In this document: positions 1-64,000 of the stretch, in pieces | How positions within the stretch are numbered: the stretch's first letter is position 1 | How the letters are laid out: each line of letters starts with the position of its first letter | From: Podarcis liolepis | Lineage: Eukaryota | Direction: 5' to 3' (one strand) | Length of the DNA stretch: 64,000 bases | Assembly: GCA_965112155.1 (NCBI GenBank) | Contig: OZ218103.1 | Position numbers and translations under genes: made by a program | Notes under the pieces: generated by a model | Database searches by the model: none | What the model was told of the DNA's origin: nothing | The model's input: only the letters and a program-made list of their open reading frames with translations

Positions 1-138
1 ACAAGCTAGTAATTTGTGTTCATGGACTTTAATGTACAAAATCTTGAGCCCTAGGCTCAAAGTCATCCTTCTCTGCCACAGTCAGTCACCCTCCTGCTAA
101 TACCAGTTCTGATCCCCATCCTTCCATCTCCAAGGACA

Positions 139-211
139 TGCTTTTATGTACGGTGTCAGCATGTGGTGACAGAAAGTTTACATCACATGCTTCATTGAGT
201 GCAGAAAAGCA
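139..211 (-). promoter_or_regulatory. SECIS element in the 3'UTR of the selenoprotein P paralogue
   Basis: Minus strand reads TGCTTTTCTGCAC TCA ATGA-A GCATGTGATGT AAA CTTTCTGT CACCACATGC T-GA-C ACC GTACATAAAAGCA. This gives an AUGA/GA core (195-192, 157-156), helix II with GCATGTG/CACATGC, apical AAA (179-177) 11 nt above the core, and a lower helix I. Confidence 0.9.
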
Positions 212-701
212 GGAAATGCAAAAATGGGGTCAAAATTGGCTTCTCAAGAAGCTGATTACTATAGCAGCTCTGTGTTCCTGAGGAAAACAATATGGCTTCC
301 TTAGGCAGTCCTCACCACAGAAATGGGGTGTATCTAAAAATCCATCTGAGCCCAAGAGGAACACCACCTTAAGGCTTGGTGGAACAAAACTGGTGGATAT
401 GAGGTTAACTGGGAGATTCAAAATGAGGATAGAAGTCTCATTGTGGACAAGCAGTTAAACTTTCCAATCACATATATGACACAACAAAAGTTTTTGTTGT
501 GTCCTCTGCTATCTGTTGAGAGACCTTGAATGATTAGGGAGTGGAACATTCACTTCCCTTCCCCTGCTGAAAACTGAGCCATCATATTTCTTCCTTCTGA
601 TGCATGTAAGTTTGCCCCCTGGCTCTTCTTAAAAGCTTGCTTAGTGCTAAGTATGCTTATGGCTAACAGTTGGGTGTTGCATACATTGAAGTTTAAATGC
701 T

Positions 702-3700
702 TTATGGGGATTCCCTTGTTTGATGCTTCTGTGAGCGATTCTGAGAGTGGAGAACTGGCTGGTGTGTACTGCTCAAACCCAAGGCTTTATGGTTGCCGAC
801 TCCTCCATGATGTGAATAGTGATGGGCTATGTGCTTGGTGTTAGGTGCTTCTTGGCTTGGCTCATCGTGATGGTACCTGGGTTCTTCCAGGTGCTTCTCT
901 TTGTGTCCAGATGCCTCAGTTGTCGTCACGTTAGTACTTGCTGTCTTATTCACCTGTGAAGGTAATGAAAGATTCTAGTATACAGTGGTACCTCACAAGA
1001 CGAATGCCTCGGAAGATGAAAAACGCGCAAGACGAAAGAGTTTTTCATTTTTTGAGTTGCTTCGCAAGACGAATTTCCCTATGGGCTTGCTTCGCAAGAC
1101 AAAAACGTCTTGCAAGTTTGTTTCCTTTTTCTTAAAACCGCTTGAAGAGGTGCAGTTGCAACTTGACCGTGCTTCGCAAGACGAAAAATCCGCAAGATGA
1201 AAAAACTCGCAGAACAAATTAATTTCGTCTTGCGAGGCACCACTGTACAGATGGGCTTAGGGTGAAGACAGAAACACATTTTTAAAAGTGAAGATGGATG
1301 TATATATCTGAAGTGATCTGCATTCAGCCCTTTTTGACAAAATATGTAAACTTCCAAAATCAACTGAGCTCAGAACAACTGCTACTTTCTGTTTTCAGGA
1401 GAAATTGGCTGTGAAGAATAGTGATTGCCTGGCAGTCACTTAAAAAGTGGTTTTAAAGAATGTGTAAAATAGAAGTTTAAATGAGTAGCCGTGCTGGATG
1501 TTTAGGCATAGAAATGGTTTTTAAAAGCTCAAAGTTTGAGAGGCAAAAAGCTGCACAGGAGTTTAAGCCAAGTATATATCTCTCTCAAAAGACCAGGGAG
1601 GGAAGAAGGTTTGATTTCTCCAGATCAGAAAAACCTGCACCGACTCCTGGAAGGAGATCTGTTTGACTTCACTCTCGGTATGGTCGAAATGGCTTAAAAG
1701 GTATTTATAATATTTTGCTGCATTGGCTATCGGGGCAGCAAAAAACTAAAATAGGTAATACATCAGGGCCCTCCCGCAATCCCACCTTGAGGAATGAACT
1801 TTCAGATCACTGATGGGGCAGGAAGTGACACCACAGGACAAGACAGCAGTTATTATTTCTTCTGTCCAAGGACCAATATGCTCCCATTCATTGGGAACAG
1901 GAAGCACTTCAACCTGACAAATTAAGGGTGTTAATTTATTTTTTTCAATAACTGAGGGCAGACAATGGCTACTGGGTGAGGCTCAAGCAGTACATGATAG
2001 CAGCAGATCCAGGTCTTGCCCCACCATGTGCAAAACAGGAAGGTGGGGTTGACTTTAGAGAAAAGGGGTGCCTGGGTGAGGGGAACCAAACTTTTCCTGC
2101 ACTTGATGCCACACAGCTTCTGTTCCAAAGTGTCTTTCTCCAAGTCAATCTCACTTTTAGTATCTGGACTCAACTGGGGAGAAAAGCACTTGGGGGAGGG
2201 CAGTGTGAGAAGCTGAAAGTGGGGGGGGGGCTTAGCATGTCCTCCCACCTGGGTTCTCCTGGACCCCTCCACGCAACACTATCTGTAACTGCGGCAGACC
2301 TGGTGTCTCCATCTGCAATTTGCTTCTGAGATTTTTATTTCAAGATGGTTTACTTCCTGCTTTGTGGTATCTCAACATCCTTTCTCCTTGCTTGGCTGTA
2401 GTGGCCCAATATAATAAAACCCTCCCTTCCACCTTCTCCTCCCACATCCCTGCTGTAAGACCGATTTGATCAGAAACCTAGAATTCCCAGGCAGAAGTTC
2501 AGGATGGGCAAATGAGGAAATGTCTGGCTTAAATAAAATAGTTGAAAAGGAAGTTGATGAGGGGATTCAAGTCCCTACCTCCTGGCTGCTGTTAGAGGGG
2601 TACCAGGAACAATTGCCACAGTAGTCTTTGCTGTGTGTGTACCGCACGGCTGCTTCAACATAGGGCAAGTGCAGAAAACTGTATGGCAGCTGGATGTGGA
2701 AAGCCAGCCTGCTGCACCTGCAAAGCCCGAGAGCCATGAAACAGATGGACATAAAGTTAGTGTCAGGAGAGTCTGTAATCCACTAATTTACACTGGAAAT
2801 GAATCTACCCTGGCCTGAAGAATCTGGTTTTCCTCACCAACAGTTGTGAGACATGATGGTAAAGAGAAACACTTACATCATGGTATGTCCTTTCTTTCCA
2901 GATGTGTCCTCAAACAGACTTTTTGATAATGTATTCAAGAATCCTGAATTCCATATATCTTACTTTCCTTCCTTCTGCCCAGGCCTGCAGACCCCCATTG
3001 GCCTCCCATCAGCAGCTGCCTACGGAGCACCCTCTTCTGCCCCCGCTAGTGCTGCTGATGGGATCCCTGCTGGTGGCAGCAGGGACTTTCGGCAGCCAAG
3101 GAAGGAGCTGGACTGAGCCGCCCTGCAGTTCACTGGATCCTGTGATGGTCCCACTGCCAGAACTGGGCTTCTTCCAGGCTCAATTGCTGCACCAGCTCCA
3201 AGCTGGCTCAGTGATCTGCCTTCCCTCCCTTCTGCCCCGGCTGCTATGCACAGCAGTGGCCCTGACTCTCCAAAACCCTATCAGTCTGGGTGGGGAGTTA
3301 GAATTGCTCCCTTAAGCACTGACCTGTCATAGATCAGGAAGTCATCCTTGTCCCCATCTAGAATTTGCCAGACGTCAGGCTCCAGAATCTGCTGCTGGTA
3401 AACAGGGACTCCCTCTGGGGCATGCCGTTTGAGCTCCCAGTACATGGCCCTGGAGAAAGGAGTCTTCTCATTCACAATCATGAAGCTGACATTGGTCACT
3501 CCTTCAAGTGACAGCTTCCTCTGCAAGCTGCCAAGGCTGGTGGGTAGGAAGAACAAGCGACGTTTAGGAAATGAGGTGCACAGATATAGGTTCCAGCCCT
3601 TGCCCTCTGCACATACCATGTGGGATATGAGCCTGCACTGCTGGACGGAGGCCCCTTCATTTATCAGTTCACTGGACTTGCCATTACAGCAGTTCCTGCT

Positions 3701-4392
3701 ACATAGATCCGGCAATAAGTTACATGATACATATTATACTTGAGCTGTAATTCACCAGGAAAATTGCATCCACCATCTATATGCGTGTTATATCTGGCCT
3801 GCTGTACCCCAGGCCTCAATTTTTGATTGCTGAACTGGAGCTTATAAACAATCAGTTCAGTTCTGTGTTTCCTGGTAGAAAGCTTAGGGACAAAGATGTG
3901 ACCTTTGTCCCTAAGCTGTGATATTGCCACTGAACACCAGATACAGGGTTCCAACACATATCTGACTTTCTAGTCACATCCAGACCATCTTTTTAAAGCA
4001 TGTGACTTTCCCCAAAGCATTATGGGAACTGTGATTTACCCCCTCAGAGAGCTATAGTTCCCAGCACTCTTAAACTGCGGTTCCCATGACTCTTTGGGGA
4101 AAGCCATGTGCGTCAAATGTATGGTGTGGCTGCGACCTAACAGCCCCTGACTCAGGCAACCTTCTCTATGAACTCACCTGGCGGCCTGCTTGAGACAGAA
4201 CTGTCAGCTGGCTTTCAACAGTGCCACCACTGTCACTTGGCCCTCCATCCCAGCCATGGGGGCCACCCCATTGATCTTCCAGAGTGGTGCAGGCTGGCAT
4301 ATTCGGGTCCTGTTCTCAGCCACGTCTGCCAGCGTAGCAGCAATTGCCAGGAGCAGCAGCAAGGTTGTTGTGGCTAGGGCTGAATAGCCCAT
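702..4392 (-). CDS. SELENOP2: Selenoprotein P paralogue (SELENOP2 / SelPb type), 272 aa, one selenocysteine; 4 coding exons: 4178-4392, 3324-3536, 2579-2717, 702-953
   Basis: Spliced translation: signal peptide MGYSALATTTLLLLLAIAATLA, then ...GQVTVVALLKAS-U-QFCLKQAAS|LGSLQRKL...DVWQILDGDKDDFLIYDR|CSRLAFHIQLPYSFLHLPYVEAAV...CGNC...|His-rich tail, TAA at 702-704. This matches the selenoprotein P N-terminal domain (UxxC, DDFLIYDRC, CGNC). All junctions are GT-AG, phases 2/2/0, total 819 nt. An acceptor at 4413-4414 implies an unlocated 5' non-coding exon. Confidence 0.93.
983..1245. mobile_element. Non-autonomous Tc1/mariner (Tigger/pogo-like) MITE
   Basis: TIRs cagtggtacctc...gaggcaccactg flanked by TA on both sides; internal repeats of gcaagacgaa; near-identical family member in opposite orientation at 36068-36363. 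Confidence 0.85.
3975..4135. mobile_element. Palindromic MITE-like element in a SELENOP2 intron
   Basis: Imperfect inverted arms (cacatccagaccat...ctttccccaaag...gggaact / gttccc...ctttgggggaaag...atggtgtggctgcg); boundaries approximate. Confidence 0.5.
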
Positions 4393-5539
4393 CCTGGCCA
4401 CCTCCCTTCAGCCTAAAGTAGAAGAGAGAAGCTTAAGACCATAAGATCTTCCCTCAGCAGGGAAGGGGGGAAAATAATGAATATGATATGTTTTGATAAT
4501 TTGTTATGTTGAAATTGTTAATAAAAAAACTTCCCTCAACAGGCCAGATGCAGCCTTTAAGTCTCAGAAGACTTTTTTTCCTTAGTAAACATAGATAAGA
4601 TTGTCCTACATGGATGCCCTAGTGCCCTGTATTTGAAAGTGACAGTAATGGATGCTTAAAGACACACTCACATATCAGCTGCCCAGAATTTCAGCTACAG
4701 CAAGGGTTGTTGCTATCCTGTGGCCCTCTGGATATTGTTGCAGTACAACTCCCAGCATGGTCATTAAGAACATATGAAGAGACCTGCTGGATCAGACCAA
4801 AGGCTCATCTAGTCCAGCATCCTGTTCTCACAGTGGCCATCCAGATGCCTAGTGCCACAGCACTCCCTCTATTTGTGGTTCCCATTGACTGGTATGCAGA
4901 GGTGTCTCGGACACTGGAGGTATCTATCATATCTAGTGGTTATGAATAGCCCTGCCCTCCATGAATTTGTCTAATCCTCCTGTCTTGCCAAAGGCAAGGT
5001 GGTTCTTTTAAAATCAGATTCAGAAGCAATACAAAATACACAGGTGAGCGAGAAGTTTAAAGATTTTATTCTAAAACAGCAAGAAGGGATACATATACCA
5101 AGCAAGCACTTCAATCTGCCACTTGGAAGCCCCCAAGAAGTGGCGAAGCGACTCCCCCAGGTACCCTCAGTTTGCATGACCCTGTGGCCAATCAGTCCGT
5201 GCATGAGCTTCAAACAAACTCTGCCCAAACTGTCCGATATTATAGACAACCTGTGTGGCTTCCAAGACTGGCTATGTGCAGCATCCATTAACCACCCCAC
5301 CTTCCCATTAACCACCTTCCCAAGGCCTCACTTTCTCAAAACAATGTCTGGACCATCAAAGAAGGTACCCAGAATTATCCTCCACAACTGATGAAGGCAG
5401 CTGTGTGTGGGGCTTCACCTCCTCTCAAAGTTCTCAGGACATTAAAGACTGTTCTCACAGCATCAAAACAATTAACAAGAGCAAGGGAGGGGGAAGGAAC
5501 AGAGGCAGGAAGGGTAACCGTGTCAGATCACTAACTCCT

Positions 5540-5918
5540 CAATACATTTTGTTTTCCAGATGCACCTCCAAAATAGTGGCTATCTCCACATCCTGTGAGA
5601 GCAAGTACTTATATAGTACTTCTTTTTGTCCGCCCTGAATTTTCCAATATTCAGCTTCATTGGAAGGCCTAATATTCTGGAAGACAGAGAACAGCTTCTC
5701 TCCACCCACGTTCTCCATGCCATGCATAATTGTAGACATCACTATCATGTCCCTACCTTATACACCTTTTTTCTAATCTGGAAATCCCTAAATGTTGTAA
5801 CCTTTCCTCATAAGACGGTTGTACCAGCCCTTTGATCATTTTAGTTACCCTTGCCTTTTCTGAAAGTTTTCCAACTCTACAGAATATATTTTTAGGGGAG
5901 GTGACCTGAATGGTACAC
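5540..5918 (-). mobile_element. Degenerate CR1-like LINE fragment
   Basis: Minus-strand ORF remnants with CR1 ORF2 C-terminal-like words (KMIKGLVQPSYEERLQHLGISRLEKR; IMHGMENVGGEKLF); boundaries approximate. Confidence 0.65.
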
Positions 5919-5926
5919 AGTATGCC

Positions 5927-6060
5927 CAGTGCTTTTTTTTCTAGAAACCTAGGTGCTGGTACCATGAAGTTGTTACAGTAAGTGCCACACTTTTTAACAA
6001 CAACAAAAGGAGGTGCTGGTACTGCGTACCCTTGAGTATCCCCTGGGGAAAAAAGCAACG
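5927..6060. mobile_element. hAT-type MITE with 8-bp TSD
   Basis: Starts cagtgctttttttt, ends aaaaaagcaacg; exact duplication agtatgcc at 5919-5926 and 6061-6068. Confidence 0.75.
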
Positions 6061-8680
6061 AGTATGCCTAGTACTGTGTTGTCCCAACATAATTTGATGA
6101 GCAGATAGGGCCAAGGAAGGAGTCTGGCAGCCAAGCACTCTGGTTTGGCAGACAATGGTAAAGACAACACAATCTGGACTGAAACATGCCTCAAGCAGAA
6201 AGTGGGATCTAAAAATGAATGCAAGCAAATATCTAGACCAGACAAAAGCAATCAGGTAAGCCACAGGCCACAATGCAATTCACATACGTTAAGACACATA
6301 TAGGCACCCTATTGCTTTTAAAGGATATTGGCTCCATTTTACAAGTGGGGCACTATATGAGTCAGATAACCATGGGAGAGAATGCACAAAAAGTTAAACA
6401 TTAATAAAGAGTGTGCCTCTGAGCATATTCAGAGTAATTGCCCATGCTGCTTAGCAGCTGCAGCTTCCCCTTCCTCCCTGCACTTAGAATTTAGGAATAG
6501 TGTGCATCTGAGCATATGTTTTTCACTTGTTACTAAACAACTGCAGTTTTCCTTTCCCTATACTTTTATAAATACAAAGCAGGGGTGATGATGTGATGGC
6601 ATGTTTCCTACATAGATGAACGCTCCAGTATAAGTTTTGCTAGAAATTAAGAACTGTTCAAAAAGCAAAGAGGGGGGAAAGCACTGTCTTCCTCTGTTGT
6701 CAGCAAACTAAAAGCAGAGAATTCTCATGTGCAGCTTACGCAACAAACTGTATTCCTAACCCAGAGCCCCCTGTTTATTGACATTCATCCTGGTTTGCTT
6801 GCACAAAGCTTACACCAAAGTTACACTTTAGCTAGTCTTTGCTGAGTATTCATTCTGATTTGTTTGCAGGGTAGTTAGTTATATGACAATTAGCATCCAT
6901 TCAGATTTGCTTGCAGGGTGTTTATACGTCTTCCCATTAGTCATTTGCTCATTGCACATGTTTTCAGTGCATTTCCCCATCACTTTCCAAACTGCAAAAA
7001 GTCTGGTGTTTTTGTGTGAAGTGGATTTGTTGCCCAGAATCCTTTAATCTGCTTTAACTGTGCAAATCTAAATTTCCAGCATGTATTTGCATCCCTTCTG
7101 CAGGATAGTGAAAGTCCGGAATCACTGTTAGTTTCTCCCCCACATTTTTTTACAGCTCTGGCTGCATTAACATCTAATGCTAAGCAAAGCCATAGTTTAT
7201 TGTGAACTGGCTGCTGGGGGAAAGATTACAGCCGCCCCTCTGTGGCCCCTTTAGCTCAGTGGGGTGCAGCACCAAAGCGAAGGGTGGCTTAGTGAGTTGT
7301 CTGAACTTGGGATACTGATTAAGCTCTTGCCTCCTTAACAATCATCTACAGTATTTGTTACTGGCTACATATTGCAGCTTAGCTACCCAGCTTAGCTACC
7401 CAACTGAGCTAAAAAGCCTGGGGAGTAACAAAGCAGGTGAAAGCTCCTCTCTGGGAGCCAGCCTGTTTTGCACAGTTCTGGTGAGCCACACATATTAATC
7501 ACATGGATGAAATCTCAGCAAGAGTCTTGTTGCTTTCCAATACACTGGTTAGAAACGGACACACACCCAAGCCTTGTTAAACTTGTAAAAACAAGCCACA
7601 GAAACCCAGCATGATTCAGCCACACCACCCTAATCTCTCAATAAAAATAGTTATTTAGAAAGCCCTTGTTGATCCCAGAAAGTGGCAAAACAGGGAAGGC
7701 AACGCCTTTGGTTGGACCAAATCTTGGCAGGATATTCCCCTCCCCTATTTGTCCTCTGGAACAGGGTCCAAGCTTTTGAGTCAATCATCAGAAGAAGGCG
7801 CTTGCATTCTAAAGCTGGTCACAACGTCCCCGTCATCCTCTGCTTGCCACCACACAGGCTGTGTGCAATTCCCTCCCATATACTCCTCAGCCTTGGGGTG
7901 GTGGTAGTAGTAGATTAGGAACAGCTCAGAGATCAGATAATGCTTATCTTGGCAAGATTCAAAACCTCTCACAGTCTCACCCACAAAAGGTGGTTCAGTC
8001 AAAGGTGATTTGACACCTTGCCAATGTTGGGCCTCTCAGGAATCCACCAAGACTTTGTTCTAGGAAGCAGTAGCACAACTTTACCTTCCTTGTTTGGAAC
8101 CTTTCTGCTCTAACTTCATTGTGATAAATATTTCTCATGAGCCTCCAAAGCACCAGCTATATCGACCAACTGCAGAAATGGAACTTAATAGACATTGCCA
8201 CCCCCCTTCCCAACAAGTCTGCGCCAAGAATTCCCACCAGGTGATACTCTGCCTTTTCTCAGGTGACTCCAGCTGTTGTTCTACTCCAATCTATGACAGT
8301 CTTGCTGTAGCTCTGTTCTCTCTGATCTCTTATCCCCAGGCTGGCTGTGGCATACTTTATCTCTCATTCAAGGTCTCTCCACCCAGAAGGGGCTGGGAGA
8401 GAGGAGGTGCTTGGCTGGGGGCTAGATACACAGATGTCATTGAAGAATTTCAGAGCAGCATGAATTGCGTTCACCACTGCCATACACCCAGCGGTACTTG
8501 TTTTTCATTCAAAGACATCCCATTCAGGAACTGAAGAAATACCATGCAGTACCAGGCCAGGAACACTGGAAAGCATTATGCTCTTGGAAGAAGACAGGAC
8601 TGCATCCTGGCAGATTTCAGTTGCATTGAGGAATACATTACTGGTATTGCTATAAAGCAAAAGGAAGCAATTGTTACAGG

Positions 8681-8816
8681 CAGTGCTATTTTTCTAGAAA
8701 AAGAAGTGCCGGAACTCACCATGAATGCCTCCATTGTTCTCTTATCATGGCAACGGTGTCCGCCTGAAAGATGCTGGAACTGAGTTCCGGTGAGTTCTGG
8801 ATGAAAATAAGCTCTG
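8681..8816. mobile_element. hAT-type MITE with 8-bp TSD (related to 5927-6060)
   Basis: TIRs cagtgctatttt...aaaataagctctg; exact duplication gttacagg at 8673-8680 and 8817-8824. Confidence 0.8.
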
Positions 8817-8929
8817 GTTACAGGCAACAGATTCCAAAAGAGACAAATTGTCCCCACTCAACTTGCATTACTGTGATGGGGTGATATATGTTGACTTTTT
8901 GCTTTAGATGAAAAATTATTTTAAGATTA

Positions 8930-9312
8930 GTAGGTAAAGATAAAAGGTAAAGGGCCGCTGGATGGTTAAGTCCAGTCAAAGGCAACTATGGGGTTGTGGT
9001 GCTCATCTCACTTTCAGGCCGAGGGAACTAGCGTTTGTCCACAGACAACTTTCCGAGTCATTTGACCAGCATGACTAAACTGCTTCTAGTGCAACACAAC
9101 ACTGTGATGAAAGCCAGAGTGCACGGAAACACTGTTTACCTTCCTGCCGCAGCGGTACATATTTATCTATTTGCACTGGTGTGATTTGAACTGCTAGGTT
9201 GGCAGAAGCTGGGACAGAGCAACAGGAGCTCACCCCATCGAGCAGATTCAAACTGCCGACCTTCAAATTGGCAAGAGGCTCAGTGGTTTAGACCACAGTG
9301 CCACCCGCGTCC
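8930..9312 (-). mobile_element. Sauria-type SINE, near full length
   Basis: Minus strand starts GGACGCGGGTGGCACTGTGGTCTAAACCACTGAGCC and ends in a (TTTACC)-like tail; second truncated copy at 63117-63305. Confidence 0.8.
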
Positions 9313-10535
9313 AACTAATAGGACTGGTACAGCATGATGGGATATCCACGAGTATATGAAAAACAGTTCCTTTGAGTTTCCAATTCAGGCATGAACTCCC
9401 TAATATTCCTACTCTAAAGTATATGAGAGGACAGATTTGACAATGAGCAGTCAACTATGGGGTTGGAGCAAATTTAACTGAATGTGAACTGACATGAGAG
9501 AACCTGGGTGGAAAACTGGTTTTCTGCGATAATAAAAGTGAATTGATTGAGTGATGTGAGGTACAAGTGAAATAGAGTTCCTCTGAACATGTGCAGAACA
9601 CCTCTGCCTTGCAAGAGAGAAGCTGTCATGTATAATACATTTTGAAACAGGATTTCCTGAGCAGATTATATGGCTTCCAGACTGCCCCTTAAGGCCCCGT
9701 ACTCATGTTACCCCAACAACGTTGGAAGTGCTGCAGTGCTGCTCCTTCTTGCATTGCTGGGGTAACAGTGAGAAGCCCAGACCATGAATAACAAAGCCCA
9801 CATCACAGCTTCTTCCTGTGCCAATGCTAACCATTAAGATACACTTTTGTACCACGCAGGAGTGGTGCTGGTGAAGATCCCATACCAGCAGAGTAACGTA
9901 AGAACCTAGAAATTATGTCCTGTCCCCATTTTCTTGCCAGGTTTCTGTACAACTAGTACCTACAGGCCATTCCCAATCAACCCCCGCCCCCAAGTATTGG
10001 CCTTCTCCAAATCTATACCTTTCCAGCAGTACACACGCACTCTTTTCCCTCACAATAGTCCCCACCCCACTTTAGAAGCCCTGAAGGGAGAGAAAAGTAT
10101 TTCCCAAGATCTGATAAAGACACATGCAGACCTGCTTTACCTGGAGCTGGGAGTAGAGAGTGCAGCTGAGTGGGACACAGTTGAGGGCAGCCTGAGGAAC
10201 TCCCATTCACCTTGGATCTGCAATTCTCTGAGAGGCTAGGTTGATTTCTGAGGTTTCCAGGAACTCTTCTCGTTGTGAAACTTTTGTTGGTGAGCTGAGA
10301 GTTTGTTTTGACCCTGGGTGCTGAGAGGGATGGTGTTGTCAGAAGGAAAATGCATTGATATGGATTTAAATATAATGGTAACTTTCTATTAATGTAACAT
10401 TTTTATGTGTATTTTTGTAATATTTTGTTTTGTCTGCTGTTGCTGTTTCAGCTTATTGTAAACCGTTTAAGAGATATTTTAAATAAGCAGCACAAAAATT
10501 AAATAATCAGTCATCATCATCAACATCATAAAGTA

Positions 10536-10752
10536 CAGTGGTACCTCAGGTTAAGTACTTAATTCGTTCCGGAGGTCTGTACTTACCTGAAACTGTTCTT
10601 AACCTGAAGCACCACTTTAGCTAATGGGGCCTCCTGCTGCCGCTGCAGCACGATTTCTGTTCTCATTCTGAAGCAAAGTTCTTAACCTGAGGTAATATTT
10701 CTGGGTTAGCGGAGTCTGTAACCTGAAGCGTATGTAACCCGAAGTACCACTG
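10536..10752. mobile_element. Tigger/pogo-like MITE
   Basis: TA|cagtggtacctc ... gaagtaccactg|TA. Confidence 0.85.
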
Positions 10753-11069
10753 TATGCCATTTCCTTGTGCCTTTCCACTGAAATCTAAAACCGTTATGTG
10801 TGTGAGAAAAGGGGAGGTTCGATCTAAAGGCCTGTTCTTAAAAATACTTTCAGGATTGAACTGCAAAGCTCCTCCTCACATCAAAAATAAAAATAACAGC
10901 GAGTCTTCAAGCGCTGCAAATACTTAACAAGGCTGCTCACCCAGTGGTGGCGGTATGAAAGAAATGTATTTTAAGAACATTCCTTGGGATTTTTTAAATA
11001 AAATAATTGTAGCACAAAACAGTGTTAACAACAAAGGTAAAATAAACGCTCTTGGTTGTTGTTTTTGGG

Positions 11070-11340
11070 GGGGGCGGAGGGGGAATGGCGTTGTAGGAAA
11101 GGAGATTGCGGCTCCGGTATACGCAGCCCACTGAACGGCTGATAAGCGTAGCAATTGCCTTTGCTTAGGACCTGCGAGCCGGTGGAAGATGTTGGCGTAG
11201 CCCCACGTGCGCCCTGGAGACACTCGCCTTCCGCTTCCGACCGCGTGTTGCGGAGCCCCTCCTTGCGGGAGATTCAAGTCAGCGGCGGGAGGAGGAGTTC
11301 CGGCGCCTGCCTGCCTGCTACGTGAAAGTCACTTTCGCAT
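11070..11340 (+). promoter_or_regulatory. CpG-rich promoter / probable non-coding first exon of HPDL
   Basis: Local CpG cluster (ggggcgg GC box, cttccgcttccg ETS-like, many CG) about 500 bp upstream of the HPDL ORF in otherwise CpG-poor DNA. Confidence 0.6.
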
Positions 11341-11630
11341 GAGGAATCAAAGACACACGGCAGATAAGCTTTCACTCAGGAGGCCTGAGGCAAGATCTAA
11401 AGGGGGAAGAGAGGGAAAAGATAGACTCTGCAGCTAGGCAGAGAGTCAAGGAGAAACGTGCCGATATCTGGGGGAGGGGTAGATTCCCCGCCCCCTTTGA
11501 CCTGGATTCCTTTGATTTTTCAGGCACATGTCAGCCGAAGGGAGGTGGCACAGAGCTGCCTCCTCCTCCTCCTCCTGCCCCCCTACAAAACCTGGAGGCT
11601 CTAACAGAACAGGCCCCTGTTCCCATCCAG

Positions 11631-11743
11631 GGAAGGGACCACTAGGGTCATCTAGCCCAACCCCCTCTGTAATGCAGGGTACTTTTGCCTAATGTGAGAC
11701 TCGAACTCATGACCCCAAGATTATTGTGCTCTACCGACTGAGC
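11631..11743 (-). mobile_element. Short tRNA-derived SINE with CR1-like tail
   Basis: Minus strand AGCTCAGTCGGTAGAGC (A box) ... GAGTTCGAGTC (B box) followed by ...GGGTTGGGCTAGATGACCCTAGTGGTCCCTTCC. Confidence 0.65.
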
Positions 11744-11841
11744 TTCCCCACCCCACAACAACTGAGCTGGCTTTCTTTTCTGTTTCTGTAGGTCTAGCAC
11801 CAAAGGTTGTGTTACCATTGACCACCCTTTCAAACTGCAGA

Positions 11842-13044
11842 ATGCCTGGTCTTCTGAACCGGATGTGCCACATTGGGTTCCACGTCCCTGAGGGGCAACA
11901 GCTGGCCAGCAACTTGGTGCGCCAGTTTGGATTCGAGCTGTTTGCTGCACGGGTGGCAGAATGGAGCAGGCAGCTGGCCTTCCGGAGAGGGGATGCCGTT
12001 TTTCTCGTCAATGAAAGGCTGAAGCCTGCCAAGAGAGACGCTCCACCTGTGCCATCTTCAGGCTGCCGCAAGGATAAAGGAATTCTGTACGACGTGGACC
12101 TAGAATATGCCGTCAGTACAGCCTCCAACATTTGCTTTGAGGCAGAAGATGTACCTGGCATCTCCCAAAGCCTACAGGAACGAGGATGCCAGATCCTCAT
12201 CCCTCCCACAGCTGTGGAAGATGAAAATGGCCACGTCACTTATTCAGTAGTGGGATCCATCATAGGCAACGTCAGCCACACACTACTTGACAGATCTCGG
12301 TACAGCGGACCGTTCCTACCTGGTTTCCACATGGTGGAGGGTGCTCCCAAGGTCCAGGTGGGTGGCCAGGTGACACATTTTGATCATATCACCTATGCTT
12401 GCCCCCAAGGTAGCTCGCAAGCTGTGTTGGACTGGTACAAGAACTGTTTGGGATTCCAGCGTTTCCCCATCCACCAGCAAGACAATGGTACTGATGGCTA
12501 TACAATCCAGGGTGCTGGTATGGGTCTTCGTCTTACTGCCATGCAGTCCAATGGAAGCGATCCGACTCTGCTTTGCAATGACTGTAAAATTATTCTAGCT
12601 GAGTCTCTGTCAGATCAAAAGAAGAACCAGGTGGATACTTTCTTGGAGCAGCACGGTGGATCGGGCATCCAACACGTGGCACTCTACACCACAGGTATTA
12701 TAGGAGCCGCTGCGGCCATGGCCAGATCTGGCGCAAACTTTTTCAAGCCCCCCTTATCCTACTACAGTGAGAAAAGGAAGGTGGAGGAGATAAGGCAAGC
12801 TGGGCAAAATCTTCAGCTCCTGAAGGACCACGGCATCCTTCTGGACGCTGGTGTAGGAGGCAGCGGTAGCTCTGGAGGCCTTTGTGAGAAGCAATACCTC
12901 ATGCAGATCTTCACAAAGCCTCTCTTTACAGAGGATACTTTCTTCCTGGAGCTTATAGAGCGATGTGGGGCCACAGGTTTTGGTGAGGGAAACATTCGTG
13001 CTCTCTGGCAGTCTGTACAAAACTATATGGACCAGCAAGTTTGA
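11842..13044 (+). CDS. HPDL: 4-hydroxyphenylpyruvate dioxygenase-like protein, 400 aa, single coding exon
   Basis: ATG at 11842. MCHIGFHVPEGQQLASNLVRQFGF and GDAVFLVNE match the HPDL N-terminus. Iron ligands in FDHITY, IQHVAL, FLELIE; C-terminal GFGEGNIRALWQSV. Adjacent to MUTYH as in other vertebrates. Confidence 0.96.
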   Translation: MPGLLNRMCHIGFHVPEGQQLASNLVRQFGFELFAARVAEWSRQLAFRRGDAVFLVNERLKPAKRDAPPVPSSGCRKDKGILYDVDLEYAVSTASNICFEAEDVPGISQSLQERGCQILIPPTAVEDENGHVTYSVVGSIIGNVSHTLLDRSRYSGPFLPGFHMVEGAPKVQVGGQVTHFDHITYACPQGSSQAVLDWYKNCLGFQRFPIHQQDNGTDGYTIQGAGMGLRLTAMQSNGSDPTLLCNDCKIILAESLSDQKKNQVDTFLEQHGGSGIQHVALYTTGIIGAAAAMARSGANFFKPPLSYYSEKRKVEEIRQAGQNLQLLKDHGILLDAGVGGSGSSGGLCEKQYLMQIFTKPLFTEDTFFLELIERCGATGFGEGNIRALWQSVQNYMDQQV

Positions 13045-14000
13045 AGAATGCGCACCAACACCCCGTTACACATTCTTGTGCTCAGTGTATATGTGAACCT
13101 GATGGTGCGAGTTCTGCAAACCTGCTCCTAAGGGGTTGGTTTCCCTGTTATATCGATGACATAAGGAGTTCTAGATCATGGAGTTCTAGATCTAGATCTA
13201 AACTGGCTCTGCACCTCCACCAGAGTTGCTTTCACTGGTGTAAAAAGTATCCATGTGATCTGGATGACCCACCTAATCAGAACTTTTTACACATTGCTGA
13301 CCTATTTTGAGTTGGGAGCTCTAACCACAGCGAAGAAACATTGTGATGGCAGCTGCATCTTGGCTGCAAACAAGTGTGGTCAATACTCCTAGAACAGGGC
13401 TTCTCTATTCTGCATCTTTATCAACAAGCTTCACTGCTGGAACAAGCGAGACAAACAGAAAGCATAGAAATCTGGCTCTTTAATTCCTTGTAGATCTGGG
13501 GCTCCAGAGCAAAGACTAAGAAACATGGAAAGGGGTAGTATCAGGCTGATGTTTGCCCAATATTGTCCCAGAACAGGAAATGGTGTTCTTCAATATATGA
13601 AATCCATCTTCTTCAGTACAAAACTATGTGCTGAAGCTCTTTAAAAAAACTGTTACTTGAATGGTTTCTGCCTCAAGTATATTTGTGATGAGATCACAGC
13701 AAAACATTAATATGTTTATTAACAACAATTTAAATTATAAGATTTATTTATAACTTATTATTTAAATTATAACACTGAAGTATAATGTTCTTTTAAGTGT
13801 TGGGTATAATAGCATTTTTTTTTGTTTTAGGTCTAGTTGGTAATATGTTTTACTATTTCAATTTGGCCTGCTAGTCAGCTGAAGAACAGCTTATTTCTTT
13901 AGTAAACTTGCTTAATTTTTTGTTACAATTGTGTTAAGTTTTAAACATCTTTCAATTGTCAGTCTTGGATATTTATTTGGGCATGTGAAATACTTATAGT

Positions 14001-14006
14001 AATAAA
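14001..14006 (+). terminator. Candidate HPDL polyadenylation signal
   Basis: AATAAA about 960 nt after the stop, followed by GT/T-rich sequence. Confidence 0.45.
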
Positions 14007-14752
14007 GATATATGTGTTTAAGTCAGGGTTGATCTTTTTAAAAAAAATATTAATATCAGCTGAGACTATTTTTTGTTATATTTGCATTAAAAACACAATT
14101 GCGTTAACTTTAAATATTTCTTTGTAGTTCTGTAATAGAACACATTGTTACATGCTTCTCTGTATTAATTCCCTTCTGAGTTTAGAATATTTAGAATCTG
14201 ATTCTTATCAACATTATGCAACGAACAAGGTCTTATTTATGTGTTTGCTCACTGTGTGGGCTGAGCTTTTATGAACTTGCTGTTTCTTCATCTTGGGGAA
14301 CAGATACTGCTACTTAGCTGTACTTTACAAAAAGGACATGCCTAATAGCATATTTTCCACATTGCTTATGGCAGGGTAGTTACCCTTTTGATAAATGCTA
14401 CCAATGTGCCCCTTTTGGTCGCAGGGGAGCAATGGGGAGATTATAGAGTAGTCATTTATTGTGCTTTTTTCACATGTGAAATGGCAAATACTAGAAATAG
14501 TGGGAAAAGAACTGAAAACTCCACAATATTCCACCTTTGTATTAACAGACTTCTGAATGCTTGCTTTTAAAGGGACTTTCTTGGTTCCTTGACAGTGACA
14601 TGGCTGTGCAGGTCTCAACATGCTAGTACAATATTTAAGGTTGTGTGTGTTTGTGTGCGTGCCAATTTTCAACGCTACAGTGTGAATAATACAATCAGTT
14701 AAGAAGAAGAAAGCATAACTAAATAACCGCCACAGTCAAAATTCATTAAAAT

Positions 14753-14758
14753 TTTATT
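14753..14758 (-). terminator. Candidate MUTYH polyadenylation signal
   Basis: tttatt on plus strand (AATAAA on minus) about 760 nt after the MUTYH stop. Confidence 0.45.
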
Positions 14759-15520
14759 AGCAAACCCACAATTAAAACAGGACACTGCATGTACTGAAAA
14801 ACAGTTTCATCTGTGAACTCCAGCAATTGTGGCATCTAGTACAGCAGCAAAACACTTTCTTGACTATGGATGTGAGCAAATGGCAATTGCATAGTTACTT
14901 GTCCTTGAGAATAAACTAGCTCTAAGAAAGCAACATTTAAGAAGGATGCAGAAGAGACATTGAGTCTTTTTGCTTAGCATCCACTGGAGAATAAGTCTTT
15001 CAGTCAGCCTGCCTCATATACTTTTTTAAAAAGTCCATTTTACTGCAGTGTGGCACACCAATAAACTCTGACCTCCTAGGAGCCACTACAGCCACACTTG
15101 TTTGAATTGTGCCCGTGTTATGTATTGGAGTGGAGGGGCACAATGTTAAAGTCACAACATCCCCATGATGCCCTCATTGCAGCCACAGTGTTTCATTCCA
15201 GTATGACCACATCCTTGCTGGAGATCAGTCCCTCATCTCCGAAACTATAAGGTAAGGCACATCAGCTGAATGGTAATGCAGACAAAACAACTGGACTCAT
15301 CCCACAGCCCTGAACTCTAGTAAGATTATGGAGCTTAGCACTGTTTACAACAGGCAGGCACACCTCACTGCCTGGGTAGTGTCATCCCAGGCAAGAATCT
15401 TGAGACCTTTCGGTGATGCTCATTGAGAAGGCACCAATGGGGCTTCCAAGTGTTGTACAAGGTTGCTGGGTGTGGAATGAGTGTACTCACATGAGGTCAG
15501 GCAGAGCATAGAGACTGCCA

Positions 15521-18500
15521 TCAGTCCCCGGGATTTGTTGCAAGAAATGAATCCAGAGAAAGTTGCCTCTTGGAAAAACTACCTTCTTCATGCAGGGTCT
15601 GGCTGGTGTGTAGGGAGTCCCGTTTCCTCTTGACAATCTGTACAGTCACACATGCATATGCATTTGATGGAGAAAGCACTGCGGCCACCTCTAAATCCCA
15701 TCCCCTTGCTTATAGGCCTAACATTGGCAAGAAGGGTGGAGACAAACCAGCAGGACCCACCCAGCGTGGTTGGAAGGATGTGCAGTTGGCAAGCCTCAAA
15801 CTGGTGGCTCCCAACATGCGGGACCAGTGATGGAGCTCAGTAGACAGAGGGGCGAGATGCTGTTCCCTGTGGAATGCCCTCCCTTCAGATGTCAAGAAGA
15901 TAAAGAAGTACAAAACTTTTAGAAGACATCTGAAGGCAGCCCTGTATTGGGAGGTTTCTAACACTGGACGTTTTTATTATGTTTTTAGATATGCTGTAAG
16001 CCACCCAGAGTGGCTGGGGAAACCCAGCCAGATGGGCGGGGAATAAATAATAATAATTCTAGGAACATGATTGGAGCTGCAGAGAGAGGTAAGAGCTGTT
16101 CAGCTCTAGCAAATGGATGTCCTTACCTTGGCAGTACTGATTGTAGGGCTCCACTTTTCATAAGCTTTCAAGACCTGGAAAAGTAGGACAGTCCACATAA
16201 CACATCTAGCACCATAATGAATACATGGTGTTGACTCCATATGAGGGGGCAGGTTGCAACTGTTTACGTACAAAGGCGTTTTTAACGTATCAGCTGCCCC
16301 CTGGAACCACTGATTGCTTGAGCCAGAAACACAGGGACAGTGTGAAAGAGGAGACAGAGCACACATAACAAGAGAAGCAGCTAAAAGTGGACCAAGTGTA
16401 TCCCTTGCTAGAAAGCTATGTTCAGTCATACTTCCAGCTGCAGTTAACGTTTGCATTTCCCCAGAAGCTGGGGCTAACATTCCATGCTGTTGCGTCACCT
16501 GCATCTCTCAGGAGAAATTGACATATGGGTCCATTGGGAAACTTGAAGCAACCAAGCTCTAGATTCTCAGTACCTTCTTCATGGCTGTGGAGATGGCAGA
16601 GTTGTGGAATTCTGTTTCGGTCACCCACCGGGATGCCGGCAGCTCCAGCTCCACATCCCAGTTTCCTTCATCTTGATCCAGATTCAAAGAGTAGATCACG
16701 TATGTTTGGCGGATGTGGGAGAAGATATGGAGAACCTGGTGAAGGATTTGAAGATATGTAGATGTGGTTACGGAAGGTGAGAGATGCCGTTATGTCACAG
16801 CATCCCTTCCCTCCCTACCTTCTGGCAGGTAAGAAGGACAAGTTCCTTGGGAAGGAAGAAACCCAGCTGCAGCCTCATAGAGGGAGGCTGGGCTTTGCAT
16901 GGAGACCTGGGAGCTTCTCCTTCCCAACCTTCATTGTTTCAGGACAAGGAGCTGCAGGTACACAACCTACTTGTCTGTGGGAGTGAAGACAGGGAAGAAA
17001 GCAGAGACTGTGCTCTAGAACTAGGACAGGGGCGCAGGCCTGGAGGCAGACTGCAGTTCTCCAGGCTTCTCTTCCCAGTTGCTGAGACTCACACTAGGTT
17101 GTGCCTCCTTCCCATTCCACACCCCTCCCCAGTCATACTCCTCCAAGTGTTTTTGCCTGGCTGGAATGTGGCCTTGAAGTGCAATAATGCTCCTGGCCTG
17201 CCTGGATGAAAGTATGTGTGTGTATGTATATTAAAACCTGACTTTTGTTTGGCTGGAATGTAGCCTGTTGGCATCCGTCTGTCTCGGGAGATAACGGAGT
17301 AGTGCGCCTTTGGGGGTCAAGTAGTTCACTCCACTTGTCAAGTGATACTCTGAGCTCCAAGCAACCATTGAAGCAGGCAGACAGTGGGGGGGGGGGCAGC
17401 ACTTGGGGCTGCCAAGCTTAAGACGGGCAGTAGCTGACTAGCAAGACATGATGATCTCTCCCACCTATGGCATAATCTGAGTGATAATCTAAAAATAATC
17501 TGAGGACTGAATGGCTTGAAGTGAGATTTAATTCAATCCTGACAAATACTGTTCCAGATATTCATGGGGGCAGTAATTTCATTGCCAGGTATTTAACTGC
17601 AAAACTCTCCATCTGTCAGGTACAAAACAGAACAACTGTCTTCCCCATCAAACCAGCTTCATGCATGGCACACATCCTGAAGGTTTTGTTTGGCAGTTAA
17701 TAGCAACAGAGATTCTGATGCTAATGCCACCCCAGGTTGTAGGTTGTAAATCCCATGCAAGGGGAGGTGGCGGCGAGAGGGGAGGTACTTGCTGGAGAGA
17801 CACTGTATAAACAATGGGCCAATTCTGCAGGGAGTGGGGTTCAATGTACCTCTCCAACATGCTGCAGGCGTCTTGTTGCCACGTTACTACCAACCCAAGC
17901 TTGGAGGTGATCTGCCAGCGCTGCTTTCTGCCGCTTCTCCTGCCCTGACTCAAGGAGGAGGCTTGGAAACTCCCAAAGCCCTGCCAACAAACCTGCAAGA
18001 AAATGTACCGTCACCAGCACAAGCTGATATTGTATCGTAGTTAAGAGCCTGAGTTATGAGCTAGAAATCCCTGGTTCAAAAAATCATCTTGGACATAAAA
18101 TTTTGTATCCTCTGGCAAAGTTACATATTCTCAGCCATATCTAAAAACCTGGGATAATATGCATCTACTTAATAAGGCTGTCGCAGAGATTCCTGGGATA
18201 ATGTACACAAAACACCAAGGAAATGCTCTAAATAAATACTGTGTTGTCAATATCATATTTTAAACATAACCACCCTCTATCAGGCACACAAGACATGTAT
18301 TTAGAAACACTGCTTCCATAGTAAACGAGCAATGCTCCTAAGGTACATGCCTACGTCAGGGCTGAGTGCTCTCTCCCTTGACTAGTGCAGGCGAAAGTAA
18401 TGCCTTAAATAATTCATCTGGTTTTCTTTTACTTCAACTGTGGTATGAATTTTTCAACAGCTGAAAAAATGCTCAATAACAGAGACAGGTCTGGGTGCCC

Positions 18501-21500
18501 AGGGTATCTATCTATTTATTAAATGTGTATACCACCCTTCATCTGAAATCCACAGGATGGTTCACAACATAAAAATACAAAATGAGAACACAAGATACAT
18601 AATAAGCAAAAACAAACCAATAACCCTCCCTCCCACAATCACATTTTAAAGACCACAGAACCTTAATCAGCCAAAGGCCTGGTTATATTGAAACGTTTTT
18701 GCCTGGCACCTAGTATAGAGGCCTGGAATGGACTGGCAGATAAACTTGACCCATCTTGCAGGCATCTGTTTTCTGCAACCACTAGCTCAAAGTCATAAAC
18801 GTGCCTCAACATAAAATTGGAATGATCACTGACGTGGGTGGGTGCAGGAGTTGGAGATGTAACAACAGATTTTCCAGGCATGGTAAGCCTCCCTTTCTCA
18901 GACCATTACCTGTGCTAGGTCTCTGCACAATAAGGTACTCTGGTTTCCCATCACTGCACTTTCTCTGTAGCACACATGTGGCTGTGCACTCGATCCTGGG
19001 CTGCTTCTTGGCAGTTTTCCTGGGGAAGTTGGTCACACCAAGGCTGGGATCCCATGGCTCTGAAGGAGGCAGGCAGAGGGAGCAGCTCCCTGTGGTGGCA
19101 GCGGCTACAAATCGGAAGAATGAAACAGATGAGATGCCTGGCTCTGATCTGCTGGCAACAGGCAACTGTCTGCAAAGCATATTTGCTGGAGGTGGCATGT
19201 TCTAGAACAGGAAGGCCTGGCTTGCTAATGAAGCCAGAGTTAAACCAATGCTGCCCATTCCATGGGGGCAAAGCTGACAAATGTCAATTCACAACCAAAC
19301 AAGAAACTTCTAATCTCACTGCAAATAAATAAATAAATTCCTCAGTGCAGCATGAACTGCACACCTAAACTGAATTTGAGCCAGTCTAGTCAATAGCTCT
19401 ATACCAGGGTGGGAAACCTCCAGTCATCCAGGTTTCTCTATTGGACCCTTGGAACTCTCCACAGGCCATGCCTCTCATGGCCTCCTCAAGTGTCTCAGCC
19501 TGGCAGGAATGTTCCCTGAACTGTGATAATACATTTTGCTTGCCTGGCTGAAGGATAGAGACGTTTGTGTTGCCCGTTACAGAACGTAGCACTTGGGGTG
19601 AAAAAATGTTTCCCGCCTCTGATCTATCTATAGACTCTATGCAATCACACGTGTGAAAGAGATCAATGTGTATTCATTTACTAGGTTCTCATAGATAAAC
19701 CTACACAATTCAAACAATAGATTACCAGAAGCAGAGAGCAACTATGGTACAATAACTACCTGCAGGGGAAATAAGATACTTCAGAGGAAGGATCCAGTGC
19801 TCCTCTGCTTCTCTACCAGAGAACTTTTAGGGACAGACGTGTTTAAAAATGAATTTTTGCCATGCATTTGCCATAAGCCTAAGGCAGCATACAAATACCA
19901 GCATAAAATACATCAGATTGATAATTAAAATGCAATTAACATATTAAGGGTGGGTTTGTTTGTTTGCATTTTAATAATTATTTTTATGGAGATCTCATCA
20001 AAAACCATTCATCACAGCAACACTCTCATAAACCATCACAAAAGCCTGCTCAAATAAAAAGGCCATGTTTGCTCCTTAAAAACAGATCTGGATTTAGTAT
20101 GTTTCATTTTTTTTGGGGGGGGGGGGCTTAATTTGCTGGCTACAGAAGATGGCTCTGGTTCTTCCTCCTCCTTCTTGCATCTACTACCCTGAATAAAGAA
20201 GGGCTGCTGGTGGAATTGGGAAGAGAAGGTAGAGATTTGCTGGAGGTCGAAATCTGAGAGTTTTCCCACCTTGTAAAAAAACTCCAAACCACCAACCTGG
20301 TAATGCCAGGTCTTCTCATGCGCTTACCACATTCTTCTACATCCAGCACCTGGGGGCACTTAGAAGCAGGTTTTCCAAACAGTTTCTTGGCAGAGGCTGC
20401 CTGCTCTTTTTCCACCTGCAGGAAAAGGTTCCAACCATCAGTGAACAGAGAGGTGGGGGACTGTGCAAGTACTTGAGGCTTCTTCTAGAACTCCCATGTC
20501 CTCAGTCTTAACATCAAGCTATATGCCGACATTAGCCATGATTCCAAAGTTGAGACCAAACCCAAGGACAGAATAGGATGCACATCTGTGTTGTATATGC
20601 AACATTTTAAGAAAAGAGATGCAAGTGGGCCTGGTTATGTGAAAGGAACTAGGAAGGACCCACAATTTAGAATACGATTAACTGAAGACATTATAACGAA
20701 GCATCAATAGGTGGCTTTGTTAGACTGTATTTCTGCTTAGGAGGAAATCCAACCATATGAAATTGAACGAACTCCGAGGGAATTTATGTGCATGGCAGCA
20801 TTCCTAAACACACTTACTAAGGAGTAAGCACAACTGAACAAAGTACTTCTGAGCAGACATGCAGAACCCCCATACAATGTCTGTGTGGTATGTGTACAAG
20901 GAGTGTTCAGGGAGCTTTGCAGGAAATGGCTCTTTTTTCCCAACAGAAAATAATAATCTGACTCCACAGCAAAACACCAGAGCATGCGGAACAGCAAAGG
21001 GTATAGAGGAGGAGCTCCCTTACTTTGTGGCGTGCTCTGCAGTGCTGCTTCACAGGACACTCCATGCACCGTGGGCCCTTGGGAGTGCACACAATTGCCC
21101 CCAATTCCATCATCGCTTGGTTAAAGTCACCGGGATAGGATGGGTCCACCAGAGCGTGTGCTAAAGCCCTAAGAACGACAGCAGCCTACATTAGCAAGCA
21201 TAACAAATCTTTCTAAAGCAGCAGTCTCAAAAAACAACTCCTGAGCTTTCTTGACCTACAACCACATTGATGGGAGAGCTGAGAGTGAAAAAAAGAGACA
21301 GAGAGAGGTGCTAGTTTTGCACAAAAACTTCCCTGGGGCTGCCAGCTGTTGCTCTGTGCTGTAGGGAAGCATTTCTTAGAGAGGTGGCTACCTACTCCCT
21401 AATTTTAGAGTGGGCTTTAGAAACCAGCATTCTGTAAAAGCTCAGCAATCAGTAATGGGGAGTTTCCAAAGATGAAGAGCAGCATTTCTAAATTCTCTGC

Positions 21501-24500
21501 CCTCTGTCACTCTCCACAGTGCCTAGCTCTTCCTCTTGAGCCAACGAACATTTAGTTAGGACTACCATTGATTTGAATGGAATTTTCTTACATGTGAAGG
21601 ACTGCATTATTCACCCCAACTTCTCTGGGTGTGTGTACAGCTCCTGGTTTGCTGATTGAACTGCTAATTCACTATATTTTTGACCTTAAGAGTTCAAACT
21701 TAGCAAGGGGAAACCAACTGCAAGTCCACTATATGCAATTAGGGACTGGCTGTGAACAGTTTAGATTTTGCCAGGATGTGTTGTCTCCAGTTTGGATATC
21801 TGATGGGGAAGAAGGAAAAAAATACTTTTATCTTCCAAAAGCTATTGTCCTTTCCTGACTCTCAGGTCCTAAAGCTATGCTTGCACCATCCCAACCCCAT
21901 TCCTTCCCTTACCAGAGTCTGTCAGCAACAGATGCATTGGCGGGGTCAGCACCAATGGCTCGTGTACGGCACAAGACCCGAATTACGTTCCCATCCACCA
22001 CACCGGTCACCTGGATGCATTGGACAAAACATCAACCCAGTCGTTACTGTACTTGTGACAACTTCTGCTCCAGCCTCCATTAAGGGCTGCTGACAGAGCT
22101 ACTGAAGAGCCCAACTAGGCCACAGAGGGCCTTCTGCCTGCATCAAATTCAATCTGTGAATCCATGGAAAGTTGAGATTACATAGTGGTTAGGATATCAA
22201 GTATGGTTCAGGAAGTCTTTGGTTTGAAGCAGAGTGCACAGAGGTACAAGTCATTGTTTAGTGGCTTAGATAGTAATGTCTAGTGACCATATTAAATTCT
22301 GTATTAATATTTGTTTCTCTTGCCAGATACCACCTCTGTTTGGTTTGTGTTCATATTGTACAAAAGGAAGTTACTCTTTAGGACTGATGACCAAGACTAG
22401 CCACAATTTAGTCTTTCTTCCAGTCACAGGGTTAGAAAGGTACTGATACTCTTTCTTTACACTTATACAGATTATGAAGTCATGCCATACAGAGCAGAAA
22501 TCTAAATTACACACCACTTCCTTGGCTGAGATCTTCCTATTTGTTCCTACTTGTTCTAGCGCTAACAGTGAGGGAATTAGTAGCCAATTCACTGTTTTTA
22601 GGGGCATCAAGGGAAACACAGGAGTGAACATCAGCTGCAAAGGGAAAGGAGAGAAGAAGAAGAAGAAGAAGAAGAAGAAGAAGAAGAAGAAGAAGAAGAA
22701 GAAGAAGGGGAGGAGTTTGGATTTGATATCCCGCCTTTCACTCCCCTTCAGGAGTCTCAAAGCGGTTAACATTCTCCTTTCCCTTTCTCCCCCACAACAA
22801 ACACTCTGTGAGGTGAGTGGGGCTGAGAGACTTCAAAGAAGTGTGACTGGCCCAAGGTCACCCAGCAGCTGCATGTAGAGGAGCGGAGACGTGAACCCGG
22901 TTCCCCAGATTACGAGACTACCGCTCTTAACCACTACACCACACTGGCTCTCAGTGTCTAGCCCTCTAGCTTGACTAAGGACTTAGAATCCCAAAGCCAG
23001 GTTGGCTAATATTCCTTTGTGCAGATTCCTAAAGCAAATCTGCCCACTCAGACTGCAACCTCATTACCTGACCAAACGCTATGGATGCAATAGCTCCTGC
23101 AGTGTACTTTCCAACTCCCGGCAACTGCTTCTGCAGCTCTTCTGCTGTCCTGGGCATATGTCCTTCCATCTGTGACACCAACTGCAAAATAAACCAGTTG
23201 AAGCAACACAGGGACATTGTCACTCAAAAGCACCACCTCTGGTGGTTCTTAGGCACGCTGTTAAAACTTCCAACATCCCTTTAAGGTGTCATGATCCTGG
23301 AGTCAGATTCCCCTTCTTCAGGGGATGAGGTTGAGGACTCTGAAGCAGGAGGGGAAAAGGAATGCAGGGCCAGCCCTGGAAGTACTTCTATCTGATGAGC
23401 CTGTGGGGGCAGTGCTCCTCCAGGCCAAAGGATGTGGCACTGCTGTCCTTGGAAGAAGCTATTGCAGAACCTTCCTAGCCCTCTGCTCTACTGCAATAGA
23501 AGTAGGTTGGCTTTCACTGAAGAAGGACTTGCCATTGCAGATGGGGCTAACAATTGGGATGCCCTTGCTGCCACTATATAGGGTTCAGTGACTGAAGCAG
23601 TATCAGAGCTTTGTGTTTCTATAGCACAACCTGAGCAGCACATTAAGAAGAAGGTGGGCTTTCTGGTGATAAGATATCATGAGACTAAAATACTGCCCAT
23701 TGCCTCTTGGAAGGAAGGGTGGGATACAAACATTAGGGGATTTGGGATATACATTTCCTACAAACTATACCCTCAGTTTTAGGAAGCTACTCATCTTAGG
23801 ACCTCAAAAGTAAACTATTTGGGGTTCCCACCTTGCCATCTAATAACACTTTGCTATTCCTACCTGAACTCCCAATTAGACTAGTTAGTACAATAGCTAC
23901 AGTAGCTAGTTATTTTGCACCTGGTTCTTTCCTAAGTGGCTATTAGAAAATCTTTCTTTCTGTAAGCACAGGACATAAAGGAAACTATCTTCTTGCAAAA
24001 ATGCCTTGTGTCTTGACCCACTGTCTATAGAGTACCTTATGTGCACCTTCCTGGAGTCGCTTCCCTCGGGAATAGTAGCCAAGCCCTGCCCATAGCTCAT
24101 TCACCTCCTATTTCCAAATAGAGTTAGAAAAAAATATTAGACCAGACCAATAATTTTTGCTTTTGCTTAGTTTATTAATTTTTTGCTATTTCATTTTTGT
24201 GGATTTTTGGGGGTATTTCAGTATTTTTTAAAAAACATGTATTTAAATCTTTTTTTAAAAGGGGGGGGGGGAGAGCAAAGCTGCATGTTCCATTCAAATA
24301 TTCATGCATGAACACACACAAAATATTGCATTCTCATTCTTACCTCTAGCGAAGCCTGAGCCAGGTCCTGCAAGGTTGGCCATTTCTGTATCAAAAAGGA
24401 AAACGGGGATGTGTTTACAAGGTCTCCAAAGCACAATGGATACAAGATCCAGAATTCAGGAGCTAATGCACAACAAAGCATGCCACAGAGAGAAAAGGAT

Positions 24501-26538
24501 CTCAGCATCACCTGCATCCAGCGATTGTAGTAGTTGATCACTGAAGCCACCTGGGTCTGCTGGAGCATTATCTCTGAGACCCACACTGCAGGCACAAAGA
24601 GAAAGCAGGTGCATCAGGGATTCTGAGACCTTCCTTGCTCTGCATGGCAAATGGGAGGGGATGTGCTGCTCAATATACTTTAAAGGCAATTGTAAGAGGT
24701 TAAGCAACCTTTTTGTATCCCAGGGGGAATGTTTAGCTAGAGATAACGAGTTCTGCATGCAGTTCTATTTTGCCCCTTAAATATTACATTGCTGCCAAAA
24801 GTCAAGTGCCATGATCTGACTAGGGGATCTCTAGCAATGCAGAACACCAATGTCCTTAATTGGACTAAGGAGCCACAATTCAAAGTATTTTTCTCAGCAG
24901 TTAAACTGATACCACCACGTTACAGCTACCACTAGCACAGTGTTGTGTGCAGCCTGCGGCATTTATCTCTAGAGCACCCCTGAATGCAGATAGATGGCAG
25001 GAATCCCCAGCAGAATTACTGAGAGTTCTTGCTCTCACCAGCATATGCTCGTCTGTCGGCATCATCTTCACCTGCAGCCTGTAGAAGAGTGAACAGGGGA
25101 CTTTAGGGAACAGGACACAGCAAAGCAATTGTCTCTCTCTTCCAAGATATTTCTGTGCATCCTAGAAGCCCAGCACAATATGCCATACCAATTTCCTCCA
25201 AGGAAGATCTCGTTTGCATTTGTTGTACCAGGTGAGCAGCCTCTTCCGAAACTCTTTGATTTCAGCTGCATTGCTGAAGGTGTGGAATGAAGACTGTTGG
25301 CTGGGCACTCCTGCAACAAAGAGAGGCCAGTTACAATTTTTGCAGTGGCAATTTCTATTGGGTTGTACAAATGTACACGGCAGTGGATAAACCTGTGCTG
25401 GGCCAGAGGGGAATACGTATTTGATAGACAGTTGAAGAACAGCAGTCCTACTGGCATACCCCTCTACAAATATTCCCCAAAGATCTGCTCTTTCTGTTAA
25501 CCTCAGAAACAGAAGTCCTCAGCAGATATCTCCTTTGTCCATGTCATTCTTCCAGGGCTGGGGAAACCTTTCTCAGCCCAAGGGCCGTATTCCCTTCTGT
25601 GTGACCTTCTTGGGGCCACATGCCAATGGTGGGCAGGGCTAGAGACAAATGTGAGTAGAGAACAATGAATGTGGATTTTTACTTTTGTGTAGTAGGCTGC
25701 TTTTTTTTACACACTCACACATTATTCTCTATGTTCCATCTAACTCAAGCAAGAAGCATTTTCAGAGTTCAAGGACACATTCTAGCTAGCAAAAACACTT
25801 AAGGAGGATGCAAAGCAGGGCTATGAGCAGCGGGGCTCAGGAGGTTGTGTGGCCTGGGGAGGGTCCTATGGGCTTGACAGAGATTCTTGGAGGATCATAT
25901 TGGACCCCAGCCTGGAAGTTCCACATCCCTGTATCATACAAATTCAAAGCAGGAAGATAAGCTCCTATGATGGCAAACTAGACAACAAGCACCGTGTCTG
26001 CTTATGTCACACTATCCTAAAACAGAATACTTTTCTGACTCTACAAGTTTCAACTAAGTTTCTTTTTTTAAAAAAAAAGGTCACCAAATAAATTTGGTTC
26101 AAAGAATGCTACAAGAACGGAGGCAAGGAAGGTACAACTTTTCAGGTTTTGTGTTGTTGGCCAAGCAACGCTAAACATTTTCTAATTCCTTCATAAGGAA
26201 AACTCCATCTATCCCAAAGCCAGTTTGTGGAATCAGTGATGCATTAAATCTGAGATATTTGTAACTTCAGCTTCTGATTCAGCCTTTGAATGCATAGCCA
26301 GCTAAAAAGTTGAGGGGAGTTCAATAGCTGTTACCACAAAATAACTGATCCTGAAAACAGGTTCAAACAATTCCTTTCAATTTTCTTTCATCCTACGCTG
26401 ACGAAAAAATCTTTTTGTAACCCAAGCACCTTTGTATAGTGTGGTATTTCCTTCACATTTCTTCAGCAATTTCTGTTGTTTCCCAGTGTTCCTTTGTATT
26501 CCTAGCTTGCTGCGTGTTGCCAACTGGAGTTTGCTCAT
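15521..26538 (-). CDS. MUTYH: Adenine DNA glycosylase MUTYH, 522 aa; coding exons 26430-26538, 25189-25310, 25039-25078, 24512-24585, 24344-24385, 24036-24107, 23068-23181, 21913-22010, 21024-21168, 20328-20415, 18910-19104, 17850-17992, 16574-16735, 16127-16174, 15521-15637
   Basis: Motifs [29 protein letters not shown], Hh[23 protein letters not shown], Fe-[18 protein letters not shown], interdomain EEC...CSLC, NUDIX-like [18 protein letters not shown]-like QLSLDSFL. All junctions are GT-AG in consistent phase (1569 nt). Probable non-coding exon 1 donor at 27223-27224. Confidence 0.96.
15865..16057 (+). mobile_element. 3' end of an L2/CR1-clade LINE in the last MUTYH intron
   Basis: ctgtggaatgccctccc...catctgaaggcagccctgt...gtaagccacccagagtggctgggg...aataaataataataa: typical LINE 3' terminus with (TAA)n tail. 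Confidence 0.65.
22653..22707. repeat. (GAA)~18 microsatellite forming a SINE tail
   Basis: Uninterrupted gaa run directly adjoining the SINE at 22708-22952. Confidence 0.95.
22708..22952 (-). mobile_element. tRNA-derived squamate SINE (MIR/Ther1-related, Squam3-like)
   Basis: Minus strand starts GAGAGCCAGTGTGGTGTAGTGGTTAAGAGCGG (A box), GGTTCACGTC (B-box-like), core GGGTGACCTTGGGCCAGTCAC, (TTC)n tail. The family name is from recall, not a search. Confidence 0.75.
25553..25931. mobile_element. hAT-like non-autonomous DNA transposon relic
   Basis: Ends cagggctggggaaacc ... gttccacatccctg; internal similarity to 27808-28010 and 59725-60125. Confidence 0.55.
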
Positions 26539-26846
26539 TGCCAGCCTAGAAAAAAAATGTACCACTGTCAAATTATATTTCTCTTCACCATCTCCAGATC
26601 CAAAATTAGCAAAACGTGCAACACTCTACACAGTATACAGTACCCTGTATTCCACCAAGGTGGCAAGATGTGAATAAGAACTATGAATATAAATGCTGAC
26701 AATATGGATATACAAAACTATAGGGCAACTGAAGAGTGATATAAGAGGCCTGCCTTTATTACTCCTTAATAGATGTATTCTACATATACAAGAATAGACA
26801 AATAAGGAATCCTGAGTTCCTGTAATAGATTGCATCACTTTAGATA

Positions 26847-26849
<3 letters not shown>

Positions 26850-26890
<41 letters not shown>
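26850..26890. repeat. (CTAT)n tetranucleotide microsatellite
   Basis: About 10 tandem ctat units in MUTYH intron 1. Confidence 0.95.
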
Positions 26891-26891
<1 letters not shown>

Positions 26892-27224
26892 CCTATGCAA
26901 AACTCTTTGAAAGTACAAAATTTAACACATCAAAGAGAAAAGTTCTACACGGGTCACTCCCTTGTTGTGCTAGTTTTCTATCTGCAGGAAGCTTCCAGCT
27001 CCCCAATAGGGGAGCATTGCGGGGTCCTTCATCCGTAGCCTGAACTGGTATGGTCCATTCTACCACCTCAAGTTTCTGTAACCTCATCCGCTGCGTGTGT
27101 AGTAAAACCAAAGGGCTCGGCTCCTCATATCACATGCACGAAGGAATATGCACACTAGGGAGTGTTCTATGCACATTCATACTCAGAACGGTGCTATTAG
27201 AGAGGCCACGAGTAACATCCCTAC

Positions 27225-28161
27225 CTTCGTCTCTTTGTTGATTTCTTTCCGCGCGTCCAACTCAGAACCTCCTTCCGACTAGCGTGGAACCAATCAAACC
27301 GAAGCACAACCTCAGCCCGGCAAGCGGAAGGCTCGCAAGGAAAGGGGCTGACAGCATCAAGCCAATCGGCGTCAAAGACGGAACAAAAACTGAGTCACAA
27401 CGACCAACTTCCTGGTTTCTTTTGGCGCCATTTTCGTCCAGAGTTGAAATGAAATGTATCCGTAGGGACAATGCAGAAAAGCTAGGATTTTAGCGTTAAC
27501 TGCGATTGGGCAGTAAAAACCCGCCCGTGCTGTTCCTAACATTTCGTGTAGAGAATGCACAGTTTCAACATCCATTCACAACATCCGTGCAGTGTAGCGC
27601 ACCGCGGATGTTGCAAGTTAGAAGTGGGGCTGTGGTCAAAAGCGAGTGAGAGAATGAATACAGTAGGGAACAACAAGGGGGTAGTTTACAGCACATTGCA
27701 ACTATGTCTACTCAGAAATAAGTCCTGCATAATTCAATGAGCCTCACTCCCAGATACGTAGGGTTAGGATTCCAGCCCTTAGTATTGCTATCCTTCTACC
27801 TTCCGGACGCCACATGCAAATCGTGGGCAGAGAGCAATGAATGCGAATTTTACTTTGGTGCAGTAGGCTAGTTTTTACACACTCACACATCCCACCCTAT
27901 CCAAGCCCAGAAATCATTTTCAGAGTACATTTTCGCCATGCAAAGCTGGGCTGGTGAACAGCTGGGTGAGCTAAGGAGATTGTGGGCCTGGGGAGAATGA
28001 GTGGGTTTGGATCCGGCGAAAGGCACTTGCAAAGACAGCTAGGCCTACGCGCCACCCTTAGAGGAAGGACCCCAGAGAGCAGGACGCGCCGGAAGCTGGC
28101 GAGTTGAACGACAAGGGAGATGGCGGTTGTCTAAGTAACTCGCAGGTGTCACTTCTCGAAG
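27225..28161. promoter_or_regulatory. Head-to-head MUTYH/TOE1 promoter region with both non-coding first exons
   Basis: CpG clusters at about 27200-27610 and 28010-28220. CCAAT boxes near 27290, 27362 and 27505 (reverse); ETS-like acttcctg/ccggaag; YY1-like gcgccatttt and agatggcgg. Divergent donors at 27224 (minus) and 28162 (plus). Confidence 0.75.
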
Positions 28162-28604
28162 GTAAGAGGTCTTTCGAAAGCACCTTCCGGGGGGGGTATT
28201 GTGCTCAGCGGTTTCTTGTGCAGACGATGTGCATTCTCCTAAACGAGTTAGTGGCCAGGGACCAGGAAATGGTGGTGGAGCGGAGGTTTAAACTTGATCT
28301 CACGTATAACGTGCACGTTATGGATCATGTACTGATGACTTTTTACTGTTCCCGTTCTAGTTCTGGTTTGAGCTTTAACGAGATGAAGCATTTACTATAC
28401 TGGGGCTCTTGGGTTTTTTGCCATATAAAGCAGCGGATCCTGTTGTCTATTTTTTTCTGAGGTGTTGTTATTTGATATATGCATGGAGCAATCTGTGGGT
28501 TGGGGTTTTTTAAATTAGTCATTGGTATCCCCAAAGCAAAATTACCCATTGGATTCTAAAAGTTATGCATGTCTAATCTCTTGTGTCCCAACAGCTGCAT
28601 AAGG

Positions 28605-31600
28605 ATGACTTCCTTGAAAGTGCCAGTCATCGATGTCCAGAATGATAATTTCAAGGAGCTCTGGCCATCCATGCTCTTGGCCATCAAAACATCTAGCTTT
28701 ATAGCTATTGACACGGTGGGTAGAGTTGCCCTTCTTTGTGATTTCTCAAAAAGGGTAGGGGCAGGGACTGTAACTTTGTTGGTAATTGGGTTGCTGTCTT
28801 TGCTAGGGAAAGCTGACACCATTTTCTTTAATTTTTCCATTGGTCTATCTACCTATTCTTTATACTGCTTTCCAGGGTTTCAGACAGGAGTTTTCCATCT
28901 TTGCATGGGAGACACCAGGGATTAAACCTTAAACCTTGTACATGAAAGACTGCAACACTGAGCTACAACTTACTGGTATTTTACATAACTTATTCTACCA
29001 TGGAGTGGAAATCTAATTGTTATCTTTGTTCATAGGAGCTTAGTGGGCTTGGAACAAGGAAGAGTTTATTGAATCAGTAAGTAAAGTGCTGCTTCTGTGG
29101 GAGCACGATTTTCTCATTCTTGTTGTTCTGAATTATTAGGTCCTTGAGTATGGACAGCAGTGTGGAGTGTCTGCTGATACTTTGTTTCCCCTGACTCAAT
29201 ATCAGACACTAGTTGAATGGACCTATTGGGATTCACAGTGGAAGCAGTTCATTGACTCTGTGTGGGTGTGGATGGCTTAAGATGGGCTTGCCCATTTGGA
29301 GTAATCAGTTCTTTGAGGGCAGGAAATATGCAAGCTGTGGGGAACAGGCCCACATGCTATTAATATGCTTCGAAATTCAGGCTGGTCTTGATCTTGAATG
29401 GGAAGGTGAAATTTGTCATGTCAATAGGGGAGCTATGGTTCAGTGGTCTAAATTTCCTTCTAAGCTGCCTGAGGCTTCTCCCCACAGGTGTATTGAAGAA
29501 CGATACAAATCTGTTTGCAGTGCTGCCAGAACACGCTCCATTTTGTCTTTAGGAATTGCTTGTTTCAAACATCTTCCTGATAAGGTATAGTGCTCATTGT
29601 CTGGCTTTCACCCTAATTCTACTGCTGAGTTAAGAATGTGTTGCTTATAAGAGGATGGTATTTTGAAGGTTCAGTCTTCAATGCATAAAGGGATGCACAA
29701 AGTGACCAGTATTGATTTTAGACAATAAAGGAAGTAGTTGTTGATTTCTACGATGTTACTGTTTGCACTTTTTCTGTGCTGCTCTCAATTTCTTTGAACT
29801 GGCCTGTATTTGCAGTCAGAGAACACGTATCTCTCCCAGATCTACAACCTGACCCTGCTCTGTATGGAGGATTATATCATTGAACCACAGTCAGTTCAGT
29901 TCCTGGTGCAACATGGCTTTGACTTCAACAAGCAGTATTCTCAGGGCATTCCTTATCACAGAGGCAATGACAAGGTATGGGGACTCTTTACTGTAAGGTA
30001 TAAGTGAGGTGAGACCACAATGAGAAAGTAACTGGTTTCTTTCTTAATACCTGCTTCTTTTGCTAATCAAAATTATCCACATGTATTTAAAAAAAATACT
30101 TTTACTGTATTAACATCAATTAACAACCCATAATGCATTTCACACTTCAGTGCCATGGGGCTGAATTGATGCTGCACCAACATGGCCACCACCTAGTCAA
30201 AGTAGTTCTGTGAAGCTTCTGTGGACGAGTCAGTCTGCTAGCAGCCACAGAAAGGAAGCACCTGGGATTTGCCTGTTGCTAAAACAAGCTTTGGAGCCAG
30301 GCAGAGCTGGTTTCACCATTGAGCTGGAGGAGAACTGCCCTCACAGAAATAAGCCTGGGAACACATACCAGGGTCTGAGCTGAAGGGGTGGGAAATGTCC
30401 TGCACTTTCATCTGACAGTTCAGGTAGATGAATAAAGCACCATCTCTGCCTAGAGTACAGGAGAGAGTGGTGGTGGGCATCCTGCCTTTTCCAGGCTGTA
30501 CCTCAGTGAAAACTAGGTGGTGGTGGTTCTGCCCTAGGACCTGGGTCATGAATCCATAAGCAGTGGCAGAATTTGGCTTGTAGACCTGTACCATCAAAAC
30601 AGGTGAAGGAAACTCCAGGGGATCAATGCCACTCTCTTTTGCATTTACCTCTGCTGCCTTTGCCTACATTGACCGCCCAACACTTCTGAGGCTCATCTTC
30701 ATCCAGGCTGTTCCCATATCAGAGAAACTAGTGCAGGCTTTGGAAATGAGGCCAGCTAACCTTATCCCCTCTTTGCTCTCTCACAGGGAAATGAAAACCA
30801 CAGCCAGACTGTCCGTACTTTTTTCCTGGAACTGATCCGAGCCAAGAAGCCCCTCATTCTGCACAATGGCCTAATTGATTTGGTTTTCCTGTACCAGTGC
30901 TTTTATGCTCACCTTCCTGACAATTTGGGCACCTTCACTGCTGATCTTTCAGAGATGTTCCCAGCTGGAATCTATGACACCAAGTATGCTTCTGAGTTTG
31001 AGGCACGTTTTGTGGCTTCTTACCTGGAGTATGCCTACAAGAAATGGTAGGTATCTCTTGCCAGGTCAAGCTGTAAGCACCCTGACAAGGATTCTTGGGC
31101 TGAGATCCATCGTAGCACAAGTGGACATTTGCCTGATCACATAAGGCTTTTCCTCCCCCCCCTCCCCCCCTTCACCTCCCCATGTACTCCCAAAATCTAC
31201 TCTGGAGATTTGAGGGACCAGGTTTTAGGAGCACATGGGTGTGGGAGGTAGAATAGAAATTGGAAGTTCCATTGCACAGGCTGATTTCTGTTGGGTAAGC
31301 AGGCATACATCATTGAATGCTGCTCCTGGGCTTGAGTAAGGAGAACACAACTGCTGGGTCCAAGGCTGCTGCTCTTCTATTTTTACCGGAAAAGGGTCTT
31401 ATTTGGGTATGAATGTGTAGGGTGGAGGACAAGAAGTATGAATACCATATCAAGTTAGTGACTTTGTTATTTTCCATATAGGTTATTCTATTTATGTGCA
31501 ATTTGGGCAAATACTGTGATTCAGCTAAATCTTAATTGTGATTCAATTAAACCCCAGGCTCCACTACAAACTCATAACTCCACATGCATGTACTTGCCTG

Positions 31601-34345
31601 CCATTTGTCTCAGGTTGTTCTCTTGCTACAGCTTTCAGCAGAAATTCTTTATAAGTTTAAATTATTATTACTAAATTTGTATTCTGCCCTATACCTGTAG
31701 ATCTTAGAGTGGTTCACAACATAAAATTACAATATTAAAGACACAAAATACATGATAGAAATATGAACAAAAACAAACCAATAATTGCCCCTTCCACAAC
31801 CCATTTTAAAGGGCATCGGGTGTCATTCGGCCAAAGGCCTGGTTGAAGAGAAAAGTTTTCAACTGGTGCCTAAAGATGTATAATGAAAATGAGTTGCATT
31901 TCTTTGTACAGCTTAGGAGACTGAAATCTCCTATTTGATACTAGAGCCTGGATTCTGAGTAAAGTATTTTACTTAATTCCAGTCCACAAAATTTTGACTG
32001 GCCTTGGCAGTTAGCCATAATTTATGGTCTCCACAAACTCTACTCCTTTGGCACATGCAGAGGACCCAAGAGATGAAGGGTCAGTCGCATTCCATGCTGT
32101 GCCTTTAAAACACTAAAATACAGCAAGAAGGATTCTCACTCAGTTTTCAGTATCTTCAAAATGTGGCACGAAGCAAAAGTTCTTTGAAAAAGAGACTGCA
32201 ACAGTCTCGTCTGCCTAATGCAGTAGAAGATGGCTCCTGTCTTAAGTTCTCTGTGGCAGCAGAATGAAGGGGTAGGGTTTTTCATGTTGTCCTTGGCTAC
32301 TAGCAGAAGAAACGTAGAAATGTGTGGAACTGACTAAACAACTCCTCAGGTTTTCTCTTCCCTTTTCTCCATTTCTCCACTCCCTGATTCTAATAATCAA
32401 ATGAGATGTTTGCCTTCTGCTTAGAGAAAAGTACTAGTTTGGGAAGATGCTCATACCCTGTTAGGGTGTTCCAGGTATGTGGCAGTCAGGGGAACAAGCA
32501 GCTGTGCTGATAGCATTTTCATGTGTCTGTGCTTCTCTTCTATGTATCTTTTATATTCTTATTTCTGCTTTAGCTCATTTTTCTACATGCAGGGGGCTTT
32601 CCTGTGAGTACATAGAGGAGCCTGTGCTGAAGGGCAGTTGATCTCCTTGCTCTGACACAGCCTCTGTTCCAGGTTCTAATGCTATTCTTGCCTTCCAGCA
32701 AGCGAGAAAACTACAGGTTGAAGAATTCAGAAAAGCAGCACCTCAGCATAGAGTTCTGCAACTATCCAGACAGCATAGCTTCCTACATCGATTATCGCTT
32801 CTGTTCCCTATCAGATGCCAGCCAGTCTGGGCTTGACCCTGCAAACAAAGTCACCATCTGTCAGACGTTTTCTGTAAGTATTACGTCTCTCTACCTTCTA
32901 TCTTGAAAGTTTGTCAAATAGTAAATTGTAACTGGTTCATTCAGTGTGGTGGATATTCTCAGATAGGGACTATGAGGGCAAGCTGTCTAGGATGAGAGAC
33001 AGGCTCTTGGGCTGGATGTGTGTGTGGCAGTGGGAGGCAAATGCTTATGCTGTTATTATGGTCAATTTTAAAGCATGGTACCTCTTTCTGCAGCTTTCTG
33101 ATAAAAATGGAGAGGTGCTAACTTTTAATAATGAGGGTATCTGGGAGCTTACTAGGGAACACAAGAGACCTGCTGGGTCAGGCTAAAGGTCCATTTAGTC
33201 CAGTATATTTTCCCAACAGTGGCTCAGCCCAGAAGCCTGCAAGTAATACATGAGGTTTGGATGATCCAGAATAGTCTTTTAATATTGCTATTTTCCGGTT
33301 AATCAGCATGGCACAATCTCACAAATGTGATAAATATCCAGAAGTGAATGTTGAAAGTTGCTCTAGGGCAGCGTTTCTCAAATTTGGGTCCCCAGCTGTT
33401 GGACTACAACTCCCATCATCCCTGACCACTGGTTGTGCTAGCTAGGGATGATGGGAGCTGTAGTCCAACAACAGCTGGCGACCCAAGTTTGAGAATCACT
33501 GCTGTAGGGTATCTAAGATCCAATGATATTTTCTCAAGTGTGCTAATGATTCTCACTCTCCCCTGCAGGCCTATGGCTGGTGCCCAGATGGATTGAAGTG
33601 TTCACAGTCTCACAACATTGACCTAATAATTAATGAAGATGAGAACCACAAAGAGGACAAGCGGAAGAAAAGGAAGCAGAAGTGGAAGCACCGGAAGAAT
33701 TTTGTAGAGCCCTCAAAGGAACCTGTGTTGAGAAGCCCTGAGAAGGAAGGAGAGGCGGCTTGCAATATGGAAGACGGTCCCCCATCCAAGCAGTCCTGTT
33801 TAAGCAACATGGTTGCTCCTACTGTAGATTCTGCAGGCACAGAAACTGTATCCAGTAATGAGGAGAGTTCTATGGATGTAGAACGAGAACTAGGCTCTGA
33901 CACGGCAACTGATACCAAGATGGATGAGGAACAAGCCAGTGCCACAGACAATGAGGGCATCACTTTATCACCATCCAAAGATGGGCCACAACAAAGGGCA
34001 GCAGGGACTGAAGGATCAGGACCAGAAGTCCAGATAGAGTGTGCTTCTGTAGTGACGGCTTTGTCTGGCACCCAGAACCCAGTGGCACCAGTGCCTGGCT
34101 GTTCAGAGGGTGGTATTCACCGGGCTGGCTTTGATGCCTTCATGACAGGTTACATTATTGCCTACGTCCATATGCTCAAAAACGATGAACACAAAGACTC
34201 AAGGGAAGGGCCTTGGTTGCCGGACTGCCATAACAAAGTGTACCTCAGTGGGAAGTCTGTCCCCCTTCAGATAGTGAAAAGTTTGTTTTCTAAATCCTCC
34301 AAAGCTCACAGCCAGAAGATGAAATTGGCTTGGGCTAGTAAGTAG
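28605..34345 (+). CDS. TOE1: Target of EGR1 protein 1 (DEDD deadenylase, Caf1z), 539 aa; coding exons 28605-28715, 29036-29076, 29488-29584, 29816-29974, 30787-31046, 32699-32873, 33569-34345
   Basis: [17 protein letters not shown], catalytic AIDT|[31 protein letters not shown]3H finger CQTFS|[15 protein letters not shown], basic [27 protein letters not shown] junctions in phase (1620 nt). Confidence 0.96.
33369..33501. mobile_element. Palindromic hAT-type MITE in the last TOE1 intron
   Basis: Almost fully self-complementary (cagcgtttctcaaa...ggactacaactcccatcatccct / agggatgatgggagctgtagtcc...tttgagaatcactg); flanks ctctaggg / ctgtaggg (7 of 8 match, TSD). Confidence 0.8.
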
Positions 34346-34793
34346 AGTTGGGAACCCTCCTACTTGGGACTTTACATAAGAGCTGTTGAAAATAGCAGCA
34401 GCTTCCACCCACAGTCATCAAACAAAAGCAGCAGACTGTGACTTTATTTTTAAACATCTGCACAATTAAATTACTCTGTACAGTACTAGAATTTCCGTTT
34501 TTGTTTGTTAAAGGTAGAGCCTTTATGTACACAGGACCAGGCAACTGTCTTAAACATGGGAGAGCTATGAGGAGCCCTAATTTATAGAATATTAATTTAA
34601 TCCACTCATTCAAACCAACAGCATGAGAACCAGAAGCTTATTTTTGTAACGACCATGGAGACCACTTCTTCTCTTGCATACAAAGACCAAACAGCTTCCA
34701 TATATAAGTAACAATATTTATAGCAGTATAAAACCTTGTATCTATGCAGTATTTGTGCATTTTAAATTTCAGATCAGAGCCTGTTGGGGATTA

Positions 34794-34993
34794 CAGTCAT
34801 ACCTCGTGCTAAATTTGCTTCACGTTGCGGCTTTTCAGGTTATGAACATGGCAAACCCAGAAGTGTTTACTTCCGGGTTCGCCACGTGCAGAAGCGCTTT
34901 GCACATGTGCAGTAGCGGCGCTCTACTTAGGGACTTTTCGGGGTGCGAAGAGCAGCCCGAAACGGATCGTGTTTGTAAGTAGAGGAACCACTG
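34794..34993. mobile_element. Tigger/pogo-like MITE downstream of the TOE1 stop
   Basis: TA|cagtcatacctcg ... agaggaaccactg|TA; CpG-rich interior. Confidence 0.75.
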
Positions 34994-36067
34994 TATATTG
35001 GTAAGTATGCACCAGCATACTTACCAAACTAGATACAGTATTGTGTAAATTCCATTAAAGTGCATATTCAAAAAGATGCAAATTGCAGAGGGAGGAATGG
35101 GAGAAGGAACAACATTCAGACTCCAGGGTATGTGGCAGTGGGGGTGCTTTCATCCCACCCTGCTGCTTGTGCCCATCATTTGCATATTTTAAAATGCGCA
35201 TGGTAAGTCATATAATTAAGCTCATTGTTTTGATGATTGAGTCTTTGGATGGGTTGGAAAAGTAGTTAACTAAAGTTCTATGGGCCTCATCAGTGCCTAG
35301 TACAAGGCATGTGCAGAAAACCTAGTAAAAGAGACTGCTCCTTAAAGTAACTTAAGACATTCTTGAGGTTCAGCAGGTCTGTTTTGAACAAGGCACCAAC
35401 AGTACAACATACCTTTTGCAGACTTGCTGTTGCTCATATCACCTTTTATGAAATATTTCATTGTATCCAACTAAATAATTGTGTGCACTGAATGACTTCC
35501 ACAAGTGCAACAGTGTTCCCTTTCTTCCCATTGCATGCCCCCCATGTGCTCTTGACATTTCTGCAACCTGGCAGTGTGTGCAATGATTTGGTTAGATACG
35601 GCCTATTCTTTTCTCTAACAATAATGGTGAAACACTTGCCGCAGGAGCTAGAAAACTGCAGCTATGTGTGAGACAGAGGATGGCACAAGAGCTTGAAGAT
35701 GCAAGAGAATTTCAGAAATAGGTTTCATGCTTTTCTTCTACCCATACCACTTGCCTGTTTTTTGGTAAGTTTGCTGCAGAATAAATGAGTAAGAAGCTAG
35801 ATGGGCTTCTGCGAACCTTAGTTTGCAAAGGGCAGAGGAAGGTATCTGCATCATATTCTGCATTCTGTTGTTCTCAATCTAAATCAAACTGCTCAAGCCT
35901 TGGAGTGTACTTTAGGTAAAACCTACTGGAAACAACAAAGGATAAAAAATCGATTCACAAATGCTACCTTTAAAGTCACATTTGGCATTAGTAGAGGGGA
36001 AATGTGCCCAGCCAACTAATGCAGTTACAGCTGAGGTTTAATCTCTTGCTGGCTGCCTTTACTTATA

Positions 36068-36363
36068 CAGTGGTGCCTCGCAAGACGAAATTAATCCGTT
36101 CCGCGAGTCTCTTCGTCTAGCGGTTTTTTCGTCTTGCGAAGCAACCCTATTAGCGGCTTAGCAGCTATTAAAGGCTTAGTGGCTAAAAGGCTATTAGCGG
36201 CTTAGAAAAAGGGGGGGGGAGCGAAAAAAATCGCAAGACTTTTTCGTTTTGTGAAGTAAGCCCATAGGGAAATTCGTCTTGCAAAGCGCATCGAAAAACG
36301 GAAAACCCTTTCGTCTAGCGGGTTTTTCGTCTTGCGAGGAATTCGTCTTGCGGGGCACCACTG
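36068..36363. mobile_element. Tigger/pogo-like MITE (same family as 983-1245, inverted)
   Basis: TA|cagtggtgcctcgcaagacgaaattaat ... ttgcggggcaccactg|TA. Confidence 0.85.
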
Positions 36364-39300
36364 TAAAAGGCTTTTAATCTTACTCAACTTTGTCACCACT
36401 AGTTTTAGCAGGGAAAGAAAACAGTCTGTTTTGTTAATACTCTCTTTATCAGGCCAAATGATCCTTCCACCAATTAGTTGCAAAGACAGTGGCCTCCCCA
36501 TGCTGTGGTAGTTTGGCCCTCTGACCAATCTAATCTCAGTAGAAGTATAGTATGCCCAAGTATCAGCTGTGCACAAACTTCCTTTTTGTGAACAAGCAAA
36601 AAGCCTTGGTTGATCATAGTGCTTGGTTATGCCCAAATGGCTTCCAAACAAGCCAAAGTATGGAGTTAAAGGTTTTAAGTTTGCTTATATATCTTAGCTT
36701 GTTTGGCAGCTATTAACCATTTGTTCATAGTGGGAACAGGGAACCATGCTTAACTAGGATTTCCTGGCTTGTTTCACAGCTCACACAAAGGGAGGAGCAA
36801 AGCTTCCATGTGTGGGTGCCTGACACTCCTGCATATTGCAGCTTAGAATTTATTGTCATAGCACAGTTATCAAGCAAACTTGGTATACAACTAAATCAGT
36901 ACAGCAGGTGTGAGAAACCTGTCGTTCTCCAGATGTTACTGAACTACAACTCCCATCAGCCCCCACAAGTGTGGCCAGTGATGACAGTTCATCAACATCT
37001 GAAGAGCCAAAGGCTCCCCACATCTGCAGTACAGATCAGCCATAAGTTCTAAATCTATCCAGTATTTCTTACTGTTCCCCCCACCCAAATATATTTATAC
37101 ATTAAGCTTCTCTATCTTTTTCTTCCGCTTGAATTTATTTTGCTTTTGCTTTTCTAACTTCTGTTTTCTGCTTCTAACACTGATGGTACATTTTAATTCA
37201 CTGGTTGCCACTTATTGCTAATATTCCTAATTGATGGTGATCTGTGGGTTTCAGCTACAAAAGAGTTGTACGGGGAAAAGAGCCGAACATATTAATCTAC
37301 CACTTTTGCCTGAACTGGTGCCATAACGCCCACTGCCAGCACTGGTGTACTATAGCCTTTTGGACTAGCCCTGCATGTGTTACAAGAGGTTGTTATAGCT
37401 GCTGGTCCTCAGAAGTCCTGTTCACATAAGTAGCGGAGCCAAGCATTCAGGACAAGTTCATTCAGGACAATTATAAAAGTATTTAATATAACTTGATTTG
37501 TTGACATAAGATGTTGTGATGACTACTGGGTTAAATGACTAAAAAAAGATTATACCAAATACATGAAATAGGCCAGAAGCAGTATGCGCCTGAATACCTG
37601 TTGTGTTGGGGAGGATACTGTTTATGCATTGCTTCTTGATTTCATGGAAATGTGACTTGACCACTGTGGGAAACAGAATGATGACACTTTAGTTCAAAGC
37701 ACAGCTTGGATGAAAGATCAGGACGAAAGTGGGGGGGGGGGTGTATTTTCTAAGCCGCATACTGTTGAGTACTTGGAAATAGAAACAGCTTCTTTAGGGG
37801 AGGGGATCTGAATTCCACACAACAAATAAATAGTAACTGTGTCTTTGTAGCATGAAATACTATAAAAGGAACCTCTGTGAAATCAGACATTTACCAAAGA
37901 AGCAGACTATCGCATCCCTTAAAAGTCGCACAAGCAACTGTTTCACTGGATTTCATACTGCTCAAGCATTATTCTCGCCCTTATGCTAGCGCAGCAGCTC
38001 TTGCTTTGGCGGTCAGAGGATGCTGAATCCAGGCTAGAGCTTTCTTCTTTAGCTCTGTCTTTTCAACCACAAAAGTAGATTTATTTGTTTTTATTCTGAA
38101 AGCAAATTGGGAAACAGTTTACAAAAACTGACAAAGAAAACATTCAAATACTTTAAACTAGATTCATCTTTGGTTACTTATTTCAGTTCCAGTAAAACAT
38201 ACTGCTGATGTAGTTCAGGAAAAAAGTCAGACCAAGTAAAACATAAAAACCAATATTTGCCTTCTTTACACATCCATAAATATCTGCAGTATTAGAAAAA
38301 TGTTTCGTAAAGATTCTTTTCTGGCAGTGTTAAATTATACACAGGCTACAGACTTTTTTCCTAAGATTTAATGACAAAGTTTAGCTATTTACAGACTGCA
38401 AATATTAAGACATAAAATTCCTTCATAAATATGAAAATAGACCTTGCAAAGATCTTTAAACCTTAATCAAATATTTGGCTGCCCCCAAAGGTTATTTTTG
38501 CATAGAAATGTAGTGACATGCAGTATAAACAGCAGCATTAAGTGCAAAGAGGAATTATTCAAGTGTCTGTAGTTAAACTGGCAAGAAACACCAGTGTTCT
38601 TGGACAAGATACAGCAACCAAGAATAACCTATCATACTCCTGTCTTCTGCTGGGGTAGCAATTTGTTACATACAATTATACACAGTCATCTTTCACCAAT
38701 CAGTCACAAGTATTGCTGCTATTACGTGTTTAATAAATGTAACATAGAAAGATTGAGTGAATTAAAAACAGATTGGGGATCTTAGATGGGTCTGCAGGTC
38801 GCTTGTAAGAAAGCAAGATGCATCTGTCAGCAAATCAAAAACATGATAAAAGCAAAATTCACTATTGTATTTGTATAAAGCACTGCCACTGTCTTGCCAC
38901 AATCTGTATTCATTACAGCTAATAGCCAACAGCTGCTCTGCAATACTGGCTCTAGACTGCATACCCAGAAGGCCTTATGGCCAGGGGCTCTTACATGTTG
39001 TAAAAGTGGATAGCATACATTTAATTTTAGCCACACAATGACCAAGGAATTGGCTTCCACCAAGCTCCTTCAAAAAGAACTCCATTACAATGTGGGCTGG
39101 AGAAATGTCATGCTTTCTGTACCAGGATAAGAGACTAAAGCCTTGCACTAGCATTCTGCTAAGAATGCAGAGCAGCCATATAAGCAGCGACCCTCTCCCC
39201 CAGCTCAAGAAAGAATACCACATCTGATAGGTTGTTTGCAGAAAAACTGCATGAAAGCAGGAAAAACATAGATGAAGCAAAATTAGAGAGGCCACTTGTT

Positions 39301-41117
39301 TAAATCTTCACAAAACAGTAAGAGCACAAGTCAAACATCTAAAGGCTACAGGGTTCTAGGAGCTCACACATCAACCACAGACCAGAGTAGGCAGAAGTGT
39401 GGACTCCTTTCATGGCCTCTAAAGCAGACTCCAGTGCTCAGTTCTTTCAGTATCCATGCACTGATCAAGAGTAAATGCTTCTTCCTTGGAGGAACAAAAT
39501 GTTACTATATCCTAAGTGTGCAGTGAGATGGTAACACATTTATTTTTCACTGTCTTTAAAAAAATGCATGCAAAAAAATAGCTGTGGGGAGTTCTCTGGA
39601 AGGAACTTGACAAGGGCTCCTATATAAATAAGCATAGATTGCAAAAAGATGTTACTGCTGTTAAGGTTGCAACAAGCAACTCTTGGGCAAAATATTGTTA
39701 CCTGTTTTTCAAATATTTCTATATCTGTGATCCCCAAATTATTGCTTGATACTTTTTGTGGACTTTCACCGTTTTTATGGTTCCTTTTTGAGGGGTTAAT
39801 AAGAGAGGACATCTACACACATCAGGAAGCAGCACTGCTTTTTTATTTCTTCCCCACAGGGGAGTTCTCATTAGCCTATTATATTAAAATAAGGGACTAG
39901 AGTCAAGACTTGGGACTCCAATCCCTCTTATTCAGCACATACTAACTTCTCTCTACTTTGAGCATTGTGCTGGACTTGATACTCAGAAAGAGAGACCAGT
40001 AAGGACTGGAAGTACTATTTCTGCAGCTACAGTCAGAGTCTAGTGAACAAGCATCCCTCTTCCAATGGAGGAATCTCAGGTGAGGTACTTTTAAGTTATA
40101 CAAAATGCAAATACAGACCAAGTTTCCATATGTGCACACATCTGTTCAGAGTGTGTGACTGACCCACATGGAGAGGCTAATTGAAGAGTTGCACAAAGAG
40201 CTGGACAGAGCTGGATTTTAAGAGAATGCTGATGCGGAAGGGCTGTCTTATTTTTTAAGAGCTCTCATGTCAAACACTTGGATGGTTATATACTTAATTT
40301 CTTCTACAATATAGAATTGGAGATACTGAAGAGTTACAAACACACAGCTGTTCATCCTCTTTGTGCACTTCAAATTTACTGAATAGGCATTTGGTTGCAC
40401 AGCACCTATTATTGCTTAAGGAAAATGGGATCGACCTCTTTCTTGGTCATGGTATTAAGGTGACCAAAGCAAGTAATAATTGGACAAGGAATGCTTGAAA
40501 TAGGAATCTGAGCTGTTTGCTTCCAGTGTTTGAAACTGGATTGGAAGAGGTAGGAAATTTAGCTCCAGCAGTCAAGTCTGACTTTCTTCAGTGGAAGTTT
40601 GGGTTTCAGGCCAGCACTATGAACCTGTCATTATAACAGAGGTACAGGATGCTGCCACCTTATCTATCTATGTTGTCCCAGCATTGCCAGTTTCCATCTT
40701 GTTATACTCAATAAGAGGTCATTTATACCTGCTCAGCAGCTCTCAAGAATGGACACAAAAAGAGTTTTATAGATTTTTTTAAAGGATGCTGCCAAGTTTG
40801 GAAGAATTTCTTCAATGGGATCTAAACTGTGTACACTGACAGAAAATGGCTTCTAAGTAGAGGCAAGCCTAGGATCCCAAATTTATGGCCCTGCATTGAT
40901 CCAGGCATTCCATGGAGATATTGTTCTCCCCTTCTGCCTGCAGTAGCTGCCTCCTGAGGTACGGTAAGGGATTACGATCTCTCACACACTGACATACATG
41001 CTGTCTCTCCAAATGGACTGGTCTGGTTGCTACACTTTGCTAGAGTATTCTGAAATAAAAAATTAAAAAAGCAAAGAAGTTGGGAGGAATATGCCACCAT
41101 GGTATCATGGCTGAACT

Positions 41118-44100
41118 TTAAATGTCACATTTTGATTGCTCGCATACTGATGCTGGTGCATCTGAAGATGGCAGAGAAACAAGATTTGAGATGTCACTAT
41201 CCACTGCCTCAAAAAGAGAGGCTTCTCTGCCAGACTGTGGGGGAGGGTTAACACTGAACAATAGTTTGGAAGACTCCGACCTAGTGGAAGGCATGTTCCT
41301 TTGAGTTTCATCTTCAACTTCCATATCTTCAGAGGAGATGCAGCTCATAAACATCTCTGAGGATCTACTATCTGAATGGTCTAAATTATGTGCCAGGATA
41401 CCATCTACATTCTGGGCAACTTGCCCCCTGGGCTTTCCGAGTTCTACTTCCTTAGCAAAATTTACAGGGCAGTACCCATTTTCATCTTGGGGCTCCAGTC
41501 CATCAGAATAGTCCATTTCTTCCTCCTGCAGAAGAGGAGAAGGTGAGTCCTGCCTATGATGTTTGGCCTGAAAAGGAGGAATCTCAGACACTCCATATTG
41601 ACTGCTGCTCAGTAGCTTCTGCCGCACTTCAGCCCCCAGCTGGCTGGGATCACATCTACTAATGGTTGAAGAGAGATCCCCAAATCTATTATCTTTATGC
41701 ACAAATTCAAGAGATCCTGGAAGTGATCTGCTCCGTCTTACAGGAAGGAAAGAGGAGTCCAGCCAGTCAGTGTTAGAAGTCTGCCGGAATGGGGTCTGGT
41801 TCATCTTTAGACATCCTTCTGCCTCCGGGGAGTGCAAGTCAAATACAAGTGATATCACAGATTTGCTTGGCAAATCAAAAAATTTGACCTTTCCACCTTT
41901 CAAGTCTTCCCTAGAATTGAAAGGGTTGACTTTCCGGTTTGCCCCTTTGCTTGGTGTATAGTAGGGGTCCTGAACATTTATCTTGCGGCAAGGTTTGCGA
42001 GAGAATATGTCTGACTGACTGCGCGATAGCCAGATATTGCGCCGTGGACGGGGTGATTTAGGTGGAATCTTGTCATCCAGTGAACTTAGCCTTTTTACTC
42101 CTTGTCCCCTCTCCAGTAAACCTAGAATGGAGAGAAAAAGAAAATCAGACTTAAAGGATGTTGCTAGCGACAGGATTAGAATGATACAGAAAAAGATCAC
42201 CAGTGTACATATGACATTCTGTTCAGTCTTCCACAAAACCCCACACCTTGGAAATGTATGGACTCACATGGAATTCTGTATCAATTGAGATCCAAATAAT
42301 TTTTTATTCAGCTAAGTAGGAAGTAAAGGTCTAGTATAGAATATTAATACTAATAAATAGTGTTTAAAGTAAACTAAGGATTGATATGATCCCTAACTCC
42401 TCATGTTCATCCAAAATCTTTTCTCTAAGTCAACATTTTACTGCTTTGAGCTTCATTCTGCATAGACCATTAGAAGGGAATGAAGAACCAATTGTTAAAG
42501 ACTGAAGACAGAATAACAAGTCTTATCTCTATTACATGTGGGCAAGTATTTTCAAAGGCCAACCATAACAGGAGATATATCCTTCCCATTCTATTATTGT
42601 GCTCTGTGCACTAGCAGATTGTTCCCAAGAACAAGAGTTGAGGAGGACAGCCACCATTTCATGAGACTATAAGACAAATTCATGCTACTAAAGGCTGATG
42701 TTTTCAACGTGAGGTTTCCTTAGAGCAAAGACACCCCTGTGCTTTGAAAGGTGAAGGCAAACAATAATACCTCCCTCTGGAAGTGAAGAGGTTATATTCC
42801 ACATCAGCTTTGAAACAGCACATAGTCCAGTGCAGAAACTATGACACACAGCAGTTGGGCTTGGGGGTAAAATCTGTTAAATACATGTAAATAATGCATC
42901 ACTAAATAGAGCAACTGCAAATATTAAGGTCAAGTGGAAAGTGGCTGTCTCAGCCATGTAACAGCTTCCTCTCAAAACTGAGAACAGGTACCCAAATTTT
43001 GGCTGCAATTTCTCTAAGCACACCAGGGGGCAGTGTGATGCTTTACAAGAAGGTACAATCCAATCCTAACACCAACACTTCCTATGTTTTATTATGTTAA
43101 ACATACATATTTCTGGGTACATTAAAGGATTTGCAATTAACCAGCACTGATACAGAAACCTTTTGAACAAGTTTCAGGGTCCACATGTATCTCCCAGATA
43201 TGAAAGCGCTTCCTCATTTGCACAATGCCAAGTACAGCTCTCCTCACATGTCTCCAGTGCCCTTAATATTGCAAAGAATGAAGAACCCAGTGTACTCTGG
43301 ATCAAGCTGACAGCGGCTATCGCTGTTCAAATGAAGGCACTTTTCCATACAGTCCTCAATCCTTATTGTGTGGGGTAATGACACCTATGGCCCAAAACAA
43401 TGTATCCAGTCCCTAGATTCATTTCACTCGCAGTTTCCACAAACCAACTTGCAGCAGTAGTCTTCAAAGCTGCAAGAATTCAAACTGATCTGATATAGTC
43501 TCTAGGAAATACTTTGCAATAAGTCAGCCTCTGGTTAAAGGTCAGACATCCCAAGCCAACAAGGAAGAGCTTAATTTGGATGAAGTTCCTGGAATCTGTT
43601 TCACAAGGGCACAGCAGACACCAGGAGCCTTGTTTGCTTCTAAAATTAGATATTTAAACTCCAAAAGTGCAAGCTACAGAAAAAGCTACTAACAGCTAGT
43701 AGTTACTTATGTAACAGTTTCCTTTTGAGGTCTATATAGTTAGAATTTGGGTACCTACGGAGCAGGGCTTTCGAAAAAGTGGGAAATAAGAATTAAAAAG
43801 ATGAACGATAAAAGTTTACATCATATTCAAATAAAATGTTCCCTTTGAAAAATAAAATAAGAGGACTAATGTCAAGCAACAAAGCATTTGTGAGAACTGG
43901 TCTTCATCTGTCATAGCCTATGATGCATAAAAAATGGGTGTCTCAGAAATTATATTAGGGTATGGGGAAAAGTTTGTTCTCAAAGTGGCACCTCCTCTGA
44001 TCCTGCAAGGATTTCTTAAACCAAACAAAGGATTATTTTACTCCACTAGTCAAGTTGACCCTTAATGACATTTAAGCAGAGCAATTCTAATTCACATTTA

Positions 44101-47100
44101 CACATGGGGCGTGGCAGAGAGAAGACAAGACAACATCCTGGAGATCCACTTGCAGAGTGTCCATCATACCAACTGTCCTGCTACTGCCACTGCAAACAGA
44201 GCAGCTTCCTTTTCTCTCCCCAACCTGAACTGACAGGGCTGGGACAGAGTTGCACCTTTTCCATAGGCCTGTCTGGGGAAAAGGGGCTTTGGCACACACC
44301 TTGTTTCCCCAACGCAACATCAATATTGAATTTCGTGATAATGCACCTCAAGTCAAGTTTTCTTATTTAGAAATAAAAGTATTATTTCTGGTTTACATTC
44401 CCCATCAAAAATTCAAGAAAGGAACCCTCACTATAATACAATTTTTGTTATTCTTGCTTAGTAAATCAGAGCAGCTTTGTGCTCATTCCCCTTGATCCCT
44501 ACCTTTGGAAACTGAGATGGGTTTTCGATCTGTGCTGTCCAGATTTAGGAGCTTTCTTTCTCTTTCAGCATCCTCACTTTTCAAATCCCCTAGAATTTCC
44601 TCCAGTGTCTTGGCAATGTCAGCAAATGAAGGACGTAATTTTGGGTCCATCTATTAACAAAATAAGTGACAAGATACATCAGAGCTTAGTCATGAAGAAA
44701 AATCTGTACACATAGCACTTTGTTACAAAAACATGATTTTATTGGTTTTTTATAAATTAATTCTCACAGGCACCATCTTTAACGCATGTATACCTACAGG
44801 CATATTGTTATGTTACATGGAAGAAAGATTAACTGATGTTTCATTTTGACAAAGCCATACATCTAAAGCAATGTGGAGCAGAGGAACTATAACTTTTAAA
44901 ATATCCTCTTTGCTTTAAAATATCCTATTTGCATTCCAGAAATCTAACATTAGATTGTATAGATGCCCTCTCCTCCAAGTCCCTCATGAACCATTTATCC
45001 AAGTTACCAGAGGCCTCAGTGTACTGATGTTTTGTTTTAAGAAATATGCTCATTCCATTCTTTTCCTTTAAATATACTCACATTGCAGCAGTTGAAGGCC
45101 AACTGGAGGAAGTTAGGGGGACAATCTCCCACCATGTGCTGGAAAGCATCATAATCCAACCCAAAATTCTGCAAGTAGAGGTGGAAAAAGAAAAGGCAGG
45201 TAAAAGTTAACAATTGAGGCACAAGAGAGATATGGGGAGGAAACATGTGCTAGACGAGGAAATGAGGAAATAATGAAGACAGTGTTACAAGGCAAAGCAT
45301 GAAAGGGAATTACAGATAATAATTCTCTACTTAAGCAATACAATGAATTACATATATAGGTTATTCCCCATACAAGCAACACACCAAATCACATTTATTA
45401 GTGCTCTAACACAAAAGCAAGGTTCCTATGTAGATATGAGCAATGGCAAGGGGAAAGGGTAATTTCTTCTTATCTCAGTTTGTGCCTTGATCTTGTATGG
45501 ACACTGAGGTACACTTACTGTCTCCTAAACATTCTGCCATATGAGCTGAATTTATCAGCTCATATAACCTGACATTCCTAACTGTACAATGTTTAGCCAT
45601 CTACAGCTTAAAATGCATAAACTGCATAACGTATCTGTGATGAAGTAGGAAAACTTTCAACTTGAATCATAATCCATCTAGTTTTGCAATAACTTTGGCA
45701 TGGACTACTTTAAGAGTTGGTAATTTCATAAGTTCTCTCCAAGGCAAGATGACTGCCTCAAAAGTCCCCCCTTCTCTTGCAAAGAGAAGACATTTTCTAC
45801 ACTTTCAGTTTGAGAATATTTCATAGAAAGCTGCCTTAAGCCAGGTCAGGCTACTTGCAGTTTGGCCAAGCATCATCTACTTCAGCTAGCAGCAATTCTC
45901 AAGTGTCACCTGCAGAGGTCTATCACATCAGTGCCTACCAAGTCTTTTTAACTGGAGATGCTTGGGGTTGAACCTGGAACTTTCTGCATAGGTAAGATAG
46001 GGCATGACAACTTCTCTCTTATCCTGCTCACTGAGGTAGTGAGGCAACTCGCCAATACCAAAATGTATTTCTAATTTAGAAGAGAAGGATTCCTATGTAG
46101 ATAGTCCTCTTTCAGTGAATAAGGTACCATCAATAACCTGCTTTGGGTTATACCAGTCAGATATTATAGAAGCTCATGACTAATTCCTGATATAGCACTC
46201 ACCTGCAAAGTATAATTATGTGCTTTAAATGGGGAAGGAGTGGAGAGAAGGGGTTAGTGCCAGTCTCTGCATAATACTGTAGCAGAGGATGAATGCTTTC
46301 TTAGAAGACTTATACAGCGGTCATTCATCATGTGTTCAGCAACTCTGCAAACATTAATGACCCAGCGAAATTCTTGAGGATTCTTCCCTTTCCAGTCCTT
46401 GTTAATGCACTCTGCTTACCTCTGTGCGAGGGAGATAGTCTGGATCTGCCTGGATCCTTGCTATAATCTCACAAAGAATGATGCCATACGAGAATACATC
46501 CGCCTGAGGAGGGGTGGAGGGGGAGAAAGAAAACATGACCACAACTTTATTACAAGCACTCCTATGCTGCCTGATCTGGTAGGGTCTCCCGTCCCCATTC
46601 ACATGACAAAAGTATCCTCTATGGTGTTCATGTTTTTTACTTTCCAACATTTGCCAAAGTTCTAGGTCAAGCAATTAAAACCTAGGCCTGCAGAGTGGCA
46701 GTCTCACTTTCTTCTCCTAAGGGATAATGCATAAAAGCACGTTCATTGAACAGGTATCTTAGAACCCAGAGATGTACCTGTAAACAGGGCTCCATGTGGA
46801 CTTTTCAACTTTGAGGTGATCTCCGCTTCCCCATCTCTGCTGCTCAATGCATGTGTGCAAGCCCCAGATCAAGGTCCAATTGGCTGTTTCCCTTTCCCTT
46901 CCATGCTTCAGGTAGGCTGCCCAATTTGTATTGTTATATGATCAAGTGTATATTTACTACACTTTTTAAAAAAATGGCTAACCTTTATTGACTCTTAAAA
47001 CTGCTCTGAGAAGATGTGACTGTGGTTGAGGCCAGCTATTTTTATTTTATTTTTTTTACCAACAACCAAAACACAGTGAAAACAAACAGTGAAACCCCCC

Positions 47101-50100
47101 AGGCGGCTGATACATTGGGTATAGATAATCAATAATAACATATTCAAATCAACTGTATTTACAATTCTAGATACCTTAACACTCCTCCCTCCACAAGGTC
47201 TATTTAACTTTTAACATTTTTTAAAAAAAATATTTATTGAGATTTTACACAAAACATACCAAACATAATTTTTTTTAAGAGTTAAAAATAATTAAACCAA
47301 CCATTACACATACAAAAAAGAAAAAAAAGAAAAAAGAATGACAACTAACAGCTAATCAGTACTGTGCAAAACTGGCTTTTGTTGCAAACCAGAAGAACAT
47401 ATTTAAGCTCAGTCTGGGAGAGCCTGGACAAAAATGTGGTGTGCTAAAAAATAATGTACATCTAATGTACATGTATCCCACTGCCCACTCCAAACAAGGA
47501 AAATCAGAAAATGTTGCAGTATTAATTGGGAGAGAGAGCTCATCCAAACAATTACCAAATGTATTTAGAGCTATAGAAACTACTACTCACAGGAAAGAGA
47601 AAGTACATAACACATTGCTGTGCAATATTCAAAACAAAACAGCATGTGTATGACTAGAGAAAACAACCTCCCCTATAGCATATCATACCTATCATATGAG
47701 ATAATTCAGCTAGGTACTTGCAGGCACAGGGTTTCATATGATTTATGCTGTGCTGCTTTTTACTTGCTTATCTAGAAGCATTTATTGCCATAATAAAACT
47801 GTAAAGGTTGAGAAACCCATTTTTTGCTACTCTGAAAATTAAGAAAAACAGAAACATTGGATATTTATTCCACTTAATGAAATAAAAAGTGCTGTTGTTC
47901 CATTCAAATGGGATCTATAGTAATCCACAGAACTCTGAAATCATGTTCAGGAAGGAGCAGGTTCCAATTGAATTTTCTACGTAGGACCCATTCAGCTAAA
48001 CGTATTAATTACTATCATGTTAGAACAGCTTTAAAGCTACAGATGCTCACAAGTCCCCCACCCCCAACTATGCCAGGCAACCAGCAACCCAGTATCTATT
48101 AACTAATGTATAATTAAAGAAGACCAACCTTTTCATTATATGGCTCATCTCTCAGCACTTCAGGTGCCATCCAGTAAGGAGAGCCCACCACTGGTAGTTT
48201 CTCACTTTAAACATTTGAAGAGAGAGGTGGTTAGAAGCTGGCAAATTAAGCATTTCTTTGCAACTCCTTTCACTTTCAGCATGGGAACAAGTACAAGCTG
48301 TTCTCTTGCCATTCATATTGATTCTATTTGTCTGGACAACAGAAGGTGATGGAGAGAGCAGAGGTGAAGTGTGAAGCGGCCAGAGTACCACTGCAAGCCA
48401 AAAGAGCTTCTGTCCTTTCTTCTGAAAGGCCTCTTCATATTCTAGGCTCTTTAGAGCAAGTCTTCAGATATCATTAACAGGCAACAGTTGACACTTCAGA
48501 ACACCATTCAATAGCAGATAATCATTATCTTGAACAAAATATCCCATGACAAATCAGACTATTCAGAAGTTTCTCCCTAGACAATTCAGAAAAGTATTCT
48601 ACTTAGGAAGCATGATGGGACGCTTCCTGGAAATTGAAATAATTCATTTCCATATTTATAGAGCAGCTGTGTTGAGTCAGTACATTTTTTAATTTTGTTT
48701 CACCCAAACTGTTCTAGTTCAGTTCATTAATGGATCACTTATCCAATGGGAAGAATATGACAATACTGATTTGCATAACTGCTTGAAGCATGTTCAGGGT
48801 CAAAATAGTCACTAAAATAGTAATTTTACAGAACCCCACTCATTAGTATTCATGGTACCTTACACATCAGTTAAACCATTTTGATATCTTTTTTAAAAAA
48901 GAAAATGAAAAACAGGAAGGCAAGGAGAAAGGTTTCTAAGTGGCGTGAAAGAACTGTATGGAACTTTCAGGAACTGATTTCAGTGTGAGAACTCAAATGC
49001 GGATCGTGTAAAGGAAGATATACCTGAGCATGTGCAAAGTACTTATATTCATCACTGAGCAAACATATACTGCAGCAAACACTGAGGATCAAAAGGTGCA
49101 TGTCAAGGTGAGCACCAACATCTATCTTTTTTAGGAGATCACCTCATTTAGCCACTATGCAAACTCCTGGTAAAAACTCCCAGAGCAACTTCAGTCTTAG
49201 TCTATTGCAGCTAAAACAAAGAGGCTTATAGCACCTTAAAGTCTAACCAATTTATTATGGCATAAGCTTTCATGGTCTGGAGTCCATTTCATAAGTTGCT
49301 GCTGGGACTGTTATCCTCACTTGACAGATACATATACACACTGGGGCATACAAGAGAGAAAATATAAATAGGTGGGCTAAAAAAAGCCAATAATTGCAAA
49401 CAGGTGGAATACAGTCCTGTTCTTCTTCAGCTTTGGTTTTGCAGGTTGCTGCTGATTTGAAAGCTGCCACTCTCTATTAGAAGAAATTCAAAGGGAAATC
49501 TAGCATGAAATAGAAGAATTAGAACTAATAACTATATTTGATTTTGTTTGCCCTGTTTGGCAAGGTTAATTCTGTTTGAATATACAAAATGGTTCTCTCT
49601 CCCATTACAGGTATTAGCAATGAGAAGTTGATTCTGTTAAATAACTTATAACCAATACCTGCTGCTGTGAATGGTCACTACTTGCTTGACAGATTAAAAG
49701 CTTTACTGAATTTTCAGACTGTACCTTTAAATTTCTTTGCCACTTTATTCCCACGGCTGTAGGATTTCCCCCATATTTTATGTTTGCAGTAATATTCCTC
49801 ATTTTGATTCATGCCGACAATGCTACTAACCTGAAGTCGGGGATTTTCTCTGCTAAGCCAAAGTCACCAACTATAGCAGAATATCCATTCTCATCATGCT
49901 TTATCAAACAGTTCTGAATGAAAAGAAGAGGGGAATTAGTGTGGTCCACATTTGAATCCCACCATTAAAAACTTAAAACTAGGAAGCAATGCAAGTAAGA
50001 GTGTGTGTTATATGGTATCCCACCCTTCATCAGAAGCGATCTCGAGACAGCTCACAAAATTAAATATACAATCAACTAACAAACCATTAATCATAGTAAC

Positions 50101-53100
50101 TAATCCATCTGTCAGGTATTACAAGGAACACCTCTCATTGTAATGCAGGCACATGCACCACAAATTTAAGAGGCCTGGCTGAAGAGAAAAGTCATTAGCT
50201 GGTGCATAAATATAGACAAGTATGCACCAGGTGAAGTTCTGAGGGGAGCGAATGTACCACAAATGGAGTGCTCTTGCCAAGACCCTCTGGTGCGTCATCT
50301 TGTGACTTCAGTCAGCAATGGCACTGCCAGAGGAGCCTCCAACCACAAAGCCTGGCCAGAACAATATGGGGTGTTTCTTCAGATAATCAGGCCCCTATTA
50401 TGCCATTTAGGGGTTTGTGTGTCAGAAATAAAACTCTGAAATTGGCCTGGTGGCCAATAGGCAGGAAAGTGTATGTATTTGAGGACTAGTTATACAGTCC
50501 TAGGCAAATATACCTACTAAAATTCTGGCTTCTGCAATCTCCAGATATGACTGATCTGAAGATCAGCCAAAGCTATTGCTCATTTTTTTTTTAGCAATCT
50601 GTTCTGGTTTACTATACAATTTGACTGGGAAAAAGAATGTCCATCCCAATTCTAAATATGCAACAGTTACCTGAATAATTACCCAATAGCACAGGAACAT
50701 TTGGGAGGCTAGAGAAACTAGGAGTGCGATTCTATGCATCCTACAATAACGTAAGCCGCATTACATTCAGGAGGCTTACTCCCAGGTAAGTATGTATTGG
50801 ATTGCAGCCTAAGGCTCCACTCTTAAACATGCTTATTAGGGAGCAATCCCCCTTGAACACAGTAGGAATTCTCAACAAGTATACAACCGCACCATAAGGC
50901 TGGAAATTCTATTCACAATTGGGAACAAATCATACTGAACCCAGCAAGATTTCTGAGCAAACACATCTAGGAATGAGTTCCAAGCAGAACAAGGAACAAA
51001 TATGATACATTGGGCTCTTGTGCTGTTTGATATCTTTAAGCGAAATCATTGCTATATTCAGTTCATGGATTATTACTACTATGAATTATAATTTCTAGGT
51101 TTACACTGCATTTAGGCTGTAGTTTAAGCACAGTGTTAATTCCTTTCTCTCCCCCCCCCCCTTTTTACTGATTTTAAGATCTCAGGTAGAACATTAATTT
51201 GATATTTCAATTCAGAACATTTTTGGGATTTTGCTTTTTAAAATAGATCACTACATACATTTAATCTATTTTAAAATTAAAAAATAACTTGCTTCCAATG
51301 TCTGCAAGCCACTGTCAAGTCTCACTTAGCCAAAATCTTGTAGGTTAACTAGGACTGTGAACTGTAGTCTTTAATGGATTTGGAGAGCAATGACCACATC
51401 AGTACAATGATACTTAACTGTCAAAGACAAGGAGCAGATGGGGGAAATTAAGCATTCTGGTCTGTGTACTGGTCTCTCTAATGTACTGATGCCTCTGGCA
51501 CTGGCCACTGTTAGCCTTTCATTATAAAATGAAAGTATAGTAAAGTTATGTTCTGTTTTAGTTTTGTCCAGTTTAATTTCTTGCACAACTGCATCGCCCA
51601 CTGTGCGTAACACACACATCCATGTTAACAGCAGGCAGCAGTGACTTTATGGACTTCTCTTGAGTTGTAACCTGCAAAACCAGCAAATAAATTCATTGCC
51701 TGCTCATAAAAAGAGCAGATAGGAAAGTGGAGGGGGAGGAAGAGGAAGGGAGAGGTCTCAGATCTTCATTGTACTTCTCTCATGGACACACAGAGATTCC
51801 TGTTTGATTCCTAGGTCCCAATTAATATTTATTTTATTTTAACCTGGATCAGTTATAGCACACACAGCTCACTTTGAGTTTTAAAAAATTGCACAAGGTC
51901 AACTGAATCAGGCCAACCCAACACACACTAAAGCTTCTCAATTATGGCCTTTGTTATCTCTCGTCAAAGAATGCATTCATTCAGCTTGCTTGTGGTAAAC
52001 TATTTGTTCACTGCAAAATGCAGCTAAATCCTAGAGGGATAACATTAATCATACAGCAATGTTAAAACCATGATGAAAATTCAGCAGTCGGTGTAGAAGT
52101 AACCATATGTTGGGCAGCAGCCATTTGATAATGCTAGGGGTTTTTTTGGTTCTTCATATGGCAAGTAATTTTTCTACCTACTTAAGAAGCTTTTAGTATA
52201 AAACAATGAAATCAAGCTTTCTCTTACAGTTTATGAACTTTCAAACTATATGCCCTGAATACAGAGTTGTATTTCTCAAAAAAAGTAAAAAAAAAAAATG
52301 TTGCTGATCAGTGAGTGGTTGCTATTCATTTGCTTTCCTGCATTAGCCTTCAATATTTTGTTCCTTAAATGTAAACAATGCATGGGAGGCATATCTTATT
52401 GTCCAAACTTTTACAAGTATTCCAATAAGAATAACTGCTTTGAATTTGTTTGAACATAACTTCATGTCAAACTCTGCTTGAGATACCCTTTTCAATCATT
52501 ATGGCACCCACCCACAGTTTGTCTCCTAACCTCATTCCTATTCATTATCTTGCTCAAAACTTCCCTTTTCCTGTTCTCTCTAAATTTGCTGCCCCTTCAC
52601 CCCAATAACTATACCTTACTGTAACTAAGTCAAAGTGTGTGTAATTGAAACCACCATGTTCTTCTCTGCCTGCATTTCCCTCCCACTTCCTCTGTTTTTC
52701 CTGTGTTTATTTTAGAATGCTATTTGTAAAGCATCGTGTTTTACCTGAACCAGTGGGTTCAAATTACAAGAAAGGAGATTCCAACTAATCATTAAGAAGA
52801 ACTTTCTGACAGTAAGAGCTGTTCAACAGTGGAAAGGCACTACATTAGAAGGGAAAGGGACTCTCTTTCATTGGAAGTGTTTAAATCTACCTGTCAGCTA
52901 TTTTTTAGCTGCAATTCCTGCATTTGCAGGACTAGGTATCCTTTGGGTCTCTTTCAACTCTACAGATCTATGATCTATGTGTACATAGGTAAGTCCCATA
53001 TAGATTTTTTTTAAAAAAACCCAATTTTAAGCCATATTAATTGTGCTTTATTTAGTTTCTTCTCTAATCAAATTTCAGTTCAAATACTAATATGTATTGA

Positions 53101-56100
53101 GACCCGAATTAACACGGGCAATCTGCTAAATCAGATAACACTACAAGGACATCAGAAAATTATTCCAGAAAACCCACATCACTGATTAGCCAAGCTGTGC
53201 TCTACAAGGCAACTGTGGGTAATTCTTATAGATATGTCCCTGGATTGAGCTTCACAGAAGGTCTCTGGGAAACTTTTTAATGATATTTATTTTGATAAAG
53301 AGAACACAATCAGACTGGGAACCAATGGTGACATTCACTCAGAATACTCACTGTCAACTATAACATCCCTGAAAATAAGTATTTATAATGAATTTAATTC
53401 TTGGTTAGTAGTAAGGAGTGACAGTCTAGCAATAGGTTTTGGATGGAATTGTATTCCCCTTGAGGGGGAAAAAAATCAGGTTTGCTACCACACTGTTTTC
53501 AGGCAAAATTCAAAGTCATTGTCTTTAAAACCCTATATTTTTCAGTCCAGGATATTTAAAGGACTGCCACCTGCCCTACTTTAATCTTGCCTGTCCACTG
53601 AGGTCAATGAGAGAGGCGCTTTTTGTATGTCCAATCACCCATCACCATCTGAAACATGGTGGTTGGGACTAGCACTGCTCTATTTATCTAGCCCAGTACC
53701 CTCTACCCTGACTGGTCTTGCACAGAGGCTTTTCACAGGCTGGAGGTGCCAAGGATTGAACATGGAATATTCTGTATGCAAATATTGCACTCCACCACTG
53801 AGCTACGGCCCCTCGTTATGCAGATTCAAATTCTGTGGAATGTATTGCTACATTGCATGTATAAAAAAGTCAAATAATACATGATCAAATCTCTCTGTGG
53901 AGACTTCCCCAGAGATACAATTCTGGAAGTTTATACAACCTGAGTTATTCCTTAGGCTGAAATCTTCACTTAAAGAAGCTGAAACTGAGCTCCAAAGAGT
54001 TAACAAATGTTTATACATAAACAGATGTGAGTGAACATAAAGCTCCTTTTGTGTGTTGAGAGAGCTTAACATCTGCTTTGCACAGTGTAATCCTGCTAAG
54101 GAAGTTCAACATTTATTTTCTTCTCACATAAGAAAAGATATCCACTAGCAATAGCTTGTTCAGGCCCAATGCAGTTTCCATTAATTTTCTTTGTGCTGCT
54201 GAAAGCAAAGAAGGATTGCTTTATATTCAGGCATGTTACCACAGTTTCCTTCACATTAGCTAAAACAGCCAAATGGGACAATATGATCCTGCTACTGTCT
54301 TAATGGTTACATACAACTTTTACAGTATTGCTAAAGAAATCCATGTCTGCTAAATGAAGTCATTTAAGAGACTCAATTTATGCTGAAAAGTGTGATATAA
54401 ACACACACTCTCTCTCTCTATACATATATATATAAACAAGAGAGAGTTCAGACAATTTTGCACTGTAAAAGTTTGTCTCAGACAAACAGATTTATCTAAA
54501 AACATTAACAGGTAAGAAATGCATCCTCACAATAACTCATTGTCTCCTGCTTCTCATCCTTTTTCAATATTCCTTTCTGCCAACTTGAAGGTTTTACAAG
54601 CAAATTATCTAAATCCAAATATAAAGTTCACTAGCTTAAATAGCAATTCCATAAATCAAAGGAAGGTAGGAAAAAGGCTAGCATAAAAAAAATATGAGTA
54701 GAATTGTTACCATTTAAGTAACATTGGTATTTCTATTTTAGGATTTTTAATTTTAGGATTGTGGAGCTTTTGTACTACTCTGGCTTGTCAAACTTGAAAA
54801 TCTTGAAAACTTTTCAAGAAGCATAATGGCAACATGGAAATCTACTCCTCATTCTCCACAGTGTTCTCAGTATATTTTGCATTTAGACCAGGGTGCAGGG
54901 AAGAACCTTTGGTCGTTAGTCTGATAAGGATCCCAAAATGGTCCACAAGGATGTTTTCCTCAAAAAACCCTGAGCTGTCTGTCTCTCCTTGTAAGCTTCA
55001 TGCATGTGCCTCTGGCTGGAAAGCATACAAGCAAAAATGCTACTATTTTTCAAATGAGGAAAAGAACTGGACCCTCAGCCAGAGCTTCTGTGCTTCACAG
55101 AATGCCTCTCAGGCTGTGTTTAAAAGCAAAGAAGAAATGGTGAGAAATGCAAATATTTTAGCTGTTCAACACAAGTCCTTTGTGATACTGATAAAGATGT
55201 TCAACCATTAGGGGCTTTGCTGGGCTTAAATATAAAACCTCTTAGGATCCTACCTAGAAAACACGAACAAGTCAGATAAATACTGGCAAAGGAGGTTTGC
55301 AGTGCAATCCTAACCACGCCTACCCAGAAGAAAATCCTATTGAATTAAATGGGGCTTTCTGCCAGGAAATAGAACTGCTAGTACATTTGCAAAGCTAAGC
55401 AGGTCTGCTTTGGTTTCAAAGTGGATGGGGGATTGCAAGGTGAGATTCCTGCCTCTCAGAGGGTTGGAACAGATTGCCCGCGGGGTCCCTTCCAACTCTA
55501 CAATTCTATACCCCATACCTGTGATGTCAAGTATGCAGCAGGTAGACACACAGCAGCCAACAAATGATTTGGAGTGTGCTCCCAGTTGTTCCTTGGCAAG
55601 TGAGGATTGGTGCTGCTGAAAGAACCAATTACTTTGTATTCCCAGCTTGAATTCAAGCAGGTGATTCAAATGATTTTAATCTACTGGCATGGCTCAAGCC
55701 ATGGCGACAAAGGAAAATAATTACTCTGCATCATCTGTTGAAGTCAGGTAATTTGGTAATTTGAGTGGACAGCTCCACCCAGCTGTCAAATTGGTCTGCA
55801 GGGGATGGGGGAGCTGCCAAAATGGCCCACCAGCTGCTAAAGCTTCCCTGCCCCTGATTTAAAGGGTTCAAAAAGGTTGCACATATGAATACATTATAGT
55901 GTTGTAATTCTAACTATCTATAAAGGTAGATATCATCATAGTACAAATGGGGAGAGGGGTCAACATTGAGAAGATGTAGCTTTTTTAAGGCTACCTAGTG
56001 AGTTCAGGGCTGATTCAAATGGGAGAATTCATCGTTTGTATCTCAATCACTTAAATAGTAAGATAAGAGTGAAACCACAGGCAACACTAACAGGAATTAT

Positions 56101-57505
56101 GATTTGCTCACCAATATTGTAACACCAAACAATTTTACACTATTAAGTGATATCAATGCAGCCTAAGTGCTGTTGTACTAAAGCTTCTCATCTTAGTGTT
56201 TCAGGCATAACCTAATTACTTTCAAGGCTCACACAACTCTTCAGTCATAAGTATACCACCTGTTAATATTTGCCCTCCATTTGAATTAGTTTTAAAAAGA
56301 CCACAGTTCAGTTACAAAAATCAGTATACTGAAGTCTGGAAATACTCATATAAACAGAAGATGTGGCATTTGGGATGCTTTGCTTCCCAAGAACAGAGAC
56401 AGTAACTCTTTCTTCCATTTTGTCCCATCTCCCCAGAGTTGGCAGACTATTAAAGTGCATCCCAGCTGGTCATTTGCAGTTTTGGCATGAGAACCTTCAT
56501 CGTAACTCGGCATTTTACCTATGGCACATTTAAAAAACCACTATCACTATTTTTTAATCATTAGCTGTTTATAATAGTGTTGTTTATGAATTAGTGCCAA
56601 AACAACAGATAATCGTCAAGGGGATAAATTTCTGATTGTTTTCCTCACCAGTTTGCAATTACAATGGGACATTTATAAGGAAAGAAATGATTTTCGTATT
56701 ACTAGCTGCAATGTTAAATAGTCATAATGACACGGCATCTTGAAAAGCAAAGTTTATGCAATTATTTGTAGCCCTGTTTTATGCATCAGTTGAACAGTTG
56801 CTGGAGTAAAACTACTACCAGCTTAGTGTTGCTCTGTAGCAGTTTAGGTCACCTGTAGAACAATGTTGAATGTATCTGAAGTTATGGGGAACATTTAAAT
56901 ATACAGCAATAAACCTTTAAGAAAGTAGGGTGGGACACAGAGACAAGTCTGTATGTCTGCATCTTTTTGTAGTTTTATATTATAAAATGTGTAGCAGCTG
57001 GATCCCTAGGCTTTGGGAACTAAAAGTTTGAATAACTTGCTGCGAACAAATTAAAGAAGTTGTGCAACCACCTTCCCAGGAACATAATCCTAACTCATTT
57101 ATTTGTGACCTCTACTTCAGGTTAGTTTCTTCTCAGACATCTACACAACACGAGTTGTTCTGGGAAAGTTTAATCCACTAAACTAGGTTTTCAGTGTTTT
57201 TTCACAATCTTTTAAAGTGACATTTTACGTAACAGTTTTACAGTTTGAGGCACTGAGTGGGGCTGGAGAAAAGTAAAACTACGCAAGATTGTTTGTAGTT
57301 CGCTAAGTAATACACATCCTATTGCCAAATGGTTTCATTTGATAGAGACGCATGGTACCTTGGATGTCAGATCCCGATGGAAAATGCCTTTATAGTGAAG
57401 GTAAGTGAGTCCCAGAGCAATGTCCAGTGCCAGCTTCACCCTTACTGTCCAAGGCAGGTGTTGATTACCATCCAACAGCTGTTCTAGGTTACCACAGTTG
57501 ATATA
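41118..57505 (-). CDS. TESK2: Dual-specificity testis-specific protein kinase 2, 5'-partial; exons in window 57359-57505, 49831-49913, 48129-48204, 46420-46503, 45082-45168, 44503-44650, 41118-42121
   Basis: [11 protein letters not shown]...[10 protein letters not shown]|NCLIK...[10 protein letters not shown]|...[21 protein letters not shown]|[28 protein letters not shown]|NFGLD...|MDPKLRPSF...|...LSRSQSDIF...[16 protein letters not shown]...[13 protein letters not shown], in phase, 1629 nt. Exons for the kinase N-lobe were not found and are presumed beyond 64000. Confidence 0.95.
52107..52164 (+). CDS. Candidate upstream (signal-anchor/TM) exon of the nested lectin gene
   Basis: ATG...[19 protein letters not shown] + A|GTAATT (phase 1) joins in frame to 54862 and completes a 21-residue hydrophobic stretch. 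Donor and Kozak context are weak. Confidence 0.3.
52730..52975 (+). mobile_element. CR1 LINE 3' fragment
   Basis: aagaagaactttctgacagtaagagctgttcaacagtgga...ctctttcattggaagtgtttaaa...tctttcaactctacagatctatgatctatg: typical CR1 terminus. Confidence 0.7.
54862..55139 (+). CDS. Exon of a group-V C-type lectin-like receptor (CLEC2/CD69-like), nested antisense in a TESK2 intron; gene incomplete or degenerate in this window
   Basis: [45 protein letters not shown] fits C-x3-W-x6-CYYFS-x4-NW-x2-S-x2-C of NK-type CTLDs. Acceptor tcctcattctccacag at 54861 (phase 1) and donor ATG|GTGAGA at 55140 sit where this exon usually ends. Confidence 0.7.
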
Positions 57506-58141
57506 CTGAAAATATATTTAAAAAAATTAAAAAGAAAAGAAAAGAACCACAGTTAAACTTCAAAGTACAGACAGGTGAGGAATTTCTTCTTGGATTTAGT
57601 GGGGCAAATGTAAGTTCCTCCAACTGTATTAATGATATACTAACTCAAACCAAACAATCATAAAAGTAAATAATCTATTAACTTTAAGATTGGTAGGTGA
57701 ATGCATCCCCAATAACTCCTGGACATCCTCCTTGTTGGCATCCATCTATCTCGAGAGACAATGGAGTGTGCGTCCAGGGGTGAAGACAAACTGCTGTGTT
57801 AGCAGTACAGAAGTAACTTTCCAGTGTGTATGGAGGTCCTGAGGGGCCCAGATGGACAAGACCCCCTCCCCCGGCCTCACTGATGTGGTCCAAAGGAAAG
57901 CAGAGCAATATGTTTGGCACAAGCTAGGCTGCCTCAGTTGCTAGTAGGAGGGCATACAAGGTGCCATCCAACAGTCTTAGGGACCCCATTTGGGATATGT
58001 TTAGAAACCACCTTCTTGACCCATTTTTCATGAATGCACAGGAAACTGTCAAGGCTGAGTCAGACCTTCGGTCCATCTAGCTCAGTATTGTTAACACTGA
58101 CTGTCAGTGACTCTCCAGGGTTTCAGCCAAGGGACATTCTC

Positions 58142-58574
58142 TCTTTTCCCCCAAGTTTTTTTAATTAGTTTTCCACAAAATGTTTAAACACGCAAACAAA
58201 TAAACAAACAATCATAAATCCTAACCTTATTAAAACTAATCTTATTAACATTGTTAAGTGACTTCCTCGTATCCCCTTGGTTGAATTTCAGTGTATATCA
58301 TTTTAAAGGTTTTCCAAAACCTATATTCTCATAAAATTAACTTAGTCACTTAACATCTTTCTTTCTTTCCCAATCTAAATTTCAACATAGTAATTTATCA
58401 CATTACATATTTAAGTCCTAAGCCTATCTGGTATTTGCAAGCCTTTCTAATTAATTTAACTTAACATATTTAACTAAATAGTCTTTAAATTTCGTCAATT
58501 CTTCCTGGTAATCCTCCTCCTTCTGGTCACGGACTCTTCCAGTCAGGTCGGCTAGCTCCGAAAAATCCATCATC
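58142..58574 (-). mobile_element. 5'-truncated L1-clade LINE inserted into a SINE, 19-bp TSD
   Basis: Direct repeat tcagccaagggacattctc at 58123-58141 and 58575-58593. Minus strand encodes MMDFSELADLTGRVRDQKEEDYQEELTKFKDYLVKYVKLN*, resembling a squamate L1 ORF2 C-terminus, then an AT-rich 3'UTR and A-rich end. Confidence 0.8.
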
Positions 58575-59848
58575 TCAGCCAAGGGACATTCTCAGCCCTA
58601 CTTAGACAAGCCAGGGATTGAACCTGGGCCCTTTAGAATGCAACACACGTGCTCTGCTACTGAGCTATGACCCTTCCCTAAAGCACAGCATACACCAAAA
58701 GAGGAGGAAATGACAACTGGAAAGAGGTAGTGCAGACAAAACAACTGATAACTGAGACTAGATTTCAATTAACATGGTTAGTTTTTGCCAGCAGGTGGTG
58801 GCATGAAGTAATTCAAGGTTCTCCTCTCTCCCTGTATTTCTACTATAAAAAGAGTTCTCATGTAGTAGATTTCTAACTGCTAAACACCACATACTGTAGT
58901 GCAATATTTCTGCAAGTCAGCCCAGACTTCAGGCATGTAGAGAAGTACTATCAAATAAGTCCCACTTGTTAAACTGCAAGAGCTGAAGAAATTCATGTGC
59001 ACAAAGAATAAATATACAACATTCATTCTATATTTGCACCCCTCTTTAAATACAATGAGACCAAAAATTTATATCCAAGTGGGATTACTTTAACACAAAC
59101 CAGTGACCCAGCAACTGTATCATCCACTGAGCTACAAATCAAAGAACTGTTAATTTCTAGCTGTCCAGAATACTTGAGGATCTAAAGAGGATCAAAACGA
59201 AGTGTTCCTTGGCTAGATGCCAAACTACTTGGCCCAGATTTTAGGAGCCAGCTCAAGTTTCTCAACGTATTATGCCAGGAGAGTTCATGGCCACCTCACA
59301 AAAAAGTGCAGTTGTTTACCACTTGTGGACCAGGACTAGTTTATGTAGCGATTTCCACTACAAGCAAATTAATTGTGCATATTAACGCAGATTGCCCTTT
59401 GGAAGCAACAGTTATCTGCCCCAGGCAAATACAAGTTTCTGATGCAGCAAAAATTAAGTCTTCCAGGATCCACTGTGCCTGCATGGTTACTGCCATAATT
59501 AAAAGAGAGATGCCCATGAACATACATGTAGGAAATATATTCCAATGGTATGTGATAACATTCTTGCACGCACTCTGCTGTATTCTGTTTGTCAAGTCAT
59601 TATTTAAATTCTATTAATTTTATTCAATTTATGAGTCATCCAGTAATGCAGCAACTTGCTTAGGAACAAAGGAAGCCGCCTTTTATTGAGGGAGACCCAT
59701 CAGCCCATCTAGAACATTTGCCAGTCAGATACTCTCATGGACAACCTTCTGTGGGCCACATGATAGTGGTGCATAGGGCCAGTGGCAAGAACTGGGTGCA
59801 GCAACGGATGTGAATCTTTACCTTCGTTCAACCACACAAACATCAGAA

Positions 59849-59879
59849 GTCAGTCAGTCAGTCAGTCAGTCAGTCAGTC

Positions 59880-59936
<57 letters not shown>
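59849..59936. repeat. Compound microsatellite (GTCA)n-(CT)n-(CA)n
   Basis: Directly visible tandem runs inside a hAT-like relic. Confidence 0.95.
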
Positions 59937-60127
59937 GTCCATCTACCATTCAAGGAAACAAGAATCATTGTCATAGTTCAAGGATAGATTTGTGCCAGGC
60001 AAAAGCACTTGAGGCGGCTGTGGAGCACTACAGTGAGGGGTGTGACCTTGGGAAAATCTCAATGGCTGACTAGAAAAGGCACTGGAGGTTCAGATTCGGC
60101 CTCCAGGCCTGAGGTTCCCCACCGTGT

Positions 60128-60255
60128 TCTACACTGACTGGCAGTAGCACTCTAGGATTTCAGACAGGGGCATTCCCAGTCCTACCCGGAAATGCCAGGG
60201 ATTGAACTTGGGACCTTCTGCATGCAAAGCAGATGCTCTGTCACTGAGCTATGGC
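60128..60255 (-). mobile_element. tRNA-derived SINE head (also at about 58595-58675 and 53700-53810)
   Basis: Minus strand CCATAGCTCAGTGACAGAGCATCTGCTTTGCATGCAGAAGGTCCCAAGTTCAATCCCTGGCAT with A/B boxes; continues into non-tRNA body. Confidence 0.65.
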
Positions 60256-60619
60256 TCTCCTGCTTGCTTCATCCAGCACTCTATGGAACCATGCAAATGT
60301 TTTGGGATGAAAATAGTGGCATACTTTTTTGATAGTTAAAACAACTGAGCTACAGTATCTACTTTGCAAATCACAGTTGTTCGCAGATTCCCTGGTGTGA
60401 GAATCTGCAGTTTTGGAGCAATACTGATGTCAGGTCTTCTTGCAATGCACCACACCTCTTTACATGGTACTAAGCTGCAGGAGATCACAGTCCTGCTACA
60501 TAATGTCCAACCGTCATTCTCAAAGAGCCTCCTTTGCACAAGCAGTACTTCCTTCATATTTTTCTCAGAACATATTGTCCTTCACAGTTCAGTATTGTTT
60601 TGTCTCCTGCATATCATTG

Positions 60620-61370
60620 TTTGAAGGACTGAGAGGTGTCGTGGCAGATGTGCTGAACCAGTGCCTGGCCTTGATAATGGAATTGGTGAGCAACAACAAA
60701 CTGAAGCTCAACTCAGACAAGAGATATGCAGAGTCAGTAGGTAGCCTTCCCCCGTCCAGGTGGGTCAGAATCCCATTGAAGAAACAGGTGTGCAAACCTG
60801 GGGGGTACTCCTGTATCCTCAATTGTCAATGAAGGAACAAGTGGGCTCCATGCCGCCAAGTGCCTTTTAACAGCTATGGCTGGTGGTCCAGCAGCCTTCC
60901 TATCTGGATACAGATAGCCTGGCTTGAGTGATGTGGTAATAGGATAGGTAATAGGATAGATTACTGCATTGTGTTTTATGTTGAAATACCTTTGAAGACT
61001 ATTCAGTAACTGCAGCTAGTGCAGAATGTGGTAGTCAGACTGACCAGGACTAGCTGGCCATATAAATTCAGTTCTGGCTAGCTTGTGCTGACTGTCAATA
61101 TTTTTTTCCTGCGCCCAATTCAAAGTGCTAATCTTGGGTGGCTATGAACGCCAGCACTTCAAGGACTGCTTTTCCTCACATGAAGGTGAAATCAATATCT
61201 GAGGTCCTTCTGTGTGCCCCCCTCCAACAGATATTCAGAGGGTGTCAACAAGAGAAGCTACCCACAAATAATGGATAGTCCTTCCCCGAGATGCTTCCTT
61301 GGCACTGACTTTGTCACCTTCACAGTTCCAGCCAAAAACATTTTTATTCTCACAAGCATTTGGAAAGAGT
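60620..61370 (+). mobile_element. Degenerate L2-like LINE fragment
   Basis: Frameshifted RT C-terminal words (LNQCL...NKLKLNSDK, RIDYC, LQLVQN); boundaries approximate. Confidence 0.55.
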
Positions 61371-63116
61371 TCCAATAGTCTGAATTTTGGTTATTTATTT
61401 TTAGTGTTCATTCCTATGAATGTGGGCTGATTATTTTTATATTGCTGGGTGGTTTTTGTGAATTTACACTTTTCATATTTGTTTTGTTCCAATGGCCTTT
61501 TATTGTGTATAAACTGCATAGTGTTGTAAATCACTGTGGGACTTTTTCCTGCATGAAGCAATTCATAAATTGATTTGGAACAAACCACTGATTAGTTTGC
61601 TGTGTCTATACTGCAGACAATAATTAAACTGGGCTTACCAGGTATTTTAGTATTACCCATTTTTGAATTCAGCTTACAAGTATATTAGCACATTGCACTT
61701 TTAACACAATCACTCTTTTTTCTTCTGTATGGGCAATAGTCAACGTCACAGAATTGGACCTCCACTCATGCAACTGGACTTCCTCTTTCCAATCCCCTGC
61801 ACCTGCCACAGCTCAGCCACCATAACAGAGTTGCAGCATGCACAGAGGGCTGCAATGGGAGCAGGAATCCATTCCACAAACTCTAACATGCCACTGATGG
61901 ATCAGTGGATATCACCCTCTTGTTTATTGAATGCTATGTCGCCACAGCAAAATGAGCTCAGCATGTAAAGCATGGAGTTGTCCTGTATGCAGATACTGGA
62001 AATATCTGACTACAAATCATTAATGAAGGTTTAATTAAGAAAGACCTTTAATAGTGAAAGGGCTATAATAGTGCAAACGTGTCCAATTTCATGCTGATTG
62101 CCTGTTTGGCTTCAGATTACTTTGTCTATTGTAACTGTAACTTAATCTCATCTGTTGATGCAGTTAGCACATAAAAAAGGCAAGATCCAGTCTCCTCAAA
62201 CATTTGGTACCATAGATCTGAATAAATCTTCCCCAGGAGGAATTATAACACTTTGCTCATTTCTCTTTACATAGTAGGACTACGGCTCATTTCACCAGCC
62301 CCACAGGCTCCCATAGTCAAGAATCTCAGGTGAAAGGATCTCTATGACCAAGCTATTCCACCTTCCACCTCCCAACAAGTTATCAGTCCCAATGCAAGTA
62401 CTGGAAGATGTGGTCTTTGCAATTTCAAATATGCATGCTCTGAATGTCTGCCATTTCAGAGAAATTAACTATCCTATGGGGCCTTGCTCCAGCTGATGCT
62501 ACAAGATAAGCACTGCTTTAACAGTTGGGCCTAAAAATTCATTGTGTGTACAAATGCAATTACAATTCTACAATACTTAAAACCAAATTAATCCAACTCT
62601 TCAAAATAGGGATAAGGCTCCACCTAATTATATATTTGGAATAGCCTTCTAAGCAAGGGGGGGGGAGTAAAGTAAAAAAGTGTAATGATGTGACAGCTTT
62701 TGCTCCCACTATGTACAAAACAAACTGTGGCTTTGCAAGTAACAGAGGACTTTTTTCCAACTGGAACAAGGGTTAAGTACATCAGGAGTGGCAGCTCAGG
62801 ACTGAAGGCTGGGAATATTTGTACTCCAAGTATGCCAACAATTCAAATTCCATTAAAAATACAAGTCTGCCCTTGAAGAGCTAGATGGGAAGGAAAGGCC
62901 TACTGGGTGTGTTGTTGGAACTCAGCTGAATGTTGTTTCTTTTCTTCACAATCCTTGATAGAGTATACTTTAAGCAGCAATACAAATTCATGTAGATCTA
63001 AATTCTTGATTCTGATGTTTTTACTTCTGAGTGTTTGCAAAGTTGTTGTATGGTCCTATGAAACTGTGGGTTGTAGGAAAGTATTAGAAAATTCGGGATT
63101 AGAGAAATTTGTAGGT

Positions 63117-63305
63117 AACAGTAAAGTACCCCTGGGTGGTTAAGTCCAGTCAAAGGCGACTATGGGGTACAGCACTCATCTCGCTTTCAGGCCAAGGGAG
63201 CCAGAGTTTGCCCACAGACAGCCTTCCGGGTCATGTGGCCAGCATGACTAAATCGCTTCTGGTGCAACACCACCAGTGATGGAAGCCAGAGCCCACGGAA
63301 ACGCC
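63117..63305 (-). mobile_element. Truncated Sauria-type SINE (3' half)
   Basis: Closely similar to 8945-9130 (ggttaagtccagtcaaaggcgactatgggg...cagcatgactaaa). Confidence 0.8.
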
Positions 63306-64000
63306 AGACAGGGACAAGAACAAGTGTTTGCACATATTCTGCAATTATTTTTGTCCTGAGCTTCACAAATTTCTTCCAACAATCTGATCTTAAGTTTGCG
63401 GGCAACTAACTATAGGCCTTTCCCCTGTACTGCAGAGAATCAGTACATGGAACTTATATTTAGTTGTAAAATAAAGCCTGTACAAACCTACTCATAGAAA
63501 TGCTACAAAAGCTTGGCTGCATTCTTAAAGTGAATTCTACCATAAAATCTCTTTTAATATATATCTATTCAGGTAAGAGAAAGAAAGAAATAGAACAGAT
63601 AATGAATTTATAAATCTGTATGCTGTATCCTTATGCAATAAGATGCAGCTCCAGTTGGAGAAACAGTTTTAGCACAGCAGGAAGTACAGCAACACTAAGG
63701 ACTGTGAAGGACCTGGTCACTTAATTGTTTCCGCATGATCCCTCCTATGTATGTGGAAAAGCCTATGTGTGGATCTGGCTGTAAGCTTACAGAAATCAGA
63801 AGACATTTCCACAGATGAAGGAACACTTTTGCAACTACAAGAAATGGATGCTGGGCACCATGAGCTATATCCTCATACCATCCAATTTATACTGAGGTTA
63901 TTCTATGCAATCTGATATTGGGGTACAGTGAGTTTAGTGACTAGTAATCAAGTCTGCAAAAGTGCAATATAATTTAGTTTCCTAGGCTGAGCAGTAACAA

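Follow-up and report, generated by a model that had tools for sequence, protein, structure and literature searches.

The window, by which we mean the whole stretch of 64,000 nucleotides of Podarcis liolepis DNA analysed here, carries on its minus strand a SELENOP2 gene of four coding exons, which together form a 272-codon frame with a single TGA at codon 63 within the motif U-Q-F-C (Table 1). The frame stays open for 209 codons after UGA63, and this codon occupies the selenocysteine (Sec) position of the family, the same codon in the same context being found in four salmonid SelPb cDNAs. A Pfam scan of the last coding exon returned no meaningful match. In the genome, which also contains a tRNA-Sec with anticodon TCA (79.6 bits), the final 960 bases of the window have a single matching place.

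Table 1. Positions of the SELENOP2 gene and of its 3'UTR hairpin in the window
Feature	Position	Strand	Evidence and detail
First coding exon	4178..4392	-	ATG; hydrophobic signal-peptide-like start; U63-Q-F-C66; PF04592 E 1.2e-12
In-frame TGA, predicted selenocysteine codon 63	4204..4206	-	26 nt before exon end; 1136 nt before SECIS core on spliced mRNA
Second coding exon	3324..3536	-	SelP_N positions 47-116; PF04592 E 1.7e-24
Third coding exon	2579..2717	-	SelP_N positions 118-159; PF04592 E 1.9e-14
Last coding exon, His-rich tail	702..953	-	83 codons; stop TAA 704-702; no further UGA
3'UTR of SELENOP2	1..701, running beyond window edge	-	Stranded reads, hexamers; 3' end inferred
Predicted SECIS element, whole	139..211	-	Sequence; published pattern match; fold in UTR; RF00031 16.4 bits at 145-205
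Helix I, 5' arm	199..211	-	Pairs with 151-139 at 11 of 13 positions
U198-C197-A196, between helix I and core		-	U at 198 lies 3 nt before AUGA
5' core AUGAA (unpaired A and UGAN of quartet)	191..195	-	Sequence
Helix II, 5' arm	181..190	-	7 perfect pairs, A.C mismatch, 2 pairs; first pair G190-C159
Apical loop, 12 nt	169..180	-	AAA at 179-177; optional 2-bp helix 3 (177-169, 176-170; probability about 0.3)
Helix II, 3' arm	159..168	-	Sequence, UTR fold
3' core UGAC	155..158	-	GA invariant; C replaces consensus W
Helix I, 3' arm	139..151	-	Sequence, UTR fold

The gene displays the features of SELENOP2/SelPb, namely a SelP_N domain with a U-x-x-C site and a single Sec, followed by a His-rich tail without a Sec-rich C-terminal region, which is the domain plan described for SelPb (PMC2397514). 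The 70 residues encoded by the second coding exon, which lies after the UGA, share 100% identity with a Podarcis muralis protein and 83-100% with other squamates. A search with this exon gave 69 candidates, 51 of which are relatives; wherever a name specifies the paralog, it is Pb or P2. Identity to fish relatives is 61-76%, against 49% (33/67) to the SELENOP1 of the same genome. The other SelP_N gene of the genome, on C12, contains 1 + 12 in-frame TGA codons and two SECIS elements and is therefore SELENOP1. In contrast, multiple Sec codons and paired SECIS elements are absent from the window gene, which has one TGA and one SECIS on its transcript. Judged by identity on one 70-aa exon the window gene is nearer to SelPb orthologues than to SELENOP1, and on these sequence grounds it is classed as SELENOP2/SelPb. 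The first-pass annotation had matched a single SECIS to a single UGA and contrasted this with the two elements of canonical SELENOP1. The pairing is borne out, as this is a single-UGA gene of the selenoprotein P family with one SECIS on its transcript, and the difference is one of paralogy, since one UGA and one SECIS are the published norm of SelPb, which is reported in reptiles and whose SECIS is of type 2 (PMC5133445).

In all six squamate database proteins aligned with the gene (P0001, P0003-P0007) the residues flanking the Sec codon are missing or garbled, and none of these proteins follows the gene past the third coding exon, where each either stops or takes a different course. Faults of this kind are the usual mis-annotation of selenoproteins. 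At the start of the third coding exon (2716-2705, minus strand) the residues C-S-R-L are found here and in Varanus, Salvator and Anolis, and C-K/R-K-L in two snakes. Turtles, alligator and fish have C-G at this position, making this a squamate-specific change at a conserved glycine.

The last SELENOP2 intron holds at 979-1249 a TA-flanked element of 271 nt with terminal inverted repeats of about 27 nt, which we take to be a miniature transposon of mariner type and on which RNA reads from both strands pile up with many differences. Weak microRNA matches in an Rfam scan of 1-3000 are attributed to this inverted-repeat element. Across the window 4 of 38 frames had Pfam matches. A single-exon frame of 443 aa at 11713-13044 (plus strand) matches glyoxalase/dioxygenase families, while three frames at 28560-34345 (plus strand) show weak CAF1 ribonuclease matches; presumably these correspond to HPDL and TOE1 of human 1p34. 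On the minus strand, a 381-aa open frame at 41118-42263, with no Pfam match at E <= 0.001, is probably the long last exon of a neighbouring gene, and a partial tRNA match at 60195-60251 (38.4 bits, model positions 8-63 of 71) appears to be a tRNA pseudogene or the head of a tRNA-derived repeat. SelPb is reported to be missing from a conserved locus on human chromosome 1 (PMC6301783).

Structure and fold of the 3'UTR hairpin

The hairpin at 211-139 (minus strand) lies downstream of the TAA stop codon, which precedes its core by 506 nt and helix I by 490 nt, in agreement with the distance of about 500 nt given by the first-pass annotation. The parts proposed there, a quartet, an upper helix with a perfect 7-bp portion, an AAA 11 nt above the core and a lower helix, are all present. 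In the quartet consensus UGAN/KGAW only UGA/GA is invariable (PMC2647825). This invariant core, with an unpaired purine on its 5' side, is formed by A195-UGA-A191 and U158-GA-C155. At the two positions of the 3' side that are of majority rather than invariant character, K is U, as in the consensus, and W is replaced by C. In helix II, positions 190-184 pair with 165-159 in seven perfect base pairs, followed by the A183.C166 mismatch and the pairs 182-167 and 181-168, giving 9 pairs over 10 positions. When the whole putative 3'UTR of 982 nt is folded, the 9 pairs of helix II have probabilities of 0.90-1.0 and the 11 pairs of helix I of 0.84-0.98, both helices being intact with 20 pairs in total, and they flank the core within the published limits of length and energy, applied by hand. 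The three adenines at 179-177, 11 nt above the core, are unpaired with probabilities of 0.90, 0.69 and 0.70. Helix 3 amounts to at most two marginal pairs, the energy being -8.8 kcal/mol with or without it. Folded alone, a stretch of 91 nt reaches -19.7 kcal/mol (z -1.29), and since 21 of 200 shuffles are equally stable, stability alone is uninformative for this hairpin.

To call the element canonical, as the first-pass annotation did, overstates it. The UGA/GA core, the 5' A, the AAA at 11 nt, the two helices, the loop length and a G at +1 paired with a pyrimidine are shared with the eukaryotic SECIS consensus, whereas the C at the W position (UGAC and not KGAW), the marginal helix 3 and an Rfam score of 16.4 bits, below the cut-off of 35, depart from it.

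Among relatives, the arrangement is that of published SelPb genes, in which a selenoprotein P paralog with one UGA carries one element in its 3'UTR. SelPb SECIS elements of lamprey, fugu, alligator and opossum are presented in section 4.4 and supplement S3 of PMC5133445, one SECIS is reported for the salmonid SelPb genes (PMC6301783), and the cloned turkey SEPP2 includes a 3'UTR SECIS (PMC4466519), located about 240 nt from the stop, compared with 506 nt in the lizard. Compared by eye with four salmonid SelPb cDNAs (PMC6301783 supplement 6), the lizard element displays the same layout of AUGAAG, 10 nt and AAAC, with G as the first base of helix II and an 11-nt spacer; the two SelPb1 copies also share UCUGCA just upstream. 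In contrast, the apex after AAA spans 7 nt in the lizard and 11 nt in the salmonids, and the 3' core ends in C in the lizard and in U in the salmonids. The lizard element may likewise differ from the published type 2 form of SelPb SECIS elements, its two or fewer helix 3 pairs having a probability of about 0.3 and an energy equal to that of the open loop.

SELENOP1 of the same genome lies at L010:1090-6770 (G000:C12, about 46.124-46.130 Mb, plus strand), with helix 3 in SECIS 1 and an open loop in SECIS 2, as published for tetrapods (PMC5133445). Its SECIS 1 (L010:5997-6060) and SECIS 2 (about L010:6690-6765) have the same architecture as the SELENOP2 element, with energies in one filter of -18.3 and -17.2 kcal/mol, compared with -17.1 kcal/mol for SELENOP2. 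SECIS 2 resembles the SELENOP2 element further in its open loop and in having no Rfam match. SELENOP1 differs in that two elements serve 13 UGAs, and also in the GUGA core and 3-bp helix 3 of SECIS 1. An alignment of the three SelP elements was out of register and gave no useful sequence correspondence.

Motif and covariance-model searches

The SECISearch PatScan pattern from the SECISearch3 supplement (PMC3753652) was run on the sequence in our own implementation. It matches the hairpin, with an upper stem of -8.9 kcal/mol, and this is the sole match in the 982-nt UTR. When the UTR was dinucleotide-shuffled 5000 times, 450 of the shuffled sequences contained a match; in 281 of them the upper stem reached -4 kcal/mol or lower, and in 56 it reached -8.9 kcal/mol or lower. 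Across 188,000 bases (the window, 10 kb downstream and 20 kb around SELENOP1, both strands) there are 10 matches, 9 of which have a dG of -4 kcal/mol or lower. These comprise the SELENOP2 element, the two SELENOP1 elements and a further six, of which four lie inside the window. The 10 kb downstream contain one match (L002:6255), on the opposite strand. The further matches in the window, at 21510 (-), 42267 (-), 56547 (-) and 59516 (+), have no known selenoprotein frame upstream and none passes our fold filter; they are taken as background. As the pattern matches at these four other places too, the gene context and not the motif alone decides the SECIS call, and the motif by itself is suggestive.

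Three filters of our own were also applied. The first, an ungapped pattern, found the SELENOP2 element and missed both SELENOP1 elements; the second did the reverse, rejecting the SELENOP2 element because one A of its AAA is paired in the lowest-energy fold; the third finds all three. In this third version, whose rule was altered after the second had missed the SELENOP2 element, the AA is constrained to stay unpaired, which costs 0.1 kcal/mol. It gives 5 matches in 206,386 bases, namely the SELENOP2 element, both SELENOP1 elements, L012 and L014, and among 5000 shuffles of the UTR it finds any match in 47 and an equally stable one in 6. The claim that only one SECIS is visible in the window thus depends on the search: it holds under our stricter filters, in which the SELENOP2 element is the one match in 128 kb (the window, both strands), and fails under the published pattern with dG of -4 kcal/mol or lower, which gives 5 matches in the 64-kb window, the SELENOP2 element included. 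Applied by hand, the published SECISearch3 filter retains the element (loop 12 nt, stem 9-11, no bending, -8.8 kcal/mol), and the published grading yields 3.0 of 4 points without the Covels term, corresponding to grade B at least; grade A is defined as a score of at least 2.5 together with a Covels score of at least 15 (PMC3753652). Among metagenome contigs 595 pattern matches were obtained in a search for orthologous SELENOP2 loci, none of which was confirmed.

By score the SELENOP2 element is not a member of the Rfam family SECIS_1. In a 131-base scan RF00031 aligns with the hairpin over all 64 model positions, with the core and the AAA in register, and scores 16.4 bits against the gathering cut-off of 35, with an E of 0.78 over 4227 families; division by the number of families gives a single-family E of about 2e-4. 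No SECIS family appeared at E <= 10 in a scan of 1-3000, nor did any SECIS match at gathering level in 74 kb (the window and 10 kb downstream). The covariance-model match, which the first-pass annotation had proposed as a check, was therefore not reached at the Rfam cut-off. SECIS 1 of SELENOP1 scores 40.3 bits on RF00031, whereas SECIS 2 gives no RF00031 match at E <= 10 in an equal 131-base scan. As the model misses SECIS 2 as well, the Rfam test is insensitive here and does not refute the SELENOP2 element. A genome-wide RF00031 search, in which 129 of 26,793 candidates were scored and the 40-bit SELENOP1 element was missed, is uninformative. Well-formed SECIS-like candidates lie elsewhere in the genome at L012:1560 (-) and L014:1510 (+), with 32.6 and 27.2 bits, both below the Rfam cut-off; these are two of the three top RF00031 matches elsewhere in the genome. 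Identity of the hairpin as a microRNA or C/D snoRNA was rejected, since the matches to mir-280 (18.2 bits), mir-218 (16.1 bits) and SNORD60 (14.7 bits) lie far below the cut-offs of 70, 62 and 42 and reflect a chance likeness to a hairpin with UGA/GA boxes.

Transcription and probable 3' end of SELENOP2

Raw reads from four RNA runs labelled as the same species, 6-13% of each run, were aligned to a target made of the gene and 2 kb downstream. Two of the three coding splice junctions are directly observed, both with CT..AC ends on the plus strand: that from 2579 to 953 in 4, 6, 4 and 4 reads and that from 3324 to 2717 in 0, 1, 6 and 5 reads of the four runs. The first coding junction is absent among the junctions listed from these runs, and the junction between the first and second coding exons is a predicted one, placed from GT-AG and frame. 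In the UTR bins of the three bulk runs first mates are on the plus strand only (X22, X23) or nearly only (X24), as expected for minus-strand RNA in most stranded libraries. The RNA runs across the element, the bin holding it having a depth of 4.8, 2.1, 4.1 and 4.0 in the four runs, and coverage continues two bins further. In X22-X24 the depth is 3.2-5.6 in the bins upstream, 2.1-4.8 at the element and 2.6-6.7 downstream. Stranded reads cover L003 1603-2937, and none falls in 1336-1602.

The sequence between the stop codon and the hairpin contains no AATAAA or ATTAAA. The first such hexamers past the element are an ATTAAA at 33-28, which is read through, an ATTAAA at L003 1778 and an AATAAA at L003 1738. 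The last of these, at G000:C6:51583738 and 263 nt before window base 1, is probably the 3' end signal of SELENOP2, because its position fits the end of coverage. Polyadenylation upstream of position 211 on the minus strand, which according to the first-pass annotation would speak against the element, is thus not indicated: no such hexamer precedes the hairpin and stranded reads run past it. No single read joining the coding region to the hairpin was seen in the four runs at this low depth. The hairpin nevertheless lies in the 3'UTR of a gene whose reading frame carries a Sec-position UGA, at less than 3000 nt from the coding sequence, and is very probably part of the SELENOP2 mRNA. Among the read differences listed, none falls in the 73-nt element and 12 in the rest of the UTR; as about 0.9 would be expected in the element, this gives no evidence on its constraint. 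At window position 413 (L003:2413), upstream of the hairpin, reads of all four runs carry a 4-base insertion relative to the assembly, a polymorphism in the 3'UTR.

Predicted recoding of UGA63 and alternative readings

We hold with high confidence that the hairpin at 211-139 is a SECIS in the transcribed 3'UTR of SELENOP2, and that it likely directs Sec insertion at the sole in-frame UGA, codon 63. As in known SECIS elements, the core with its tandem G.A pairs would form a kink-turn bound by SECISBP2. In Sec insertion eEFSec is recruited together with Sec-tRNA, and SECISBP2 would here bring both to the ribosome paused at the UGA, with the element recoding UGA63 across 1136 nt of spliced mRNA. 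The product would be a secreted thioredoxin-fold protein of 272 residues with a U-x-x-C site and a His-rich tail, lacking the Sec-rich transport tail of SELENOP1. Tandem G.A pairs are described as a putative kink-turn needed for SBP2 binding, and the core and the AAA as required for recoding (PMC2761289, PMC3753652).

How efficiently the element works is a separate matter. Among human SECIS elements, a U three bases before AUGA together with a G-C pair at +2 is reported in 100% of those classed as weak, 25% of the moderate and 12.5% of the strong ones (PMC2761289), and the SELENOP2 element carries both features. Its recoding efficiency may accordingly be modest. Inspected by eye, the SelPb elements of salmonids also have this U and this G, and the weak signature may thus be a family trait.

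The same features would also suit a genuine but decayed SECIS, with negligible recoding, most ribosomes stopping at UGA63 and the gene heading for loss as in placental mammals, a reading that we regard as improbable. The low Rfam score of 16.4 bits, the non-consensus C of the 3' core, the vestigial helix 3, the weak signature and the low depth of RNA reads are all compatible with decay, and SELENOP2, a single-Sec gene, is reported as lost in Eutheria and converted to Cys in frogs and sharks (bioRxiv 10.1101/2025.05.29.656587; PMC3316567). However, the frame is intact past the UGA and the exon tested is strongly conserved among squamates; both helices retain their 20 pairs, only UGA/GA is invariant in the core, and the salmonid elements share the U and the G. 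Weak human SECIS elements still recode (PMC2761289), and, as turkey SEPP2 is reported as liver-specific (PMC4466519), the low depth may reflect the tissue of the RNA runs.

Less probable still is a chance hairpin, with the working SECIS elsewhere or the UGA read through by another route. In its favour, 281 of 5000 shuffles contain a pattern match with an upper stem of -4 kcal/mol or lower, four further matches lie in the window and the folding z-score is -1.29, but the hairpin is the sole match in the UTR, the lone match in the 10 kb downstream is on the opposite strand, and only 6 to 56 of 5000 shuffles equal its quality; moreover, a Sec-position UGA needs a SECIS and the transcript offers this one alone. 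It is just as improbable that the SECIS works while many transcripts omit it by earlier polyadenylation, as reported for SECIS 2 of human SELENOP1, for although weak hexamer variants occur upstream (CATAAA 706, TTTAAA 697, AAGAAA 592) and such variants are reported for SELENOP1 (PMC5133445), AATAAA and ATTAAA are absent between stop and SECIS, depth does not fall across the element and read ends do not pile up among those listed, at a depth too low for a minor site to show.

The marginal helix 3, the UGAC core and the weak signature suggest a further possibility, which we advance as speculative and rather unlikely. Through the loss of most of helix 3 the lacertid SELENOP2 SECIS might have moved from the type 2 form published for SelPb towards type 1 and become a low-efficiency element low in the selenium hierarchy. 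It could then be a living intermediate on the way to what happened in placentals, frogs and sharks, where the gene was lost or its Sec replaced by Cys. Such a shift would parallel the known shift of the tetrapod SELENOP1 SECIS 2.

A single SECIS in reptile SELENOP2 is already published, and the arrangement is ordinary for fish, birds and reptiles. In the part of the literature covered, no publication on a Podarcis SELENOP2 SECIS was found, and the supplements of the 2025 bioRxiv preprint may include the gene. The element therefore carries little weight as a discovery, its value being practical, for the annotation of SELENOP2: the six squamate database proteins aligned here mishandle the region of the Sec codon and the Rfam model misses the element, with the result that the gene is truncated or mis-spliced by automated pipelines. 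Should the change at the apex and the weak signature be general in lizards, they would offer a small natural test of SECIS form against recoding efficiency.

Follow-up and report, generated by a model that had tools for sequence, protein, structure and literature searches.

A Selenoprotein P Paralogue in Podarcis liolepis

A SELENOP2 (SelPb) gene, the short single-selenocysteine (Sec) paralogue of selenoprotein P, is encoded on the minus strand of a 64,000-nucleotide stretch of the wall lizard Podarcis liolepis genome (contig OZ218103.1, assembly GCA_965112155.1). This whole stretch is referred to as the window, and it is free of N. The reading frame of the gene is interrupted by a single in-frame TGA at codon 63. 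It is very likely that this UGA is recoded as Sec through a SECIS element in the 3'UTR, and that translation ends at a TAA far downstream. The Sec insertion is judged from the conserved reading frame, the orthologous residues, the transcripts and a candidate SECIS structure. The features are listed in Table 1.

Table 1. Features of the SELENOP2 gene in the window.
Feature	Positions	Strand	Extent and evidence
Exon with the start codon, a signal-peptide-like N-terminus and the UxxC motif	4178..4412	-	Coding part 4392-4178, 215 nt; contigs cover 4178-4414
In-frame TGA, codon 63, putatively read as Sec of the U-Q-F-C motif	4204..4206	-	Column alignment, ORF ends, contig letters
Coding exon 2	3324..3536	-	213 nt, 70 whole codons and split codons at both ends; SelP_N, contigs
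Coding exon 3	2579..2717	-	139 nt; SelP_N, contigs
Last coding stretch	702..953	-	252 nt including TAA (704-702), 83-aa tail; junction, gecko SelPb alignment
3'UTR, part inside the window	1..701	-	Transcribed, depth equal to coding exons
Candidate type I SECIS	125..218	-	Fold, SECIS_1 alignment, rule-based scan

Gene Structure and Domain Composition

The four coding exons, each handled separately by script, comprise 819 nt, corresponding to 272 codons and the TAA stop, and the TGA is the sole internal stop. The start codon at 4392-4390 lies in the context aggATGg, and 62 sense codons, counted from the ATG, precede the TGA. All introns are of the GT..AG type with pyrimidine-rich acceptors, and the exon phases agree, with the split codons AG/C and AG/G. 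The sequence-only reading of this DNA had proposed that the frame continues beyond the TGA, is spliced in phase into three further selenoprotein P-like exons and encodes a protein of 272 aa. This gene structure was borne out. The minus strand reads CAG TTC TGT CTC AAG CAG GCC GCC AG after the TGA, followed by the GT donor at 4177-4176; the phases fit, exons 2 and 3 are tied to the family by SelP_N matches, and all the exons are tied to each other by junctions in transcript contigs.

Homology searches were run exon by exon. Exon 1 (residues 28-62) matched the Pfam family SelP_N with the E-value 5.1e-9 at profile positions 2-36, exon 2 with 1.7e-24 at positions 47-116, and exon 3 with 1.3e-14 at positions 118-161. 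The three N-terminal pieces thus clear the SelP_N cut-off separately and are collinear along the profile. The gap of 10 profile positions between the matches of exons 1 and 2 is filled exactly by the Sec codon, QFCLKQAA and the Ser codon that the intron splits. No Pfam match, including none to SelP_C, was obtained with the last exon; its tail is His-rich, contains several N-x-S/T (N-glycosylation) sites and has no Sec-rich domain. A PDB sequence search with exon 2 found no solved relative.

Transcription, Splicing and Transcript Ends

Fourteen small runs contain about 0.3 of the words of positions 1-4600, an interval of which roughly one third is exonic. Contigs of three of these runs, from three studies (X1, X2 and X9), and reads of the raw RNA-seq run X23 were examined. 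X1, X2 and X9 are presumed to be RNA, for which their splicing and the contrast in depth between exons and introns speak. In X1, the depth is about 1,400-1,900 on exons and 0-10 on the non-repeat parts of introns.

The three junctions that had been predicted from the letters (4178/3536, 3324/2717 and 2579/953) are each present in contigs of all three studies, and the last is additionally found in 4 raw reads of X23. The junctions are clean skips that read CT..AC on the plus strand and hence GT..AG on the strand of the gene. The four coding exons follow one another in the expected order within a single X9 contig of 4,503 nt. The raw reads are stranded, and only pairs with the first mate on the plus strand cover the exons, which fits a minus-strand RNA. 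The gene structure is far more than chance would produce, since exon pieces pass SelP_N separately at consecutive profile positions and all junctions are seen in transcript contigs.

The exon bearing the ATG begins at 4412, immediately behind an AG acceptor (4414-4413). On its 5' side, the X9 contig continues for another 240 letters without a match anywhere in 4415-6000. The first coding exon is therefore not the first exon of the mRNA, and an upstream non-coding exon exists.

At the other end, contigs extend 98, 1,021 and 2,717 nt beyond window position 1, which points either to a 3'UTR that continues outside the window or to an overlapping transcript. An unusually long 3'UTR of the lizard SELENOP2, reaching 1.0-2.7 kb past the window, might contain some further regulatory element, such as a second SECIS. 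This is unlikely, and a second SECIS, if true, would be unexpected for a single-Sec mRNA; the extension could alternatively belong to an overlapping antisense transcript.

As a separate observation, an ATTAAA signal is located at about position 33.

The In-Frame TGA and Its Orthologous Position

Known Cys-containing orthologues can be aligned directly to the TGA. The window encodes ...VTVVALLKAS-TGA-QFCLKQAAR..., and the Xenopus laevis protein P0099, annotated as selenoprotein Pb-like, has ...VTVVALLQAS-C-GFCLIQAAR.... Cys is also found at this column in Rhinophrynus (...QAS-C-SFCLVQAAS...), Hymenochirus (...QAS-C-GFCLVQAAN...) and the SelPb of the chimaera Callorhinchus (...LLKAS-C-QFCLTQAAK...). 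The eight residues following the TGA agree with Xenopus at 6/7 positions. The placement of the TGA at the Sec position of the UxxC motif, part of the original proposal, is thereby corroborated by the Sec/Cys column in these four genera.

The pairing of Sec and Cys at one alignment column is a classic signature of selenoproteins, and for this reason the Cys orthologues support the Sec reading. The sequence-only reading had listed orthologues with Cys among the observations that would speak against Sec. Such orthologues do occur, but only in lineages with a documented Sec-to-Cys conversion of SELENOP2 (Anura; PMC13134290), and the objection fails; the frog proteins are the Cys homologues to be expected from this conversion.

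The position of the stop is also shared among sauropsids. The search with exon 1 recovered five short called ORFs, all ending in ...LLKAS. One of them is the window's own, and the other four come from other sauropsid assemblies: a gecko-like Logan contig, a snake-like Logan contig, an ENA contig and the turtle Platysternon. Judged from these ORF ends, which give the position and not the identity of the codon as TGA, the stop is conserved in position across squamates and a turtle. In the king cobra model, VTVVALLKAS-U-Q is skipped and FCLKQAAS is kept, indicating that coding goes on beyond the stop position. Taken at the level of sequence comparison, these data support the assignment of TGA 4204-4206 as a Sec codon.

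Two database proteins carry other residues at the Sec column: Arg in P0106 from Geotrypetes (KAS-R-HFCL) and Gly in P0130, a SelPa from Liparis (HAG-G-AFCL). These are probably annotation work-arounds for the TGA and not true substitutions.

A Candidate SECIS Element in the 3'UTR

A SECIS-like hairpin is located 507 nt beyond the TAA and 1,136 nt beyond the UGA in the mature mRNA. The stretch 225-125 of the minus strand folds at -25.3 kcal/mol, with a z-score of -2.8 against shuffled sequences. In helix I, 218-199 pairs with 151-125. The quartet AUGA at 195-192 faces GA at 157-156 in an internal loop, and helix II is formed by 191-181 and 168-158 (8+2 bp). The apical loop of 12 nt (180-169) opens with UAAAC and contains AAA at 179-177. 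All features of the SECIS consensus (AUGA / AA / GA kink-turn) are thus found within the hairpin, inside the transcribed UTR. The pair next to the tandem G·A in the quartet is U·C, not the common U·U.

Rfam SECIS_1 was aligned to this hairpin over its full length (1-64 of 64) at 145-205, its AUGA, AAA loop and UGA all coinciding with those of the hairpin, at 16.4 bits versus a gathering threshold of 35; the alignment was reported only when the interval 110-240 was searched. No SECIS was found by Rfam in the whole window at the gathering threshold, where the sole match was tRNA-like (60195-60251), nor in positions 1-1000 in E-value mode.

A rule-based scan of both strands of the 64-kb window (128 kb) yielded a single match, the hairpin itself, against a null of 0.07 per simulated window, a value that is indicative only because the rules were written after the candidate hairpin had been seen. 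The rules required ATGA, a helix II of at least 9 pairs with at most 1 mismatch, an apical loop opening with AA, GA on the opposite side and a helix I of at least 5 bp. The bare pattern ATGA..AA..GA is uninformative, with 194 matches versus about 266 expected. The hairpin is a type-I SECIS-like structure and is regarded as a candidate SECIS.

The structure bears on the possibility that the TGA is a true stop, leaving only a 62-residue peptide or a transcribed pseudogene with a relic downstream frame. The standard code does end the ORF at 4204, and no SECIS exceeds the Rfam threshold. Such a stop is nevertheless hard to reconcile with the 209 further codons that stay open over three correctly phased GT..AG introns, with a SECIS-like hairpin in the UTR, or with two of the three downstream exons clearing the SelP_N cut-off alone and the last aligning to the C-terminus of gecko SelPb. 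The downstream part is conserved across squamates, turtles and the alligator (79-90% identity), and the stop falls at the same residue in at least four other sauropsid assemblies where frogs have Cys. An unrecoded stop upstream of exon junctions is expected to trigger nonsense-mediated decay, and yet the mRNA is abundant although the TGA precedes three junctions. A true stop is thus very improbable, and recoding of the UGA as Sec is the preferred reading.

Relationship to SELENOP1 and SELENOP2

The sequence-only reading assigned the gene to selenoprotein P. The family assignment holds, given the SelP_N matches; the gene is, however, SELENOP2/SelPb and not selenoprotein P proper, according to the tree and the sequence identities. 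The best match of exon 2 is the Podarcis muralis UniRef entry P0001, which is 100% identical, followed by P. lilfordi. Among 60 exon-2 matches, every name that specifies a paralogue is either "selenoprotein Pb" or "P2". The identity of exon 2 is 79-90% to the other reptile matches, and 64-69% to fish SelPb versus 35% to fish SelPa. In a maximum-likelihood tree of 24 rows, the three SelPa rows, the only ones included, were split from the 21 SelPb rows with the support of 100/100, and exon 2 from the window grouped with P. lilfordi within the squamate SelPb.

The 3' end leads to the same paralogue. The last exon is near-identical to the P. lilfordi model P0017. The C-terminal stretch shares 43% identity with that of gecko SelPb and terminates at the corresponding position, and the position of the TAA matches that of other squamate SelPb models. 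With a single TGA among the 272 codons and no second UGA, the multiple C-terminal UGAs of the SELENOP1 type are absent.

The lizard gene shows no difference of substance from the SELENOP2/SelPb of non-eutherian vertebrates and is a member of this group. It shares with them the single Sec in the N-terminal UxxC of a thioredoxin-like SelP_N domain, the His-rich tail, the lack of a Sec-rich C-terminal domain, and a SECIS, here a candidate, in the 3'UTR. SELENOP1 (SelPa), the plasma selenium-transport protein, has a homologous N-terminal domain with the UxxC at the same position, and conserved intron positions have been reported (PMC3316567). The lizard gene differs from SELENOP1 in having one UGA and a TAA after the His-rich tail, and in the low identity of exon 2 to fish SelPa given above. 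The Cys-SelPb proteins of Anura, such as P0099 of X. laevis, are orthologues of the same length class (262-283 aa) and share the context QAS-x-xFCLxQAA, but they have Cys in place of the UGA, need no recoding and are annotated at full length.

Two ORFs on the plus strand of the window are informative about the locus. The ORF at 11809-13044 is uninterrupted over 411 aa and matches TIGR01263 with the E-value 3.9e-62, which is below the equivalog cut-off, as well as Pfam Glyoxalase; it looks like a single-exon HPDL (4-hydroxyphenylpyruvate-dioxygenase-like) gene. The ORF at 33593-34345 (250 aa) shows a weak match (E-value 3e-4) to the CAF1 ribonuclease family, at the C-terminal end, and is probably the last exon of TOE1. 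MUTYH would be expected between the two. HPDL, TOE1 and TESK2 are neighbours at human 1p34. The SelPb locus is conserved, and its counterpart on human chromosome 1 is without the gene (PMC6301783). The flanking ORFs, as classified by these matches, fit the conserved SelPb locus and not the SELENOP1 locus.

It is conceivable in principle that the gene is SELENOP1 proper, with the Sec-rich C-terminal tail missed or lying elsewhere, as Pfam SelP_N does not separate the paralogues and the 3'UTR leaves the window with room for a second SECIS. This is highly improbable in view of the termination of the last coding exon by a TAA at the same place as in other squamate SelPb models, the lack of a SelP_C match, the fully supported separation from SelPa in the tree, the greater identity to fish SelPb than to SelPa, and flanking genes that fit the SelPb locus (PMC6301783). 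The gene is accordingly treated as SELENOP2.

Differences between the Reads and the Window

All four runs have a 4-nt insertion (AGAC) behind position 413 in the 3'UTR relative to the window, and substitutions common to the runs are found at 66, 260, 291, 700 and 2618. Either the sampled animals differ here from the reference individual, or the assembly is in error.

The SECIS hairpin and the TGA are untouched by the insertion and the shared substitutions. An X2 contig covering 4196-4413 has one difference only, at 4324, and hence contains the TGA, and among the differences listed for the four runs none falls at 4204-4206. It is therefore scarcely credible that an assembly error, a polymorphism or RNA editing makes the codon a Cys codon (UGY) in the mRNA of most animals, although SELENOP2 is known to have exchanged Sec for Cys in other lineages (PMC13134290); the ORF of the same protein from an independent assembly (P0131) also stops there, as do other sauropsid ORFs.

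Erroneous Gene Models in Public Databases

Automated annotation damages this gene, as had been anticipated from the letters alone. In the P. muralis UniRef entry P0001 (180 aa), ...VVALL is followed directly by GSLQRK..., and KAS-U-QFCLKQAARSL is skipped; the entry is further mis-spliced at exon 3 and ends inside intron 3 (...QEVGT), so that the last exon is lost. For P. lilfordi, the model P0017 takes an internal Met as its start. The Sec region is skipped or replaced in the models of Varanus, Salvator, Anolis, Alligator, Gopherus, Malurus, Monodelphis and Cyprinodon, and the models inspected include at least a dozen, from other reptiles and from birds, marsupials and fishes, in which the break falls at the Sec codon as well. 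The protein collection searched returned no U-containing entries, not even the chicken or zebrafish proteins, so the lack of a correct P. muralis model in it says nothing about RefSeq.

Mis-annotations of these kinds have been classified as "Skipped", "Downstream" and "Stop codon", and flawed selenoprotein annotations were reported to account for 88% in Ensembl, 95% in GenBank and 23% in RefSeq; the genome list of this survey includes PodMur_1.0 and GCF_004329235.1 (PMC12822975).

Other Features of the Window

Interspersed repeats are present at 1000-1400, in intron 3, and at 4800-5000, upstream of the gene. The summed depth of RNA contigs on them reaches about 33,000 (X2), on both strands and with many loose ends. 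The repeat at 1000-1400 contains repeated CGTCTTGCGAAG-like units, and TRF detected a period of 16 nt at 1174-1211. This repeat is probably of the SINE type, with transcripts arising from many copies in the genome.

The tRNA-like match at 60195-60251 on the minus strand reaches 38.4 bits with Rfam tRNA and covers model positions 8-63 only, which makes a tRNA-derived SINE fragment more likely than a tRNA gene. A 372-aa open frame at 41118-42236 on the minus strand gave no Pfam or NCBIfam match; it may derive from a repeat or represent a large exon. The ORF at 54834-55211 gave no Pfam match.

Proposed Translation and Function

The features described above can be combined into a model of the expression of the lizard gene. 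The mRNA, transcribed from the minus strand, consists of at least one upstream non-coding exon and the four coding exons. A SECIS is the binding site of SECISBP2, through which eEFSec and Sec-tRNA reach the UGA. In the lizard mRNA, the type-I SECIS-like hairpin 1.1 kb downstream would recruit this standard eukaryotic machinery, UGA-63 would be recoded as Sec by SECISBP2, eEFSec and Sec-tRNA[Ser]Sec, and translation would terminate at the true TAA. The predicted product of 272 residues would have a signal-peptide-like N-terminus, a thioredoxin-like SelP_N domain with U63-Q-F-C66, and a His-rich tail.

The hydrophobic N-terminus (MGYSALATTTLLLLLAIAATLA) is a putative signal peptide, and the product may thus be secreted, with which the N-x-S/T sites and the His-rich tail fit. 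The UxxC forms a redox centre of the thioredoxin-like SelP_N domain, and the U-Q-F-C of the lizard protein may have a thiol/selenol oxidoreductase role. UxxC has been described as a conserved thioredoxin-like motif (PMC12822975).

SELENOP2/SelPb belongs to the ancestral vertebrate selenoproteome (PMC3316567, PMC13134290). It is a single-Sec gene that is present outside Eutheria, including reptiles and birds, has been lost in Eutheria, and has Cys in Anura and sharks (PMC13134290, PMC3316567). The lizard gene is an ordinary member of this group, and both the presence of SELENOP2 in sauropsids and the type of Sec mis-annotation are already published. Descriptions of the vertebrate selenoproteome have included SELENOP2/SelPb since 2008-2012. 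That the recoding was spotted from the raw sequence validates the ability of the first, model-based reader. The practical value of the finding is in annotation hygiene: the public model of P. muralis is without the catalytic Sec and the last exon of SELENOP2.
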